Shown in pieces: positions 1 to 64,000 of a stretch of 64,000 nucleotides of DNA; the stretch's first letter is position 1, and each line of letters begins with the position of its first letter. Under the pieces are notes generated by a model. It saw only the letters and a program-made list of their open reading frames with translations. It did not search any database and had not been told where the DNA came from. Position numbers and translations under genes: made by a program. Origin of the DNA: Deltaproteobacteria bacterium (GTDB lineage: Bacteria > Myxococcota > Kuafuiibacteriia > Kuafuiibacteriales > Kuafuiibacteriaceae). Where the stretch lies: assembly GCA_040218735.1 (NCBI GenBank), contig JAVJQW010000070.1, positions 192,001 through 256,000 on the forward strand, read 5' to 3'.

Positions 1-2574
1 CTCGGGACCCAAGCGCCCGCCGACCGCTGCGCGCGCACCCGGTTCCCGTTCAAGCAGCCCCTCGCCGTCGGGAACGACGCCGACTTCGAGCGCTACCCGC
101 CCATCGTGGGCTTCCCGATCGCGTTCCCGCGCGGCGCGAACCTCGACTCCCCCTCGGGCTTCTTCGCGTCGACGCGCGACGGCGTCGCCCTCGCCACGCA
201 GATGGAGGTCCTCAGCCGCTACGGCGAGGGTCCGACGGCGTGCGGTGCGCCGGTGAAGTTCGCGTACGGGTTCGCCGTCGCGGAGGTCCCGCCGACGCCG
301 CGCGCCTTCTTCCTCCTCGAGCATCGCCCAGGCTTCGACCCGCCCGTCGCCCACCGCGTCGACGTCGCAGATTCGAAGGACGCGATCGTCGTGACCACCG
401 GCGCCGCCCGGTTCGCGCTCCGCAAGGACTGGTTCAACGGGCTGTGGCAAGTCGGCCTGCGCGACGGGCGCGGCTACCGCACCGTCGTCCCCGCGTCGGC
501 GAAGGCGGACGTCGGGATGCTGGTGCTCGAAGGCAGCGCGACCGCCTCGCCGCTGCACGGCAAGATCCACGCGATCGAAGTCGAGCGCGCGGGTCCGGTC
601 GTCGCGACGATCCTCGCCAAGGGCACCTACGCGCGCCGCGGTGAGCCGCCGACGTTCCGCTTCACCGTGCGCTACCACTTCTACGCGGGCACCGCGGTGC
701 TGCAGATGGACCACACATACTACCACGGCGCGGTGATCGACATCGGCGCGACGGGCGCGATCAACCGCGTTCGCACCGACCGCGTCTTCTACCGGATGCC
801 TCTCGCGCTCGGCGGCGCCCCGGTCGTCACCGCGCGCGCCGCGGAGCGCCTGCACACGGTGACGCCGACGGGGCTCGTCAGCGTGCAGCAGGACAAACGC
901 TCGCCGGCTCGACCGAACGTCGTCTTCGCGGTCCGCCACGACAAACAGGATCTGGAGGTCGGCACGTTCGCGGACCGCCCGATGCTCGCCGTCACCGGGA
1001 CCGCCGCCTACGCGGTCGCGACGATCGCACACCTCGGCCCCCGCGATCCCCAGGCGCTTCGTTACGACCCGAAGACCCGCGCGCTCGAGCTCGACTGGCA
1101 GAGCGAAGCGCTCTTCGTCGGCGGGGCGCGCGGCGTCTGGTCCAAGGCCGTGCTCGACTTCGGCGCCGCGGGGTCCACCGAGCTGTCGCGGCGCGCGTCG
1201 CAGCTGCAAGCGCACGGCGAGCGCCCGCTGATCGCGGTGCCGAACCCCGCCTACCTGAACACCACGCGCGCCTACGCGCCGCTCCCCGCGACCAGCCTCC
1301 CCGCGTCGTTCGCGAAGCTCGACGAGGACATCGATCGCCTCCACACCAACACGACGCTCTACCTGCGCGAGAAGCGCATCACTGGCACGCAGGTCTGGCC
1401 CGACCTTCCGCGGCGCAGCTGCGTCGTCGACAACGCGTGCCGCCTCTCGACGGAGGGCTACTTCGGCGGCGGCGACTGCAACTATTGGGACTGGAGCCTC
1501 GCCGAGCTCGAAGCGTTCCTCCGCACCGGCGACCCCGCCTTCGCGCACGACTTCGCGCTCCCCGAGGCGCTCACCATGGCGGAGACGGTGAGCTACCGCC
1601 CCGACCCGTACAACGAGTACAAGAACAACTCCTTCGCCGGCTTCTCCCCCTGCTACGGCAGCGGCGACGACGGCGAGACCCCGTGGCGCGAGGGGCTCAA
1701 CCACCGCGTCGGCAACTGCCCCGGCGACTACGGCTACAACAAGGTCCACCGGCTCGCGTACCTGCTCACCGCGGACCGGCGCTTCTTGGACTTCTTCGAG
1801 ATCGGCGCGGACACCGTCGTGCGGCTGTACACGAAGAAGCCGAAGGACCGACCGCCGCACTGGTTCGAGCTGTCGGCGGCGCGCCAGACTTCGCAGTACC
1901 TGGAGTCGCTCCTCACCGCCGCCGAGTTCGCGCGTAGCGGCAACGTGAAGAACCGCGAGCGGCGGGACGTCGCGCTCGCGTGGTTCGACTTCATGCGAAC
2001 GCGCGCCCTCGAGCGCGGCCACACCTGCAACCTCCAGGGCAGCGGTTTCTCGAACCCGAAGGTGAAGGGCGACTGTCAGTCGGCGCAGCAGTGGATGCTC
2101 CCGATCTTCGTCGACTGGGTGCTGCGTCTGTACAACCTCTACGACCACGCCCCGGCGCGCGCGTGGCTGCTCGACTTCGTCCGCACGAGCACGCGGTTCA
2201 CGACCGAGCTCGACGGCGCCGGCCTCCCCGACTACGGCGCCCGCAACGGCGGCGACGGGTGGCGCACCGCCTACCGCTGCCGCGCGAACCGCAAGGGCAT
2301 CCAAGACGACTCCTGCGAGAAGATCACCGACTGGGAGAACGGCAACTACTTCTACGCCAACGGCATGCTCGCGTACCTCAACGCGCTGGCGCTGGTGCGC
2401 GAGGTCGACGCAGACGACTCGACGAAGCTGTGTCGCTGGCTCCCCGGCGCCTACGCCTCCGCGCTCCGCGCGATGGACGCGGGCGAGCTCAACGCCTACA
2501 CCTGGGGCAAGTCACCGGGTCAGGCGTACGCGTTCGCGCAGCGCGCCGTCGCGAACCTGATGACGTGTCCCTAG
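1..2574 (+). CDS. Large Cys-rich protein resembling the PcRGLX/YetA-like (exo-rhamnogalacturonan lyase-like) family; 5' end lies outside the window
   Basis: Frame is open from base 1. GFPIAFPRGA and VERAGPVVATILAKG segments resemble this family's N-terminal barrel and beta-sandwich domains, followed by a helical C-terminal region (YWDW..., FLRTGD). Confidence 0.5.
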   Translation, partial: LGTQAPADRCARTRFPFKQPLAVGNDADFERYPPIVGFPIAFPRGANLDSPSGFFASTRDGVALATQMEVLSRYGEGPTACGAPVKFAYGFAVAEVPPTPRAFFLLEHRPGFDPPVAHRVDVADSKDAIVVTTGAARFALRKDWFNGLWQVGLRDGRGYRTVVPASAKADVGMLVLEGSATASPLHGKIHAIEVERAGPVVATILAKGTYARRGEPPTFRFTVRYHFYAGTAVLQMDHTYYHGAVIDIGATGAINRVRTDRVFYRMPLALGGAPVVTARAAERLHTVTPTGLVSVQQDKRSPARPNVVFAVRHDKQDLEVGTFADRPMLAVTGTAAYAVATIAHLGPRDPQALRYDPKTRALELDWQSEALFVGGARGVWSKAVLDFGAAGSTELSRRASQLQAHGERPLIAVPNPAYLNTTRAYAPLPATSLPASFAKLDEDIDRLHTNTTLYLREKRITGTQVWPDLPRRSCVVDNACRLSTEGYFGGGDCNYWDWSLAELEAFLRTGDPAFAHDFALPEALTMAETVSYRPDPYNEYKNNSFAGFSPCYGSGDDGETPWREGLNHRVGNCPGDYGYNKVHRLAYLLTADRRFLDFFEIGADTVVRLYTKKPKDRPPHWFELSAARQTSQYLESLLTAAEFARSGNVKNRERRDVALAWFDFMRTRALERGHTCNLQGSGFSNPKVKGDCQSAQQWMLPIFVDWVLRLYNLYDHAPARAWLLDFVRTSTRFTTELDGAGLPDYGARNGGDGWRTAYRCRANRKGIQDDSCEKITDWENGNYFYANGMLAYLNALALVREVDADDSTKLCRWLPGAYASALRAMDAGELNAYTWGKSPGQAYAFAQRAVANLMTCP

Positions 2575-2576
2575 CG

Positions 2577-3779
2577 ATGTCACTCACGCAGAAGATCGTC
2601 GACATCATCGAAGCCCCCGACCACCAGCTCGCGGGCGCGGCCGCGCTCGTCTGGCGGCGCGGGGAGCTCCTCGCGGTCGCGTGCGGCGGCGCGCGCGACG
2701 TCGAAGCCCAGCGGCCGGTGGAGCGCGACACGCTGTTCCGGATCGCTTCGATGTCGAAGCCGATCACCACCGTCGCCGCGTTGACATTGCTCGAGGAGGG
2801 GCGGTTCGGCTTGGACGATCCCATCACGCGGTGGGCGCCCGAGCTCGAGGACTTTTGTGTGCTCCGCGACGTGAACGGCCCGCTCGACGACACGGTCCCC
2901 GCGGAGCGTCCCATCACGTTCGAAGACCTCCTCACGCACCGCTCGGGGATCACGTACGGCGCCTTTTGGCCGGGCTCGCTCGGCGACGCCTACGCCGAGG
3001 CGCTCGGCGCGGAAATCGACTCGACGGTCCCCGCAGAAGACTGGATCGCTCGCCTCGGCACCCTCCCCCTCATCGATCAACCCGGCGCGACGCTCCACTA
3101 CGGTCACTCCACCGATCTGCTGGGCCTGCTGATCGCGCGTATGGAGGACACGTCGCTCGACGAGGTCCTGCGGCGTCGCGTCTTTGCGCCGCTCGGGATG
3201 AAGGACACGCGCTTCGTCGTGCCGCGCGAACATCAGGAACGGTGCGCGAAGGCGTACGGATTCGACGCCGACGGCCGTCGCGTCGAAGTGCGCGAAGGCC
3301 CGGGCGGCTCGTTCCTCGCCGAGCGCCCGCCAAAGATGACGTTTGTCTCGGGCGGCCAAGGCCTGTGGTCGACGGTCGACGACTACCTCGCGTTCGCGCG
3401 TGCCCTCCTCGGACACGCGCCCCACATCCTTCGTCCCGAGACGCTCACCTCGATGCGGACGAATCGCCTCACGCCCGCGCAGCGCGCGAGCGCGGAGGTG
3501 GGCGGCATGTCGCTCTTCGCCGCGGGGCACGGCTTCGGTCTGGGCGTCGCGGTGGTCCTGGAACCCGACGACGCGTTCCCCACGATCTGCCGCGGCCACG
3601 CCGGCACGGTGGGGTGGCCGGGAGGTTTCGGCGGCTGGTGGCAGGCGGACCCGACCGACGACGCGATCGCGATCTTTCTGACCCACAACATGGTCGAGCG
3701 CGAGCAGCTCGCGCTGGGGATCGGACACGGCGCGTTCGCGGCGATCGCCGCGTTTCAGCGCATCGCGTCGGGCGCCTGA
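2577..3779 (+). CDS. Serine hydrolase, beta-lactamase class C/esterase family
   Basis: FRIASMSKP (SxxK), LLTHRSG, PG..LHYG, GWPGGFG motifs; ATG at 2577, 2 nt after the upstream stop. Confidence 0.85.
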   Translation: MSLTQKIVDIIEAPDHQLAGAAALVWRRGELLAVACGGARDVEAQRPVERDTLFRIASMSKPITTVAALTLLEEGRFGLDDPITRWAPELEDFCVLRDVNGPLDDTVPAERPITFEDLLTHRSGITYGAFWPGSLGDAYAEALGAEIDSTVPAEDWIARLGTLPLIDQPGATLHYGHSTDLLGLLIARMEDTSLDEVLRRRVFAPLGMKDTRFVVPREHQERCAKAYGFDADGRRVEVREGPGGSFLAERPPKMTFVSGGQGLWSTVDDYLAFARALLGHAPHILRPETLTSMRTNRLTPAQRASAEVGGMSLFAAGHGFGLGVAVVLEPDDAFPTICRGHAGTVGWPGGFGGWWQADPTDDAIAIFLTHNMVEREQLALGIGHGAFAAIAAFQRIASGA

Positions 3780-3782
3780 GCG

Positions 3783-5723
3783 CTACCGTCGACGCCGACG
3801 CATCACGACGAGGCCGAGCATCGCGAGCACGCCGAGCGCGGCCGAGCCGCGGCCTTCGGCGATGTGGCAGCCGCAGCCGCCCTTGTTGTCCTCGTCGTCA
3901 CCACCCTTGGCGAAGCCGCCGTCGCGGACCGGGTCCGTGGTGCCGGCGTCGCGGTCGGGGTTGGTCGTCATGCCGGCGTCACGATCCGGGTCGACGACGC
4001 CCGAGTCCACGACGCCGCTGTCGACGACACCCGCGTCGACGTCTTCCATCGCGGGGAGGATGTCCATCGCCCCGCGCGGCTGCACGCGGTAGCCGCTGAA
4101 CGTCTCGGTGAAGATGCCGCGCATCGAGAACGTGTCGGTGGGCACGGGCGTCCCCTCGAGACCGGTGGCGGAGGCGACGCGGACTTCGAGCCGCGTGCCG
4201 TCCGAGATCCACGCCGTCATGTTCGACATGAACGTCGTGGGGATCGGCTCCCCGTTCGGCCCCATCGCCATGTCGACGTTCGGAATCACGACGAGCTGCC
4301 CCTCGTAGGCTTCACCGTTCGCCATCAGGGTCGCGATCGTCACGGTCTGCTCGGGCGGGGTGTCCGTCCCGAGTTTGTCGATGACCAGCTCGAAGCCGCG
4401 GAACCGCGCCTGCCCCATCCCCGTGTCCTCGCCGACGAAGCGCTGCCCGTTGAACTGACCGATCTTCCCGGTCACGCGGATGACGTCGCCCATGTCGACG
4501 CGCACGGCGTTGAGGATGTTGTCCTGCACGAGGACGGCGTCCAGGTTCGCCGGGTCCGAGAGGAACGCGTTGAACTCGACCTGCGAGAACGCGGTGTCGT
4601 TCGTGGTGGCGACACCCTCGACGCGTACGGTGTGGCCCTCGTACATGAGCATCCTCTGCCCGTCCTGCTGACGTGCTTCGGCGATCGTCGCAACGCCCGC
4701 CGACGGGAGGACGTTCTCCCAGAAGAAGCTCGTGTTATTCGCGTCCGGCGTGGCGTCCTCGGGGAGCAGCGCGACGGCGCCGCGGCCGTCGGTCGCCTCG
4801 ACGTACCAGCGGATGTAACGCTCGGTGAACGTCGTCGGGTCGGTGAACGAGAGCGACGCGTCGAAGTTCTCGGTCCGCGCGCGCGCGAACCAGAAGAGGT
4901 CCGACACCGTCCCCTGCACCTCGACGTAGGGCGTGTCGGCGGGCCCATCGACGCTGGACGCGATCGCGACGTGGAAGGTCACGTCCGCGACGCCGTCCGA
5001 GTCGACCACCGTCGCGGTGAGGGTGCTGTCCTGCCCGAACACAAACGCGAGCGGCTCGTGCCCGTGGGAGATGATCATCGGCGGCGTCCCGACCCCGACC
5101 TGGTACCCCATCGTCGGGTCGCCGGTCGCGACGACGGCCCAGTCGTCCTCGGAGGTCCCCGCCGCGGTGTCGACGCGGCGGATGGCGGCGCCCTCGTTCT
5201 GGATGGACATCGTCGGCCAGAACAGGACCGGCGCGCCTGCCACCTGGGTGGAGTCGGCGCCGTACTCGACGCCGTCCATGTACGCGCCCAGCCCGTCGCG
5301 CAGGATGACCGCGTCCATGTTGTCGTCGAGGTTGAAGTTCGGCCCGCCGGTCAGGTTCGGGACCATCGGGTCGTCCGCGTTGAACGCGAGCTCGAAGTCG
5401 GGGGGCATCCCGCCCCACTCCACCGCCGAGCGGCTCTTGAAGGAGAACGACTGACGCGCCACGACGATGACCTGGTCCGGCGCGAGCAGGGTGCCGGTCG
5501 GGAACGCCCACTGCGTCGACTCGTTGCCGGCGAGCAGCTCGCTCAGGGTCCAGTCGCCGATGTCGACCATCGTCGGGCCGATGTTCTGAATCTCCACCCA
5601 CTCCGCGAAATCGGACCCGGTCGGGTTGGGCTGGATCTCCGTCAGGACCACCTGGGCGCTGGCCGTGGACGCGGGGAGCACGAGAGCGAGAGCGGACAAG
5701 AGCACGCGAGCCGACGTCTTCAT
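3783..5723 (-). CDS. Secreted lamin-tail-domain / OB-fold surface protein with MYXO-CTERM sorting signal
   Basis: Signal peptide; VVLTEIQPNP...EWVEIQN...DIGDWTL (LTD); RVTGKIGQFNGQ and YEGQLVVI OB-fold-like segments; C-terminal GGCGC...LAMLGLVVMRRRRR. Confidence 0.75.
   Translation of the reverse strand: MKTSARVLLSALALVLPASTASAQVVLTEIQPNPTGSDFAEWVEIQNIGPTMVDIGDWTLSELLAGNESTQWAFPTGTLLAPDQVIVVARQSFSFKSRSAVEWGGMPPDFELAFNADDPMVPNLTGGPNFNLDDNMDAVILRDGLGAYMDGVEYGADSTQVAGAPVLFWPTMSIQNEGAAIRRVDTAAGTSEDDWAVVATGDPTMGYQVGVGTPPMIISHGHEPLAFVFGQDSTLTATVVDSDGVADVTFHVAIASSVDGPADTPYVEVQGTVSDLFWFARARTENFDASLSFTDPTTFTERYIRWYVEATDGRGAVALLPEDATPDANNTSFFWENVLPSAGVATIAEARQQDGQRMLMYEGHTVRVEGVATTNDTAFSQVEFNAFLSDPANLDAVLVQDNILNAVRVDMGDVIRVTGKIGQFNGQRFVGEDTGMGQARFRGFELVIDKLGTDTPPEQTVTIATLMANGEAYEGQLVVIPNVDMAMGPNGEPIPTTFMSNMTAWISDGTRLEVRVASATGLEGTPVPTDTFSMRGIFTETFSGYRVQPRGAMDILPAMEDVDAGVVDSGVVDSGVVDPDRDAGMTTNPDRDAGTTDPVRDGGFAKGGDDEDNKGGCGCHIAEGRGSAALGVLAMLGLVVMRRRRR
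3925..4045 (-). repeat. Short coding tandem repeats in the acidic linker (GVVDS-like x3; PDRDAG x2)
   Basis: Protein reads DAGVVDSGVVDSGVVDPDRDAGMTTNPDRDAGTTDPVRDGG, with 15-nt periodic units. Confidence 0.7.
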
Positions 5724-5934
5724 GTAGGCGCTTTGACTAACCTAGGTCCGTGGTCTGTGTCACCTCCGAGCCCGGCGTCACACGTGAGCCGGTCCGAGCC
5801 ACATACTTTTATGGGGGTCGGTCGGCTGTCCGATGGTCACGCCGCGCCGGGTCCCCGTCCGAGATCCGAAATTCGTCACACGAACGGCGGACCGGATCTG
5901 GGGTGGGCGACGTAGAGATCGAAGAAACGACAAT

Positions 5935-5955
5935 TTGCTCGGAACGTTCGAGCAA
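5935..5955. promoter_or_regulatory. Inverted repeat, candidate transcription-factor site
   Basis: TTGCTCG-GAACGTT-CGAGCAA (7-7-7 with perfect arms), ~60 nt upstream of the ATG at 6013. Confidence 0.45.
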
Positions 5956-6012
5956 GTGCCGATGTTGATCAGCAGGGGGTCGGCGAGAAGGTCGACGCCC
6001 CAGGAGGGTGCG

Positions 6013-6366
6013 ATGACCAGTCTAGGCGTTCAGGTTCCAGAGGCGACGATGATCGCACTCGAGAAGAAGGCGAACCGCTTCGCGGAGCTCGTCGAGGCGG
6101 CGACGACCGAGTCGCCCCACAAGTACGTCCGGGATGGCGGCAAACAGCTGATCGAGCGCATCGGGGAGTGGCTCGACGAAATCAAGGACCTCCGCGAGGT
6201 CGGTGACGAAGACGTCCACGACAAGATCCAGAGCTTCGCGATTCGGCTCCACCTGGCCGAGGAGAAGACCAAGGCCTGGCCGATTCCGGAGAAGGTGCGC
6301 ACGCGCATCCTGAACCCGGCCAAGAAGCGCCGCGGCCGCCCGAAGAAGGTGCGCTCCGCTGCGTAG
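6013..6366 (+). CDS. Small helical protein (117 aa) with C-terminal AT-hook-like motif
   Basis: AGGAGG RBS before the ATG at 6013; host-like codon usage; C-terminal KKRRGRPKK. Confidence 0.7.
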   Translation: MTSLGVQVPEATMIALEKKANRFAELVEAATTESPHKYVRDGGKQLIERIGEWLDEIKDLREVGDEDVHDKIQSFAIRLHLAEEKTKAWPIPEKVRTRILNPAKKRRGRPKKVRSAA

Positions 6367-6460
6367 ATATCCTCCGCGGTGCGGCTTGTGTTTCCCCGAG
6401 CCGCACTGCGTTGAAACCACAGTAGCGCTCCTCGCATGATCCGCGCTAAGGACTCGGGCC

Positions 6461-8719
6461 ATGAGCGAGTCCATCAACCTGATCCAGCGCGTCTACGAAG
6501 GCCTCGGCACCAAGCACGAGGCCGCCCGCAAGCACATCGGCCGGCCCCTGACCCTGGCCGAGAAGATCCTCACCGCCCACATGAAGGACCCTGCCGGCCA
6601 GGGCCCCCTCGAGCGCAAGAAGAGCTACGTCGATCTGTACCCGGACCGCGTCGCGATGCAGGACGCCACCGCCCAGATGGCGCTGCTCCAGTTCATGCAC
6701 GCCGGTATGGACCAGGCGGCCGTCCCGTCCACGGTCCACTGTGACCACCTCATCCAGGCCCACGTCGGCGCCGACAAGGACCTGCTCCGCGCGACCGACG
6801 AAAACAGCGAGGTCTACGACTTCCTCAAGACGGTCTCGGCCCGCTACGGCATCGGCTTCTGGAAGCCGGGCGCGGGCATCATCCACCAGGTCGTCCTCGA
6901 GAACTACGCGTTCCCGGGGGGCATGATGATCGGCACCGACTCCCACACCCCGAACGCCGGCGGCCTCGGCATGGTCGCGGTCGGCGTCGGCGGCGCGGAC
7001 GCGGTCGACGTCATGGTCGGCGACCCGTGGAACGTCCGCTGGCCGGGCGTCATCGGCGTGAAGCTGACCGGCAAGCTCTCCGGCTGGACCTCGCCGAAGG
7101 ACGTCATCCTCAAGCTCCTCGGCATCCTCACCGTGAAGGGCGGCACCGGGTCGATCGTCGAGTTCTTCGGCGACGGCTGCGCGTCGTTCTCCTGCACCGG
7201 CAAGGGCACGATCGCGAACATGGGCGCCGAGCACGGCGCGACCACGTCGGTCTTCCCGTTCGACGACTCCATGGCCCGCTACCTCCGCGCGACGAAGCGC
7301 GAGGACATCGCGGAGCTGGCCGAGAAACACGCCGCCGCGCTGCGCGCCGACGACGAGGTCTACGCGGACCCCGACCAGTACTACGACCGCGTCATCCACA
7401 TCGACCTCGACACCCTCGAGCCGCACCTCGTCGGGCCGCACACGCCGGACCTGGCGCGCCCGGTCTCGGGGATGAAGGACGCCGTGAAGAGCGAGGGCTA
7501 CCCGGACGACCTGCGCTACACGCTGATCGGCTCGTGCACGAACTCCTCGTACGAGGACATCGACCGCGCCGCGTCCATCGTGAAGCAGATGAACGCGGTC
7601 GGCGCGAAGATGAAGGCGCCCCTGATGGTGACGCCCGGCTCCGACCAGATCATGCAGACCATCGAGCGCGACGGTCTGATGAAGATCTTCGAGGACGCCG
7701 GCGCCACGGTCCTCGCGAACGCGTGCGGTCCGTGCATCGGACAGTGGAAGCGCGACGACATCGAGATGGGCGACCGCAACTCGATCGTCACCTCCTACAA
7801 CCGCAACTTCGCGGGGCGTAACGACGGGAACGCGGAGACGCTGTCCTTCATCGGCTCGCCGGAGACGACGGTGGCGATGGCGTACGGCGGCAAGCTCTCC
7901 TTCGACGCGGCGAACGACACCATCGACGTCGACGGCAAGGCCGTGAAGCTCCCGGTGCCGGAAGGCGCCGAGCTCCCGGCGAAGGGTTACGAGTTCCCGA
8001 TGGCCGGGTTCGAGGCCCCGCCCGCCGGCGGCGCGCCCGACGTGCAGGTGGATCCGAACAGCAACCGCATCCAGCTCCTCGAGCGGTTCGCCGCTTGGGA
8101 CGGCAAGGACCTCGAAGGCCTCCCGGTGCTGGTGAAGGCCGTCGGCAAGTGCACGACGGACCACATCTCGGCGGCGGGCAAGTGGCTCCGCTTCCGCGGG
8201 CACCTCGACAACATCTCCGACAACATGTTCCTCGGCGCGAACAACGCGTTCACCGACGAGCGCGGGACGGCGATGGACGTGCGTGACGGGACCGTCGACA
8301 AGGTCCCGGCGATCGCCCGCAAGTACAAAGCGGATGGCATCGGCTGGGTCGCGATCGGCGACGAGAACTACGGCGAGGGCTCGAGCCGCGAGCACGCGGC
8401 GATGTCGCCGCGGTTCCTCGGCGCCAAGGCGGTCATCGCCCGCTCGTTCGCGCGCATCCACGAGACGAACCTCAAGAAGCAGGGCGTCCTGCCGCTGACG
8501 TTCGCCGACCCGGCGGACTACGAGAAGATCGGCCCCAAGGACCGCATCAGCATCGAGGGGCTCGCGGACCTCGCGCCCGGGAAGAACGTGAAGGTCGTCG
8601 TCAAACACGAGGACGGCTCCACGGACACCTTCGAAGGCAAACACACGCTCTCGGAGCAGCACATCGCGTGGTTCAAAGCGGGCAGCGCGCTGAACCACAT
8701 CGCCAGCAACCAGGGCTGA
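6461..8719 (+). CDS. acnA: Aconitate hydratase (mitochondrial-type aconitase)
   Basis: [66 protein letters not shown]. Confidence 0.95.
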
Positions 8720-8790
8720 CCGTCGTCGCCGCGCGGTGACGCTCCGTTACCGCGCGGTACCACTCGGCGGAGGCCATCAACGGCCTCGTC

Positions 8791-8807
8791 TTGGCACGCC
8801 GCTTTCA
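8791..8807 (+). promoter_or_regulatory. Possible sigma-54 promoter (-24/-12)
   Basis: TTGGCACG-CCGC-TTTCA versus consensus TGGCACG-N4-TTGCW; one mismatch, in the -12 GC. Confidence 0.35.
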
Positions 8808-8819
8808 ATGCGGGCGGCC

Positions 8820-9191
8820 ATGCTGAACAACCTCTCGATCTCCTCCCGCCTCACCCTCGCCGCCTCCGGGCTCGCGCTCGCGAACGTCGCGCTCCTGGCG
8901 GTGTTCGGGCTGCCGATGTGGCACCCGATGGCGCTGGTCACCCACCTCGTGGTGTCGACCCTCGCGATCTTCGCCATCGGTCTCGCGATCGAGGAGGACA
9001 AGGCGTTCTACTGGATCATGAGCTACCCGACGCTCGCGGTCGGCCTCGCGACCGGCGCCTACTTCGCGCCGTACCTGAGTGGCAGCATCGCGACGTTCCT
9101 GCTCGTGGTCGCCGGCCTGTCCGTCGCGGCGGCGGCGCTCTCGGGGCGTCGCACCGCGGAGCGCACGCACACCGTCCACGCGCACGCCTGA
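8820..9191 (+). CDS. Small membrane protein (~4 TM), unknown function
   Basis: MLNNLSIS...; four hydrophobic segments; His-rich tail THTVHAHA. Confidence 0.65.
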   Translation: MLNNLSISSRLTLAASGLALANVALLAVFGLPMWHPMALVTHLVVSTLAIFAIGLAIEEDKAFYWIMSYPTLAVGLATGAYFAPYLSGSIATFLLVVAGLSVAAAALSGRRTAERTHTVHAHA

Positions 9192-9194
9192 CGC

Positions 9195-10820
9195 TCAACC
9201 CTTGCGCTGGGCCTCACGCCAGCCGCTGAGCAGATCGGCGTGCAGGAGGGGCCCAGCCTCGCGGTCGAACGCGTAGGCCTCCATCACGATCTTCGGCGTG
9301 GTGTGCCCCTCGTCGAGCCGCAGCTTCGGCGCGACGCCGAGCACGGACCACGGTGAGCTCGACGCGAGCTCGCGCGCGAGGTCGAGCGCCTCGACGGCGT
9401 CGAGGGTCTCCGGCAGCTCGAGCGTGAGCGCCACGGCATGTGCGGTGCGCCGCCCGCCGCGGCGGACGTCCGTCGCGCCGCTCACGTGCCGGTAGGGGAC
9501 GCGCACCACGTGGCCGTCGTCGGTCTCGAGCTCCAGCACTCGCGTCCGGAAGTTTCGCACCTGCCCGGCGGCGTCGCCCACGCTGACGTGGTCGCCCACG
9601 GTGAACGGGCGCTCCGCGGAGATCATCAAGCCCGCGATGACGTCCTTGATCGCGCCCCACGACAGCGCGATCAGCGCGAGCACGACGAGGCCCGCGAGGC
9701 CCGCCGTCACGGTGCTCTCGGTCTGCGAGAGGCGGGTGAAGAGCCACACGCCGATCGCCGCCCAGCCCGTCGCCTCGACGAACACCCACAGCCGGCTCAA
9801 CACCAGCGCGAGCTGATGGTTCGCGCGCGCCATACGCCGCACGACGAGCGCGGCGATCCTGAAGACGATGAACGCAAACAGCAGGACGCGCAGGAACGAC
9901 CACTGGGCCTTCACGATTCGGGCGATGAGATCGCGGAGGCCCTCCTCCTGAGGCTCTGTCGGAGCCTCGCGCGGCGGCGGACCGACGAACGCCTCGCGCG
10001 CCCCGCCGTCGCGGACACCCGCGTCCGGGGGATCCGATTCGGCGGGCTCGGGGTCCTTCTTGGCGACGGCGACCTTGTCCCGCTTGGTGCGCGAGCGTGC
10101 CGGCCCCGCCGGGCGAGCGAGCTTGGGGCCCATCGTCGGCGGCGGGGGCACCGCGGACATCGGCGGACCGACGAAGGCGTCGATGTCGACCGGAGTCCCG
10201 CCGTCGCGGGCAGGCCCTGCGCGAAGGGCGCCGGAGGCGCTCGCGTCGTCCCCGGCGGTCGTGTCCGTCCAGGCCTTGCCGTCCGGCGCTCCTGGCGCGG
10301 CACGCGTGGGGCCAGCACCGTCGTTCGGCGGTGACGCATCCCCGTCGGCGTCGGCGCCGCGCGGAGCGCTCCCCTGCTCCCCGTCCGAGGCGCGCGGTGC
10401 GGTTTTGGCGGAGGGCGGCTGGTCCCCGTCGGTCGCGCCCCCCTCGCCTTCGCGAGGTGTGCCCTTCGCGGCGGGCGGCGTGTCGGAGGCGTCTCCCTCG
10501 GCGTCGCGCGAGGTGGCCTTGGCGGAGGGCGGCGCGTCGGAGGCGCCACCCTCGGCGTCGCGCGGTGTGGCCTTGCCGGAGGGCGGCGCGTCGGAGGCGC
10601 CCCCCTCGGCATCGCGCGGCGTGGGCGGCGTGTCCCCGTCGGCCTTCGGCGCGGAGCGCGCAGCCCCACCGCCGTCGCGGTCCGCGGGTGCTTCCTTCTT
10701 CGCGCGTGGACCGGCGGGAGGCGCGACCGAACCACCGTCGCGCGCGCCGCCGTCGGAGGGCTGCGCGTTCGCCGGAGCGGCGACGGCCCACAGCGCCACC
10801 ACGATCCACCACGCCCTCAC
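9195..10820 (-). CDS. MscS-family mechanosensitive channel protein with long disordered exported N-terminus
   Basis: GTG at 10820 overlaps the upstream stop (GTGA); signal peptide VRAWWIVVALWAVAAPANA; 3 TMs, then IKDVIAGL..ERPFTVGDHV.VGD..GQV...TDDGHVVRVPY (MscS beta domain). Confidence 0.8.
   Translation of the reverse strand: MRAWWIVVALWAVAAPANAQPSDGGARDGGSVAPPAGPRAKKEAPADRDGGGAARSAPKADGDTPPTPRDAEGGASDAPPSGKATPRDAEGGASDAPPSAKATSRDAEGDASDTPPAAKGTPREGEGGATDGDQPPSAKTAPRASDGEQGSAPRGADADGDASPPNDGAGPTRAAPGAPDGKAWTDTTAGDDASASGALRAGPARDGGTPVDIDAFVGPPMSAVPPPPTMGPKLARPAGPARSRTKRDKVAVAKKDPEPAESDPPDAGVRDGGAREAFVGPPPREAPTEPQEEGLRDLIARIVKAQWSFLRVLLFAFIVFRIAALVVRRMARANHQLALVLSRLWVFVEATGWAAIGVWLFTRLSQTESTVTAGLAGLVVLALIALSWGAIKDVIAGLMISAERPFTVGDHVSVGDAAGQVRNFRTRVLELETDDGHVVRVPYRHVSGATDVRRGGRRTAHAVALTLELPETLDAVEALDLARELASSSPWSVLGVAPKLRLDEGHTTPKIVMEAYAFDREAGPLLHADLLSGWREAQRKG
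10441..10625. repeat. 54-bp coding tandem repeat (~3.4 copies; TPRDAEGGASDAPPSxKA)
   Basis: ccctcg unit starts at 10441, 10495, 10549 and 10603. Confidence 0.85.
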
Positions 10821-13800
10821 GCCAGCACCCCACGGTTCGCGAGCGCTTCGAGCACGAGCGGCTGCAGCAGCGGGTCGATCGACCACGCGCCGTTTTTGTC
10901 CGAGGCGAGCAGGCCCGCGCGTTCGAGATCGCCGAGGAGCCCCATCGCCTCCTCGCGCCCCACCCGGCAGATGCGCGCCATGCGCTGCGCCGTCACGGAG
11001 CGATGCAACATCACGTTCGCCAGCGCGGCGTACCACTTGAGCGGGAGCCGCATCAGGACGGAAGCGTCGGGCGCGGGCCGCACGGAGAGCGTCACCTGCC
11101 GCTCGCCCACGCTGACGATCGAGCGGCGCCACAGATCGATCGCGTCGCCGACGTTGCCGCGCGCGCGATCGTAGAGCGCCGTGAGGTGTCGGCGGTCCTC
11201 GAGCGAACGCACCGCCGAGAAGCGGCGGCGCTCGAAGTTGAGATCGAAGTCACTCGTCCGCTGCCGTAGCGAGAGCATCTCGATCATCTGCCGCTTCGCG
11301 AGCGGACGCAGGAACGCCGCACCGAGGAAGCTCCCCTGCAGCTGCAACAGCTCGTCGGCGTAGCGCCACGCGACGTCCGTCGAGGTGAGCAGGAAGAGGT
11401 GCCGATCCCCGAGGCGACGGAAGAGCTTCATCCACTGCTGCAGGGCCGCCAGGCCGCCGGGGGCGCGCTCGATCCATCGCCCGAGGTCGTCGATCAGCAC
11501 GACCGCGCCCGGCGGCAGCGCACGCAGGGCGCCCTCCGCGCTCTGGCCTTCACGCGCCTGCAGCGCCGACGTCACCGCTTCGTTCACCGCGTCCGGCGAC
11601 GCCGTACCTCCGGCGGGTGCGTTCACGCGCACTACGGTGGCCTCCGGGAGGAGCTCGCGCGCGACGATGTTCGCCATCGATGTCCGCCCGGAGCGCGGCG
11701 CACCGACGATCGCGATCGGGCCCGACGCGGTACCGCCCCAGCGTTCGACCATCTGCGTGACGCGCGCGATCTCCATCCGGCGGCCCACGAGCAGATCCGA
11801 CGTTTCGAGCGCAGCCCGCCCGAACAGGCGGCGGTAGATCAGCGGCAAGCTCGCTTGCACTTCGCTCTGCGGCGTGAGCGCCTCGCGCAGCTCGAGGAGC
11901 TCGTCGAGGAGCGTCCCGTCCGAAGTGCCCTTCACCCCGCGAACGCGACGCTGCGCGATTTCGTCGACCTTTCGCTCCACCCGCCCGCGGGCGCGCTCGA
12001 ACGCACGCGAGGCGCCGCGGACGATCGACTCACTCGGAATCTGCACACGCCCGGGCGACGACACCGCCGACGACCCCGCGCCGATAACGGCGTCCCGCGC
12101 GCCCTCCAGCGACCGCGCGGCGTCTTCGAGCAACCCGGCGCGCAGCGACACGACGTAGCCCTCGATGTCCTTGCGGGCCGCGGCGAGGCGCCCGAGGCGG
12201 TCCTCGACCACGCCACCGAGCGCGAGCGGGCCCGCGGCGTCCGGATCTTCGTCCTGCGAGGTCGCCGCTTGCTCCAGCTCGAACGCGACGAGGCGGACGC
12301 CGTCCACGAGCGCCTCTTGCGCGTCACGCACGCGGCGCGGCAGCTGATCGATCAACACGCGCGCCGGCTCGGCGAGCTGCTTTTCGACGAACACCTGCGC
12401 GAGGCGCCGCACCGGGTAGACGAGCTTCTCCCGCTCCGGGTTGCCCTCGGCGGCGGCGTCGAGGGCGCGTTCGGTCGAGGTCGTCACCTGCGACGGGAGC
12501 TTCTCGGCGGCGCGCGCGAGCGACGCGAGGAGGTTGTCGAACAACTCACGCGGCTCGGGGCGGTAGCGCTGCTCCCAGGTCGACCGCAGCTCGTCGGCCG
12601 CCGCGAGGAACGCCGCTTCGAAGTCGGGGCCCTCCTCCGCCTCGGCCTCGGCGGGCGCCTCGGGCTCGGCCGGCTCCGCGGGCGTCGACTCGGAGACCTC
12701 CTCCGCCTGCTCGCGGAGCTCGATCACCCGCTGCATGATCGCCTCGGCGCTCTCGATGGCGGCGATGGGCCCCTGCTCCAGCTCGCGCCGAACGCGCTGG
12801 AACAGCTGGTAGAGCGCGCGCCGTGAATCGATCGTCAGCGACGCGACGAGCAGATCGAGCTCCAGAGCCGAGACGATCGCGTCGTGCTGCTGCCGCCACA
12901 ACGCCGGGAGCTCGTCGAGCGCCTGCGCCGCCTTGCGGGACTGCCGCTGCTCCTTCGACGGCGACCACTCGGCCGCCTGTTCGACGATGTCTTCGCGCTC
13001 GAGCGCAGCGACGACCCGCTGCGCCGTTCGCGCCACAAGCAGGCGCGCGGAGCGGAACGACGCCTCGTTCGAGGACTCGAAGCGCTCCTTCACCCCCTCC
13101 GCCACGTCGAGGAGCGAGATCAGCTCCCGCGCGACGAGGTCCGAGAACGCCGCGACGTCGAGGGTCGACGACGGGTCGCTGTCGAGCTCCGCGAGCAGGT
13201 TCGCGAAGAACCGATCCGTGTCGTACGCGAGCCGACGAACGCGTCGAATGGCGTCGAAGCGGCGAACGCCGACCTGTCGCACCGCCTGATCGAGGTGCGC
13301 GAGGAACGGCGGCCCGAGGTGGTGCAAGGCAACTTGCCGCGCCGGGACGCGGCGCGGTGGCGGCCGTCGGTGCAGCCAGCGAATGCCGAGGCGCACGCGG
13401 AGCTTCTCCAGCCGTACGCCGAAGCGGTCGTTCGGTCGCGACTCCCAGTCGGCGGCGTCGGTCGGGACGAGCACCCACTCCGGCACCTCCTGCACCGCCG
13501 CCCACACGTCGCTCCGGAGCCGGTTGATTCCGTCGCGCGTCCGCTTCGGCCACGGGGGCTCGCGCCCGCCTACCCCGTCGCGCAGGGGGCGAATGCGTTC
13601 CATCGCCGACGTCGCGAAGCGGCTCTTCGCCCAGTCGACGAGACCGCGCGCCGCCTCTCGCCGACCGCCGCGACGGGCGAGCCGTCGCTCGAGCTGCGTG
13701 ATCTGCCGGACCTCGCGTGCCACCGCGTCGATGGCGACGTTCTCCTCGCGCATCGACGGCACCTGCACGCTGGTGTGGAAGCGCTCCGTCGCCTCGGTGA

Positions 13801-16099
13801 GCTGCTGCACCAAACGCCGCGTCACGGACTCCAGCTCGGGGATGGCGGGGGCGGCGACGTCGAGGATGTCGAACGTGTCCGTGTGCTCCTTCACGGCCGT
13901 CGCCTTCTCGAAGATGACCGGCGCCTCGGAGAAGATCTTCGCGGGGCGTACCAAGAGCGCGGTCCCGAGCGGCGCGAGCACGGCGTCGTTGCGCTGCACG
14001 AAGCCCTCGTCGTCGGTCGCCTCGAGCGCGTGCACCATGACGAGGTCCGCGAACTGCGACTCCTGGCGAATGCGGTCGGCGAGCGAGCCCTCCTCGGAGA
14101 GCGGCGCGAGCAGGACGGCCTCGGCCGTGACCCGTGCGTCCTCGATCATCGCTTCGAGCCGCTTCTTGGCGTCCGCCTCGTCGGCGCCGCGGCGGCCGTT
14201 CACGAGGATGCGCAGCTTCGAGTGTTTCCACTGCGCGCTGGTGAGGATCATGTGGGCGAGCGTCAGCATCAGCGGCCCGGTCGGGGCCTCGCCGTCCCAC
14301 CAGATGTCGATGCGCTCCCGTTTGCCGAAGCCGCGCGCGTCGTCGAGGCGGAGCATCAACACGCTGATGTCGAGCTCCAGCAGCCGCGTCGTCATGTCGG
14401 CGTACTCGATGCGGTGCCCCGCCTCGCGCGGCCACCCGAGGAGCACGACGTTCGACTCCATCCCTGCGAGCCCGAAGCTCGAGACCAGGTTCGGGATCGC
14501 GGTGTACGGGTTGTCGCAACCCTGCGAGCGCGCGAACAAGCCGGGGTACTCGGCCTCCAGCGCGGAGTCGACGCGCGCCTTCCGCGGCGCGCCCGGCACG
14601 AGGTCGAAGTGCGTGAGGATCCCGCGGTCGCCGACGATCGACTGGCCGAAGCGAATCATGTCGCGCCGACGCCGCCCGCGCGACAACAGGATCATGTTCG
14701 GACGCCAGTTGCGCGTGGCCGCGGTGGTGTCGGACTGCCTCAACCGCAAGAGCCCAGCGCGCACGACGGCCGACCACACGCCGCCCCACGTGTCACCCGA
14801 CTGCAAGACGAGTTGACGGCGCTTCAGGACCAAATAGATGAGGCCCATAATCACGATCGCGCCGAACATCGCGAGCGCGTTGATCTGGAACATCACCATG
14901 AAGCAGGCGACGGCGCCGAGCAGACTCACCCAGATCGGCACGCGGAACTGCGGGCGGAAGTCCGGCGACGCCCACCGCTCGAGTCCGCAGGCGAGGCACA
15001 AGAAGCCGTAGCAAGTGAGGAAGAACATCGAGATGATCGAGCCGACCAGCTCGAGCTCACCGACGAGGATGCCCGCCTCCGCGATCAGGATCGTGACGAC
15101 CAGCGCGACGCGCGGCTCCTCCCGCCCACGACCGAGGAACCGCGGGACGATGCCGTCGAACGCGAGCGCCTGGAGCGTCCGGGGCGCGCCAAGGATGCTG
15201 CCGAGCGCGCTGGAGAGCGTGGCGGCGAAGACCCCCGCGGTGACGAGGTGCGGCGACAGCGAGGTCCGCAGCAGGATGTTGTTGTCCTGCTGGAGCTGCT
15301 CGATCGTCGCCATGTCCGACAGGAGGAACGGCAGCCCGAGGTAGATGACCAAGCCGGTGACGATCGCGGCCATCGTGCCGATCGGGATCGCGCGCTTGGG
15401 ATCCTTGAGGTCCCCGGACATCCCGACGCCCGCCGTGAACCCGGTGACCGCCGGAAAGAACACCGCGAACACCGCCGCAAAAGCCGGCGCATTCGCAGGG
15501 GGCGTCAGCGCGACCGCGGTCTCCCCCGCGATCGCCGGGACGCCGGAACCCGCGACGATCGAGACCAACGACAGGACGATCGCCCCGAGCACGAACAGCT
15601 GCGACTTCAGCGCGATCGAAGTGCTGTAGAGCGTGAGGAGCGCCATCAGCACCAACGCGACGCTGCCGATGACGCGCAGGTTGTTCGTGTAGCCGTCGAC
15701 CGGCGTGAAGCCCGTCGCCGCGATGAACGCCTCCGCGAAACCGATGAGGTACAGACTCACACCGAGCGCGAGCGCGACGTACAGCGCCAGCCCGATCGCA
15801 CCGCCGATCGACAGGCCGAGCGAACGCGAGATGATGTAGTAGTTACCGCCCGTCTTGACGGTGTGGTTGGTCGCGATGGACGCGACCGAGAGCCCGGTCG
15901 TCACGCTGATCACGTGGGCGAGGAGCACCACGCCGATCGCTCCGCCGAGGCCGGCGTTGCCGACGACCCAGCCGAAGCGCTGGTACATGATCACGCCGAG
16001 GATCGTCAGGATGGACGGCGTGTAGACGCCGAGGAACGTCCCGAACTTGGCCTGTGAGGTCGCCTCGGCGGGCGTCGCTTCGACGGCGAGATCCTGCAC
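10817..16099 (-). CDS. SLC12/cation-chloride-cotransporter-like APC permease fused to a long helical region, a P-loop ATPase and a probable winged helix
   Basis: KFGTFLGVYTPSILTILGVIMY, FAVFFPAVTG...MSGDLKDP, RNWRPNMIL, RIDIWW; C-terminal GAPRSGRTS (Walker A-like) and VVLIDD (Walker B). Confidence 0.85.
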   Translation of the reverse strand: MQDLAVEATPAEATSQAKFGTFLGVYTPSILTILGVIMYQRFGWVVGNAGLGGAIGVVLLAHVISVTTGLSVASIATNHTVKTGGNYYIISRSLGLSIGGAIGLALYVALALGVSLYLIGFAEAFIAATGFTPVDGYTNNLRVIGSVALVLMALLTLYSTSIALKSQLFVLGAIVLSLVSIVAGSGVPAIAGETAVALTPPANAPAFAAVFAVFFPAVTGFTAGVGMSGDLKDPKRAIPIGTMAAIVTGLVIYLGLPFLLSDMATIEQLQQDNNILLRTSLSPHLVTAGVFAATLSSALGSILGAPRTLQALAFDGIVPRFLGRGREEPRVALVVTILIAEAGILVGELELVGSIISMFFLTCYGFLCLACGLERWASPDFRPQFRVPIWVSLLGAVACFMVMFQINALAMFGAIVIMGLIYLVLKRRQLVLQSGDTWGGVWSAVVRAGLLRLRQSDTTAATRNWRPNMILLSRGRRRRDMIRFGQSIVGDRGILTHFDLVPGAPRKARVDSALEAEYPGLFARSQGCDNPYTAIPNLVSSFGLAGMESNVVLLGWPREAGHRIEYADMTTRLLELDISVLMLRLDDARGFGKRERIDIWWDGEAPTGPLMLTLAHMILTSAQWKHSKLRILVNGRRGADEADAKKRLEAMIEDARVTAEAVLLAPLSEEGSLADRIRQESQFADLVMVHALEATDDEGFVQRNDAVLAPLGTALLVRPAKIFSEAPVIFEKATAVKEHTDTFDILDVAAPAIPELESVTRRLVQQLTEATERFHTSVQVPSMREENVAIDAVAREVRQITQLERRLARRGGRREAARGLVDWAKSRFATSAMERIRPLRDGVGGREPPWPKRTRDGINRLRSDVWAAVQEVPEWVLVPTDAADWESRPNDRFGVRLEKLRVRLGIRWLHRRPPPRRVPARQVALHHLGPPFLAHLDQAVRQVGVRRFDAIRRVRRLAYDTDRFFANLLAELDSDPSSTLDVAAFSDLVARELISLLDVAEGVKERFESSNEASFRSARLLVARTAQRVVAALEREDIVEQAAEWSPSKEQRQSRKAAQALDELPALWRQQHDAIVSALELDLLVASLTIDSRRALYQLFQRVRRELEQGPIAAIESAEAIMQRVIELREQAEEVSESTPAEPAEPEAPAEAEAEEGPDFEAAFLAAADELRSTWEQRYRPEPRELFDNLLASLARAAEKLPSQVTTSTERALDAAAEGNPEREKLVYPVRRLAQVFVEKQLAEPARVLIDQLPRRVRDAQEALVDGVRLVAFELEQAATSQDEDPDAAGPLALGGVVEDRLGRLAAARKDIEGYVVSLRAGLLEDAARSLEGARDAVIGAGSSAVSSPGRVQIPSESIVRGASRAFERARGRVERKVDEIAQRRVRGVKGTSDGTLLDELLELREALTPQSEVQASLPLIYRRLFGRAALETSDLLVGRRMEIARVTQMVERWGGTASGPIAIVGAPRSGRTSMANIVARELLPEATVVRVNAPAGGTASPDAVNEAVTSALQAREGQSAEGALRALPPGAVVLIDDLGRWIERAPGGLAALQQWMKLFRRLGDRHLFLLTSTDVAWRYADELLQLQGSFLGAAFLRPLAKRQMIEMLSLRQRTSDFDLNFERRRFSAVRSLEDRRHLTALYDRARGNVGDAIDLWRRSIVSVGERQVTLSVRPAPDASVLMRLPLKWYAALANVMLHRSVTAQRMARICRVGREEAMGLLGDLERAGLLASDKNGAWSIDPLLQPLVLEALANRGVLA

Positions 16100-16123
16100 G
16101 TGGGGGGTCCGCGGACCGGCGTA

Positions 16124-16900
16124 TCACCGCCAGTCGTTCTCGCCTTCGTCCACGACGCCGGGCGTATCGAGGACGATGCGCGGCATGTCGCAGCCGCGGA
16201 TGGTGATGTTCGGGACGTGGGCCGGATCGACGACGAGCGGGAGCCCCAGCGGGACGTCCTCCAGCCGCACGCGCTCGAACGCGAGTGAGGCCGGCTGCTC
16301 CGCGCGGCTGTCGACGTACAGCGCCTGCCCGCCCTGCGCCGCCGACGCGCGCGCCTTTCGGATCGTGACCCCGACGAGGCGGACCTCGGCGCCGGGTTTC
16401 AGGAAGAACGCCCCTCCCCGGGCGGCTTCGGTGTCCTCGACTTGGCTGTCCTCGAGCAGCAACGTCGCACCCGCGCCGACGCCGACGCCGCCGCCCTCGT
16501 CCGCGAAGGCGTGCCCGACGCGGAGGCGGTGCGCTTCGACGTTCCCGCCGTGCACGGTGAGCGCGCCGCCGAACGTCGAGCGCGCGTTCTGGACGTGGAC
16601 GTTGTGGAGCCGAACGTCGCCCGCGCGGACCTCGACGCCCTCGCCGCCCTCGATCGCCAAGGAGGACAGCTCGACGGCCCCGTCCACCTCGATCGAGACG
16701 GCGCCCTCGCCCAGCTCGATGCGCGTCAGATCGCCCGCGCCGCGTAAGGCACACGCGCGACGAATCGCGACCGGACCGTCGTAGCGGCCCGGCGCAATCT
16801 CCAGCACCGCGCCGATCGGCAGCTCGTCGAGGGTCTCGCCCAGCGAACGACCGGAGTCGTCCGGAAAGCGCAGGACGGATGTTTGCGATGCCTCGCTCAC
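16124..16900 (-). CDS. Right-handed beta-helix (pectin-lyase-like) protein
   Basis: GAVLEIAPGRYDGPVAI, LRGAG, repeated GGA/GGG motifs; start uncertain (GTG 16900 or up to 16945). Confidence 0.6.
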   Translation of the reverse strand: MSEASQTSVLRFPDDSGRSLGETLDELPIGAVLEIAPGRYDGPVAIRRACALRGAGDLTRIELGEGAVSIEVDGAVELSSLAIEGGEGVEVRAGDVRLHNVHVQNARSTFGGALTVHGGNVEAHRLRVGHAFADEGGGVGVGAGATLLLEDSQVEDTEAARGGAFFLKPGAEVRLVGVTIRKARASAAQGGQALYVDSRAEQPASLAFERVRLEDVPLGLPLVVDPAHVPNITIRGCDMPRIVLDTPGVVDEGENDWR

Positions 16901-16999
16901 AGGGACGCGGGTGCCACGGTGGCACGACTTGGGGGTCCGTTCCACTCGGCGACCGCCTCTCGAGCGCGGCCCGAATCTTCGGCCCGAAGGCCCCCTCGT

Positions 17000-17533
17000 T
17001 CAGGGTTTGGCCACCGACACCCGGACCGCTTCTCGCACCTGGTCGCCTCGCTCCACACGAACGAGGCCGAACCCGGGCGCGTAGGTGCTCCGGGAGATGA
17101 CGCGGTCGAGGCCCACCGGGCGCTCGGCGACGACGACGCACCCCGTGAAGGTCCCCGCCTTCACGGTGACCTTCGCGTCGGCCTGCTCCACGGTGTAGCG
17201 GGTCCGGTTGAACTGCCAGGACTTGCCGGCCGTGAGCGGCGCGACGAGGAGCGGCGGCCGGAACGCCGTCATCGTGTCGAGCCAGCCGGCGTCGCTCACG
17301 CGATCCTTCGTGCGCTCGAAGACCCAGGCCTCCGAGCGCTTCTTGTCGTCCTTCTCGACCACGGCGCGGTCGACGACGCACTCCACCGCCCGCTTCGGGT
17401 GTGGACCGCGCACGACGTCGGTCCACGTCGCTCCATTCGATAGACGATATTCAATGGTGTGACCCTTCTCGCACGGAAAGAAGTCCGCCGGGGCCGCGCC
17501 GACGAGGGCGAGGGTCAGGACCGGGACGATCAT
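17000..17533 (-). CDS. Secreted hypothetical protein (DUF3108/TapB-like)
   Basis: Signal peptide MIVPVLTLALVGAAP; VTVKAGTF.GC and YAPGFGLVR motifs; ATGA overlap with the upstream gene. Confidence 0.6.
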   Translation of the reverse strand: MIVPVLTLALVGAAPADFFPCEKGHTIEYRLSNGATWTDVVRGPHPKRAVECVVDRAVVEKDDKKRSEAWVFERTKDRVSDAGWLDTMTAFRPPLLVAPLTAGKSWQFNRTRYTVEQADAKVTVKAGTFTGCVVVAERPVGLDRVISRSTYAPGFGLVRVERGDQVREAVRVSVAKP

Positions 17534-18591
17534 CGTTTCTTCAACGCAACGACGCGGCTCTTGCTTCCGCCGGGGCTCCAGGACTCGATCTGCCCGCGCT
17601 CGACGACCAGGGCGCTCCCAGCGTCCCCCGGCTCGCCGATGCCGACGTCGGTCATGATCAGCCGCCCACGCTGCCGAACGAGCGGAACCCCGGGCTCTCC
17701 GTGCTCGACGGTGTCGGTCCGCGTGTGTCCGACGACCATCTGTGTCGTGTCCGTCATCGCGAGCGCATCCGTCAGGTCCCGGCGCACCACGCGCGCGTTG
17801 GCGACGCAGTAGGCCCGGTGCCACAGCGGGCCGAGCGGGTCGCGGAACAGGCCGTTGGGGTCGAGCTCCTGGTAGAACTTCGGACGCGAGCCCCACCCCT
17901 TCTGGGACATCGTCTCCAACCCCTCGATGCCGTGCTGCGCCCAACCCGGCGACAGGCCGCCGTGCACGAACAGGAGCGTCCCCACGCGAAACGCGATCGG
18001 GAGCGAGCGGATGTACGCGCCGTACGCGCCGTCCGGCCCCATCGCCGACCGGTAGGTTTCCTTGCCGGGGGCGTGGGCTTCTTCCCACGCGCGGAGTCGA
18101 CCGCCGATCGGCTGCACGAAGGCCGGCACGTCGGGGGCACCGAGTAGCTCGTAGAGGAAGCGCGTCCGATCCGCGTAGAACCGATCGATCTCCGCGTTCG
18201 TCGCGAACTCCATGTACTCGTCCGCCGAGACGTACGCCTCGTGGCCGAGCACCGACATCACCTCGTGGTTGCCGAGGAGCCAGTAGACCTCCCCGCCGGC
18301 TTCGCGCGCCTCCTCGCGGAGCCGCATGATCAGGTCCATCGACGCACGCGCCATGGTGCCGCGGTTGGGGATGTCGCCCATCTGGACGAGCACCGTGCGC
18401 CCCCCGCACCACGCGCCGTTCTTCTTGATGAGCTTGAGACCCATCAGCATCCGCGTGAGGACGTTGTATTGCGCGTTGAGGTCCCCGATGATCACCAGCC
18501 GCTGTGGCAGATCGATCTCGAGCTCCCAGGGAGGACACGGCCTTCGCGTCTCGCCGAGGTCTTGTGCTTCTGCTGTCTTTGGCCCCGCCAT
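17530..18591 (-). CDS. Metallophosphoesterase, Shewanella-like (Shelph) phosphatase type
   Basis: GDLNA, QMGDIPNRG, GNHE, FVHGG, GPLWHR, VVGHT, TDVGI. Confidence 0.85.
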   Translation of the reverse strand: MAGPKTAEAQDLGETRRPCPPWELEIDLPQRLVIIGDLNAQYNVLTRMLMGLKLIKKNGAWCGGRTVLVQMGDIPNRGTMARASMDLIMRLREEAREAGGEVYWLLGNHEVMSVLGHEAYVSADEYMEFATNAEIDRFYADRTRFLYELLGAPDVPAFVQPIGGRLRAWEEAHAPGKETYRSAMGPDGAYGAYIRSLPIAFRVGTLLFVHGGLSPGWAQHGIEGLETMSQKGWGSRPKFYQELDPNGLFRDPLGPLWHRAYCVANARVVRRDLTDALAMTDTTQMVVGHTRTDTVEHGEPGVPLVRQRGRLIMTDVGIGEPGDAGSALVVERGQIESWSPGGSKSRVVALKKR

Positions 18592-18632
18592 CGAATTCGC
18601 CCGGCGTCGAGCGGCGGCGACTATAGCCCACA

Positions 18633-19331
18633 GTGCCGTCGTCGTCGCAATCCGTGCGCCGCATCTGGCGCCACCTCCGGGTCCCGCTCGTCGCGCTGCA
18701 CGTCGTCGCGATCGGGCTGATGGCCACACCCGACCCCGGGCCTGGCCTTCAGCGGAGCGCCTGGAAGAACCCCACCGTCCAGGCCGAAATCCAGGCGTGG
18801 GCCGAGCGGTTGAACGGTTTCGGTGTCGAGGTCACGCCCAAGGCGCTCGAAGCCTGGGCCTGGGCGCGCGCGAAGGCGCTGCACCGCCTGCGGGATCGGC
18901 TCGTCCGACCGTTCCGTCCGTACCACGACTACGTCGGCATCCGGCAGCCGTGGAACATGTTCGTCGCGCCGCACCGCAACCCGGCGGTGCTCGGCGTCGA
19001 CATCCTCGTCGACGATGAATGGACCCCGCTCTACCGCACGCGCTCCGACGTCTACGACTACCGACGCGCCTTCTTCGACCACGACCGTATCCGCGCGATG
19101 TTGTTCCGCTACGGCTGGCCGTCCTACCGACACACCTACAACGACTTCGCGCGCTGGCTCGCCAAACAGATCGCCGTCGACGTCCCCGAGGCCACCAAGG
19201 CCCGCATCTTCTACACGCGCTACCGCACGCGCTCGCCCGACGAAGTGAAGGACGGCACCGAAGTGAAGACGGTGCGCGACCAGTACGTCATCTTCGACCT
19301 CGCCGTCTTCCGACCGGAGCCTTCGCCGTGA
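18633..19331 (+). CDS. Membrane-anchored partner of the HTTM protein (SdpA/DUF5819-like W-x-M-F motif)
   Basis: N-terminal TM; QPWNMFVAP motif; stop overlaps the next start. Confidence 0.6.
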   Translation: MPSSSQSVRRIWRHLRVPLVALHVVAIGLMATPDPGPGLQRSAWKNPTVQAEIQAWAERLNGFGVEVTPKALEAWAWARAKALHRLRDRLVRPFRPYHDYVGIRQPWNMFVAPHRNPAVLGVDILVDDEWTPLYRTRSDVYDYRRAFFDHDRIRAMLFRYGWPSYRHTYNDFARWLAKQIAVDVPEATKARIFYTRYRTRSPDEVKDGTEVKTVRDQYVIFDLAVFRPEPSP

Positions 19332-20278
19332 TGCGCTGGTACCGATCCCTCGTCGCGTACCTCGACGAACGCGAGCGCGGCGAGGCCCTCGCCCTCTTCC
19401 GAATCTTCGTAGGGCTCGCGTTGGTGGTCGACCTCGGCGCGACGGCCCCCGACGGCGTGCTCTCGGCGATCTGGATCGACATCCACCACGGCGGCTACCG
19501 CCCGCTGGGTTTTGGTACCTTCCTCGTGCAGGCCCTCGGCGGCCCCACGCCTACGGTGATCTGGGGCCTCTTCGGCGCGACCGTCGCGGCGGGCCTCGCG
19601 ATGATCGTCGGGCTCGGCGGGCGCTTCACCGCGCTGATCGCCGCGCAGGGGTTCTTGGCGCTCTCCGGTCTCAACGGCCACACCCGCGGCAGCTACGACG
19701 CGCTGCTGTCGAACCTCCTCTGGCTGAACGTCCTCGCGAACGGCACCGCGACGTGGTCCCTCGACGCGAAGCTCTTTACCGGCCGCTGGTCCACGGACCG
19801 CCTCGTCACGTCGTGGCCACGCCGCCTCGGGATCCTGCAACTCGTCTTGCTCTACTTCTCGACGGGCCTGCACAAGATCTCCGCCCATTGGACGCCGGCG
19901 GGCGGCTTCTCGGCGCTCTACTACATCCTGCAGCAGCCCTCGTGGCACCGCGTCGACATGGCGTGGGCCGCGTACGTCTATCCGCTCACGCAGCTCGGCA
20001 CCGCGATCACCTGGGCCTTCGAGGTCGGCGCCCCGATCCTGCTGTTCATGCTGTGGCGGGAGCGTCGGCGCGGCCGGCGGAACAACTACCGAAGGTGGTT
20101 CGCGCTCGTCGGCGTGCTGCTGCACACCGGGATCTTCGTCTTCATGGAGGTGGGACCGTTCACGGTCATCATCTGGTCCCTGTATCTGTGCCTGTTCACC
20201 CCGGACGAGGTGCGGCGGCTCTTCGACGCTACGGTTTATCTGAGTCCCGCTGAAGGACGAAGCTGTAGCTCGGCTTGA
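19331..20278 (+). CDS. HTTM-domain membrane protein (vitamin K-dependent carboxylase / SdpB-like)
   Basis: LALFRIFVG, QLVLLYFSTGLHKI...W..G, FEVGAP, LHTGIFVFMEVGPF. Confidence 0.8.
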   Translation: MRWYRSLVAYLDERERGEALALFRIFVGLALVVDLGATAPDGVLSAIWIDIHHGGYRPLGFGTFLVQALGGPTPTVIWGLFGATVAAGLAMIVGLGGRFTALIAAQGFLALSGLNGHTRGSYDALLSNLLWLNVLANGTATWSLDAKLFTGRWSTDRLVTSWPRRLGILQLVLLYFSTGLHKISAHWTPAGGFSALYYILQQPSWHRVDMAWAAYVYPLTQLGTAITWAFEVGAPILLFMLWRERRRGRRNNYRRWFALVGVLLHTGIFVFMEVGPFTVIIWSLYLCLFTPDEVRRLFDATVYLSPAEGRSCSSA

Positions 20279-21335
20279 GCTGCTCGGGCGCGATGTCCTG
20301 CTCGATCTTCACGTAGCCGCCCGCCTCGATCGTGATCTTGTGCGCGGCCTTCGGGTCGAGGTTCGGGATCTTCAGCGTGCGCTTGCCGGGGTAGGTCTGG
20401 CCGTCCACGACGATCTGCGCCGCCACCGGCTGCACTTCGATGCCGACCGTCAGCAGACCCGGCTTGCTCAGCGGGTCGAGGTCGATGTCGACGCGCTCGG
20501 CTTCCTCGCCCGCCTTCACCTTCGCGTTGAGTGTGTACGGCGCGTGGCCGTCCAGCGTCACGAGGATCTCGTGGTCGCCCTCGGGCAGCGTCAGCTTCAC
20601 GGGCGTGGTCTGCTCGTAGGCCTTGCCGTCGACCGTCAGCGACGCGCCGTCCGGCGTGGTGTGCAGCTGGATGACGCCGCGCTCCTTGTTCGTGAGCGTC
20701 ACGAACAAGAGGCCGCCGATGATCAGGATCAGGAGCGCGCCGACCCCGAGCTTCGCGAGGCGTCGCTTCGCGACCTCGGCGGGGGACGCCTTCGGGAGGA
20801 TGTCGCCCGTCGCCGCACCGGCCGCGCCCACGTTGGCGCTCGGCGGCGGCTTCGGCGGCTGCATCCACAGCAGCGTGTTCTCACCGAAGCCGGGCTGGCC
20901 GACCCGCGGGCCGTCCGGTCCGGGCGGCTGCGCGCCCTGCGGCGGGGTCCCCTGCGCCATCGGCGCGGTCTGGCCGCCACCGGCCATGCTCATCGGCTCC
21001 GTCGGCGCGACGCCGCCGGGCGGCTGCGAAGCGGGATCCCGCGCAGCGCCGGAGACGACCTGCTGCGGGCCTGTACCGATCTGGTCCAACGAGACGTTGC
21101 CCTCGAACGAGGGCAGCGCAGGCATCGCGCGCGTGGGCGCGTCACCGATGTCCTCGCCCGAGTCCGGGCCGATGACGATCTGGTGCGCGACGGCGCTCCC
21201 GCCTCCGCTCTTCTTCGCCTGCATGCGCTGGCGCGCTTCACGCAGCGCCTTCAATTCGTCGTTGCTCAGCGGGTCGAGCAGCGTGCGGTCGTCACTCGGC
21301 GGCTGTCGTTTGCCACCACCTTGGCCGTCGCTCAT
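20229..21335 (-). CDS. PEGA-domain single-pass membrane protein
   Basis: Low-complexity N-terminus, TM, HTTPDGASLTVDG...TPVKLTLPEGDHEI (PEGA) and a second PEGA-like domain. Confidence 0.8.
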   Translation of the reverse strand: MSDGQGGGKRQPPSDDRTLLDPLSNDELKALREARQRMQAKKSGGGSAVAHQIVIGPDSGEDIGDAPTRAMPALPSFEGNVSLDQIGTGPQQVVSGAARDPASQPPGGVAPTEPMSMAGGGQTAPMAQGTPPQGAQPPGPDGPRVGQPGFGENTLLWMQPPKPPPSANVGAAGAATGDILPKASPAEVAKRRLAKLGVGALLILIIGGLLFVTLTNKERGVIQLHTTPDGASLTVDGKAYEQTTPVKLTLPEGDHEILVTLDGHAPYTLNAKVKAGEEAERVDIDLDPLSKPGLLTVGIEVQPVAAQIVVDGQTYPGKRTLKIPNLDPKAAHKITIEAGGYVKIEQDIAPEQLKPSYSFVLQRDSDKP

Positions 21336-21388
21336 CGGGAAAAACTCCGATCCGTTGGATACCATATGTCCAGGTCTATCGACAGGCT

Positions 21389-22483
21389 TTACGGATCGAA
21401 CACCGAAAGCCGGTCGACTGCCCCAAACGCTTGCACCGTCGCCCCGCCCGGCAGGTAGATGCGATCGCCGACCACGGCGGCGCCCGTCCCGTGGATCGCC
21501 GGGTCCATCGGCGCGAGGACATCCCACGCCCCGCGCGCGACGTCGAACGCCTCGACCTCCACGAACAAATTCGTCGGCGGGTTCGCCCCATTCCCCTCAC
21601 CGCCGAACACAAACAGGCGCCCGTCGTAGAAAGCCCCGGCCGTCCCGGCGCGCCCGGTCGGCATCGCGGGGCCCGTCGACCAGGTCGCCGTCGCGATGTC
21701 GTAGATGTCGAGGCGCGGCACGTGGGAGCTGATACCCCCGGCGCGCCCGCCCGCGACGTAGAGCTTGCCGTCATGGATGTCGCCCGCGCCGTGGTCCATC
21801 GCGCGCGGGATCGGCGCGAGGGGACGCCAGGTCTGCGTCTTCGGATCGTAGACGTCGAAGTCCGCGGTGGGCACCGCGTTCTTCAGACCGCCGACGACGT
21901 AGATCTCGCCGTCGTGCACGCCGACCACCGACGAGCCGCGCGCGCGCTGGGGCTCCATCGCGGTCTGCTCCGTCCAGCCGTCGGTGTCCGGGTCGTAGAC
22001 GAACACCCGACCGTCGTCCTGGAACCCCGCGACGAGAAAACCAACGACGTAGATCTTGTCGTCCACGACCGCCGCGTTCGCGTGGTGGAAGTTGGCGGGG
22101 AAGTCGGCGACGGAGCGCCACTGGTCGGTGCTCGGATCGTACGCCTCGACGCGCGCGCCGAAGCCGTTCGTCCCGTAGCCGCCGAGGACGTAGACCTCGC
22201 CGCGCAGCGCGACGACCGCGGTCTCCTGCAGCGGCGCGAGGAGCGAGGGCCCCTCGGACCACGTCCCGGTCGATGGTTCTTCGCCCCCGTCGCGCACACC
22301 GCCGTCGTGATCCGGAGGGAGGGGCCCGGCGTCGCGCGGCGGTCCGGCGTCGCGCGTCCCGCCATCACGCACGGCACCATCGAGGGACGGCCCCGCGTCG
22401 CGCGCGCCGGGATCGAAGTCGTCGTCGGCGTCGGTGCCCGAGCAGGCGACGAGGAGGCAGAGCGGGAGCAGACGGATCTTCAC
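21389..22483 (-). CDS. Kelch-repeat lipoprotein
   Basis: GTG with RBS; lipobox LLVAC; six Kelch repeats (YVLGG, YVVGF, YVVGG, YVAGG, FVFGG, YLPGG). Confidence 0.85.
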   Translation of the reverse strand: MKIRLLPLCLLVACSGTDADDDFDPGARDAGPSLDGAVRDGGTRDAGPPRDAGPLPPDHDGGVRDGGEEPSTGTWSEGPSLLAPLQETAVVALRGEVYVLGGYGTNGFGARVEAYDPSTDQWRSVADFPANFHHANAAVVDDKIYVVGFLVAGFQDDGRVFVYDPDTDGWTEQTAMEPQRARGSSVVGVHDGEIYVVGGLKNAVPTADFDVYDPKTQTWRPLAPIPRAMDHGAGDIHDGKLYVAGGRAGGISSHVPRLDIYDIATATWSTGPAMPTGRAGTAGAFYDGRLFVFGGEGNGANPPTNLFVEVEAFDVARGAWDVLAPMDPAIHGTGAAVVGDRIYLPGGATVQAFGAVDRLSVFDP

Positions 22484-22553
22484 ACCCCCTTGGACCGTGC
22501 GGCGTCGCTTCACCCGCCAACCGTAGGCCGAGGTCGGCCACGAATGCGACCGG

Positions 22554-25500
22554 TCAACGCACGAAGACGTCCTCCACGCCGTCTCCGCTCGGCGGCAACG
22601 CGTGCAGCCGCGTCGGTGGGGTGACGCCGCCATCGACGAAATCGACCACGTACGCCTCGTTCCTCCCCGGCGTCACGACATCCCCGACGAAGACCAACCC
22701 CGCATCGTCACGCAAGAGCCGCCACCGGTCGTCCCAGATCCGCCCCGCGCGGTTCGGCCACAGACGAACCGGCAGCGAGGGGGTCGTGCTGTCGAGGTGC
22801 ATCACCACGAGGTCGAAGTGGCCCCCGCCCGTGAAGTCGCCCCAGGTCACGAGGCGCGCGCCGTCCGAGGTCCAGCGCATGTCGAGGAACGCGGCTATGG
22901 GGATCGCACCCGCGCCGGGTGTCGCCTGTGTGAGGTCGAACGGTGGTCCCCCGCTGAGGTCGGCCACCCAGGCGTGGTCGTTGCCGGTCACCCCGTCGCG
23001 CTGCGTGAACGCGATGCGCGAGCCGTCGGGCGACCACAGGTACGACTTGGCCGGGCGCGAGTCGCGGCACTCGACGTCGCTCCCCGCCGAGGGATTGCTG
23101 ACCCGCACGGGGGTGGCGGGGAGCGGCTGCGTCATGTCCGCGATGTAAAGATCGTAGAGCCCCGGCCGATCGATCTGGGCGCAGAACGCGACGTGGGTCC
23201 CCTGCGGGTTCCAGCGCGCGGTCTCGGAGCCCTGCCCCGCGGGGAGCGGCGCATGGAGCGGAACCGGGGGCGTGAACGACGAACCGGTCAGCGTCGTGAT
23301 GTGGACGGCCCTGTCGCCCGAAGGCGCTTGCACGACGAACGCCAACCGGTGGGGCAGGTTCGGGCTGAAGTCGGCGCCCTGGCGAAGCGCGTCCGGGTGG
23401 ACGACGAAACGTTGCGGCGGACTCGCGCGGACGTCGATGACGTTCAGGATCGACGGCCCCAGCGCCAACGCGTAGCGGGCGTCGTCCGACCAGTCGGGAT
23501 CCAGCGAGAACGCACCGCCGGCCCCGAGCGCGACCACGTTCGGTGGCGCCGCGAAGTCCATGAAGTCGACGTAGAAGATGTGGTCGCCGGAGGGGCTGCC
23601 GGTCTCGAGGAGCACGCCGTGCCCGTCGGGCGCCAAGTTCTGACGTCCGGTGTTGAAGCCCGGCGGATCGATGTTGACCGGGGTGCTCGACACCGTTGGG
23701 TCCTCGACGTTCGAGACGTAGAGACGAGCGCCGGGCATCGACGAAGCCGTCAGCACCGCGCGGGAGTCGGCCGTCCACTCCAGCGGCGGGCGCGTGTTGG
23801 AGGAGGAGGGAATCGAGCCGAGCAGGTGGGTCGCGCTCGACCGCGGCGTCGCGTCCAGGAAGAGGAAGGTCAGGTCGTTTCGGCCCGAGACCGCGAAGTC
23901 GGCGACGTACGCGAGCTTGGAACCGTCCGGCGACAAAGCCGACGCTCGCACGCTCCCCGACGTGCCCGTCGGGCTGACGCGCGACGGGGGAACGCCGGCC
24001 GTTCGGCAGAGGTCCACCTCGAACACCTCGTTGCGCGACGGATCGAGCAGCGCACCCACGATCACCGCGGACCTCGGCGGCTGGGTCCCCAGCGCGACGG
24101 CGACGGTGTAGCTGCGTTCGTCCGAGAGCATCGTCGCCAAGTCGACGACGCGAACGCGGAACGCGTACGTCCCCGGCGTCCCGGCGCGCCCGTACAGCTG
24201 CCCGTCGGCGAGGACCCACCCCGGCGGCAGCGCGCCGCTCACCACGCTCCAGGAACGCGGCCCGTTCGGTACCCCGCCGGTCGTCTCGATGGTCTGAATC
24301 CCCGGCTCACACGCGGGGCGGCCGTCGAGGCTGGTGGTGGTGATCTGGATCGGCTCCACCACGACCAGGTCGAACAACGCCGAGTCGGTCTCGCCGGTCG
24401 CGTCCTCGACGTGCAGCGTGAACGCGTAGCTGCCCGGGCTGCCGGCGGTGCCGACGAGCGCGGCCAGCGACGGCGTCCCCCCGGGCTCCAGCGTGATGCC
24501 GAGCGGGAGCCCTCCGTCCACGATCGTGAAGACGTAGGGCGCTGTGCCGCCGACGACTTCGATCGCGGTCGTGTAGGGGACCCCGACCGACGCCGCGGGG
24601 ACGGAGGGCGTCTGAATGGCGAGCGCGCGGCGAACCTCGATCGTCATCGTGCCTTGCGCGGTGACGCCGTTGGTGTCCTCGACTTCGATCGCGAAGGGGT
24701 ACGTCCCGGCCTGCGTCGGCGTCCCGGAGACGACGCCCCCGCCGCCGTCGAGGCTCAGGCCTGGCGGGAGGCTCCCGGTCACGACCGTCCACGTGTGCGG
24801 CCCGGGCGCGCCGCCGGTCGCGGCGAGGGTCGCGAGGTACGGCGTTTCGACGAAGCACGACCCCGACGCCCCCTGCAGGTCGATGCCGAGCGGCTCGAAG
24901 ATCATGCCGGTGTAGCGCCGACGCGCGGAGGAATTCGTCGCGCGCGCCTCCAGCGTGAAGTCGAACGTCCCCGCCGTGGTCGGCGTTCCGGTCAGCGTGA
25001 AGGGCTCCGCCGTCGTGCTCGCGGTGAGCCCGGCCGGGAGCGCGCCGTCGACCACGGACCACGCGTAGGTGCCGGCCGTCCCGCCCGAGATCTCGAACGC
25101 GATCGCCACCGGCGTCGCGACGTACAGATCGTCGATCTGGTTCGGCCGAATAAGGAGCTCGCCGCCGGTGACGAGGAGCTGGTACGTGCGCTCCGCTGTC
25201 CTTTCCGCGTCGTCGCGGACCTGGATCGTGATGGAGAAGGAGCCGCCACGCGTGGGGGTGCCCACGAGCATCGTCGCGGGCGTCCCGTCCGATTCGAGCT
25301 GGACGCCGTCGGGGAGGCGGCCCGCGGGGATCGACCAGGTGTAGCCCGCCTCGGTTCCGCCGCGCGCTTCGATCGTCTGGGTGTACGGCGTGTCGTAGGC
25401 GGCCGCCTCGAGACGCGGCGTGGTGATGACGAGGGGATCCGGGACGTCGTCCGCGGGGAGGACGAGGATGCTCAGCTCGGCGCGCGCTTCGCCGGAGTCG

Positions 25501-25799
25501 TCGCGAACCTCGACGGTGAAGGTCGTCGTCCCCGCGACGGTGGGGACCCCTTCGATCGTGACACCGCTCAGCACGAGGCCCTCGGGGAGCGCGCCGGCCA
25601 CCACCGACCAGGTGGGCGTCCCGACGCCGCCCAAAGACGCGAGCGTCGCGCGGTACGCCACGCCCACGGTGCCGTCCGGGAGTGAAGCCGTGTCGATCGC
25701 GACGGGCGTGGGCACGTCCGACGGCGTGTCGTCCCCGACGGGGTCACCGCCACCGCAGGCCACGAAGAGGAGCGGCACCAACCCGGTGACTTTGCGCAT
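22554..25799 (-). CDS. Lipoprotein with six putative Ig (He_PIG-like) repeats and a C-terminal TolB-like beta-propeller
   Basis: Lipobox LFVAC; six GG...W.V..G.LP.G....G.P...G.F.F repeats; SPDGSKLAY, WNPQGTHVAF, WSPDGSRIAF blades. Confidence 0.85.
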   Translation of the reverse strand: MRKVTGLVPLLFVACGGGDPVGDDTPSDVPTPVAIDTASLPDGTVGVAYRATLASLGGVGTPTWSVVAGALPEGLVLSGVTIEGVPTVAGTTTFTVEVRDDSGEARAELSILVLPADDVPDPLVITTPRLEAAAYDTPYTQTIEARGGTEAGYTWSIPAGRLPDGVQLESDGTPATMLVGTPTRGGSFSITIQVRDDAERTAERTYQLLVTGGELLIRPNQIDDLYVATPVAIAFEISGGTAGTYAWSVVDGALPAGLTASTTAEPFTLTGTPTTAGTFDFTLEARATNSSARRRYTGMIFEPLGIDLQGASGSCFVETPYLATLAATGGAPGPHTWTVVTGSLPPGLSLDGGGGVVSGTPTQAGTYPFAIEVEDTNGVTAQGTMTIEVRRALAIQTPSVPAASVGVPYTTAIEVVGGTAPYVFTIVDGGLPLGITLEPGGTPSLAALVGTAGSPGSYAFTLHVEDATGETDSALFDLVVVEPIQITTTSLDGRPACEPGIQTIETTGGVPNGPRSWSVVSGALPPGWVLADGQLYGRAGTPGTYAFRVRVVDLATMLSDERSYTVAVALGTQPPRSAVIVGALLDPSRNEVFEVDLCRTAGVPPSRVSPTGTSGSVRASALSPDGSKLAYVADFAVSGRNDLTFLFLDATPRSSATHLLGSIPSSSNTRPPLEWTADSRAVLTASSMPGARLYVSNVEDPTVSSTPVNIDPPGFNTGRQNLAPDGHGVLLETGSPSGDHIFYVDFMDFAAPPNVVALGAGGAFSLDPDWSDDARYALALGPSILNVIDVRASPPQRFVVHPDALRQGADFSPNLPHRLAFVVQAPSGDRAVHITTLTGSSFTPPVPLHAPLPAGQGSETARWNPQGTHVAFCAQIDRPGLYDLYIADMTQPLPATPVRVSNPSAGSDVECRDSRPAKSYLWSPDGSRIAFTQRDGVTGNDHAWVADLSGGPPFDLTQATPGAGAIPIAAFLDMRWTSDGARLVTWGDFTGGGHFDLVVMHLDSTTPSLPVRLWPNRAGRIWDDRWRLLRDDAGLVFVGDVVTPGRNEAYVVDFVDGGVTPPTRLHALPPSGDGVEDVFVR

Positions 25800-25896
25800 C
25801 AGTCGGTGAGATGGCCGGCCCCCTCCCTTTTCGTCGTTTTTTCTCCGGGCCCGAGTCCATTGCCCCTGAACATCCTTTCCTTGTATCGCTCGCAGC

Positions 25897-28053
25897 GTGC
25901 GGCGCGAGGACCCCACGACGATCGAGGGCATCCTCGAGCGCATCCTCTACGCCAACGACGAGACGGCGTGGAGCGTCGTGCACGTGCGCGTGGAGGGGGA
26001 GCGCGATCCGGTCAGCGCGACCGGCAACCTCCTGGGCGTGCGGGTCGGGGAGCGCATTCGTCTCAGTGGAACGTGGGAGCACAACAAGAAGTTCGGGCGG
26101 CAGTTCAAGGTCGACAGCTACCTCACGGTCCGCCCCACCACGAAACACGGCATCGAGAAGTACCTCGCCTCGGGGTTGGTGGAGGGGATCGGCCCCGCGA
26201 TGGCGGAGCGGATCGTCGCGCACTTCGGCGACAAGACGCTCGACGTCCTCGAGCAGACCCCGCAGCGCCTGACGGAGGTCGAGGGGATCGGTCCGGTGCG
26301 CGCGGCGCGCATCGACGCCGCGTGGGCGGAGCAGCGCGCGATCAAGGACGTGATGATCTTCCTCGGCGAGTTCGGCGTGACGCCGGCGTACGCCGTGCGG
26401 ATCTTCAAGCGTTACGGCGACAAGACGATCGCGACGGTGCGCAGCAACCCGTACCAGCTCGCGCTCGACATCGCGGGGATCGGCTTCAAGAAGGCCGACG
26501 CGATCGCGCTGCGCCTCGGGCTGGACCGGCGCGCCCCCGCACGCGTCGAGGCAGGCGCGCTGCATGCGCTGATGGAGGGGTCGTCCGACGGCCACGTGTA
26601 CCTCCCCGCGCCGGAGCTCGCGGGGCGCGCGGCGGAGTTGCTCGGTGTGGAGGCGCAGCTCGTCGACGACGCGATCACCACGCTCATCGCGTCGCGCCAC
26701 GTGCGCCGCGACGGCGACGCCATCTACCTGACCCCGCTCTACGACGCGGAGCTGGAGGCCGCGCAAGCCCTCTTGCACTTCGGTCCCGACACGTTCGAGG
26801 CGGACGTCGACCAGGTCATCGCGGCGTTCGAACAGGACATCGGCATCACCCTCGGCGACGCGCAGCGCGACGCCGTACACGCGGCGCGCACGAATCGCCT
26901 GCTGGTGATCACCGGCGGCCCCGGCACCGGCAAGACGACGCTGCTGCGCGCGATCCTGCGCCTGTACGAGACCCAGCGGCTGCAGATCAGCCTGGCCGCC
27001 CCCACGGGGCGCGCGGCGAAGCGGATGCACGAGACCACGGGGATCGAGGCGAAGACGATCCACCGCCTGTTGGAGTTCGCGCCGGAGGACAACGCGTTCG
27101 TCCGCAACGACGACAACCCGCTCGAGACGGACGTGCTGATCGTCGACGAGGCCTCCATGCTCGACGTCGCGCTCCTCGCGGATCTGATGCGCGCGGTGCC
27201 GCGACACGCGCGGGTGGTCTTCGTGGGCGACGTGGATCAGCTCCCCTCCGTCGGGCCGGGGAACGTGCTCGGCGACATCATCGACTCCGGCCGCGCGACG
27301 GTGGTGCGGCTCGAGCAGATCTTCCGGCAGGCGTCCGCGAGCCGCATCGTCACGAACGCCCACCGCATCATCCACGGCGAGCCGCCGGACATCCGCCCCG
27401 CGAAGGACGAGCTGTCCGACTTCTACTTCATCCGCCGCGAACGCCCCGACGACGTGCTCGACGCGATCGACAAGGTCATCGCGGAGCGCATCCCGAAGCG
27501 CTTCGGGCTCGACCCCGTCGACGACGTCCAGGTCCTCACGCCGATGCACCGCGGGCCCCTCGGGGGGGCCGCGATCAACCGTCGGCTGCAGGCGCTCCTC
27601 AACCCGCGCGGCGCGCCGTTCGAGCGCGGTCAGACCACGTACCGCGTCGGCGACAAGGTGATGCAGACGAAAAACGACTACGAGCTCGGCGTGTTCAACG
27701 GCGACCTCGGGCGCATCGCCTCCGTCGACGAGGAGGAAGGCACCGTCGACGTCGTCTACGACGGGCGCCGCGTGCGCTACGAGCGCCGCACGATGGACGC
27801 GCTGGTGCTCGCGTACGCCTGCACGATCCACAAGTCGCAGGGCTCGGAGTACCCCGCGGTGGTGCTACCGGTGAGCACGCAGCACTACGTCATGCTCCAC
27901 CGGAACCTGTTGTACACGGGCGTGACGCGCGGGAAGCGGCTCGTCGTGCTCGTGGGGAGCGAGCGCGCGCTGCGCCTCGCCGTCGACAACCGCCGCGAGC
28001 TGCGCCGCTACTCGGGCCTCGCCGAGCGATTGAAAGCCGCGTCGCCGATTTGA
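25897..28053 (+). CDS. recD2: ATP-dependent RecD-like DNA helicase RecD2 (SF1B)
   Basis: N-terminal OB/HhH region, GGPGTGKT, APTGRAAK, DEASM, GDVDQLPSV, TIHKSQGSE, YTGVTR. Confidence 0.93.
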   Translation: MRREDPTTIEGILERILYANDETAWSVVHVRVEGERDPVSATGNLLGVRVGERIRLSGTWEHNKKFGRQFKVDSYLTVRPTTKHGIEKYLASGLVEGIGPAMAERIVAHFGDKTLDVLEQTPQRLTEVEGIGPVRAARIDAAWAEQRAIKDVMIFLGEFGVTPAYAVRIFKRYGDKTIATVRSNPYQLALDIAGIGFKKADAIALRLGLDRRAPARVEAGALHALMEGSSDGHVYLPAPELAGRAAELLGVEAQLVDDAITTLIASRHVRRDGDAIYLTPLYDAELEAAQALLHFGPDTFEADVDQVIAAFEQDIGITLGDAQRDAVHAARTNRLLVITGGPGTGKTTLLRAILRLYETQRLQISLAAPTGRAAKRMHETTGIEAKTIHRLLEFAPEDNAFVRNDDNPLETDVLIVDEASMLDVALLADLMRAVPRHARVVFVGDVDQLPSVGPGNVLGDIIDSGRATVVRLEQIFRQASASRIVTNAHRIIHGEPPDIRPAKDELSDFYFIRRERPDDVLDAIDKVIAERIPKRFGLDPVDDVQVLTPMHRGPLGGAAINRRLQALLNPRGAPFERGQTTYRVGDKVMQTKNDYELGVFNGDLGRIASVDEEEGTVDVVYDGRRVRYERRTMDALVLAYACTIHKSQGSEYPAVVLPVSTQHYVMLHRNLLYTGVTRGKRLVVLVGSERALRLAVDNRRELRRYSGLAERLKAASPI

Positions 28054-28168
28054 GCGCGGTCACGATGCGGACCGTCGCGTCGCGCGGCGCGTATCGATCG
28101 TCCAAGGAAGTGGCTGACGCGACGGGACTAGGATCCGAAATCGCCGTGTTGGAATCGACGAAGGGAAA

Positions 28169-28783
28169 GTGAAGAACGTGAAAGCTCGAAGAAGTCGCGG
28201 TGTCCGAGGTCTCGTCGAGGCCTCTCGCACAGATCGCGGTCTCATCGAGCGCCTCTTCCGCGAGAACTGCGCGCTGCGCCGCGAAAACGCGCGCCTGCAG
28301 CGCTTCGAGACGCTCGCGTGCCAGGACGCGCTGACCCAGCTCGGCAACCGCCGGCACTTCGACGACCGCCTCGCGTCCGAGCTTGCCCGCGCGCAGCGCA
28401 GCTACGCGCCCCTCTCGGTGCTCTTCATCGACCTCGACCGCTTCAAGTCGATCAACGACGGCGCCGGCCACATCGCCGGCGACGAGGCGCTCGCCTGGAT
28501 GGGCCGCTTCCTCGCGGGCGCGATACGCACCAGCGACGTCGCCTGCCGCATCGGCGGCGACGAGTTCGGAATACTGTTGCCGGACACGGACGCCGACGGC
28601 GCCGAGATGATGGCCGAGCGCCTGAAGGCCGCCCTGGAGGCGGCGCTCGACGCGCCGCGGATGCCGGACGGGACGCGCATCAGCCTGTCGATCGGGATGG
28701 CGACCGCGCCCGAGGACGGTGTGGCGCCGGCCACGCTGCTGGGGCGCGCGGACTCGCGGATGTACGACGACAAGGCCGCCTGA
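28169..28783 (+). CDS. Diguanylate cyclase (GGDEF) with short coiled-coil N-terminus
   Basis: DALTQLGNRR, DLDRFKSIND..GH..GD, RTSD I-site, RIGGDEF; start 28169 or 28178. Confidence 0.9.
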   Translation: MKNVKARRSRGVRGLVEASRTDRGLIERLFRENCALRRENARLQRFETLACQDALTQLGNRRHFDDRLASELARAQRSYAPLSVLFIDLDRFKSINDGAGHIAGDEALAWMGRFLAGAIRTSDVACRIGGDEFGILLPDTDADGAEMMAERLKAALEAALDAPRMPDGTRISLSIGMATAPEDGVAPATLLGRADSRMYDDKAA

Positions 28784-28821
28784 ATTTTCTTTTTCCACCG
28801 CAGGCGTCTCGGGCGGTCCGT

Positions 28822-29817
28822 ATGGACATGAAGACCTGGACGCTCCCCCTGGCCACCCTCCTCCTCGTCGCCTGCCAGCCCCCGGCGGACGAGTACCGAA
28901 ACGCCCTCCCCGACCGCGAGACCATCGAGGTCGACGTCCCCGCGCAGGACAGCACCGCGTCCGGCCTCGGCTCCAAGACCTCCGCGCTCGTCGGCGAGCC
29001 GGCGGACCTCTACACGAACACCTACTACACGGCGCGCGACATCAACGTGCTCGGCAAGTTCGTCGTCGAGCTCGTCGAGACGATCGCCTCCTACCCCGCG
29101 ACCACCCTCGACGAGACCTCCGCGACATGGGGCCCCTTCTCCGACGAGCGCGAGCCGAACGAGTTCAAGCTGACCATCCAAAAGGACGCCGACGTCGCCA
29201 CCCGCTACGACTGGGCCATCGAGGGTCGGCACAAGAGTGAGAAGGACTTCCTCGCCCTCGCGCGCGGTTCGTTCGAGCCCGACGAGGACCCCGACTTCGG
29301 CCGCGGCTGGTTCGTGCTCGACTTCGACACGATCCGCACGCTCGACCCGTCCGAGGATGGCGCCGGCCGCGTCGCGTACGCGTTCGAGAAGAACGCCGAG
29401 AGCGTGAGCGTCCGCGTCCACGTCGCCGGGACCCACCGCGGCGAGCGCATCGAGGCCGGCTACGCCTACGGCGAGGACAAGTCCGGCGCCGGCTTCATCC
29501 TCTTCTCCACCCCGATCGACGTGCACGAAGGCCCCGCGCTCGAGGACGTCATCATCCGCACGCGCTGGACCCCGTCGGGCGCCGGCCGCGCGGACGTCAT
29601 CGCCTCCGGCGGCGACATCGGCGACGACGTGTTCGAAGGCTCGCAGTGCTGGGGCGACGACTTCGTGTCGAGCTACGAGCAGTTCAGCGTGAACCGCGAG
29701 ATCGTCGCGAACGAAGGTGAAGGCAAGACGTGTGTGCTCGACGTCGCCGCGCCGCCGCGCGCCGACGAGCTGCCCACCGCCCACGATGTCGAGGACCCGA
29801 ACGGCTCCACGATTTGA
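28822..29817 (+). CDS. Lipoprotein A of the ECF/caspase cassette, unknown function
   Basis: Lipobox LLVAC; shares motifs with 32803..33798; start 28822 or 28828. Confidence 0.75.
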   Translation: MDMKTWTLPLATLLLVACQPPADEYRNALPDRETIEVDVPAQDSTASGLGSKTSALVGEPADLYTNTYYTARDINVLGKFVVELVETIASYPATTLDETSATWGPFSDEREPNEFKLTIQKDADVATRYDWAIEGRHKSEKDFLALARGSFEPDEDPDFGRGWFVLDFDTIRTLDPSEDGAGRVAYAFEKNAESVSVRVHVAGTHRGERIEAGYAYGEDKSGAGFILFSTPIDVHEGPALEDVIIRTRWTPSGAGRADVIASGGDIGDDVFEGSQCWGDDFVSSYEQFSVNREIVANEGEGKTCVLDVAAPPRADELPTAHDVEDPNGSTI

Positions 29818-29903
29818 GCTACGCCGACGCCAACGGGGCGGCTTGTCCGCCCCCAGTCGAGGTGACACCATGCGCGCCGCGAACCCACGGACGACCCCTC
29901 TCG

Positions 29904-30419
29904 ATGTCCGATTCGAAACCCTCGCGGCGCGCCGAGATCGCCGAGCTCTACGTCACCTACGGACCGATGGTGTTCACGCGCTGCCGGTACCTGCTCCGGG
30001 ACGAGGAAGCCGCCCGCGACGCGACGCAGGAAGTCTTCGTCAAGGTGATGCGCTCGCTGGACGGCTTCCGGCAGGACTCGGCGCTCTCCACCTGGATCGT
30101 ACGCATCGCGACGAACCACTGCCTCAACGTCATCGCTTCGAACAAAGCGAAGTGGCGCGAACGGTTTCAGCGCTACATGGAGCACATGGACGAGGGGGGC
30201 CTGCTTGCGGGCGTCGACCCGGAGCGCGCTCGACTCGTGCAGCAGGTGCTCGGCAAGGTCGACAAGGAGACGCAGGCGGTGGCGGTTCACTACTACGTGG
30301 ACGAGATGACGCAGCAGGAGATCGCAGACTTGATGGGCCGTTCGCTCCCCACCGTTCGCAAGCGCCTCGCGAAGTTCACGCGGGTCGCGAAGAAGGAGCT
30401 GGCGCATGGCCAAAGATGA
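29904..30419 (+). CDS. ECF RNA polymerase sigma factor
   Basis: ARDATQEVFVK, STWIVRIATNHCLN (region 2); MTQQEIADLMGRSLPTVRKRL (region 4). Confidence 0.92.
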   Translation: MSDSKPSRRAEIAELYVTYGPMVFTRCRYLLRDEEAARDATQEVFVKVMRSLDGFRQDSALSTWIVRIATNHCLNVIASNKAKWRERFQRYMEHMDEGGLLAGVDPERARLVQQVLGKVDKETQAVAVHYYVDEMTQQEIADLMGRSLPTVRKRLAKFTRVAKKELAHGQR

Positions 30420-31191
30420 GGAGGACGAGGTGATCGCGCAGCACCCCGAGATCCGACGCACCGAGCTCGTGCAGTACACACTCGGCGAGCTGGCGGACCC
30501 GACCGCGTTCGAGACGCGGCTCGAGAACGACCCCGAGGCGAAGCAGCGCCTCGAGGCGGTCGAAGCCGGACACGCCGAAGCGGCGAAGCACCTGAACGTC
30601 GCGACCGACACCGCGCGCATCCTCGCGCGCCTGGAGGCCGAGGAGACGAAGCCCTCTTGGGTCCGCAAGTGGTGGCCGGCGGCCGCGCTCGTCACCGCAC
30701 TCGCCGCGGTGCCTCTGGTCGTTCTGCAGGGCCCCGGCGAGACTTCGACCACGCGCACGAAGGGGCTGGCGCCGGCGCTGGAGCTGTACGTCGACGATCC
30801 TTCGGGGCCGCGGCGCGCCGAGGACGGCGTGCACCTCGGCGAAGGCGACGCGATTCAGTTCAAGTACCGCGCGGACGGTCACGCGTACCTGTTCGTGCTC
30901 TCCGTGGACGAGGCGGGGCGCATCTCGCCGCTGTACCCCGACGTGCCGACCGAGAGCATCGCGGTGGAGCCCGACGGCACGAACGTGTTGGAGGGGAGCA
31001 TCATCCTCGACGACGTGGTCGGCGCCGAGCGCATCTTCGCCGTGTTCTCCAAGGCCCCCCTCGCGTTCGGCGATCTGGAGGCCGCGATCGAAACCAACCG
31101 GCGGGATGGGACGGACGTCACGGCCTTGCCCGCGCTCGGGATCGGGCGCGACGATGTCTTCGAGACGAGCGTCCTGATCATCAAGGAGTGA
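30406..31191 (+). CDS. Putative anti-sigma factor with TM and periplasmic DUF4384-like domain
   Basis: Overlaps the sigma gene; short N-terminal domain, TM, RTKG, then LGEGDAIQF.Y...YLFVLSVD..G.ISPLYP...LDD..GAERIFAVFS. Confidence 0.75.
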   Translation: MAKDEEDEVIAQHPEIRRTELVQYTLGELADPTAFETRLENDPEAKQRLEAVEAGHAEAAKHLNVATDTARILARLEAEETKPSWVRKWWPAAALVTALAAVPLVVLQGPGETSTTRTKGLAPALELYVDDPSGPRRAEDGVHLGEGDAIQFKYRADGHAYLFVLSVDEAGRISPLYPDVPTESIAVEPDGTNVLEGSIILDDVVGAERIFAVFSKAPLAFGDLEAAIETNRRDGTDVTALPALGIGRDDVFETSVLIIKE

Positions 31192-31192
31192 C

Positions 31193-32806
31193 TTGAGAGC
31201 GGCCGCCACCATCCTCGCCGCGCTCGCCGCGGTGGCCCTCGCGGGCAGCGCCCACGCCGCGCCGTCGCGCCGGTTTGCGCTCGTTGTCGGCAACAACGTC
31301 GGCGGCGGCGACACCGTCGACCTGCGCTACGCCGAGGACGACGCGAAGAAGATGCGAGCGGTCCTGTCGCAGATCGGCGGGTACCGCGGCGAGGACATCG
31401 TCACTCTCCTCGGCCGCAGCGCCGACGACGTGCTGCTCGCGGTGAGTGATCTGGAGAGCCGCATCCGCACCGCCAAGGAGGCCGGCGACCACACCACGCT
31501 GCTGCTGTACTACTCGGGGCACGCGAAGGTCGGGCAGCTGTACATGGGCGCGTCGCGGCTCGCGATGGACCACCTCAAGAAGCAGATCACGGAGTCCGCG
31601 GCGGACATCCGAATCGGCATCATCGACAGCTGCGAGTCCGGGGCGATCACGCGCGAAAAAGGCGGGCGCCGCGGGCCGTCGTTCCTGTTCGACACCGACG
31701 ACCGCGAAGCCGCGCGCGGGCTCATCCTCATCAGCTCGTCGAGCGAGGACGAGTCGAGCCAGGAGAGCGACGAGCTCGGCGGGTCGTTCTTCACGCACTA
31801 CCTCGCGAGCGGGCTGCGCGGTGACGCCGACGAGTCCGGCGACCAGCGCGTCACACTCGGCGAAGCGTACGTCTACACGTACCACCGCACGGTGAGCATG
31901 ACCGCGAACACCCGCTCCGGGACGCAGCACCCGACCTACTCCTACGACCTCGAGGGTCAGGGCGACATCGTGTTGACGGACCTGTCCAAGGGCACCACCG
32001 GCGTGCTGTTCCCGCGCGACCTGCAGGGCAGCTATCTGATCTTCGATCGCGGACGCGATCAGATCGCCGCGGAGATCGCGAAGACCTCCGGCGCCGAGCG
32101 GCGCCTCGCGCTGCCCGACGGGCAGTACGTGGTGAAGAAGCGCCTCACCGATCACCTGCGCATGGCGAACTTCTCGCTCGCGCGCGGCACCTACTACACG
32201 GTGGACGAAGGTGTAATGGAGAAGGTCGCGTTCGAGGACGACTACGCGAAGGGCCCGGCGGTGCGCGCCGCGCTGATCCGCGATCGCGCGACGCGCGGGA
32301 CGCTGAAGGGCATCGTGATGTACCAGAGCTTCTTCTCCTCCGACGCGCGCGCGGATCTCGTCCCGCCCACCGCGCTGTTCGGCGCGAGCCTGGAGCTGGC
32401 GCCGCTGCTCTCGGCGCACATCGGCTTCGAGCTGCTCGTCGGGGGGGTGAAGGATCAGACGCTCACGCTGGACGGGGTGTCGCTGCCGTTCGACTTCTTC
32501 GAGACGCAGGTCGCGGTGTCGATGCAGTGGCACTTCGGCCTCGGGATGTTCGATCTGTACGTGGGGCCGCGGTTGTCCGGCATCTACCTGCGGCGCTCGT
32601 TCCCGAAGGACGACGATCTCAAGGACTACACGCAGGACTTCTTCGGGATGAGCCCGGCGCTGTCCGGCGGCGTGGCGTTCTTCCCGGGCGACGACCGTGA
32701 CTTCTCGATCGAGCTCGCCACCCGCGCGGGTTACCTGGCGTTCTCCGTGGAGAACCGCTCGCTGTTCTACGGCGAGATGGGCGTGATGATGGGGTACCGA
32801 CTATGA
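31193..32806 (+). CDS. Secreted caspase-family (peptidase C14) protein with C-terminal beta-barrel-like domain
   Basis: TTG start after AAGGAG; signal peptide; RFALVVGNN, LRYAEDDA, YYSGHA (His), IDSCESG (Cys), SFFTHYL, TQHP; amphipathic beta C-terminus ending GYRL. Confidence 0.88.
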   Translation: MRAAATILAALAAVALAGSAHAAPSRRFALVVGNNVGGGDTVDLRYAEDDAKKMRAVLSQIGGYRGEDIVTLLGRSADDVLLAVSDLESRIRTAKEAGDHTTLLLYYSGHAKVGQLYMGASRLAMDHLKKQITESAADIRIGIIDSCESGAITREKGGRRGPSFLFDTDDREAARGLILISSSSEDESSQESDELGGSFFTHYLASGLRGDADESGDQRVTLGEAYVYTYHRTVSMTANTRSGTQHPTYSYDLEGQGDIVLTDLSKGTTGVLFPRDLQGSYLIFDRGRDQIAAEIAKTSGAERRLALPDGQYVVKKRLTDHLRMANFSLARGTYYTVDEGVMEKVAFEDDYAKGPAVRAALIRDRATRGTLKGIVMYQSFFSSDARADLVPPTALFGASLELAPLLSAHIGFELLVGGVKDQTLTLDGVSLPFDFFETQVAVSMQWHFGLGMFDLYVGPRLSGIYLRRSFPKDDDLKDYTQDFFGMSPALSGGVAFFPGDDRDFSIELATRAGYLAFSVENRSLFYGEMGVMMGYRL

Positions 32807-33798
32807 AGCGACTCGCGCTGGTCTTGGTGGCGTTCGCGATGGGCTGCAACGCGGCCTACTCGAACGAGGACATCCTCTTCCTGAAGGCGCTCCCGCGCGG
32901 GCTGTCGATCGAGTTGCCGGAGCAGGACACGACGGCGAGCGGGCTGCGCCCGGCGGAGGGGTTCGACGGGGACCACGCGAAGTTCCAGAGCGACGCGACG
33001 AACGCTGCGAAGGAGATCAACGCGGTGATCGCCGAGGTCTTCACGTACGTCGACTTCGTCGTGGAGAACGTCGACCCGGTCGTGGAGGACGAGGACACGC
33101 GAATCTGGGGCCCCTTCCCGATCGAGGACGGCAACGAGATCGCGCTGCTCATCAACCACGTGCGGACCTCCACCGAGGCCGGCCCCTTCGTGGACCAGGG
33201 GGCGGTGGTCCGGACCGACGATCATTTCACGTACTGGTTCGCGGTGCGCCCCCAGGGCGGCACCGACGACGAGTGGATCCCGATCATCGCGGGTCAGACG
33301 GTCCCGATCGAGGGCACGCGCCACGGCGCCGGACTGCTCATCCTGAACCTCGCGGCCGTGCAGCCCGGCGAGCCTGTCATCGCGATCGGCTACGACAGTC
33401 GGTTGGACGACGGCTTCCGCGAATCGATCGACGTCGCGGTCGACGTCGACCTCCAACAGGGCGCGAAGTTCGACCCGGAGGGGGCGTGGCTGTGGCGCCG
33501 CGACGACGTCGGCACGACGGACTTCGCGCTCATCGTGCTGCAGAACCTCCCGAACACGGGGCCGCGGCTCGAGAAGTTCATCATCGCGACGCGTTGGTTC
33601 GCGGCGGGCTTCGGGCGCGCCGACGTGGTGCTGGAGGACGGCGACCTCGGCAACCTCGTCTTCTACGCGAGTGAGTGCTGGAACCCGGGCTTCGATCGCA
33701 CGTACTTCGCGTCGAACGCGCCGCAGCTCCAAGACCAGATCACCGGTACGCCGGACGACTGCGCCGAGGGGCTCCGCCAGCCCTTCGGCGGCGACTGA
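32803..33798 (+). CDS. Lipoprotein B of the ECF/caspase cassette (paralog of 28822..29817)
   Basis: ATGA overlap with the caspase gene; lipobox FAMGC; WGPF, TRW...G.GRADV, CW motifs. Confidence 0.75.
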   Translation: MKRLALVLVAFAMGCNAAYSNEDILFLKALPRGLSIELPEQDTTASGLRPAEGFDGDHAKFQSDATNAAKEINAVIAEVFTYVDFVVENVDPVVEDEDTRIWGPFPIEDGNEIALLINHVRTSTEAGPFVDQGAVVRTDDHFTYWFAVRPQGGTDDEWIPIIAGQTVPIEGTRHGAGLLILNLAAVQPGEPVIAIGYDSRLDDGFRESIDVAVDVDLQQGAKFDPEGAWLWRRDDVGTTDFALIVLQNLPNTGPRLEKFIIATRWFAAGFGRADVVLEDGDLGNLVFYASECWNPGFDRTYFASNAPQLQDQITGTPDDCAEGLRQPFGGD

Positions 33799-33799
33799 T

Positions 33800-35155
33800 T
33801 CACTTCGGGCAGCCGTACGAGCTCTTGCTCTTGTTGTTCCACCCGTTGTGCGCCTGGCGCAGCTTCCGGGCCTGATCCGGTCCGAGCTCCGAAGCGATCG
33901 CCTGCTCCAGCCGATCACCCGACGACGTCAGCGTGCGGAACATCCGTTCGACCGGCTGCAGCTCCGTCCCCTCGGGCGGCGGCGGTAGGCGCCCCGCCCG
34001 CTCGTGGGACAGGCGCAAGAAGAGCTGCTGCATCACCTCGCGCGGCGTCTTGTCCGTGATCTCCGCGAACATCGCCTCCGTCGCCATGCTCCCCGTGTTC
34101 GGGTCGCCGGTCACCGCGGTGTACGTCTGCTGGATGACCGCCTTCAGCTCGTCGTGGCTCGCCGCGAGGAGCTTGTCGGCGATCTCCCGCTCGCCCTCCG
34201 TGAGGCCGACCTTGTCCACGTCGGCGTCCGGCACGGTGGGCGGCTTCACGCCGGTCGACACCGCGTCCCACGCGACGAGGCAGTCGTCCGCGAAACGCTG
34301 CACCATCTTCTCGGAGGGCTCGAAGAACGGACGCTCGTCGGGCGCCTCCGCGAGCTCCTGCTTCACCTTCGCGAGCTCCCGCTTCAGGTGCAGGTTCTCG
34401 AGGTTGGCCTTCGTCAGCGCCTGGTGGAGCTCCTCGGGCGTCTCGTCCGTCGGGACGACGGGCTCGTCGACGACCACCGCGCGCGCCATCATCCCGTCCG
34501 CGGGCTTGTCGCGGGCCTTCGCCGACAGCTGCGGAGCGAACCGCTTCGGTTTGCCCTCGTCGGTCAGGCGCGCCGCCTCCCCCGCCTCGAGCGTGACCTC
34601 GCCACCCGGCGCGGCCGTCACCACCTTGCCCTCGTAGACCGTGACCACCACGGTGGTCGCGACGAGCGCCCCCGCCGCCGCGCCCACGAGCGCCGCCTTC
34701 TTCGACTCCATTTCGATGACCTCCACGCGGAAGCTCGTCCCGAGCACCCGCACCTTCTTGTCCTGCACGCGGACCTCGAAGGTCCCCCCGCGCTCTACTC
34801 GATAGAATACATTCCCGCGATTCTGCTGAACCACGGCCTCCCCGCGTCGGCCGATTCTCCAGGCCAACGCGCTCCCCGCCTCGGCGACCGCCGTCGCGCG
34901 ATCGCCGATCGCGATAGTCGTGCGCGTCGAGGGCGACGCCTCGCCCTGCGCCGACCGGTCGAACGCCCACACCACAGCGAACACCGCCGCCGCACCTGCG
35001 GCGAGCGCCATCCAGCGCCGGGACTTCGAACGGGGCTTCGGCGCCTCTTCCCGGGGCGCCTCGGGGACGACCCGCTCCGCGAGATCGTCGGGGAGCGCGG
35101 GCACGTCCCACGCGTCGAGCGCCTCACGCTCCTCGGGGGTGAACGCGTCGTTCAT
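33800..35155 (-). CDS. FecR-domain anti-sigma factor-like protein
   Basis: ATGA overlap with the sigma gene; short N-terminus, TM, GNVFYRV...FEVRV...VRVLGTSFRVEV...VYEGKV...LEAGE. Confidence 0.8.
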   Translation of the reverse strand: MNDAFTPEEREALDAWDVPALPDDLAERVVPEAPREEAPKPRSKSRRWMALAAGAAAVFAVVWAFDRSAQGEASPSTRTTIAIGDRATAVAEAGSALAWRIGRRGEAVVQQNRGNVFYRVERGGTFEVRVQDKKVRVLGTSFRVEVIEMESKKAALVGAAAGALVATTVVVTVYEGKVVTAAPGGEVTLEAGEAARLTDEGKPKRFAPQLSAKARDKPADGMMARAVVVDEPVVPTDETPEELHQALTKANLENLHLKRELAKVKQELAEAPDERPFFEPSEKMVQRFADDCLVAWDAVSTGVKPPTVPDADVDKVGLTEGEREIADKLLAASHDELKAVIQQTYTAVTGDPNTGSMATEAMFAEITDKTPREVMQQLFLRLSHERAGRLPPPPEGTELQPVERMFRTLTSSGDRLEQAIASELGPDQARKLRQAHNGWNNKSKSSYGCPK

Positions 35156-35688
35156 CGTTCCTCCTCCCGCACCGACGCGAGCGCCGCCCGGGCGCGCGCG
35201 ATGCGTGACTTCACCGTGCCGATCTCGACCGCCTGGATGCGGGCGATCTCGGCGTAGTCGAGGTCGTGGTACGCGCGCAGCACGAGCGCGGCGCGGGTGT
35301 CGTCGGGGAGCTTCATCATCTCGGCCTCCACGCGATCCACGAGGCGCATCGAAGCGACCCGCGACTCCGGGGACGGGGCGCGGTCGACGAGCTCGATCAC
35401 CTCGGCGTCGACGGACGGCTTGCGGAGGCGATCGATCGCGATGCGCGTGGCTATCGTGAGGATCCAGGTCGACAGCTTCGCGGGCCCCTTCGGATCGAAC
35501 CGCTCGAGCGCACGGACCACGCGCTCGAACGTCTCCTGCGCGGCGTCGACGACGTCCGGCGAGCCGCGCCCCAGCATGCGAAACAAGAGCGCGCCGACGC
35601 GCGGCTGGTAGAACCGAATGAGCTGCCGCTGAGCGTCCGGATCCTTCCGGCGCGCCCGTCCGAGCGTGACGTCGTCGAGCTCGTCCAC
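35152..35688 (-). CDS. ECF RNA polymerase sigma factor
   Basis: DAAQETF, LSTWILTIATRIAIDRLR, LDYAEIA....IGTVKSRIARAR; GAGGA RBS before GTG 35688. Confidence 0.92.
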   Translation of the reverse strand: MDELDDVTLGRARRKDPDAQRQLIRFYQPRVGALLFRMLGRGSPDVVDAAQETFERVVRALERFDPKGPAKLSTWILTIATRIAIDRLRKPSVDAEVIELVDRAPSPESRVASMRLVDRVEAEMMKLPDDTRAALVLRAYHDLDYAEIARIQAVEIGTVKSRIARARAALASVREEER

Positions 35689-36001
35689 GCGCGAATCCTC
35701 GCTCGGTTTCAGCCGCCGCGCCGCCCGCACACCCCTTCCACGGCGGCGACACCGAAGAGTTCCCGAGCTTTTGCACTTTTTTCGAGCAACCTTTGAAATG
35801 TCCGTCCGATAACTACAGATGGTTACATTTGATGGCGTGCGCGGGCAGCGCAGTTTTCACGTCATCGCGAACGATTTTCAAAGCTTGCGACCGGCGGACG
35901 GTCGACAAGACGGTGCATGGCAAGCGAGGCCGGGTGCATGGGGCACCCGGTCTCGCGCTTTTCGTAACGGCCCCGCACCCAACGCCGTACCCTGGGGCGT
36001 G

Positions 36002-37024
36002 ATGAGAGTCCTCGTCCTCGGACTGGCCACCTCCCTCCTCGGCTGCACGGCCTCGGCCCACGCCGCGACGCCCCCCGAGCTCGGCGACGTCGCCTGGCTC
36101 CGCGACTACGACCAGGCGAAGAAACGCGCGAAGTCCGAGGGCAAACCGATCCTGATCCTCTTCGACGAGGTCCCCGGCTGTCAGACCTGCGTGCGCTACG
36201 GGCAGAGCGTCCTCCGCCACCCGCTGATCGTCGAAGCCGCCGAGACGGAGTTCGTACCCGTCGCGATCTACAACAACGTCGGCGGCAAGGACCGCGCGGT
36301 CCTGAAGCAGTACAAGGAGCCGACCTGGAACAACCCCGTGGTGCGCATCGTCGACGCCGACGAACAGGGGCTCACCCCGCGCCTCGCCGGCGACTACTCC
36401 CGCGCGGGCCTCGTGCGCGCGATGATCACCAGCCTCGAAGAACTCGGCCGCCCCGTCCCGCAGTACCTGACGATCCTCGCGACCGAGCTCGGCGCGCAGA
36501 CCAAGACCACGGCGCGCGCGGTGTTCTCGATGTACTGCTTCTGGTCGGGCGAAGCCTGCCTCGGCAACGTCGACGGCGTCGTCGCTTCACGCACCGGGTT
36601 CCTGAACGGCTCGGAGGTCGTCGAGATCACCTACGACCCGTCGAAGCTCTCCTACGATCGACTCGTCGCGGCCGCTAAACAGGGCAACTGCGCCTCCCGC
36701 GTGCTCGCCCGCAACGGCGACGAAGCGACGGTCGCCGCGAAACACTTCGGCACCTCCGTCTCCGTCACCGGCAAGTCGGTGCGCGGCTCCGAGAAGGACG
36801 ACAAGTACCAGCTCCGCCACACGCCGTGGCGCTTCGTCCCCATGACGGACCTGCAGGCGAGCCGCGCGAACTCGATGGTCGGACGCGGGCAAGATCCGTC
36901 GCGCCTGTTCTCGCCGCACCAGCGCGCGCTGTTCGAGAAGGCGAAGAAGAAGTCCGGCGCCGTCGTGCTCTTCGAGGAAGACCTCGTCGCGGCGTTCGAG
37001 AAGGCCGAGCGCGCCCTGAACTGA
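36002..37024 (+). CDS. Exported thioredoxin-like protein (VPGUxxT-family-like, Cys variant) fused to an MsrA-like domain
   Basis: Signal peptide; KPILILFDEVPGCQTC; EPTWNNPVVRI; MYCFWSGEACLG..DGVVASRTGF....EVVEITYDP. Confidence 0.75.
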   Translation: MRVLVLGLATSLLGCTASAHAATPPELGDVAWLRDYDQAKKRAKSEGKPILILFDEVPGCQTCVRYGQSVLRHPLIVEAAETEFVPVAIYNNVGGKDRAVLKQYKEPTWNNPVVRIVDADEQGLTPRLAGDYSRAGLVRAMITSLEELGRPVPQYLTILATELGAQTKTTARAVFSMYCFWSGEACLGNVDGVVASRTGFLNGSEVVEITYDPSKLSYDRLVAAAKQGNCASRVLARNGDEATVAAKHFGTSVSVTGKSVRGSEKDDKYQLRHTPWRFVPMTDLQASRANSMVGRGQDPSRLFSPHQRALFEKAKKKSGAVVLFEEDLVAAFEKAERALN

Positions 37025-37039
37025 CCCCCTCCGAATTCG

Positions 37040-38164
37040 ATGACCGGCCGAACGCCGCCGCACATCCTCCCCACGATCGTCGGCGCGCAGTTCGCCGGCG
37101 GTTCGCTGTGGTTCGCGGGAAACGCAGTGCTCCCTCAGCTACGCGCCGAGCTGGGCATCGACGGCGACGTCGCGTCCGTCACCGCCGCCGTCCAGATCGG
37201 CTTCATCCTCGGCACGGCGTTCCTCGCCGCGTCGGGGCTCGCGGATCGATTCACGGGGCGCGCGGTCTTCTTCGTCTCCGTCGTCGTGGGCGCGGTCGCG
37301 AACGTCGCGGTGCTGCTCGCCGAAGATCTTTGGACGCTCGTCGCGCTGCGCTTCGTCGTCGGCGTGGCGCTCGCCGGCATCTACCCCGTCGGCATGAAAA
37401 TCGCCGCGGGCTGGTACGAAGCCGGGCTGGGCCGCGCGCTCGGATTCCTCGTAGGCGCGCTCGTGCTCGGCACCGCGTTCCCGCACCTCGTCGGCAGCGC
37501 GTTGCCGTGGCGCTGGACCCTCGTCGCGGTCTCCGCGCTCGCGTTCGTGGGCGGCGCCCTGCTCTTTGCGTTCGTCCCCGACGGCCCCCACGTGCGCGCG
37601 TCGACGTTCGACCTCGGCGCCATCCCCAAGCTCCTCCGCATCCCGCGCTTCCGCGGCGCGGCGCTCGGCTACTTCGGACACATGTGGGAGCTCTACACGT
37701 TCTGGGCGTTCCTCCCGGCGTTGCTCATCCGCTACGGAGACCTCCCCGTCGCCGAGATCAGCTTCGCGGTGATCGCGTCGGGCGTCGTGGGTTGTGTCGG
37801 CGGCGGACTCCTCGTCGAACGCCTCTCGGGTCGCCGGGTCGCGCAGGTCCAGCTCGCGGCCTCCGGCGTCTGCTGTCTGCTCCTCGCCTTTGCCATCGAG
37901 CTGCCGCCCGCCGCGTTCGTCGCGTTCCTCTTCGTGTGGGGCGTGACGGTGGTCGGCGACAGCCCGCAGTACTCCGCGATCACCGCGCGAGCCGCGCCGC
38001 CACAGCTCATCGGTACCGGGCTCGCGTTCGTCACGAGCGTCGGCTTCGCCCTCACCGTGGCGAGCATCGCGATCGTGCAGCGCGCCGACGACCTCGTCTT
38101 CGCGCTCACCGCGCTCGCCATCGGACCGGTCCTCGGTCTCGTCGGCCTCGCCCGCGCGCGTTAA
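37040..38164 (+). CDS. MFS transporter
   Basis: Multiple TMs; GLADRFTGR, LRFVVGVALAGIYPVGMK, GHMWELY, DSPQYS. Confidence 0.88.
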   Translation: MTGRTPPHILPTIVGAQFAGGSLWFAGNAVLPQLRAELGIDGDVASVTAAVQIGFILGTAFLAASGLADRFTGRAVFFVSVVVGAVANVAVLLAEDLWTLVALRFVVGVALAGIYPVGMKIAAGWYEAGLGRALGFLVGALVLGTAFPHLVGSALPWRWTLVAVSALAFVGGALLFAFVPDGPHVRASTFDLGAIPKLLRIPRFRGAALGYFGHMWELYTFWAFLPALLIRYGDLPVAEISFAVIASGVVGCVGGGLLVERLSGRRVAQVQLAASGVCCLLLAFAIELPPAAFVAFLFVWGVTVVGDSPQYSAITARAAPPQLIGTGLAFVTSVGFALTVASIAIVQRADDLVFALTALAIGPVLGLVGLARAR

Positions 38165-38598
38165 CGCTCGACCCAGATCGTCACCGGGCCGTCGTTCAAG
38201 AGCTCCACCTTCATGTCCGCGGCGAAGCGCCCCGTCTGAACGTCCGGCACGTAGCCCTTCAGCAGCTCGACGAAGCGCGCGCACGCACCCTCCGCGAACT
38301 CGGGCGCGCCGGCCTCCACGAAGCTCGGCCGGTTCCCCTTCTTCGCGTTGCCGTACAGCGTGAACTGGCTGACGACCAAGACCCCGCCGCCGGTGTCGAC
38401 GACACTGTCGTTCATCTTGCCGTCGGCGTCCGTGAAGATGCGGAGCGACGCGCACTTCTTCGCCATCCAGGCGAGGTCCTCGTCCGTGTCGCCGTCCTTG
38501 ATGCCGACCAGCAGGAGGAGGCCCGGCCCGATCTCTCCGACCGTCTCCCCCTCCACCTTCACACGCGCGTACGCGACGCGCTGCACGAGCACCCGCAT
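38161..38598 (-). CDS. dtd: D-aminoacyl-tRNA deacylase
   Basis: MRVLVQRV, LRIF.D..GKMN, VSQFTL, GNRPSF, NDGPVT. Confidence 0.95.
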   Translation of the reverse strand: MRVLVQRVAYARVKVEGETVGEIGPGLLLLVGIKDGDTDEDLAWMAKKCASLRIFTDADGKMNDSVVDTGGGVLVVSQFTLYGNAKKGNRPSFVEAGAPEFAEGACARFVELLKGYVPDVQTGRFAADMKVELLNDGPVTIWVER

Positions 38599-41327
38599 CA
38601 GGTCCGCGGCGGCCAGAGCTGCTCGGCCGCCACGTCGGCGGCCGGCGGCTCCGCGAGCAGGCGCGGCGAGATCCGAAGGTTCTCCACCGCCGTCGACGCG
38701 AGCACCCGTCCGCACGCGTCGTAGACGGCGTCGCCGTCGATGCCCTGGTACTTGTACACGTCGACCGGGCGGCCGCACTTCGACGCCTTCCGCACGCCGA
38801 GCACCTCCGCCTTCACACCAACGACGCTGCCGAGGTTGTCGACGATGCCCGGCTCGCCGTCGACGAGCGCCACCAGCGGGACGCGCCGCCCCGCGACCGA
38901 GACGAGGTCCGCGCGGTCACGGATCTCGATGGCCCCGTTCGAAGCGCCGTTCGCGCGCGTGATGTGCAGGTCACCGGTGATGCCCAAGCCTTCGCGGAGG
39001 TGACGGTAGTCGTTGTCGTGCGCGAGGTTGCCGCAGAGCAGATCGCCGCACGTCACGACAATGACGTTGGCGTAGATGCCCTCCTCGAGGAGCCGGTCGG
39101 ACGCGGCGAGCGCCTCCGTCCCGAGCGCACCCATCGAGAAGATGTTCACGACGTTCTCACCCGGCTCGTACCCGGCCGCGCCGCGGTGGTCGACGAGGTA
39201 GTAGCCGCCCTCGAGCGCGTCCTTGCGCGTGGTCTCGAGGATGTCCTCCTCGCTCCACCCCTCGAACCGCGCCGCCTTCGACAGGCGCTTCATCATCTCC
39301 GGCTGCTGCACCGCGCGCGTCACCGCGCGGATGATCACACCCGTGCGGTTCTTGTTGTCGCGCAGGTAGTGGCGCCGCACGGCGTCGGAGAGGATCCAGT
39401 CGATCTCCAACGAGTAGAAGGGCTCCCAGATGATGACGTTCGGCATCCCGATGTCGCTCTTCCAGCTGTGCTGCGCCCCCTCCGGCGCGAGCGTCACCCC
39501 CGACGGCGTCCCGACGCAGATGAACGACGAGCCCCAGTACAGGTTGTAGTAGAGCTGGTCGAACGCACGCTTGATGAAGAAGTCGTAGACGGTCATCACC
39601 GGCAGGAACGGGATGCCGACGTGGTCGTGCATCTTCCCGAACGCACCGACCGCCGACATGCAGTTCGCCTCCGCGATTTCGAAGCGGATGTGCCGCGCCC
39701 ACGCGTCCTCGTGCGGCGCCAGCTTCGGCCGACGACGGTCCGCGACGCCGAGCGCCTCCTCGTAGTCCTCCGAGTGCTCCGGCCCGTAGATGCGATCGTC
39801 CATCGCGGGGTTGATGTTCGTCGACGTGCCCACGTCCGGCGCCATCGTCAGGAACATGTCCGCCGCGGGGCCCCACCGCTTCTCGTCCCCCTCGAGCGGC
39901 TCCTGGGGCGCGTTGCCGTTCCGGATCGGCTCGTACGCGTTGCCGATGCGGATGATCTTCGCGGCGAGCTGCCCCCACACGTACTGCGTGTGCACGAGCG
40001 GCAGGTACTTCAGGTTCACGCCGAGCGTCTCCGGCAAGCCGTCTTGCACCGCCGAGTCGAAGCGCGTGACGTTGTCGTCCTTCAGCGCCCAGATCGCCTC
40101 CTGACCTTCGCGCATGATCTTGCGTCGCTCGGCGAGGAACGCGCCCGGCTCGGTGTCCTCTGCGAACAGCTCGAACGGCGCGTCGTTGTCGAGCCCCTCG
40201 CTCTCGAGGAGCGCCTCCACCTCGTCGCCCTTCGGCACCGCGTTGTGGTTGCCGGGCGCCGCGTAGCTCTCGAGGCCCCAGCCCTTGATCGTGTGCGCGA
40301 CGATCAGCGTCGGGTTGATCGGGTCGAGCTTGCTGCGCCGGAGCGCGTCGAGCATGACCGCGACGTCGTGGCCGCCGAGGTCCGCGAAGATCGCGTAGAC
40401 CTCGTCGTCGCGGTACTCGGCGAGCGCCTTCTCGAGCTTCTTGTCGAGCGCGACGAGGCGCTCGCGCACGACGCTGCCGTCGCGGCGGAGCACCAACATC
40501 TGGAACTCGAAGTCCGAGAACGCCTCCTCGAGCACCTTGCGGAGGACGGCGCCGCCCTCCTTCTCGAACGCCGCGAGGCGCTTGCGACCGTGCTGCGCCT
40601 GGATGACGTCCCACCCGTTGGCGACGCAGACGCGCTCCATGCGCGAGGCGTCGGTGCCCCGGATGCCGCGCATGTTCGGGATGCGGGTGCCGTCGAGGTT
40701 CTGGCGGTTGTAGTCGACGATCCAGGTGACGTTGCCGAGCTCGCGCTCGGCGGCGTCCGGGAGCGCCTCCATCAGCGAGCCCTCGCGGAACTCGGAGTCC
40801 CCCATCAGCGACCAGAAGTGCGCGTCCTTCGGCACACGCAGCTTGTGATCGTCCGCGTAGCGGTAAGCGAGCGCGGTGTAGATCGAGACCACCGGCGGGA
40901 TGCCGACCGAGCCGGACGGGAAGTAGACGTTGCCGTCCGGGTCGCTCTCCGCGTGGTAGCTCTGGAACACGGGCTCGCCGTTCTGCGAGAACTTCCGCAG
41001 GCGGTACATGACCTCGGCGCCCTCGTCGTCCGAGAGCCACTTGCGACCGTAGGGCTCGTGGAACATGCCCATCAGGTAGTTGAGCGAGTGATCGACCGGC
41101 GAAGCGTGCGGCTTCACGGCGATCAGGTCCTGGGGCTGCCGCACGCCGAGGTGCAGCGCGGACATGATGTGAACGCAGGACGAGCAGGCGGCGGGGTGCC
41201 CGCCGACCTTCGGATCGCCCTCCATCACGTCGTCGCGGTGGTTGGCTTCGTAGATCATCTTCGTCGCGTAGACGAAGGCACGGCGCGCGATGCGCTCGAT
41301 GACGGCGACTTCCTTGGGGTCCCTCAT
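38598..41327 (-). CDS. Pyruvate dehydrogenase E1 (AceE-like homodimeric, TPP-dependent)
   Basis: KVGGHPA, KPHASP, FQSY, GSVG, GDSE...DYNRQNLDG (TPP motif), GGHD, TIKGWG, IAEAN, GVTLAPEGAQH. Confidence 0.82.
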   Translation of the reverse strand: MRDPKEVAVIERIARRAFVYATKMIYEANHRDDVMEGDPKVGGHPAACSSCVHIMSALHLGVRQPQDLIAVKPHASPVDHSLNYLMGMFHEPYGRKWLSDDEGAEVMYRLRKFSQNGEPVFQSYHAESDPDGNVYFPSGSVGIPPVVSIYTALAYRYADDHKLRVPKDAHFWSLMGDSEFREGSLMEALPDAAERELGNVTWIVDYNRQNLDGTRIPNMRGIRGTDASRMERVCVANGWDVIQAQHGRKRLAAFEKEGGAVLRKVLEEAFSDFEFQMLVLRRDGSVVRERLVALDKKLEKALAEYRDDEVYAIFADLGGHDVAVMLDALRRSKLDPINPTLIVAHTIKGWGLESYAAPGNHNAVPKGDEVEALLESEGLDNDAPFELFAEDTEPGAFLAERRKIMREGQEAIWALKDDNVTRFDSAVQDGLPETLGVNLKYLPLVHTQYVWGQLAAKIIRIGNAYEPIRNGNAPQEPLEGDEKRWGPAADMFLTMAPDVGTSTNINPAMDDRIYGPEHSEDYEEALGVADRRRPKLAPHEDAWARHIRFEIAEANCMSAVGAFGKMHDHVGIPFLPVMTVYDFFIKRAFDQLYYNLYWGSSFICVGTPSGVTLAPEGAQHSWKSDIGMPNVIIWEPFYSLEIDWILSDAVRRHYLRDNKNRTGVIIRAVTRAVQQPEMMKRLSKAARFEGWSEEDILETTRKDALEGGYYLVDHRGAAGYEPGENVVNIFSMGALGTEALAASDRLLEEGIYANVIVVTCGDLLCGNLAHDNDYRHLREGLGITGDLHITRANGASNGAIEIRDRADLVSVAGRRVPLVALVDGEPGIVDNLGSVVGVKAEVLGVRKASKCGRPVDVYKYQGIDGDAVYDACGRVLASTAVENLRISPRLLAEPPAADVAAEQLWPPRT

Positions 41328-41420
41328 GGCTGTGGTCGCCTGTTAGACCAGGACGCCCCGCCCCGCCACAACCACGTACTTTTGCCGGTTGACGGCCTCG
41401 CGCGACTCGGATAAATAATA

Positions 41421-41437
41421 TTGAGAATGGTTCTCAA
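41421..41437. promoter_or_regulatory. Fur-box-like palindrome 1
   Basis: TTGAGAA-TGG-TTCTCAA with perfect arms in an AT-rich patch, just downstream of TTGACG (41389) and an AT-rich -10 region (~41412). Confidence 0.7.
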
Positions 41438-41439
41438 AA

Positions 41440-41575
41440 TCAGTTGAGTCCCCTTTGCCCGGCGCCGACACGAAACCGAATTCGATGCATCGACCCCTTA
41501 CCCGCGAAGCCTCGAAACACTCTTGGTCGGTTCGTCGTCGGCGCCGGGGTGTGCTTCACCCCGCGCGACCGATGG
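41440..41575 (+). ncRNA. Candidate structured RNA (sRNA or 5' leader)
   Basis: 41458-41479 pairs almost fully with 41527-41548; internal palindrome 41482-41493; alternative hairpin 41546-41562. Confidence 0.35.
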
Positions 41576-41588
41576 GGTATCTGCGCAG

Positions 41589-41625
41589 TTGCCAGGATGT
41601 AGGCTGATTTCGATAATCATTCGCA
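41589..41625 (+). promoter_or_regulatory. Sigma70-like promoter overlapped by Fur-box-like site 2
   Basis: TTGCCA (41589)-17 nt-GATAAT (41612); CGATAATCATTCGCA (41611-41625) resembles TGATAATnATTATCA. Confidence 0.6.
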
Positions 41626-41653
41626 GAATCAGGCCGATTCGAACGACGACCGC

Positions 41654-42223
41654 ATGCGCACCCTCTTCCCGAGCGCCCTGACGCTGATCCTCACGTTCGC
41701 CGCGACGCCCGCGCACGCCGACGAGGACGTGTACTTCACGACGAAGAGCGTCCTGAAGTCGTTCTTCAAGACCTCGAAGAAGGTCACCTACGTGAAGATC
41801 GACGCGAAGGCGAACCGCGACGAGCTCCGTCGCACGCTCGGGTACGTCCCGAACAAGAAGACGTACGCGGTGTTCGTCGCGAAGACCGGTGAGCACATCG
41901 ACGGCTATGCACTGGTCGACGAGGAGATGGGCCAGCACCTCCCGATCACGTTCGCGGTGAAGTTTTCGCCGAACGGCACCGTCGAGCGCACCGAGGTCAT
42001 GGTCTACCGCGAAGGGTACGGCGACGAGATCCGCGAAGAACGTTTCCGTCGCCAGTTCGTCGGCAAGGCCACCCGCGATCGCTTCTCGCTCGGCGACGAC
42101 ATCATCGCGATCTCCGGCGCCACCATCTCCGCCAAGTCCATGGCCATCGGCGTGAAACGCGCCGTCGCGCTCGTGGCGCTGGCACGTCGCGAGCTCGGGA
42201 CCGTCGCCAGCACGACGCCCTGA
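41654..42223 (+). CDS. Exported FMN-binding (flavinylation-site) protein
   Basis: Signal peptide; PITFAV, VMVYREGYG.EI....FRRQFVGK, AISGATISA (SGAT flavinylation motif). Confidence 0.85.
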   Translation: MRTLFPSALTLILTFAATPAHADEDVYFTTKSVLKSFFKTSKKVTYVKIDAKANRDELRRTLGYVPNKKTYAVFVAKTGEHIDGYALVDEEMGQHLPITFAVKFSPNGTVERTEVMVYREGYGDEIREERFRRQFVGKATRDRFSLGDDIIAISGATISAKSMAIGVKRAVALVALARRELGTVASTTP

Positions 42224-42783
42224 TGCGTGCGTTCGCGAAGCCGACCCCGATCGGTCGGCTCTCGGTCGAAGCGCGCGTCGTCTACACCGCGTTCTGCGTG
42301 TTCATGCTGCTCGGTTACTTCACGAGCGCGTGGCTCTACCTCGACGACGACCTCGGCGTGCGCCCCGCCGACACCGAGCGCTACTACCTCGGTGAGGAGA
42401 CGACGGATGCCTCGACGAGCGACGACGGTCCGGCGCTCGACCTCCCCGAAGAGGACGCCCTCCCCGACCAGGCGCTCCGCCTCGAAAAGCCCGCGCGCCA
42501 GGTGATGGAGACGTTCCACTTCCACCTGTTCTCGATGCCGGTGTGCCTGCTGATCATCGCGCACATCTTCATGATGTGCGGCGTGTCCACGCGCCACAAA
42601 GTGGTGTGGATCGGCGCGGCCACGGTGACCACGTTCGTGCACCTCGTGACGCCCGTGTTGGTGCGCTTCGTCTCCCCCGGCTTCGCGTTCCTCATGTTCC
42701 CGAGCGCGGTGTTGATGGGGGTTTCGTGGCTGTACCTAACCGGCCGCCCAGTGCTCGAGATGTGGTCCCCGAAGGCGTCCTGA
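42223..42783 (+). CDS. Membrane protein (~4 TM) with His residues in or near the TMs
   Basis: TGATG overlap with the FMN-binding gene; ETFHFHLFSMP, IAHIF, FVHL. Confidence 0.7.
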   Translation: MRAFAKPTPIGRLSVEARVVYTAFCVFMLLGYFTSAWLYLDDDLGVRPADTERYYLGEETTDASTSDDGPALDLPEEDALPDQALRLEKPARQVMETFHFHLFSMPVCLLIIAHIFMMCGVSTRHKVVWIGAATVTTFVHLVTPVLVRFVSPGFAFLMFPSAVLMGVSWLYLTGRPVLEMWSPKAS

Positions 42784-43041
42784 GCGTTCGATCGCCGTCC
42801 ACCCGAGCGCCGCCGCGACGGCGGTGATTCGTTCGTCCGCGTCGTCCGCCCAGACGTCGATCGTCGCCACGCCGAGCTCGGGCCAGGTGTGCACGACGAT
42901 CGTCGACGCCGCCGCGAAGTACGTCGCCGAGAGGCCGTGCGGCGCCCAGCGCCACGTCACCCCTTCACCGAAGCGCGCGCGCAGCGCATCGAGGGTCGGC
43001 TCGTGGGCGCCGATCGCCCAGGTCCCGAACGCGTGATTCAC
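42736..43041 (-). CDS. Degenerate AdoMetDC (SpeD/SpeH) paralog lacking the ESH Glu/His and the catalytic Cys
   Basis: WAPHGLS......ASTIVVHTWPELGVATIDVW matches FxPxGVS......ESHxxIHTWPExGYAxxDxFTC; GTGA overlap with the upstream paralog. Confidence 0.7.
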   Translation of the reverse strand: MNHAFGTWAIGAHEPTLDALRARFGEGVTWRWAPHGLSATYFAAASTIVVHTWPELGVATIDVWADDADERITAVAAALGWTAIERSGRLRGPHLEHWAAG

Positions 43042-43367
43042 GACGCCCCTCGCTCCACGCGCTGCACCGCGCACCGTTCGAACCTGAACACCTCACGCAG
43101 TGTTCGCACCGCGAGGTCTTCGTCGAACGCTCGGCACGAGAAGACGTCGGCGTGCACGGCGCGGCCTCGCGTGTGGATGCTGATGTGGCTCTCGGAGATC
43201 AGGACGATGCCCACCACGCCGTCCGCCTGGGCGCGGATCTGCGGGGGTGCGACGGCGGTCAGCGCGAGGCGCTCCACCAAACACACGAGCGCCCGCTCGA
43301 CGCCGGCTTCGTCCAACGCGGCGGTGCAGTCGTCCGCGTCGATCAACAGGTGTACGCCGAGCGACAC
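43038..43367 (-). CDS. speD: Pyruvoyl-dependent S-adenosylmethionine decarboxylase family proenzyme
   Basis: LGVHLLID..DC, GVVGIVLISESHISIHT, DVFSCRAFD, ERG. Confidence 0.8.
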   Translation of the reverse strand: MSLGVHLLIDADDCTAALDEAGVERALVCLVERLALTAVAPPQIRAQADGVVGIVLISESHISIHTRGRAVHADVFSCRAFDEDLAVRTLREVFRFERCAVQRVERGAS

Positions 43368-43398
43368 GCGGCGTCTGTACCGCGCTGCGCTGCGTCTG

Positions 43399-45510
43399 TC
43401 ATTCGGCGACCTTCACGTACGCGTCGTAGAGCGACTGGATGTGTGAGACGTACGCGACCGGCTCGCGCCCGCGGCAGAACCCGTGGCGCGCGCGGTCCGC
43501 GTACTTCTTCTCGGAGAGCATCAGGAGCGCCTTCTCGACGTTGCCGAACCACACGTCCTTGTCGAGGCCCTCGCGCGCTGCGAGCCGCCGCGCGTCGTAC
43601 ACGTGCCCGAGCCCGACGTTGTACGAAGCGAGCGCAAACCGCATCCGCTCCGCGAAGGGGATCGACGGATCGAAGCGCGAGAGCATCCGCCCCATGTACT
43701 TGATCCCCGCGTGGGTCCCGATCGCCGGGTTCTCGAGGTTCTTGAACCCCATCGACGCCCCCGTCTTCGGCATCACCTGGAACAGTCCCTTCGCGCCGAC
43801 CCAGCTCTTCGCTTTCGGGTCGAAGCGGCTCTCGACGTAGGCCTGCGCCGCCATGAGCCGCCAGTCGAACCCGTACTTCGCCGCGAACTTCTTGATGAGC
43901 GCGTCGAACGGAGAGATCTGCCCGGTCTTCGTCACGCGGTTGTCCTGGTACTTCGCGATCGAGTGCTCGTTCACGAAGTACCGCTTCTTCAGCACGTTGT
44001 AGGTGAGGCCGCGGTAGTTCTTCTTCACGAACGCCGAGAGGAACGCTTCTAGCTTCTTCGCGTCGGGCCGCACCGCGTACGCGATCTCGCGCTCGTCGGA
44101 CAGGTCGAACGCGGCCTCGACCTCCACGCCGTAGGTCTGCTCGATCTTCAGTAGGTGCTCATCGGCGATCGTGTACTCGATCTCCCCCGCCGCGATCTGC
44201 CCGAGCAACACGGGTGTCTCGACGTCGCCCGGGACGTCGACGACCTTCGGGTTCACGCCCGACGCCTTCAGCTCCTCCAGCGTCGCGCGATAACTCGACG
44301 ACGGCCGCACGTGGATCGTCACGCCGTCGAGCGCCTCCTTCGACGCCGGCCCCTCGGCGCCCTTCTTCTTCACGAGCACCTCCTTGGTGAACAGGTACGG
44401 CGTGCTGAACGCGACCTTCGCCTTGCGTTTGTCCGTCACCGTCATCTGCGCCGCGATCACGTCGCCCTTGCCTTCGAGCAGCCACGGGATGAGGTCGGAG
44501 CGGCTCGGCGGGACGACGGTCTCCAGGCGCACGTCGAGCTCCTTCGCGATGAGCTTCGCCATCTCGTAGTCGAAGCCGCGCTCGTCGCCCTTGTAGAGGA
44601 AGTAACTCGCTGCGTTGTTCCGGGTGAGGACACGCAACACGCCGCGCTCCTTGATGCCGTCGAGGTCCCCGGTGAAGTCGGGGTCGCGCTTCTCGGACAT
44701 CGCACGCTCGATGTGGAAGCGGTCGAGCGCCTCCTTCAGCTTCGGGTTGCTCTTGCGCACCGCCCACGCGATCTCCCGCTTCTCGTCGAGCGCGAACGCA
44801 CGCGCGATATCCGGGTTGTACTGTTCGAACGCCGCCAGCAAGTGGCTGTCGACGACCGTGAGGAGCTTGTCCTTCGACGTCGTCACCTTGTCGACGATCG
44901 CGTCGGTGTCGAGGTGCTCGTCGGCGTAGTCGATCTTCAGCGTGTGCTCCTTCGCGAGCGCTTCCAGTGAAGACGCGTACGACGAGCTCTTCCGAACGAG
45001 GAACGTCCAGCCCTCGGCGTCCTCGATCTTCTCCGGGACGCCCTCCGCCCCCTTCTTTGCGACGACGATCTCCTCGACTCCGAGCGTCGAGCGCGCGAAC
45101 GCGACCTGGTCCTCGCGCGCGTCGGTCACCGTGAGCTGCGCCGCGATCAGATCCCCGCGTCCTTCGATCAGCGCGGGGATGAGCGCCTCGTAGCGATCGA
45201 CCAGGACGAACACCGGCTCCACCCCCAGCGAGTCCGCGAACGTCTCGGCGTTCTCGATGTCCTCGAGCCACGGCATCCCGGCGCGCGGGAGGAACTGCGC
45301 TCCGGACCGACGGACGAGGACGCGCAACGTCCCACGCGCCTCGATCGCTTCGAGGTCGCCGACGTCCTGGTCCGCGTCCGCCGCCGCCTGCGTGGCCTTC
45401 ACGGGGCGCGACTTCTTGGCCTTCTTCGCCCCCGTCGTCGTCTCCCCCTCCTTGGACTTACACGCGCCGGCGGCGAGGAGGACGGACAGTGCGACGATTC
45501 GGGCATACAT
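43399..45510 (-). CDS. mltF: MltF-like lipoprotein: two family-3 substrate-binding domains plus lytic transglycosylase
   Basis: Lipobox AAGAC; duplicated GDL..I..RG.LRVL...LIP.L.EG.GD.IAA domains; DWRLMAAQAYVESRF, GLFQVMP, ASYNVG. Confidence 0.82.
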   Translation of the reverse strand: MYARIVALSVLLAAGACKSKEGETTTGAKKAKKSRPVKATQAAADADQDVGDLEAIEARGTLRVLVRRSGAQFLPRAGMPWLEDIENAETFADSLGVEPVFVLVDRYEALIPALIEGRGDLIAAQLTVTDAREDQVAFARSTLGVEEIVVAKKGAEGVPEKIEDAEGWTFLVRKSSSYASSLEALAKEHTLKIDYADEHLDTDAIVDKVTTSKDKLLTVVDSHLLAAFEQYNPDIARAFALDEKREIAWAVRKSNPKLKEALDRFHIERAMSEKRDPDFTGDLDGIKERGVLRVLTRNNAASYFLYKGDERGFDYEMAKLIAKELDVRLETVVPPSRSDLIPWLLEGKGDVIAAQMTVTDKRKAKVAFSTPYLFTKEVLVKKKGAEGPASKEALDGVTIHVRPSSSYRATLEELKASGVNPKVVDVPGDVETPVLLGQIAAGEIEYTIADEHLLKIEQTYGVEVEAAFDLSDEREIAYAVRPDAKKLEAFLSAFVKKNYRGLTYNVLKKRYFVNEHSIAKYQDNRVTKTGQISPFDALIKKFAAKYGFDWRLMAAQAYVESRFDPKAKSWVGAKGLFQVMPKTGASMGFKNLENPAIGTHAGIKYMGRMLSRFDPSIPFAERMRFALASYNVGLGHVYDARRLAAREGLDKDVWFGNVEKALLMLSEKKYADRARHGFCRGREPVAYVSHIQSLYDAYVKVAE

Positions 45511-45588
45511 CGAAGACCACCCTAACATCGCGTCGCGCTCGGGCCCGTTTGACACGGGTCCGGCCCCGCGACATGACTAGTCGGACCG

Positions 45589-47241
45589 ATGGGCGATGAA
45601 GTCGGACGTCGGGGACGCATCGAAGTCGTGAGCGGGCCCCTCGCGGGCCTGACGCGCGAGTTCGACGACGCGCTGTCGATCGGCCGGCGCGTCGAAAACG
45701 ACCTCGCGCTCGTCGACGATCAGGTCTCGCGTCGCCACGCACAGATTCAGCGCGACGGCGACGCATTCACCGTCGAGGACGTCGGCAGTCGCCTCGGTAC
45801 ACGCGTCGACGGCCGGCCGATTCGCGGCCCTACGCTCCTCACCGAGGGCACGACCGTCACCGTCGGCGCGACGCTGCTCCGCTTCACGAGTCATCCGCGT
45901 GAGCCCGACACGATGCCGGAGACGAAGGCGTTCCGTTCGCCGGTCGTCGCCGCCAAGACGCTCACCGCGCTCCCGCGAATGCAGGGCTCGCAGCCTCAAA
46001 CCCTCGACCTCAAGGTCGTCGGCATCGAGCGTTCGGTCGAATCGGACGATCTCGACGCCAAGAACGAAAAAGAGCTGCGCAGCGCCGGCAAACATCTTCA
46101 GACGCTGCTGCTCGCCAACCGCATCATCTCCACGGAGGTCGACACCGACGCCCTCCTCGAACGCATCCTCGATGCACTCTTCGAGACCTTCTCCGTGCAC
46201 CGCGCGGTCATCTGCACGCTCGGCGCCGACAACACCCTCGACGTCCGCGCCACACGCACGAAACGGCGCGGCGGCGAGCAGCCGCAGATCAGCAGCACCA
46301 TCGCGTACCGCGCGCTCGAAGAGCGCGTCGGCGTCCTCACGCACGACGCGAGCTCCGACCAGCGCTTCGACGCGAAGAAGAGCATCGTCGACCAGAACAT
46401 CCGCTCCGCGATCGCCGCGCCGATGATCCACCGCGACCGGACACTCGGCGTCATCTACCTCGACACCGTCGGCATCGCGCGCATCTTCAGCGAGCAGGAT
46501 CTCGAGCTGCTCAACGGCATCGCGTCGGCCGCGGCGGGTGCGCTCGACCGCGCCTCACTCGTCGCGCGCCTGAAGAACACCGCGGCGGAGACGATCCGCC
46601 GCCTCGCCGTCGCGGCGGAGTACCGCGACGACGACACCGGCTTCCACATCCACCGCATGAGCGAGTACGCGGCCCAGATCGCGCGCGCGCTCGCGTACGA
46701 CGAAGCGTTCTGCGAGAACGTCCAGCTCGCTAGCCCGATGCACGACGTCGGCAAGATCGGGATCCCCGATCACATCCTGAAGAAACCTGGCCGGCTCACG
46801 TCGGAGGAGTTCGAGATCATGAAGTCGCACACCACCAAGGGGGGTGCGATCCTCGTGGGCTCGGAGTCGGAGCTCCTCCAGATGGCCTACCGTGTCGCAA
46901 TGGGACACCACGAGAAGTTCGACGGTTCAGGATACCCCGTGGGTCTCGTCGGGGAGGCGATCCCCATCGAGGGGCGCATCGTCGCGGTCGCCGACGTATT
47001 CGACGCCCTCGCCTCCAAGCGCTGCTACAAACCCGCGTTCGAGCTCGACGCGTGCTTCGAGATGATCGTGGAGGGACGGGGAGCGCACTTCGATCCGGCC
47101 GTCGTCGACGCCTTCATGGACACCAAGGCGGACATCCTCGAGATCCGCGAACACTACCTCGAGCTGGAACGCCAGGCCGAACAGATGGACGAAGCCCCCA
47201 GCTTCGAGAACCTCTGGAAGCGCTCCGGCGCGCTGTCGTAG
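45589..47241 (+). CDS. FHA-GAF-HD-GYP cyclic dinucleotide phosphodiesterase
   Basis: IGR...VSRRHA (FHA); SAIAAPM...GVIYLD...FSEQDL (GAF); HDVGKIG, HHEKFDGSGYP, ADVFDAL. Confidence 0.9.
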   Translation: MGDEVGRRGRIEVVSGPLAGLTREFDDALSIGRRVENDLALVDDQVSRRHAQIQRDGDAFTVEDVGSRLGTRVDGRPIRGPTLLTEGTTVTVGATLLRFTSHPREPDTMPETKAFRSPVVAAKTLTALPRMQGSQPQTLDLKVVGIERSVESDDLDAKNEKELRSAGKHLQTLLLANRIISTEVDTDALLERILDALFETFSVHRAVICTLGADNTLDVRATRTKRRGGEQPQISSTIAYRALEERVGVLTHDASSDQRFDAKKSIVDQNIRSAIAAPMIHRDRTLGVIYLDTVGIARIFSEQDLELLNGIASAAAGALDRASLVARLKNTAAETIRRLAVAAEYRDDDTGFHIHRMSEYAAQIARALAYDEAFCENVQLASPMHDVGKIGIPDHILKKPGRLTSEEFEIMKSHTTKGGAILVGSESELLQMAYRVAMGHHEKFDGSGYPVGLVGEAIPIEGRIVAVADVFDALASKRCYKPAFELDACFEMIVEGRGAHFDPAVVDAFMDTKADILEIREHYLELERQAEQMDEAPSFENLWKRSGALS

Positions 47242-47251
47242 ACTTCGCGCC

Positions 47252-49153
47252 GTGCTCGCCTCCGGGACCGCCGTCGGGCGTTACGTCGTGCTCGACCAAC
47301 TCGGCGAAGGTGCCATGGGCGAAGTCTATCGCGCGTGGGACAACGCCCTCGATCGTGTCGTCGCGCTGAAGCTGTTGCTACCGATGCGCGCCGAGAGCCC
47401 GGCGGCGCGCAAACGTTTCAACCGCGAGGCGCGGCTGTCGGCGCGCATCAACCACCCGGCCGTCGCGCACATCTACGACGTCGGTCTGTTCGACGACGTC
47501 CCGTTCATCGCGATCGAGTTCGTCCCCGGCAGGCAGCTGCGCTCGGAGATGAACGCGCCGCTGCCGAGTGAGCGCATCCTCGCCCTCACCCGCCAGATCC
47601 TCGACGGCCTCGCGGAGGCGCATCGGCAAGGCGTCGTCCACCGCGACCTCAAGCCGGAGAACATCATGATCTCCGGGCGCGACCAGGTGAAGCTCCTCGA
47701 CTTCGGCCTCGCCAAACCGATCTACGAAGACGCCGGCGAGTCGACGGACCTCTCCCACACCGGGCTCACCGGTACGCCGCGCTACATGGCGCCCGAGCAG
47801 ATCCAGGGCAACCCGATCGACGCGCGCACCGACATCTACGCGCTCGGCTCGGTGCTCTACGAGATGATCTCCGGCAGCCCCGCGCACACCGGCAAGACGC
47901 TCGGCGAGATGCTGATGGCCGTCGTCCACAAACCGGCGCCGGCGCTCACCGACGACATGTGCTCACCGGAGCTCGCGAAGATCGTGAAGCGCGCGCTCGA
48001 GAAGTCGCCGGACGCCCGCTGGCCGGACGCCGAGTCGATGCTCACCGCCATCCAGGGCCTCGGCGCGAAGGTCGAGGCGCCGCCGCCGCTGCGCGCGCCG
48101 ACTCGGGTCCCGGTGCAACGCGCCGAGACGTATACGCTGCGCGGTCGCGAAGCGTTGATCGGCGGCTCGTCGTCCTCGTCGCTCGCGATCGACATGCTCC
48201 AGCAGGCGATCGAGATCGACCCCGACTACCCGATGGCGCACGCCGTCTACGCGGAGGCCTGCGCCGCGTTGTTCAACACCGGCGCGGTCGACGCGAGCTG
48301 GCTGGACCGCGCGCAAGAGGCGCTCGAGCGCGCCGAGTCGCTCGACCCGTCGCTGCCGGATCTCCGTGTCGCGCGCGCGCGCATCGTGTGGACGAAGACG
48401 TTCAACTTCCCGGCCGAGACCGCGCTGCGCGAGCTGCGCTGGGCGCTACGCGCGGACCCGGACCACATCGGCGCGCTGCGCCTGTGGGCGACGATCACCG
48501 GGCACGTCGGGCTGATCGATCAGGCAGCCGCCGCCGTCGCGCGACGCCTCGGCAAGGATCCGAACGACGAGCTGATGCGCCTCCTCAGCGCGTCGATGTT
48601 CATCGTCGACGGCCGCACCGAGCGCGCCCTCGAGATCCTCGGCCGCATCGTGCGTCTGGATCCCAAACACGAGGACGCCCTGTTCTGGTGGACCTACGGC
48701 CACACGCTCGCGGTCGACGGCCAGATCGAAAGCGCCGCCGACGTCGCCGCCAAGACCCTCGCACGCCACCCCGAAGACCCGATGATCCACGCGCTCGCCG
48801 CGCTCGTCGCGGCGCTGCAGGGCAACTTTGCGAACCTCGACCGCCACACTGAGACCGCGCAACGCAGCATGCGCGCCGAGCTGCACCCGCACCACGCGTA
48901 TCACCTCCTCGCCCTCGCCCACTCCGCCGCCGGCAACGTCGCCGCCTCCGCGGACTGGCTGCGGCGCACCGCCGAGGAAGGCATGCCGTGTTACCCGTGG
49001 TTCGCGCGCGACCCGCTCCTCGCCAACGTCCGCGCCAGCGAACAAGGCCGTGATCTCTTCGCCGAGCTGGAGCGCCGCTACGACTTCTTCAAGCGCGAGT
49101 TCCCGCTGGACGACCCGGCGACGATGAGCTTCGTCGCGACCGAGGTCAGTTAG
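47252..49153 (+). CDS. Ser/Thr protein kinase with C-terminal TPR-like region
   Basis: GEGAMGEV, VALK, HRDLKPEN, DFG, GTPRYMAPEQ; QAIEIDPDY helical repeats. Confidence 0.92.
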   Translation: MLASGTAVGRYVVLDQLGEGAMGEVYRAWDNALDRVVALKLLLPMRAESPAARKRFNREARLSARINHPAVAHIYDVGLFDDVPFIAIEFVPGRQLRSEMNAPLPSERILALTRQILDGLAEAHRQGVVHRDLKPENIMISGRDQVKLLDFGLAKPIYEDAGESTDLSHTGLTGTPRYMAPEQIQGNPIDARTDIYALGSVLYEMISGSPAHTGKTLGEMLMAVVHKPAPALTDDMCSPELAKIVKRALEKSPDARWPDAESMLTAIQGLGAKVEAPPPLRAPTRVPVQRAETYTLRGREALIGGSSSSSLAIDMLQQAIEIDPDYPMAHAVYAEACAALFNTGAVDASWLDRAQEALERAESLDPSLPDLRVARARIVWTKTFNFPAETALRELRWALRADPDHIGALRLWATITGHVGLIDQAAAAVARRLGKDPNDELMRLLSASMFIVDGRTERALEILGRIVRLDPKHEDALFWWTYGHTLAVDGQIESAADVAAKTLARHPEDPMIHALAALVAALQGNFANLDRHTETAQRSMRAELHPHHAYHLLALAHSAAGNVAASADWLRRTAEEGMPCYPWFARDPLLANVRASEQGRDLFAELERRYDFFKREFPLDDPATMSFVATEVS

Positions 49154-49155
49154 AC

Positions 49156-50337
49156 CTATCCTCGACCTGCAAGGTCGCGGGCGGCTCCTCGTTCGTCTGC
49201 GAGCACCTCGTCGACCGACGTCGCGTCGAGCGCGCGATCCAGCCAACGTTCGAGGCACTCGACGTCGTCGCACGCCCTGATGTGGACTCGCTGGTCGTCT
49301 GTGAGGGTCAGACCGCGACGCTCGAGGACGCGCAAGAGCATCGCCGCTCGCCCCTTGAGTGCGCCTCGGGTCTCGCCTTGTAGAGAGTACCTTTGGACGG
49401 CGGACGACTGGAGCTCGTACTTCGGTGAGCCAATGTCCTTGTTGCCTGCGCGCGTCCCGCGCAGTCGAACCGGCTGTCGCAGTTGGTAGTAGTGGACCAT
49501 CGCATACGTCAGCAGCTTCTCGGGTACGACGACCGGTCGAATGCTGCGTCCCGTGGCGGCTTCGACTTCGGCGACCCCCTCGATGTCGAGCGGGTCCTCC
49601 ATCCCCAACTGGAGACCACCGAACTCCTCGAGTTCGAGCGGGAAGACCCGTCGCCGCTGCACGAGCTCGCGCGGAACCGACGCAATGACTTCGGCGTCCA
49701 CGTTGCCAATCCAGGCTACGCAAGGTGTTCCCAACTGTTCTCCCAGGCAGTGCGCTAGCGCCCCGAGGTTGAGATAACCCATCTCGATCAGGTTTGTGCC
49801 CAACCGCCTGCCGTAGCGGGTCTGCGCTTCGAGCGCCTCATCGAGCTGACCGTGCGTGATGTACTGGCGATCGACCAACATCTGGCCAACCTGTTTCGGT
49901 GCGACGCGCGTGACTGCGGCGCGAAGCCTCCGGAGCTCATAGGCGGCACGTGAGCTGTGAGTCGCCGCCTCCGCAACCTGAAGGATGTTGCTGCGTTCGT
50001 CAGGGTCCAACGCCATCGCCGGGACCTTCGATGCGATCCCCATCGACGCCAGGACGCCGATGATGTTGACGATTCCGACGTAGATGGCCTTCTCGGTTAC
50101 GCCGTCGATACGAAGCAGCTCCCGAAGCAGCGGAGTAAAGTCGAATTCGCCGTCCCGCAGCGATCGGCCGACGATCCGTTGGACACGTTCTCTGAGAGCC
50201 CACATGCCCAGTCTCCTGATCGCGGGCGTCTCGACGAGTGCGTGGACAATCACGCGTTCGACCGCGGCAGCTCCAGGCGTCGCGGACTCCGCACCAGGGG
50301 ACAGAGATCTCCGTCGGCCGTTCGAACTCGACGTCAC
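49156..50337 (-). CDS. MshEN/GspE N-terminal domain protein with an Rpn/DUF4351-like C-terminal tail
   Basis: QVGQMLV....ITHGQLDEALEAQ...GRRLGTNLIEMG; VPRELV...VFP...MEDPLD; tail LLRVLERRG...IRACDD...LERWLDRALDATSVDEVL. Start uncertain. Confidence 0.7.
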   Translation of the reverse strand: MTSSSNGRRRSLSPGAESATPGAAAVERVIVHALVETPAIRRLGMWALRERVQRIVGRSLRDGEFDFTPLLRELLRIDGVTEKAIYVGIVNIIGVLASMGIASKVPAMALDPDERSNILQVAEAATHSSRAAYELRRLRAAVTRVAPKQVGQMLVDRQYITHGQLDEALEAQTRYGRRLGTNLIEMGYLNLGALAHCLGEQLGTPCVAWIGNVDAEVIASVPRELVQRRRVFPLELEEFGGLQLGMEDPLDIEGVAEVEAATGRSIRPVVVPEKLLTYAMVHYYQLRQPVRLRGTRAGNKDIGSPKYELQSSAVQRYSLQGETRGALKGRAAMLLRVLERRGLTLTDDQRVHIRACDDVECLERWLDRALDATSVDEVLADERGAARDLAGRG

Positions 50338-50431
50338 CAAGACCTCAGATCGGCAAAAATGGCGACGGTATGAGTGCCTGCGGCAGAGGTCTGGCGAGCG
50401 CTTCGATCTGACGCAGCCCCTTGAAGCACCG

Positions 50432-51589
50432 TCACGGCCCAAACTCCCGGTCATAGAGCTTCTTCCACTCTTCGACGCGGTGGGAAAGCGAGCAGCGTTC
50501 GATGAACTCGTCGTCGAGGTCCTCGGAATCAACGAGCGCGGATGCAACGTGAACGACTCCGGCGACCCCGAGCTCATCGGTCATGAGGCGGGACGGCTGG
50601 TGATGGTGTGCGATAGCCTCGACGACCGGGTACGGCAGCCCCCACAGCCCCATGAGATACGCGCCGACCTCCGCATGGGTGACGCCGAGGAGCTCGAACT
50701 CTGCGTCTCGTCGACGGACTCCGTCGGTCTCGACGCGGCGCTGACATGCTTCAAAGGTCTCGGGGAGCTGCGACGCGAGGACGAGCTCTCCCGTGTCGTG
50801 GAGCATCCCAGCGAGGAATGCGGCTCGTCCCGCCGAGGCGTCATCGGCGATGCGCTGCGCCAGGCGCGCTGTCGCGACGGCCCGTGCTTCGAACTTCGCG
50901 AGAGAGAACGACACCGCAAGTGGACGGCGCACGCTCTTGAGTAGCTCGAACGTGAGTACGAGGCTCTTGATCGTCGATGTGCCCAATCGGACGACGGCAT
51001 CACCGATGGAGGCAACGACGCGTCCGGAGGAGAAGAAGCTCGAGTTCACCATCTGAAGCACTCGAGCCGAGAGGGCGACATCCTGCTCGATGAGCTCGGC
51101 AACCTGTTCGGCTCCTGCCTGGGGGTCCGCCAGGATGCGGTTGAGCTCGAGACAGATCGTTGGCAAGGATGGGAGCTGCTCGGTGGCGCCGATGGCCCTC
51201 GAAACGCGCTCATCGGTGATGAGCTTTCGCAGTCCGCACGCTCGCTCGATGACATCGAGGAGGTCCTCGGGTCGACACGGTTTAGCGAGCATCTGGTGCG
51301 CCAGCGGGGCGGCGCGCAGCGCGCTTTCCAACTCCGTATAGCCAGACAAGACAATCCGCACGACGTCCGGCTGTTCGCTACGGAGGTGCTCGAGCACAGC
51401 CTCACCGCCGACGACAGGCATCTTCATGTCGGTGACAACGACGTCGTAACGGTTGCGCTCGATCTGCTCGATCCCGGCCTTACCGCCCACTGCAAACGTC
51501 ATCTCCCATCGACACCGGTTCCGGCGAAGTGTGTTTCGAATGCCGTTGAGGACACCCGGTTCGTCGTCTATGAAGAGAATCCGCTTCAT
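50432..51589 (-). CDS. Response regulator with HDOD domain
   Basis: ILFIDDE, TDMKMP, LSG, KP (REC); LPSLP, DVALSARVLQMVNSSFF, AGMLHDTG, HAEVGAYLMGLWGLP. Confidence 0.9.
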   Translation of the reverse strand: MKRILFIDDEPGVLNGIRNTLRRNRCRWEMTFAVGGKAGIEQIERNRYDVVVTDMKMPVVGGEAVLEHLRSEQPDVVRIVLSGYTELESALRAAPLAHQMLAKPCRPEDLLDVIERACGLRKLITDERVSRAIGATEQLPSLPTICLELNRILADPQAGAEQVAELIEQDVALSARVLQMVNSSFFSSGRVVASIGDAVVRLGTSTIKSLVLTFELLKSVRRPLAVSFSLAKFEARAVATARLAQRIADDASAGRAAFLAGMLHDTGELVLASQLPETFEACQRRVETDGVRRRDAEFELLGVTHAEVGAYLMGLWGLPYPVVEAIAHHHQPSRLMTDELGVAGVVHVASALVDSEDLDDEFIERCSLSHRVEEWKKLYDREFGP

Positions 51590-53040
51590 GCCGCCCTGCC
51601 TTCTGTTCTGGGTCGCGCCGGAAGCCTGACACAGAAGACTGTTCCGCGTTCTTCCGCCGGTCGAGCAACGATCGAGCCACCATGTTTGTCGATGACCGCT
51701 CGTGAGATGGCGAGGCCCTGCCCCGTCCCGACGCCGACCTCCTTCGTAGTGAAAAAGGGATCGAAGATCCGGTGGCGAATATCCTCCGGAATTCCGCCAC
51801 CATTGTCCTGAAATTCAACGACGACATCTTCGCCATGCGCTCGAGACCGAACGACGATCTCTCCGCGTCGCGCGGATGCGTCGGCGACACTGGCGATCGC
51901 GTGGGCAGCATTGACGAGTATATTGAGGAACACCTGACCGACCTCTCCGCCATGACAGATGACCTCGGGAACCGTCTCGAGCTCGAGAGTGACGTCTGCG
52001 ACGTACTTGTACTCATTGCGCGCAACCACGAGCACGTTCTTCAGGGCCTGGTTGACGTCGAAGGGCGCCTGCTCCTTCTGGTCCGGATGGGAGAATTCCT
52101 TCATCGACCGGACGATCTCTGTCACTCGAGCGATGCCGCTTTGAGTCATCTCGAGGGCCTGCGGGACATTCTCCAGCAGGTACTCCAGGTCGGCCTCCCT
52201 ATCCGCCTTCCGTAGGCGCTCCTCGAGGGGCCCATGGGGCGCTTCTCCGAGGGACAGCATAATCTCCCGACGATAGGCGCCGATGAGGCTCAGGAGGTCC
52301 TCGAACGCACCGCTGAGGAAATGAACGTTGTCGCCAACGTACTGCATCGGCGTATTGATCTCGTGGGCGACCCCAGCTGCGAGTTGTCCGACCGCCTCGA
52401 GCTTGTGGGCGATTCGGCGCTCCATCTCGATCTTCTCTCTTGCCTCGACCTCGGCCAGCACTCGCTGGTTCGCCTCTTCGAGCTCGCGCGTCCTGAGTCG
52501 GACGCGCTCCTCGAGCTGGTTCATCCGCATCGACGCCTGTCTCGAGAGCACCCAGCGCTGACGCAAGGCGAACGCGAGCTGCCGAACCTCGACCGAGTCG
52601 AACGGCTTTCTGAGGATCAGCACGCGGTCCGATTCACCAACCTCATCGATGATCTCGTCCCAGCTGTGGTCCGAGTAGGCTGAGCAGATAACCACGGAGA
52701 TGTCCGGATCAGCCCGGATGATATTCGCCGTCGTCTCGATTCCGTCCATTCCGGGGGGCATTCGCACGTCGACGAACGCAAGTGCGTACGGAGCACCAGC
52801 CGCGACCGCGGCGCATACCCTCTGGTAACCCACGTCACCTTGAAAGGCGGAGTCGATGTCGAACGACTGACGGGAGTGGGTATCGCCGAAGAGGTCGGAT
52901 TCGAACTCGTCGAGAGCATCTGTCGTGCCGGTGGGCCCGATGATCTTCTTGAAGTCCTCGTGAATCGCCTCGTTGTCGTCGACGATGAGCACTCGGCGGT
53001 TGTCGAGGGCCGGGTCGGAATGAAGCTCCGAGGGATGCAT
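51586..53040 (-). CDS. Hybrid sensor histidine kinase (REC-HisKA-HATPase)
   Basis: LIVDDN, FVDVRMPPGMDG; AHEINTP; NAAHA, DNGGG, FDPFFTTK, GTGQGL. Start uncertain (53040, up to 53160). Confidence 0.9.
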   Translation of the reverse strand: MHPSELHSDPALDNRRVLIVDDNEAIHEDFKKIIGPTGTTDALDEFESDLFGDTHSRQSFDIDSAFQGDVGYQRVCAAVAAGAPYALAFVDVRMPPGMDGIETTANIIRADPDISVVICSAYSDHSWDEIIDEVGESDRVLILRKPFDSVEVRQLAFALRQRWVLSRQASMRMNQLEERVRLRTRELEEANQRVLAEVEAREKIEMERRIAHKLEAVGQLAAGVAHEINTPMQYVGDNVHFLSGAFEDLLSLIGAYRREIMLSLGEAPHGPLEERLRKADREADLEYLLENVPQALEMTQSGIARVTEIVRSMKEFSHPDQKEQAPFDVNQALKNVLVVARNEYKYVADVTLELETVPEVICHGGEVGQVFLNILVNAAHAIASVADASARRGEIVVRSRAHGEDVVVEFQDNGGGIPEDIRHRIFDPFFTTKEVGVGTGQGLAISRAVIDKHGGSIVARPAEERGTVFCVRLPARPRTEGRAA

Positions 53041-53149
53041 TCTCCCAACGCAGTCGACGTCAATTCGCTCGGCTTGACGGCCTGCCTCGATCCGAGACGA
53101 CACTGCTGTGTTCTCAAATGCCTGCGCGACGTGCCGAACGCCAGTAGAG

Positions 53150-54490
53150 GTGGAGCTCATCGGATCCGAGACCTTGGACGGTAGATATCTGGTCGATCAT
53201 CTGCCTGCGATCGTCCTCGTTGTGTCGGCCAAGGGCCGCATCGTTCACGCAAATCGCGAAGCCACATGTCGCCTCGCGACGTCAGAGGAGCCGTCCCTGG
53301 AAGGGAAGATGCTCGAGTCACTTCTTGGGGAGCCCAACGTATTCGACGTACTCACATTCGATTCGGTCTTCTTGCAGGGGCCGACTCATGAGACGTTGAT
53401 CGTCTTCACCGGGGCCAGCGGGGACAATCTCATATGCTCCGCCAACTCGATAATCGTCACCTACGAGAACGCTCCACACGTAGTCCTCGTTGCCCACAGC
53501 TCGGGTGACCTTCACGACGCGCTGGCCTCGACCTCGCGCTGGGCTGCGTCAGAGCAGAACGAGGCCGTCAAGCTGCGGAAAGCGCAGCAAGCGTTGGCGT
53601 TCAAGAACAAGGAACTGCAGGACGCGCAGCGGCGAATCAGCGAAACGAGTCGCGTGGCGGGTATGGCGGAGATAGCCACGGGAATCCTTCACAACGTAGG
53701 AAACGTGCTGAACAGCGTGAACGTATCTGCGGATGTCGTTGCCGACCGCATCCGACACTCGCGCGTCAAGGGCTTGTTCAAGGCCGTCGACCTGATGAAG
53801 TCTCAGGAGGATCTGGCGGTGTTTCTGACCGGAGATCCCCGCGGCCGGAAGCTCCTGCCGTATCTCATCGAACTATGCAGGCAGCTGGAGGCGGAACGCG
53901 TCGAGGTCGACGCCGAACTAGCCGTTCTCCAGGAGAGGGTCGAGCGAATCAAGTCGATCGTCGCGAAGCAGCAGCGCTTCGCCCGAGTCGTCTCCGTGGT
54001 CGAGAGCTGTCGACCGTCCGACCTCGTGTCCGAGGGACTCGACCTCGTGAGCGACTCGATGTTGCATCACCATGTCGAGATAGTCAGGGACGAGGAAGAG
54101 ATCCCCGAACTGATGGTCGATCGTCACCGGTTCGTTCAAATCCTGGTCAACCTACTTACGAACGCGACGAACGCGCTGAGTGACGCTGAAGGTTCGCCCG
54201 AGCGCCAGATAACCATTCGACTTCGCGAGAAAGGCGAGACTCGGTTCGTCTTGGATGTGATCGACAACGGCGTCGGGATTGCGCCAGAGCTCGTGGGAGA
54301 AGTCTTCAAGCACGGCTTCACAACGCGGAAGAACGGCCACGGTTTCGGACTACACGACTCCGCGAACGCGGCAACAGAGCTTGGCGGTTCGCTGACCTGC
54401 GCGAGCGACGGCCTTGGACGCGGCGCGACGTTCAGGCTCGAGCTTCCGATGGTTCTTCCGACCCCCTGCCTTCATGACTCCGTTTCCTAG
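53150..54490 (+). CDS. PAS-domain sensor histidine kinase
   Basis: GRIVHANREA (PAS); LHNVGNVL H-box; NLLTNA, DNGVG, GFTT, GHGFGL. Start uncertain. Confidence 0.88.
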   Translation: MELIGSETLDGRYLVDHLPAIVLVVSAKGRIVHANREATCRLATSEEPSLEGKMLESLLGEPNVFDVLTFDSVFLQGPTHETLIVFTGASGDNLICSANSIIVTYENAPHVVLVAHSSGDLHDALASTSRWAASEQNEAVKLRKAQQALAFKNKELQDAQRRISETSRVAGMAEIATGILHNVGNVLNSVNVSADVVADRIRHSRVKGLFKAVDLMKSQEDLAVFLTGDPRGRKLLPYLIELCRQLEAERVEVDAELAVLQERVERIKSIVAKQQRFARVVSVVESCRPSDLVSEGLDLVSDSMLHHHVEIVRDEEEIPELMVDRHRFVQILVNLLTNATNALSDAEGSPERQITIRLREKGETRFVLDVIDNGVGIAPELVGEVFKHGFTTRKNGHGFGLHDSANAATELGGSLTCASDGLGRGATFRLELPMVLPTPCLHDSVS

Positions 54491-54510
54491 AACCATGGAT
54501 TCACGCGGCC

Positions 54511-55680
<1,170 letters not shown>

Positions 55681-55735
55681 GAGCCTTTTTCGAACGTCGA
55701 ATACGGAAGGCGAAAACCTCAGAGGGATTCACTGG

Positions 55736-57736
55736 CTAGCGGCGGCGGATCTTCAGGGCGCGGCGCAGCTCTCCCACCAGCTCCGACACGTCCTTGAAGC
55801 GCGCCTTCGGCTCGACCGCCGTCGCACGCGCCAGGACGCCGGCGGCGAGGACCGCGCCCTCCTGGTCCAGGGCCTTCAGGCACTCCGACAGGACCGCGGC
55901 GAGCGCGTACTGATCCACCGCCGGGCCCTGCGGCACGTCCGGTTTGTGCTCCGGCGGGATGAACGCGGCGTTCGACAGCTGCTGCACCGTCGCGACGCCC
56001 GACTGAAACCCGAGGATGCGCGGGCGGTGGTCCTTGCGCGTGACCCAGATGGTCGTCGGATCCAACGCGCCGTGCACGACCCCCACGGCGTGGGCCTTTG
56101 CGATGCCCTCCGCGATGTCGACGACCAGGCTCCGCGCGCTGTCCGTCGAGATCGCCTCCTTGGTCACCACGGTCTCCAAGGTGCGCCCCTCCTCGACGGG
56201 ATAGGTCGAGTAGATGCGATCCCCCGCCACCCCGATCATCTTGGCGGGCGGGAGCAAGTCGACCTTCAGCTTCTCGAGCTCGGCGTTGGCGCGATGGATC
56301 GAGCCGAGCACCACGCTCCGCCGCGTGACGATCGGCGGCGTCGCGCGCAGCAGGAGCGCCTCGTTCGTCGTCGTGTCCCGCGTCGTCGCGACGATGATCG
56401 ACGGCGACGACTCCACGACCGACTCGACCAGGTAACGCTCGGCGTACGTCGCGCCCTCGCGGGGGGTGTCGCGGACGTCGGCGATCGACTTCTCGACGAG
56501 CTTCGTCCCGCCGTAGCCGACCATCGCCAGCAGCACGATCAGCAGCGCCCACCGCGACCAACGCGACCGGCGGATCCAGCGGTCGTCGTCGAGGAACACC
56601 CCCGGCTGCTCGACCTCGATGTTCTGCGAGTCCCACGCCGCGGCCTCGCGCTCTTCGCTCGACAGCTCGCGCACCACGGTGTCCGCGATGTCGGCGCCGC
56701 CGAGGCGGCGGACCTCCTTGAGCTGCGCCGGGTCGATGCGCCCGGTCGCTTCCAGCTGGTGTTGGATTCGGGCCTGCGCTTCGTGGGCGTCCTTGAAGGC
56801 CTCGCGCAACCAGTCGCCGACGACCTTGTTCGTGACGTCGCGCCCCGCGAGCCACCCCTCGAGCCGCGCCGCGACGCCCTCGGAGGTCCCCAGGCGGCGC
56901 TTCGGATCCCGCTCGAGCATGCCGTGCACGATCGAAGCGAGCTCGTCGTCGACGTCGCCCCGGAGCTTCTGCACGCGGGGGATCGGCCCCGACAGCACCC
57001 GGTGCAGCGCGGTCGCCGGCACCGCGGCGTGGAAGAGTCGACGGTTGGTGAGCATCTCGAACAGGACGATGCCCAGGGAGAACATGTCGCAGCGCGGGTC
57101 GGCGGGTTGGCCGCGGATGATCTCCGGCGCCATGTACCCGACCTTCCCCTTGAACTCGCCGTGCTGCGTCTTCGCCAAGTTGCCCTTCACCTTGGCGACG
57201 CCGAAGTCGAGGATCTTCACGGGCCCCGCGTAGGTCGCGAAGAGGTTCTCGGGGCTGATGTCCCGGTGCACGAGATCGAGCGACTCCCCGACGGTGTCCG
57301 TGGCCGCGTGTGCATAGGCGAGCCCGTGGGCGGCGTCCGCGATCATCCGCACGGCGATCTCGATCGGGATCCATACGCCGCGCTGCGCCATGACCTTGAT
57401 GCACTCCGCGACGGAGTGCCCGGAGAGGTGCTCCATCGCGAGGAACAGCGCGCCGGACTCCGACTCGCCGAGGTCGAACACCTGGACGATGTTGGGGTGA
57501 GACAGCTGAGAACAGATGCGCGCCTCGTCGATGAACATGCGGGAGAACCGCTCGTCGTGCGCGAGGTGCGCGAGCATGATCTTCAGCACGACCATGCGCT
57601 CGAAACCCGCGATGCCGCGCTTGCGCGCGATGTAGACCTCGCCCATCCCTCCGGTCGCGAGGTGGCCGCGGATCTCGTAGGGGCCGACGCGCGCGTCCGG
57701 CCCGAGGGGCGCGCTCGACACCTCGGACCAGCTCAT
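55736..57736 (-). CDS. Ser/Thr kinase with TM segment and C-terminal pseudokinase domain
   Basis: N-terminal ATGGMGEV, VLK, HRDISPEN, DFG, YMAPE; TM WALLIVLLAMVGYGG; C-terminal VVHGALDP, ILGF, FIPPE, DQYALA. Confidence 0.85.
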   Translation of the reverse strand: MSWSEVSSAPLGPDARVGPYEIRGHLATGGMGEVYIARKRGIAGFERMVVLKIMLAHLAHDERFSRMFIDEARICSQLSHPNIVQVFDLGESESGALFLAMEHLSGHSVAECIKVMAQRGVWIPIEIAVRMIADAAHGLAYAHAATDTVGESLDLVHRDISPENLFATYAGPVKILDFGVAKVKGNLAKTQHGEFKGKVGYMAPEIIRGQPADPRCDMFSLGIVLFEMLTNRRLFHAAVPATALHRVLSGPIPRVQKLRGDVDDELASIVHGMLERDPKRRLGTSEGVAARLEGWLAGRDVTNKVVGDWLREAFKDAHEAQARIQHQLEATGRIDPAQLKEVRRLGGADIADTVVRELSSEEREAAAWDSQNIEVEQPGVFLDDDRWIRRSRWSRWALLIVLLAMVGYGGTKLVEKSIADVRDTPREGATYAERYLVESVVESSPSIIVATTRDTTTNEALLLRATPPIVTRRSVVLGSIHRANAELEKLKVDLLPPAKMIGVAGDRIYSTYPVEEGRTLETVVTKEAISTDSARSLVVDIAEGIAKAHAVGVVHGALDPTTIWVTRKDHRPRILGFQSGVATVQQLSNAAFIPPEHKPDVPQGPAVDQYALAAVLSECLKALDQEGAVLAAGVLARATAVEPKARFKDVSELVGELRRALKIRRR

Positions 57737-57928
57737 GCGGCCATCGTCACGTCGGGCGCCCCGAGGGTCAAACCGAACCGCGCGGCTCGATTCACCCGCT
57801 CGGCGCGTGGTCGGTACCACCACGCCACGTCACCCCTGGCATTGTGCCGAGGAATTTCGGATGGTTGCATGCCGATACCGCACCGGTCGTGGTCTTGCTT
57901 GGTACGACCGCGGATGTTGAGTCGATTG

Positions 57929-60421
57929 ATGGATCCGCGAACCGAAGTCACCGAGCCCGAGATCGAGGTCGTCGCCAAGTCGGGCCGCCTCGCGCGCTTC
58001 GTCCGACGTGCCGCGCTGACGTTCGTCGCGCTATCGCTGGTCGGCGGGATCGCCTCCGTCATCACGATCGTCGCGCTCGCGCGTGACCTCCCCGACATCA
58101 AGACCCTCGCCGACTACCGGCCCCACCAGGCCACGCGCGTCTACGGCAAGGACGGCCGCGTCACGGCGCGCTTCGCGCTCGAGCGCCGCACCGTGGTGCC
58201 CTTCGATCGCATCCCCAAGGTCATGGTCGACGCTGTCCTCGCCGCCGAGGACGATCAGTTCTTCGAGCACGAGGGCCTCGACTACGTCGGCGTCGCGCGC
58301 TGCGCGGTGAAGAACCTGCTGTCCGGTCGCAAGAAGTGCGGCGGCTCCACGATCACGCAGCAGACCGTGAAGACGTTCCTGCTCGACTCGCGCAAGACGT
58401 ACACCCGCAAGCTCCGCGAGATGATCCTGGCGAAGCGCATCGAAGAGGCGCTCACCAAGCAGGACATCCTCTTCCTCTACCTGAATCAGATCTACTTCGG
58501 GCACGGCGCCTACGGCGTGCTCGAAGCGTCGAAGACCTACTTCGACAAGGACGTCGCCGAGCTGACCGTCGAAGAGGCCGCCCTCCTCGCCGGCCTCCCG
58601 CAGTCGCCGTCGCGGCTCGATCCGTTCCGGCACCCCGAGCGCGCGCTGGAGCGTCGGGCGTACGTGCTGCGTCGGATGAAGGAGCTCGACAAACTCGACG
58701 CGCCCACCTACGAGCGCGCGGCGAAGTCGAAGCTCACGCTCGTGGAGTCCAAGGACGACGCGCTCGACAGCAACACCTACTACGCCGCGCACGTGCGGCA
58801 GATCCTCGAAGCGCGCGTCGGCGAGAAGCGCACGATGAGCGGCGGGCTCGAGGTGCACGCGGGGATCGATCCGGACCTGCAGGCGACCGCCGAAGCGGCG
58901 CTCGACGAAGGCCTCCGCGAGCTCGACAAACGCCAGGGCTGGCGCGGGCCGATCGCTCACCTCGAGCGCAACGAGGTGCGCGAGCTGGAGCGCCTCCTCG
59001 GCGAGCGCCACGCGCAGCGGGCGAAGGAGGGGTCGACGACCGTCTGGGATCTCTCCCGCATCGAGGGTGAAGCGAAGCCCGTCGCCGTCACGCGCATCGC
59101 GGAGCGCGCGCGCTTCGTTCCGCTGAAGGTCGGCGGGACGTACGGCGGCATCGTCGTCGAGGTCGACGACCCGGGCCGCGTCGCGAAGGTCCGCGTCGCG
59201 CCGAAGCTCGTCGTCGAGCTCCCGCTGCGCACCGGCCTCTCGTGGGCGCGCAAGTTCGACATCCACCGCTACACGCGACGCCCGACGGTCCCGAGCGACG
59301 TGCTGTCGGTCGGCGACATCGTCTTCGCGCGCGTCACGTCGCACGTAGAAAAGGACGACCGCCACCTCGGCATCCTCGAGCAGACGCCCAAGGTGCAGGG
59401 CGCGATCGTCAGTATCGACCCGGCGACGCGCGAGGTCCGCGCGATGGTCGGCGGCCTCGGCGTCGGCGCGGGGACGTTCAACCGCGCCACGCAGGCGCGC
59501 CGCCAGGCCGGTTCGACGTTCAAGCCGTTCGTCTACGCGTCCGCGTTCGAGACCGAGCGCTACACTACGGTGTCCGTCTGCCAGGACGAGCCGCGGGTGT
59601 ACCGCGACCCGTGGACCGGCCGCTCGTGGAAGCCGCAGAACTACGGCAAGAAGTTCGACGGCGACATCACGCTGCGCACCGCGCTGACGAAGTCGAAGAA
59701 CCTCTGCTCGGTCGAGCTCATCGACAAACTCGGCGTGGAGCCCGTGCTCGACATGGCGCGCCGCGCCGGAATCCAGAGCCCCCTCCCGAAGAACCTCACG
59801 CTGGCGCTCGGCTCCGGCGACGTCACGCCGCTGGAGGTCGCCAACGCGTACGCGACGCTCGCGACCGGCGGCAAGTACGCCGAGCCGGTGTTCGTCCGGC
59901 GCATCAAGACGCCGGAGGACGAATCGCTGCCGATCGAGCACGCCGAACCCAAGCAGACGATCCGCCCGGAGATCGCGTATCTGATCACGAGCCTCATGCA
60001 GTCGGTCGTCGAGGACGGCACCGCGCGTCGGGTGAAGGCGCTCGAGCGCCCCGTCGCCGGCAAGACCGGCACGACCAACGAGTCGCGCAACGCGTGGTTC
60101 GCGGGCTTCACGCCCGACCTCGTGACCGTGGTGTGGGTCGGCTTCGACGACAACGAGCCGCTCGGCCCCGCAGAGACCGGCGGGCGCGCGGCGATCCCGA
60201 TCTGGCTGAAGGTCATGGAGAAGGCGATCGAGAGCACCGAGCCGCGCGACTTCGCGGCGCCGCCCGGGGTCGTCTTTGCGGTCGTCGACCCGGCGACGCA
60301 GAAGCTCGTCGCCCCCGACGACGACAAGGGCCAGATCGAGCCGTTCCTCCAGGGCACCGAGCCGAAGGAGTTCGCCGAGGACGGCGCCCCGCCGGACCGG
60401 ATGCTCTGGGAGGACTACTAA
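57929..60421 (+). CDS. mrcA: Penicillin-binding protein 1A (transglycosylase/transpeptidase)
   Basis: TM; AEDDQFFEH, GGSTITQQ, RKLRE, YLNQIYFG; GSTFKP (SxxK), SKN, GKTGTT. The N-terminal extension in the ORF track is a shadow frame. Confidence 0.93.
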   Translation: MDPRTEVTEPEIEVVAKSGRLARFVRRAALTFVALSLVGGIASVITIVALARDLPDIKTLADYRPHQATRVYGKDGRVTARFALERRTVVPFDRIPKVMVDAVLAAEDDQFFEHEGLDYVGVARCAVKNLLSGRKKCGGSTITQQTVKTFLLDSRKTYTRKLREMILAKRIEEALTKQDILFLYLNQIYFGHGAYGVLEASKTYFDKDVAELTVEEAALLAGLPQSPSRLDPFRHPERALERRAYVLRRMKELDKLDAPTYERAAKSKLTLVESKDDALDSNTYYAAHVRQILEARVGEKRTMSGGLEVHAGIDPDLQATAEAALDEGLRELDKRQGWRGPIAHLERNEVRELERLLGERHAQRAKEGSTTVWDLSRIEGEAKPVAVTRIAERARFVPLKVGGTYGGIVVEVDDPGRVAKVRVAPKLVVELPLRTGLSWARKFDIHRYTRRPTVPSDVLSVGDIVFARVTSHVEKDDRHLGILEQTPKVQGAIVSIDPATREVRAMVGGLGVGAGTFNRATQARRQAGSTFKPFVYASAFETERYTTVSVCQDEPRVYRDPWTGRSWKPQNYGKKFDGDITLRTALTKSKNLCSVELIDKLGVEPVLDMARRAGIQSPLPKNLTLALGSGDVTPLEVANAYATLATGGKYAEPVFVRRIKTPEDESLPIEHAEPKQTIRPEIAYLITSLMQSVVEDGTARRVKALERPVAGKTGTTNESRNAWFAGFTPDLVTVVWVGFDDNEPLGPAETGGRAAIPIWLKVMEKAIESTEPRDFAAPPGVVFAVVDPATQKLVAPDDDKGQIEPFLQGTEPKEFAEDGAPPDRMLWEDY

Positions 60422-60442
60422 GGCCTTGGCGACGAGGCCCCG

Positions 60443-61720
60443 GTGCTGACGCTCGCGTTCGCCCTGCTCGCGGCGACCCCGTCGGCGGATCTCGACGGCG
60501 CGGTGACCCGCGTCGTGTCGGATCTGCGGCTCGCGGACGTCAGCGGCTTTTCGCTCGACGAAGATCTCGCGGTGGTCGTCTCGGGTGACTCCGCCTGGAC
60601 GACGACCGTCGCGGGGCTCATCCGCGGCCGACTCCTCCAGCTCGGCGTCGAGCACACCCTCCCCCTCCCGCCCGGCTCGACGGAGGCCGCGGCGCGCCAG
60701 GCGGGGGCCGAGTGGCTCCTGCGGGTGCAGGTCGAGGTGGTCGACGAGCTCGAGATGGTCTCGGCGCAGCTGGTCCGGATCGATCGTGGGTTGTGGGCGG
60801 CCGACCCGCACAGCCCCGGCCCCATCCTCGCGATCGCGGACCGGACGTTCTCACGGCGCACCACGGCGCCGCCGCCCCCTCCGCCTCCGCCCACCGGTAC
60901 GCCGTCGCTGGCGGGCCCGGCGGTGGTGCTCAGCGCGGTGCCGGGCCGCGTGCTGGCGATGGGCGCGTGCGCGCCGAAGGCCGGCGAGCCCGATGAGCTC
61001 GTCGTCGTGACGCAGTCCTTCGTGCGGACCTACCGGTTCGACAAACGTGGCCTCGACGTCGTCGCGGAGCTCGACCTGTCGAAGCTCCCGCGCGCGCCCG
61101 CGCCCGCACGTGAACCGTTCGGCGCCGTGGTGTGCGACGGCGACGCGATCGGGTTCGGCACCACCGACCTGGACCGCGGCTACCGCGTCGTTCGAAAGGG
61201 CGCACGACTAGAGATCGACGCGGACCTCACCGGCATGCCCGTCGGCCGCAACGCCGACGGGTGGGTGCTCGCGCAGGCGATCGCCGGGCGCAACCTCTTC
61301 GCGTCGACGCTCACACTCCCCCGCGGGCGCGGCGTCGAGATCACGCCGAGCTACGCGATGCTCGCCACCGCCGACCGCGCGTTCGTCGTCACGACCGCCT
61401 ACACGCTGGTGTCGAGCACGGGGAAGTTCGACGATCCCCAGCGCGTCGGCCGCGCGGGGAGCGCGCTCGCGCACCTCGTGGGCAGCCCCATCTTCCTGCA
61501 CACCGCCCCCGAGCTCACCGACGGGGGCGACGTCGTTTCGATGTATTCCACTGAGTATCCGGCGTCGAGCGTCCGAATCCCGAGCGCGGTGCAGGCCCTG
61601 ACGATCGGCCGCTTCCGCGAAGGCCGCGTGGACGTCCTCACCGCGTCCTGGCGCGGTCGTCGGGACACGGAGATCCGCACGTTCTCCGTGGCGGACCCGC
61701 CGGAGGGGAACGCGCGATGA
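60443..61720 (+). CDS. Secreted hypothetical protein (poly-Pro linker, beta-rich C-terminus)
   Basis: Signal peptide MLTLAFALLAA; PPPPPPPP linker; ATGA overlap with the next gene. Confidence 0.65.
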   Translation: MLTLAFALLAATPSADLDGAVTRVVSDLRLADVSGFSLDEDLAVVVSGDSAWTTTVAGLIRGRLLQLGVEHTLPLPPGSTEAAARQAGAEWLLRVQVEVVDELEMVSAQLVRIDRGLWAADPHSPGPILAIADRTFSRRTTAPPPPPPPPTGTPSLAGPAVVLSAVPGRVLAMGACAPKAGEPDELVVVTQSFVRTYRFDKRGLDVVAELDLSKLPRAPAPAREPFGAVVCDGDAIGFGTTDLDRGYRVVRKGARLEIDADLTGMPVGRNADGWVLAQAIAGRNLFASTLTLPRGRGVEITPSYAMLATADRAFVVTTAYTLVSSTGKFDDPQRVGRAGSALAHLVGSPIFLHTAPELTDGGDVVSMYSTEYPASSVRIPSAVQALTIGRFREGRVDVLTASWRGRRDTEIRTFSVADPPEGNAR

Positions 61721-63135
61721 AGCGGCTCCTCGTGTCCCTGTCGCTCTGCGTCGCGTCCGTCGCGACCGCGGCGCCGCGCACGCCCTACGGAGGCGACGCG
61801 CGGGTCTACGTGTTCGGGCGCCCGATCGAAGTGCTCCCCGAGAACGCCGCGGGCTTCGCCGACGCCACCGTGCAGGGGCTGGTCTACGAACGCCTCTACG
61901 GGCTCGACGGCAGCGGCGACCTGGTCCCGATCCTCGCCGCCGGGCCCCCGGAGATCGCGGGCCTCGTCGTGAGCGTCCCGCTACGACCGCGGGTTCAGCT
62001 GCACGACGGGCGGGTCCTCACCGCGGCGATGGTCGCTGAGGCGTTTGTGCGCCACGCGACGACCGACGCACGGGCCTCCTACGTCACGGCGCTCACCCTG
62101 GACGGTGCTGGGCGCCCCCGCGTTCGGAGCGAGGCCGGCCAGGTCCGCTTCCAGCTCACCACCCCGCACGCCGACTTCGCGCGGCTCCTCGCGTCGCCGC
62201 ACGCCGCGGTGGACGTGCCGGCGGTCGGGCGCGCGCAGACGATCGGCACCGGCCCGTACCGGTTCCACTCCCGCGACGCGCGCGGGGTGTACCTCTTCGC
62301 GCCGTTCGACGCGTACCGCGGCGGGCGCCCGTTCCTCGACGGTGTCGAGGTCCGGCCGTACGCCTCGCGCTTCGGGGCCGCGGCGTTGACCAAGAACGCG
62401 GCGACGACGTTGGTCTTCGGGATCCCGGACGGCTCGGACCGCGCTTCGCCTCGAATCGAAGTCGCCGGTTCGGTCCGGCCCCGCGCGGAGACGCTGGTGT
62501 TGGCGATCGGCCCGTCGGTCGCGGACCGCGACGCGCTCGCGCAGGTTATCGACGGCGCGCTGAACCGTCAGCGCCTCGTGCGCCGCTTCCTCGGCGACGA
62601 CGCCCAGGCGACGCAGGCGCTCCTCGACGGCGTGAAGGTGGAGGCGACCGAGCCCAAGGCCCCCACGGCGAGCCGCTCGCTGGCCCTGTTGGTGTCGCGG
62701 GACGGGCGCGCCGGACATCGCTTCGCGGAGCGGGTGCAGCTCGATCTGCTCCGCGCGGGCATCACCGTTCGGATCGAACGTGTGAGCCCCGAGCGCCTGG
62801 AGGCGCGCCGTCGCGGGCAGGACTTCGAGCTACTGATCGACACCCTGGCCCCCGTCGTCCCGGCGTCGCCCCGCCCCGTCGACGACCTCCACGCGCTGTG
62901 GTCGATCGCCTCAATGTTCGCGCAGCCGCAGCTCGTCCGCGCGGCCGACGTGGAGCGGTTCGAGCGCTCCGGACGCCCGGCCGAGGTCGTCGCCGCGCTC
63001 GAAGCGAGCTTCAGGCGCTCGCTCGGTTTGGTCCCGATCGCCCGCCGGGCACCGTCAGTCGCCAGCACGGATACGCTTCATGGCGTGACCTCGCGCCCGT
63101 CGGGTGCGATGGATCTCTCCGACGCGCACCGATGA
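61717..63135 (+). CDS. ABC-type family-5 substrate-binding-like protein
   Basis: Signal peptide; PYGG, VYERLY, LRPRVQLHDGRVLTA..V, IGTGPY, GGRPFLDGV. Confidence 0.8.
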   Translation: MKRLLVSLSLCVASVATAAPRTPYGGDARVYVFGRPIEVLPENAAGFADATVQGLVYERLYGLDGSGDLVPILAAGPPEIAGLVVSVPLRPRVQLHDGRVLTAAMVAEAFVRHATTDARASYVTALTLDGAGRPRVRSEAGQVRFQLTTPHADFARLLASPHAAVDVPAVGRAQTIGTGPYRFHSRDARGVYLFAPFDAYRGGRPFLDGVEVRPYASRFGAAALTKNAATTLVFGIPDGSDRASPRIEVAGSVRPRAETLVLAIGPSVADRDALAQVIDGALNRQRLVRRFLGDDAQATQALLDGVKVEATEPKAPTASRSLALLVSRDGRAGHRFAERVQLDLLRAGITVRIERVSPERLEARRRGQDFELLIDTLAPVVPASPRPVDDLHALWSIASMFAQPQLVRAADVERFERSGRPAEVVAALEASFRRSLGLVPIARRAPSVASTDTLHGVTSRPSGAMDLSDAHR

Positions 63136-64000
63136 AGAGCATCGAGGCCAGCTTCGAACCCAAGGCGCGCCTGAGAACGCGCGTGACGCTGTTCTTCATC
63201 CTCGCCGCCACGCCCGCCGCGCTCACGAGCGTCGGTGCCGTGGTCGTCCTCGACCAGCTCATCCAGGAGGAGATCAAACGTCGGAGTGAGAGCGGTCTCG
63301 AAGCGGTCGAGGCGCTCCTCGCGGCGACGTCGAAGCGCGCGCAGAAGGAGGTCGCGGACGTCGTCGAGTCACCGGCCGTGCTCGAGCTCGTCGGTGCGAT
63401 CGACGGCGACGTCCTACGCTTCGAGGGCCTCGCCGCGAACCGCGCCGCCACGAGCGGGCTCGACGTCCTCGCATTCGTCGCGGCGCGCGGCCCCTCGGAG
63501 GGGACGGTCGTGTCGAGCGCGCACCTGTCGAGCCTCGTGGGGGACGACGCCGACGCGTTCGTCGCGGCGACCAACGAAGGGCGCACGGGGCTCGTGCACG
63601 TCTACGTGGAAGGCAACCCGCCGAGCGTGGTCCCGGCGATCGTGACGCTGCGGCTCGTTCGGAGCGTCGACGGCGATCCGGCGCTGTGGGTCTACGGTGG
63701 GCTCCGCCTGGACGGCCGACGGGTCGAAGACCTCGCCGAACACCTCGACGCCACCTTGGTGCTGAGCTCACCCGGTCTCGCGGACCTCGCGTTCGGCGCG
63801 GAGGGCACCATGAGCGGCGGCGACGCCGTCGAGCTCGCGCTGCTCGACGGAGGCCGCAAGCTCGGGCAGCCGGGGGCGTCGCCCGACCCTTCGCGGCCTT
63901 CGCGTCTGGAGGTCCGGGTGCACACTTCGCGGCTCACCTCCGCGCGCTCGTTGTTCCTGGGGCTGTCGGTCGCGTTGGTCGCCGCGTCGCTGTTCGTCGC
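63132..64000 (+). CDS. Membrane sensor protein, probably a histidine kinase; 3' truncated by the window
   Basis: ATGA overlap; MKSIEAS...RLRTRVTLFFILAATP (TM1), periplasmic domain, second TM beginning at the window end; frame stays open. Confidence 0.6.
   Translation, partial: MKSIEASFEPKARLRTRVTLFFILAATPAALTSVGAVVVLDQLIQEEIKRRSESGLEAVEALLAATSKRAQKEVADVVESPAVLELVGAIDGDVLRFEGLAANRAATSGLDVLAFVAARGPSEGTVVSSAHLSSLVGDDADAFVAATNEGRTGLVHVYVEGNPPSVVPAIVTLRLVRSVDGDPALWVYGGLRLDGRRVEDLAEHLDATLVLSSPGLADLAFGAEGTMSGGDAVELALLDGGRKLGQPGASPDPSRPSRLEVRVHTSRLTSARSLFLGLSVALVAASLFV

Follow-up and report, generated by a model that had tools for sequence, protein, structure and literature searches.

Two adjoining genes of the S-adenosylmethionine (AdoMet) decarboxylase family in a Myxococcota genome encode small proteins, A and B, that together probably form an obligate heterodimeric, pyruvoyl-dependent AdoMet decarboxylase (AdoMetDC) with one composite active site. 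The active-site residues are divided between the two proteins in a complementary and conserved pattern, A-type and B-type genes occur together, and the 13 genomes that carry them have no canonical SpeD. From these observations we infer that AdoMet is the substrate of the pair and that B is needed for the self-processing of A. We found no published description of a composite two-gene AdoMetDC of this kind.

Two SpeD-family genes with complementary active-site losses

The pair lies on the reverse strand of the window (the whole stretch of DNA analysed, 64,000 nucleotides) and has the following features.

43038..43367, reverse strand: gene A, 109 aa, GTG start (ORF call; PF02675, 64 bits)
43185..43199, reverse strand: I-S-E-S-H cleavage site of A, codons 57 to 61; Ser60 is the predicted pyruvoyl precursor (alignment)
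43134..43148, reverse strand: D-V-F-S-C of A, codons 74 to 78; Cys78 is the equivalent of Thermotoga maritima Cys83 (alignment)
43046..43051, reverse strand: GAGGGG, resembling a Shine-Dalgarno sequence, 5 nt before the B GTG and within the 3' end of A (read from the sequence)
43038..43041, reverse strand: GTGA stop/start overlap, in which the GTG start of B shares bases with the TGA stop of A
42736..43041, reverse strand: gene B, 101 aa, GTG start (ORF call; PF02675, 41.1 bits)
42928..42948, reverse strand: W-A-P-H-G-L-S of B, codons 32 to 38; equivalents of T. maritima Phe49, Pro51, Gly53, and Ser55
42877..42891, reverse strand: H-T-W-P-E of B, codons 51 to 55; equivalents of T. maritima His68 and Glu72

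The original prediction had described two AdoMetDC-family genes joined by this overlap. Both ORFs exist as given, and both score above the 25-bit gathering score of Pfam PF02675 (AdoMet_dc; A, E of 1.8e-17; B, E of 2.5e-10), the match of B spanning profile positions 28 to 82 only. Both fall below the 75.65-bit cut-off of the NCBIfam equivalog TIGR03330 (A, 56.5 bits; B, 31.6 bits), and neither counts as an equivalog of the B. subtilis-type enzyme. The two ORFs are divided by a stop codon and do not encode one chain; GAGGGG is a putative Shine-Dalgarno sequence of B, whose start codon is annotated identically in the relatives P0001 to P0003.

Alignment of A to T. maritima AdoMetDC (1tlu/1vr7), by HMMER and in a 16-row MAFFT alignment, places Ser60, His65, and Cys78 at Ser63, His68, and Cys83, and Glu59-Ser60-His61, His65, and Cys78 are all present in this single chain. 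The substrate-pocket motifs are missing from A: Q-A-D-G-V-V-G replaces F-x-P-x-G-x-S and H-T-R-G-R replaces H-T-W-P-E, which leaves no equivalents of T. maritima Pro51, Ser55, and Trp-Pro-Glu72. The cleavage Ser and His are invariant in all eight A-types aligned and in the 13 A-types of pair-bearing genomes, and D74, F76, S77, and C78 are invariant across the aligned eight. A is annotated here as the predicted pyruvoyl-bearing subunit, self-cleaving between Glu59 and Ser60. Alignment of B to 2iii and 1tlu (HMMER, MAFFT) shows A-S-T where E-S-H would stand and Asp at the Cys83 column; B retains Ser at the Ser63 column, a feature confined to this lineage (1/13 B-types). Across 44 B-types, residues P34, G36, H51, W53, P54, E55, and D62 do not vary, and S38 is nearly invariant. 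B would be the substrate-binding, His-donating subunit, without a cleavage site or Cys. Every motif, kept or lost, that had been predicted for the two proteins was upheld by these alignments, and the full residue set is present only when A and B are taken jointly.

The AlphaFold monomer model of A (pLDDT, 94.5) superimposes on T. maritima AdoMetDC 1vr7_B with a Z score of 16.4 (VIA-align; rmsd of 2.1 over 108 residues). The monomer model of B (pLDDT, 83.6), from which the terminal strands are missing, gives a Z score of 7.6 with 1tlu_A (rmsd of 3.3 over 91 residues), and Foldseek matches it weakly (best E, 0.015).

Distribution and conservation of the gene pair

A B-type gene was found in 13 genomes, and all 13 also contain an A-type gene, directly upstream of it in 10 and unlinked in 3 (G009, G011, and G403), where both types are still present. 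Canonical SpeD was found in none of the 13. Conserved A+B pairs had been called for by the original prediction, which treated an unconserved or pseudogene-like B as an argument against it; B instead adjoins A in 10 of the 13.

By T. maritima numbering, the A-types of these genomes have Ser63, His64, His68, Asp80, and Cys83 in 13/13, Ser/Thr55 and Trp70 in 0/13, and Glu72 in 1/13 (G212). In several A-types, an aromatic residue precedes the aligned Phe49 column by 6 to 9 positions and stands ahead of a loop insertion. The B-types have the aromatic residue, Ser/Thr55, His68, Trp70, Pro71, Glu72, and Asp80 in 13/13, E-S-H in 0/13, and Cys83 in 1/13 (G377). As a separate observation, A keeps its own His65 in 13/13 genomes, a residue of which the composite-site model has no need and which could permit A:A self-processing.

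The class to which the window belongs is represented by 20 genomes, and searches by family, order, and class all gave the same 20. Nine contain one canonical SpeD (128 to 144 bits), five contain A and B, and six contain no match or a weak one. In a 401-genome sample of the phylum, the B profile hit 98 places in 93 genomes; of the 90 places classified, 10 are B-type, 77 are canonical, and 3 are variants with one or two substitutions. Types were assigned by motif columns, because scores of the 44-row B-type profile do not separate B-types from canonical enzymes. The 10 best matches of the A profile in the same 401 genomes (102 to 163 bits) are precisely the 10 B-type genomes, so that co-occurrence is 10/10 in both directions; matches below these reach at most 77 bits, and all 20 of those inspected proved to be complete enzymes. 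Genomes G401 to G405 each have exactly two PF02675 matches, one A-type and one B-type, although G404 and G405 appear identical to G258 and G003. Candidate lone A-types in Myxococcaceae-like genomes were rejected; they are complete enzymes with H-T-F-P-E in which a one-residue loop insertion shifts the Phe49 column.

Beyond these samples, a search with an 18-row B-type alignment returned 80 loci, comprising 69 canonical SpeD (mostly from Aquificaceae), 5 B-types, and 6 others, which carry variants with one or two substitutions or a fragment at a contig end. In a library of 1.84 billion protein representatives, standalone B-types account for 64 of the best 150 matches, and a protein atlas look-up returned generic AdoMet_dc clusters only. 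B-types form one clade in the tree (55 rows; SH-aLRT, 97), and, judged from sequence, B is a real protein family. Distinct natural variants listed in public runs are 12 synonymous versus 6 nonsynonymous for B and 4 versus 0 for A; both genes are under purifying selection.

Fused forms also occur. An A-type N-domain is joined to a B-type C-domain in P0024, P0138, P0048, and P0054, and the C-domain of fusion P0041 is near-B-type. In the tree, the two halves of P0024 and P0138 group with each other, which suggests that complementary loss arose at least twice, in the A/B clades and in these fusions.

Among the 10 adjacent pairs, six have an NTGA overlap, three overlap by 32 to 38 nt, and one has a 1-nt spacer. 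A metatranscriptome contig spans the A/B junction. RNA runs X19 and X21 cover small shares of the window only, and since RNA libraries can contain DNA, they are no evidence of transcription. A and B are the sole PF02675 matches in the 11.6-Mb genome, which has four Spermine_synth matches and no further SpeD. The neighbors of the pair in the window encode an SBP_bac_3/SLT protein and an FMN_bind protein, and no polyamine gene adjoins it there. The surroundings of the Myxococcota loci vary, most being without an adjacent speE. In G401 and G403, a Spermine_synth gene clusters on the same strand with the A/B-type genes, the order in G401 being A, B, DUF350, DUF4178, and Spermine_synth.

Predicted complex and proposed mechanism

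The A:B model reached an ipSAE of 0.89 in three of three runs, with a best control of 0.00 (A:B was the only pairing modelled). It passes a mark that 116 out of 157 solved complexes attain, against 2 out of 215 mismatched pairs; it may pass by likeness to class-1b homodimers, since structures of these have already been solved. The runs share at least 87% of contacts, with a partner pLDDT of at least 85. The predicted interface comprises residues 59 to 61 of A and residues 32, 36, 38, 51, and 53 of B, so placed that A Glu59-Ser60-His61 faces B His51 and Ser38, with an explicit contact between A His61 and B His51. The proposal that A and B have split the active-site roles and form one composite site gains support from the recurrence of the pattern in 13/13 genomes, from co-occurrence, from the unlinked pairs, from the lack of canonical SpeD in the 13 genomes, from the overlap or 1-nt spacing of the adjacent pairs, and from this model.

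Under the composite-site mechanism, A and B would descend from a homodimeric class-1b SpeD with two symmetric sites, in each of which the cleaved Ser and the Cys came from one protomer and Ser55, His68, Glu72, and the aromatic residues were supplied by the opposite protomer. His68, Ser55, and Glu72 are reported by Toms et al. (2004) to be contributed by the partner protomer. Here, the partner-protomer origin of these three residues is drawn from that report and from homology to the eukaryotic halves (PMC1282579). Each paralog would then have lost one residue set, with the result that an A:B dimer would have one working site. That site would combine A Ser60, converted to pyruvoyl by cleavage between Glu59 and Ser60, and A Cys78 with B Trp32, Ser38, His51, and Glu55; the second, symmetric site would be dead. 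Translational coupling could supply the two proteins in matched amounts, and decarboxylated AdoMet would pass to the spermidine-synthase-like aminopropyltransferases of the genome.

An unlikely alternative is that A works without B as a homodimeric pyruvoyl decarboxylase, perhaps neofunctionalized toward a substrate for which no adenosine pocket is required (arginine or ornithine, for example). B would then be a pseudoenzyme in an accessory role, as a prozyme-like regulator or a chaperone, and would contribute no catalytic residue. A keeps Ser60, His65, and Cys78, the trio described by Li et al. (2023) as essential for processing and catalysis, SpeD homologs have repeatedly turned into arginine and ornithine decarboxylases (both PMC10407285), and trypanosomes provide a precedent for activation by a dead paralog (PMC3253432). 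However, the B-invariant residues P34, G36, H51, W53, P54, and E55 are exactly those of substrate binding and processing, which would be unexpected in a scaffold or regulator. Moreover, no A-type without a B-type was found among the 401 genomes searched, Ser55 is missing from A in 13/13 genomes, and A does not have the ODC-type pattern of the SpeDC domains that are shown in Fig. S5 of PMC10407285.

It is rather improbable that A and B form the composite-site heterodimer and act on a substrate other than AdoMet to make another amine. The absence of an adjacent speE, in the window and at most Myxococcota loci, would fit such a role. Against it, B retains the aromatic residue as well as the H-T-W-P-E Glu, whose roles in AdoMetDC are the binding of adenine and ribose (PMC1282579), and with this ribose-binding Glu it keeps the particular Pro that Li et al. 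(2023) describe as diagnostic of bona fide AdoMetDC (PMC10407285). The pair-bearing genomes also have Spermine_synth genes and no other SpeD, and the clusters of G401 and G403 place the A/B-type genes with such a gene. That B is a duplicate in decay, or an ORF arisen by chance in GC-rich DNA, as its missing cleavage motif and Cys, its partial Pfam match, and a 48-nt overlap of its 3' end with a convergent ORF (42223-42783, forward strand) might suggest, is hardly conceivable and already contradicted by orthologs that retain the seven invariant residues at 26 to 38% identity, by the single B-type clade, by the excess of synonymous variants, by start/stop coupling to A in several genomes, and by the metatranscriptome contig across the junction.

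Comparison with known AdoMetDC systems

The homodimeric class-1b SpeD enzymes (T. maritima 1tlu/1vr7 and Aquifex aeolicus 2iii) share Pfam family and fold with both A and B, and their self-cleaving Ser, His, and Cys are likewise found in A. A class-1b enzyme is the product of one gene, with complete protomers and two sites per dimer, whereas the A/B system has two genes with half of the residue set each and at most one site per dimer.

In eukaryotic AdoMetDC, the pyruvoyl Ser and the Cys lie in the N-half and the strand-12 His and the ribose-binding Glu lie in the C-half, and the prokaryotic residue pattern is the union of the two halves (Kozbial and Mushegian 2005, PMC1282579); the residue map given in the original prediction agrees with this account. 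The class-2 enzymes of human and potato, with one site per pseudo-dimer (PMC1282579), have the same residue partition as A versus B, and their N-half-then-C-half order corresponds to the gene order A then B. This likeness indicates how the pair would work and does not make it a member of class 2. The eukaryotic enzyme is a single polypeptide with two halves, in contrast to the two genes A and B, which have fused relatives elsewhere. In searches of PDB sequences at E values up to 10, neither the A-type nor the B-type profile matched a class-2 chain, the matches being class-1b entries only. In structural comparison with the human and potato chains (VIA-align), A gave Z scores of 9.8 to 10.1 and B gave 5.5 to 6.3, both on the C-terminal half; both monomer models fit best on residues 171 to 317 of the human alpha chain, the N-half being split over two chains in these entries, so that the fits assign neither protein to a half.

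In trypanosomatids, a complete catalytic AdoMetDC subunit is allosterically activated by a dead paralog (PMC3253432). The trypanosomatid AdoMetDC-prozyme complex (5tvm) likewise pairs an enzyme with a non-self-processing paralog, and activity depends on the heterodimer (PMC3253432). Its proteins are of class 2, whereas in A/B neither subunit is complete and B would donate active-site residues; A, without Ser55, Trp70, and Glu72, does not qualify as the complete catalytic subunit of such a system. The suggestion of a prozyme-like activator is a loose fit, the active subunit being complete in trypanosomes (PMC3253432).

The SpeD-SpeDC fusions of Li et al. (2023) also contain two SpeD-family modules acting jointly (PMC10407285). 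In the V. vadensis protein, the C-terminal module does not self-cleave, and the authors discuss such fusions as models of how the eukaryotic enzyme arose (PMC10407285). According to Fig. S5 of that article, the N-domain has every canonical element (F-x-P-x-G-x-S, E-S-H, W-P-E, and Cys), unlike A, and the C-domain is ODC-type or degraded and without H-T-W-P-E, which B keeps. These published fusions show no complementary loss, and neither "heterodimer" nor "tandem" appears as a word in PMC10407285. Finally, the N-terminal domain of human spermine synthase (3c6k), a non-catalytic AdoMetDC-like fold, is the top VIA-align match of B (Z score of 7.7; rmsd of 5.1 over 90 residues), but it is fused to an aminopropyltransferase, unlike B.

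Implications

The A/B pair would be a clean natural example, conserved and diversified, of a homodimeric enzyme resolved into an obligate heterodimer through complementary half-site loss. It would also represent a living unfused counterpart of the eukaryotic AdoMetDC architecture, with natural fused forms alongside. The published origin model, a canonical SpeD joined to a degraded ODC-type domain, misses the eukaryotic residue partition as far as Fig. S5 of PMC10407285 presents it, whereas A/B reproduces that partition. We tentatively propose, with low confidence, that the pair and the natural fusions may mark a prokaryotic route from a symmetric two-site homodimer to the asymmetric one-site eukaryotic pseudo-dimer, by duplication, complementary half-site loss, and fusion across the overlapping stop/start, with B needed in trans for pyruvoyl formation in A.

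B-type proteins are currently annotated "S-adenosylmethionine decarboxylase" although they cannot form the cofactor, and pair-bearing genomes would be mis-scored in polyamine pathway reconstructions. If the requirement in trans is true, formation of the pyruvoyl cofactor would depend on a second gene product.

Two SpeD-family genes with complementary motif losses

The two AdoMetDC-family ORFs of the original prediction, joined by a GTGA stop/start overlap, are real:

43038-43367, minus strand: gene A, 109-aa ORF
42736-43041, minus strand: gene B, 101-aa ORF
42223-42783, plus strand: convergent 186-aa ORF without a Pfam match

A (64 bits) and B (41.1 bits) both exceed the 25-bit gathering score of Pfam AdoMet_dc (PF02675), and both score below the equivalog cut-off of NCBIfam TIGR03330. 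The genome (G000; 11.6 Mb, 70 contigs) has no PF02675 match besides these two. A GAGGGG run lies 5 nt upstream of the GTG of B. A 718-aa SBP_bac_3/SLT protein encoded on the strand of A (43399-45555, minus) stops 31 nt upstream of that gene. It has a pair of SBP_bac_3 domains and an MltF-like SLT lytic transglycosylase domain, and its gene may be cotranscribed with the A/B pair. Downstream in the window are an FMN_bind protein and the 186-aa ORF, which has no assignment, and no polyamine genes were found among the pair's neighbors in the window. The 3' end of B overlaps that of the convergent ORF by 48 nt (42736-42783), and the C-terminal tail of B shows no conservation in its closest relatives. 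A 550-aa ORF (45589-47241, plus) has, as read by eye, an FHA-domain-like start and an HD-GYP-like motif; in genome G012 an FHA+GAF protein adjoins the A/B pair (L150:2-967, minus), and this suggests a degree of local synteny. In both G003 and G012, FUR-family genes flank the pair.

Comparison with the Thermotoga maritima (Tm) and A. aeolicus AdoMetDCs by HMMER and a 16-row alignment bore out the complementary loss of motifs. A retains Glu59-Ser60-His61 (Tm Glu62-Ser63-His64), His65 (His68), and Cys78 (Cys83), with Q-A-D-G-V-V-G replacing the canonical F-x-P-x-G-x-S and R-G-R replacing W-P-E. B retains Trp32, Pro34, Gly36, Ser38, His51, Trp53, Pro54, and Glu55; its cleavage site reads A-S-T, and Asp occupies the Cys83 position. 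Toms et al. 2004 reportedly placed His68, Ser55, and Glu72 of the T. maritima site on the partner protomer. Our use of that placement rests on this reported result and on homology to the eukaryotic halves (PMC1282579). According to Li et al. 2023 (PMC10407285), the T. maritima enzyme requires Ser63, His68, and Cys83. Kozbial and Mushegian 2005 (PMC1282579) assign the pyruvoyl Ser and adjacent Cys of the eukaryotic enzyme to its N-terminal half and the strand-12 His and ribose-binding Glu to its C-terminal half, and they describe prokaryotic conservation as "the union" of both. By the residues kept, A therefore corresponds to the N-half described there and B to the C-half.

Co-occurrence of A-type and B-type genes

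The window's family, order, and class comprise the same 20 genomes, of which 9 have a single canonical SpeD (128 to 144 bits), 5 have two low-scoring matches (G000, G003, G012, G009, and G011), and 6 have zero or merely a weak match. In 5/5 of the two-match genomes one match is A-type and the other B-type, that is, homologs with the residue sets of A and B; they are adjacent in G000, G003, and G012, while in G009 and G011 they lie on separate contigs or are separated by 4.4 Mb.

A B-type profile found 98 places in 93 genomes of a 401-genome phylum sample. Of these, 90 (30 loci and 60 fetched regions) were classed by motif columns, 10 as B-type, 77 as canonical, and 3 as variants differing by one or two substitutions; the remaining 8 are 7 class members scoring as canonical and 1 contig-end fragment. 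Each of the 10 B-type genomes has one B-profile match, and since this sole match is the B-type place, they contain no canonical SpeD. An A-type lies directly upstream on the same strand in 8/10. In the reverse search, the best matches to an A-type profile (102 to 163 bits) were exactly these 10 genomes; later matches scored at most 77 bits, and all 20 examined proved to be complete enzymes, of which 16 are a variant carrying H-T-F-P-E together with one extra loop residue. A one-genome-per-species scan gave five B-type loci (L070, L071, L113, L141, and L142), two of which (L113 and L141) are identical in motif strings and contig coordinates to G003 and G258; the other three are further genomes, with the A-type upstream of B in G401 and G402 and on another contig in G403. 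In all, the search for conserved pairs gave 13 B-type genomes, G000 included, and an A-type is present in 13/13. Junctions of the 10 adjacent pairs are an NTGA overlap (6), a 1-nt spacer (1), or a 32- to 38-nt overlap (3).

Residues retained at Tm positions in the 13 A-types and 13 B-types
Position: A-types; B-types
Aromatic at Phe49 column: 0/13; 13/13
Ser/Thr55: 0/13; 13/13
E-S-H triad: 11/13 (other two, Gln and Ala for Glu); 0/13
Ser63 + His64: 13/13; not retained as a pair
His68: 13/13; 13/13
Trp70: 0/13; 13/13
Glu72: 1/13; 13/13
Asp80: 13/13; 13/13
Cys83: 13/13; 1/13

Several A-types have an aromatic residue farther upstream, ahead of a loop insertion, at most a putative Phe49 counterpart. 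His65 of A (codon 43173-43175), the His68 equivalent present in 13/13 A-types, would face a dead pseudo-site in a composite-site model; its retention may be structural or may permit A:A processing.

Other variants occur as single SpeD genes. In many genomes of family f9 this single SpeD reads H-T-F-P-E in place of H-T-W-P-E, has one residue inserted into the F-x-P-x-G-x-S loop, and shows Asn/Ser in the Asp80 column (16 loci, L259-L264, L266-L271, and L274-L277; G400, G361, G330, G308, G174, and others). The B-type profile missed these genomes at an E value of 1e-12, and the A-type profile matched 97/172 f9 genomes. Planctomyces-labelled single homologs (L125, L129, L132-L135, L139, L140, and L143) carry Pro in the Phe49 column, Asn in the Asp80 column, and an otherwise complete motif set.

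The B-type family and two-domain proteins

Searching 1.84 billion representatives with a profile built from 7 B-types gave 3321 matches at E values up to 0.001. The best 150 comprise 64 standalone B-types, 74 canonical chains, 4 fusions in which the N-domain is A-type and the C-domain B-type (P0024, P0138, P0048, and P0054), 1 protein (P0041) whose A-type N-domain is joined to a near-B-type C-domain, 2 two-domain proteins that pair a canonical with a degenerate domain, and 5 others. P34, G36, H51, W53, P54, E55, and D62 are invariant in 44 B-types that share 23 to 40% identity with the window's B (one close relative, 81%). The B-type proteins are a family.

The window stretch is also present in public sponge, aquaculture, and biofloc metagenomes. 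Among the differences listed from contigs of four runs (21 further ones lie outside the tallies), translation gave 12 synonymous and 6 nonsynonymous distinct changes in B and 4 and 0 in A. Together with the seven invariant residues, the changes in B contradict pseudogene-like evolution. A 151-nt contig of metatranscriptome run X19 spans the A/B junction, matching 42985-43135 apart from one difference; it is only a hint of transcription across it, because RNA libraries can contain DNA.

A quick IQ-TREE tree (125 rows, only 113 columns, unrooted; 25 of the 74 canonical representatives, randomly drawn; rows under 85 residues for representatives or 55 for loci excluded) placed 53 B-types, P0022, and the C-half of P0054 in one clade (SH-aLRT, 97). 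Clustering of 17 A-types with the N-halves of P0048 and P0054 and two degenerate domains had a support of 93 (not starred). The halves of P0024 (support, 99) and those of P0138 cluster with each other among canonical sequences, which suggests that the complementary arrangement arose a second time, independently. In P0024 (273 aa) and P0138 (271 aa) the N-domain is without the aromatic residue and Glu72; the C-domain is without the cleavage Glu and/or Ser and without the Cys.

Predicted complex and comparison with known systems

The A:B heterodimer, modeled with alignments made in this analysis, reached an ipSAE of 0.89 in each of three runs versus 0.00 for the best of 3 controls; the benchmark mark is reached by 116/157 solved complexes and 2/215 mismatched pairs. 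Contact agreement between the runs was at least 87% and partner pLDDT at least 85. The interface involves A residues 59-61, 63, and 65 and B residues 32, 36, 38, 51, and 53, with contacts including A61-B51 and A56-B38. This pass may reflect likeness to class-1b homodimers, the homodimeric bacterial AdoMetDCs, since structures of these have been solved. The monomer models aligned to T. maritima with Z 16.4 (A; pLDDT, 94.5) and Z 7.6 (B; pLDDT, 83.6).

The split A/B arrangement is real and ancient. The co-occurrence in 13/13 genomes, the residue table, and the A+B model support the proposal that A and B divide the roles of one site, and we predict with moderate confidence that they form an obligate heterodimeric AdoMetDC with one composite active site. 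The bacterial SpeD fusions of Li et al. 2023 differ: according to Fig. S5 (PMC10407285), they combine a fully canonical N-domain with a C-domain that is of the ornithine decarboxylase type or degraded and lacks H-T-W-P-E. The trypanosome prozyme differs in allosterically activating a complete enzyme (PMC3253432). Full-text literature searches, with most subscription journals outside their coverage, yielded no account of a heteromeric SpeD in bacteria. As to the suggested likeness to the eukaryotic enzyme, residue partition and module order match; we would regard this as resemblance, as distinct from descent.

Polyamine context

Among four Spermine_synth matches in the window's genome is a protein of 519 aa that carries an N-terminal extension and is the product of the best spermidine-synthase-like gene there. 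Downstream of this gene on the same strand lies a flavin amine-oxidoreductase-like gene with NAD_binding_8 and Amino_oxidase domains (locus L029:2-1336, minus, contig C42). Spermine_synth genes are present in all of G401-G405, and in two of these genomes B stands in the same kind of cluster:

G401, L238 2516-7062, same strand: SpeD-A, SpeD-B, DUF350, DUF4178, Spermine_synth (573-aa ORF)
G403, L239 2668-6972, same strand: SpeD-B, DUF350, DUF4178, Spermine_synth

The long Spermine_synth protein of the cluster has an N-terminal extension of ~330 aa. This same-strand cluster ties DUF350 and DUF4178 to polyamine metabolism.
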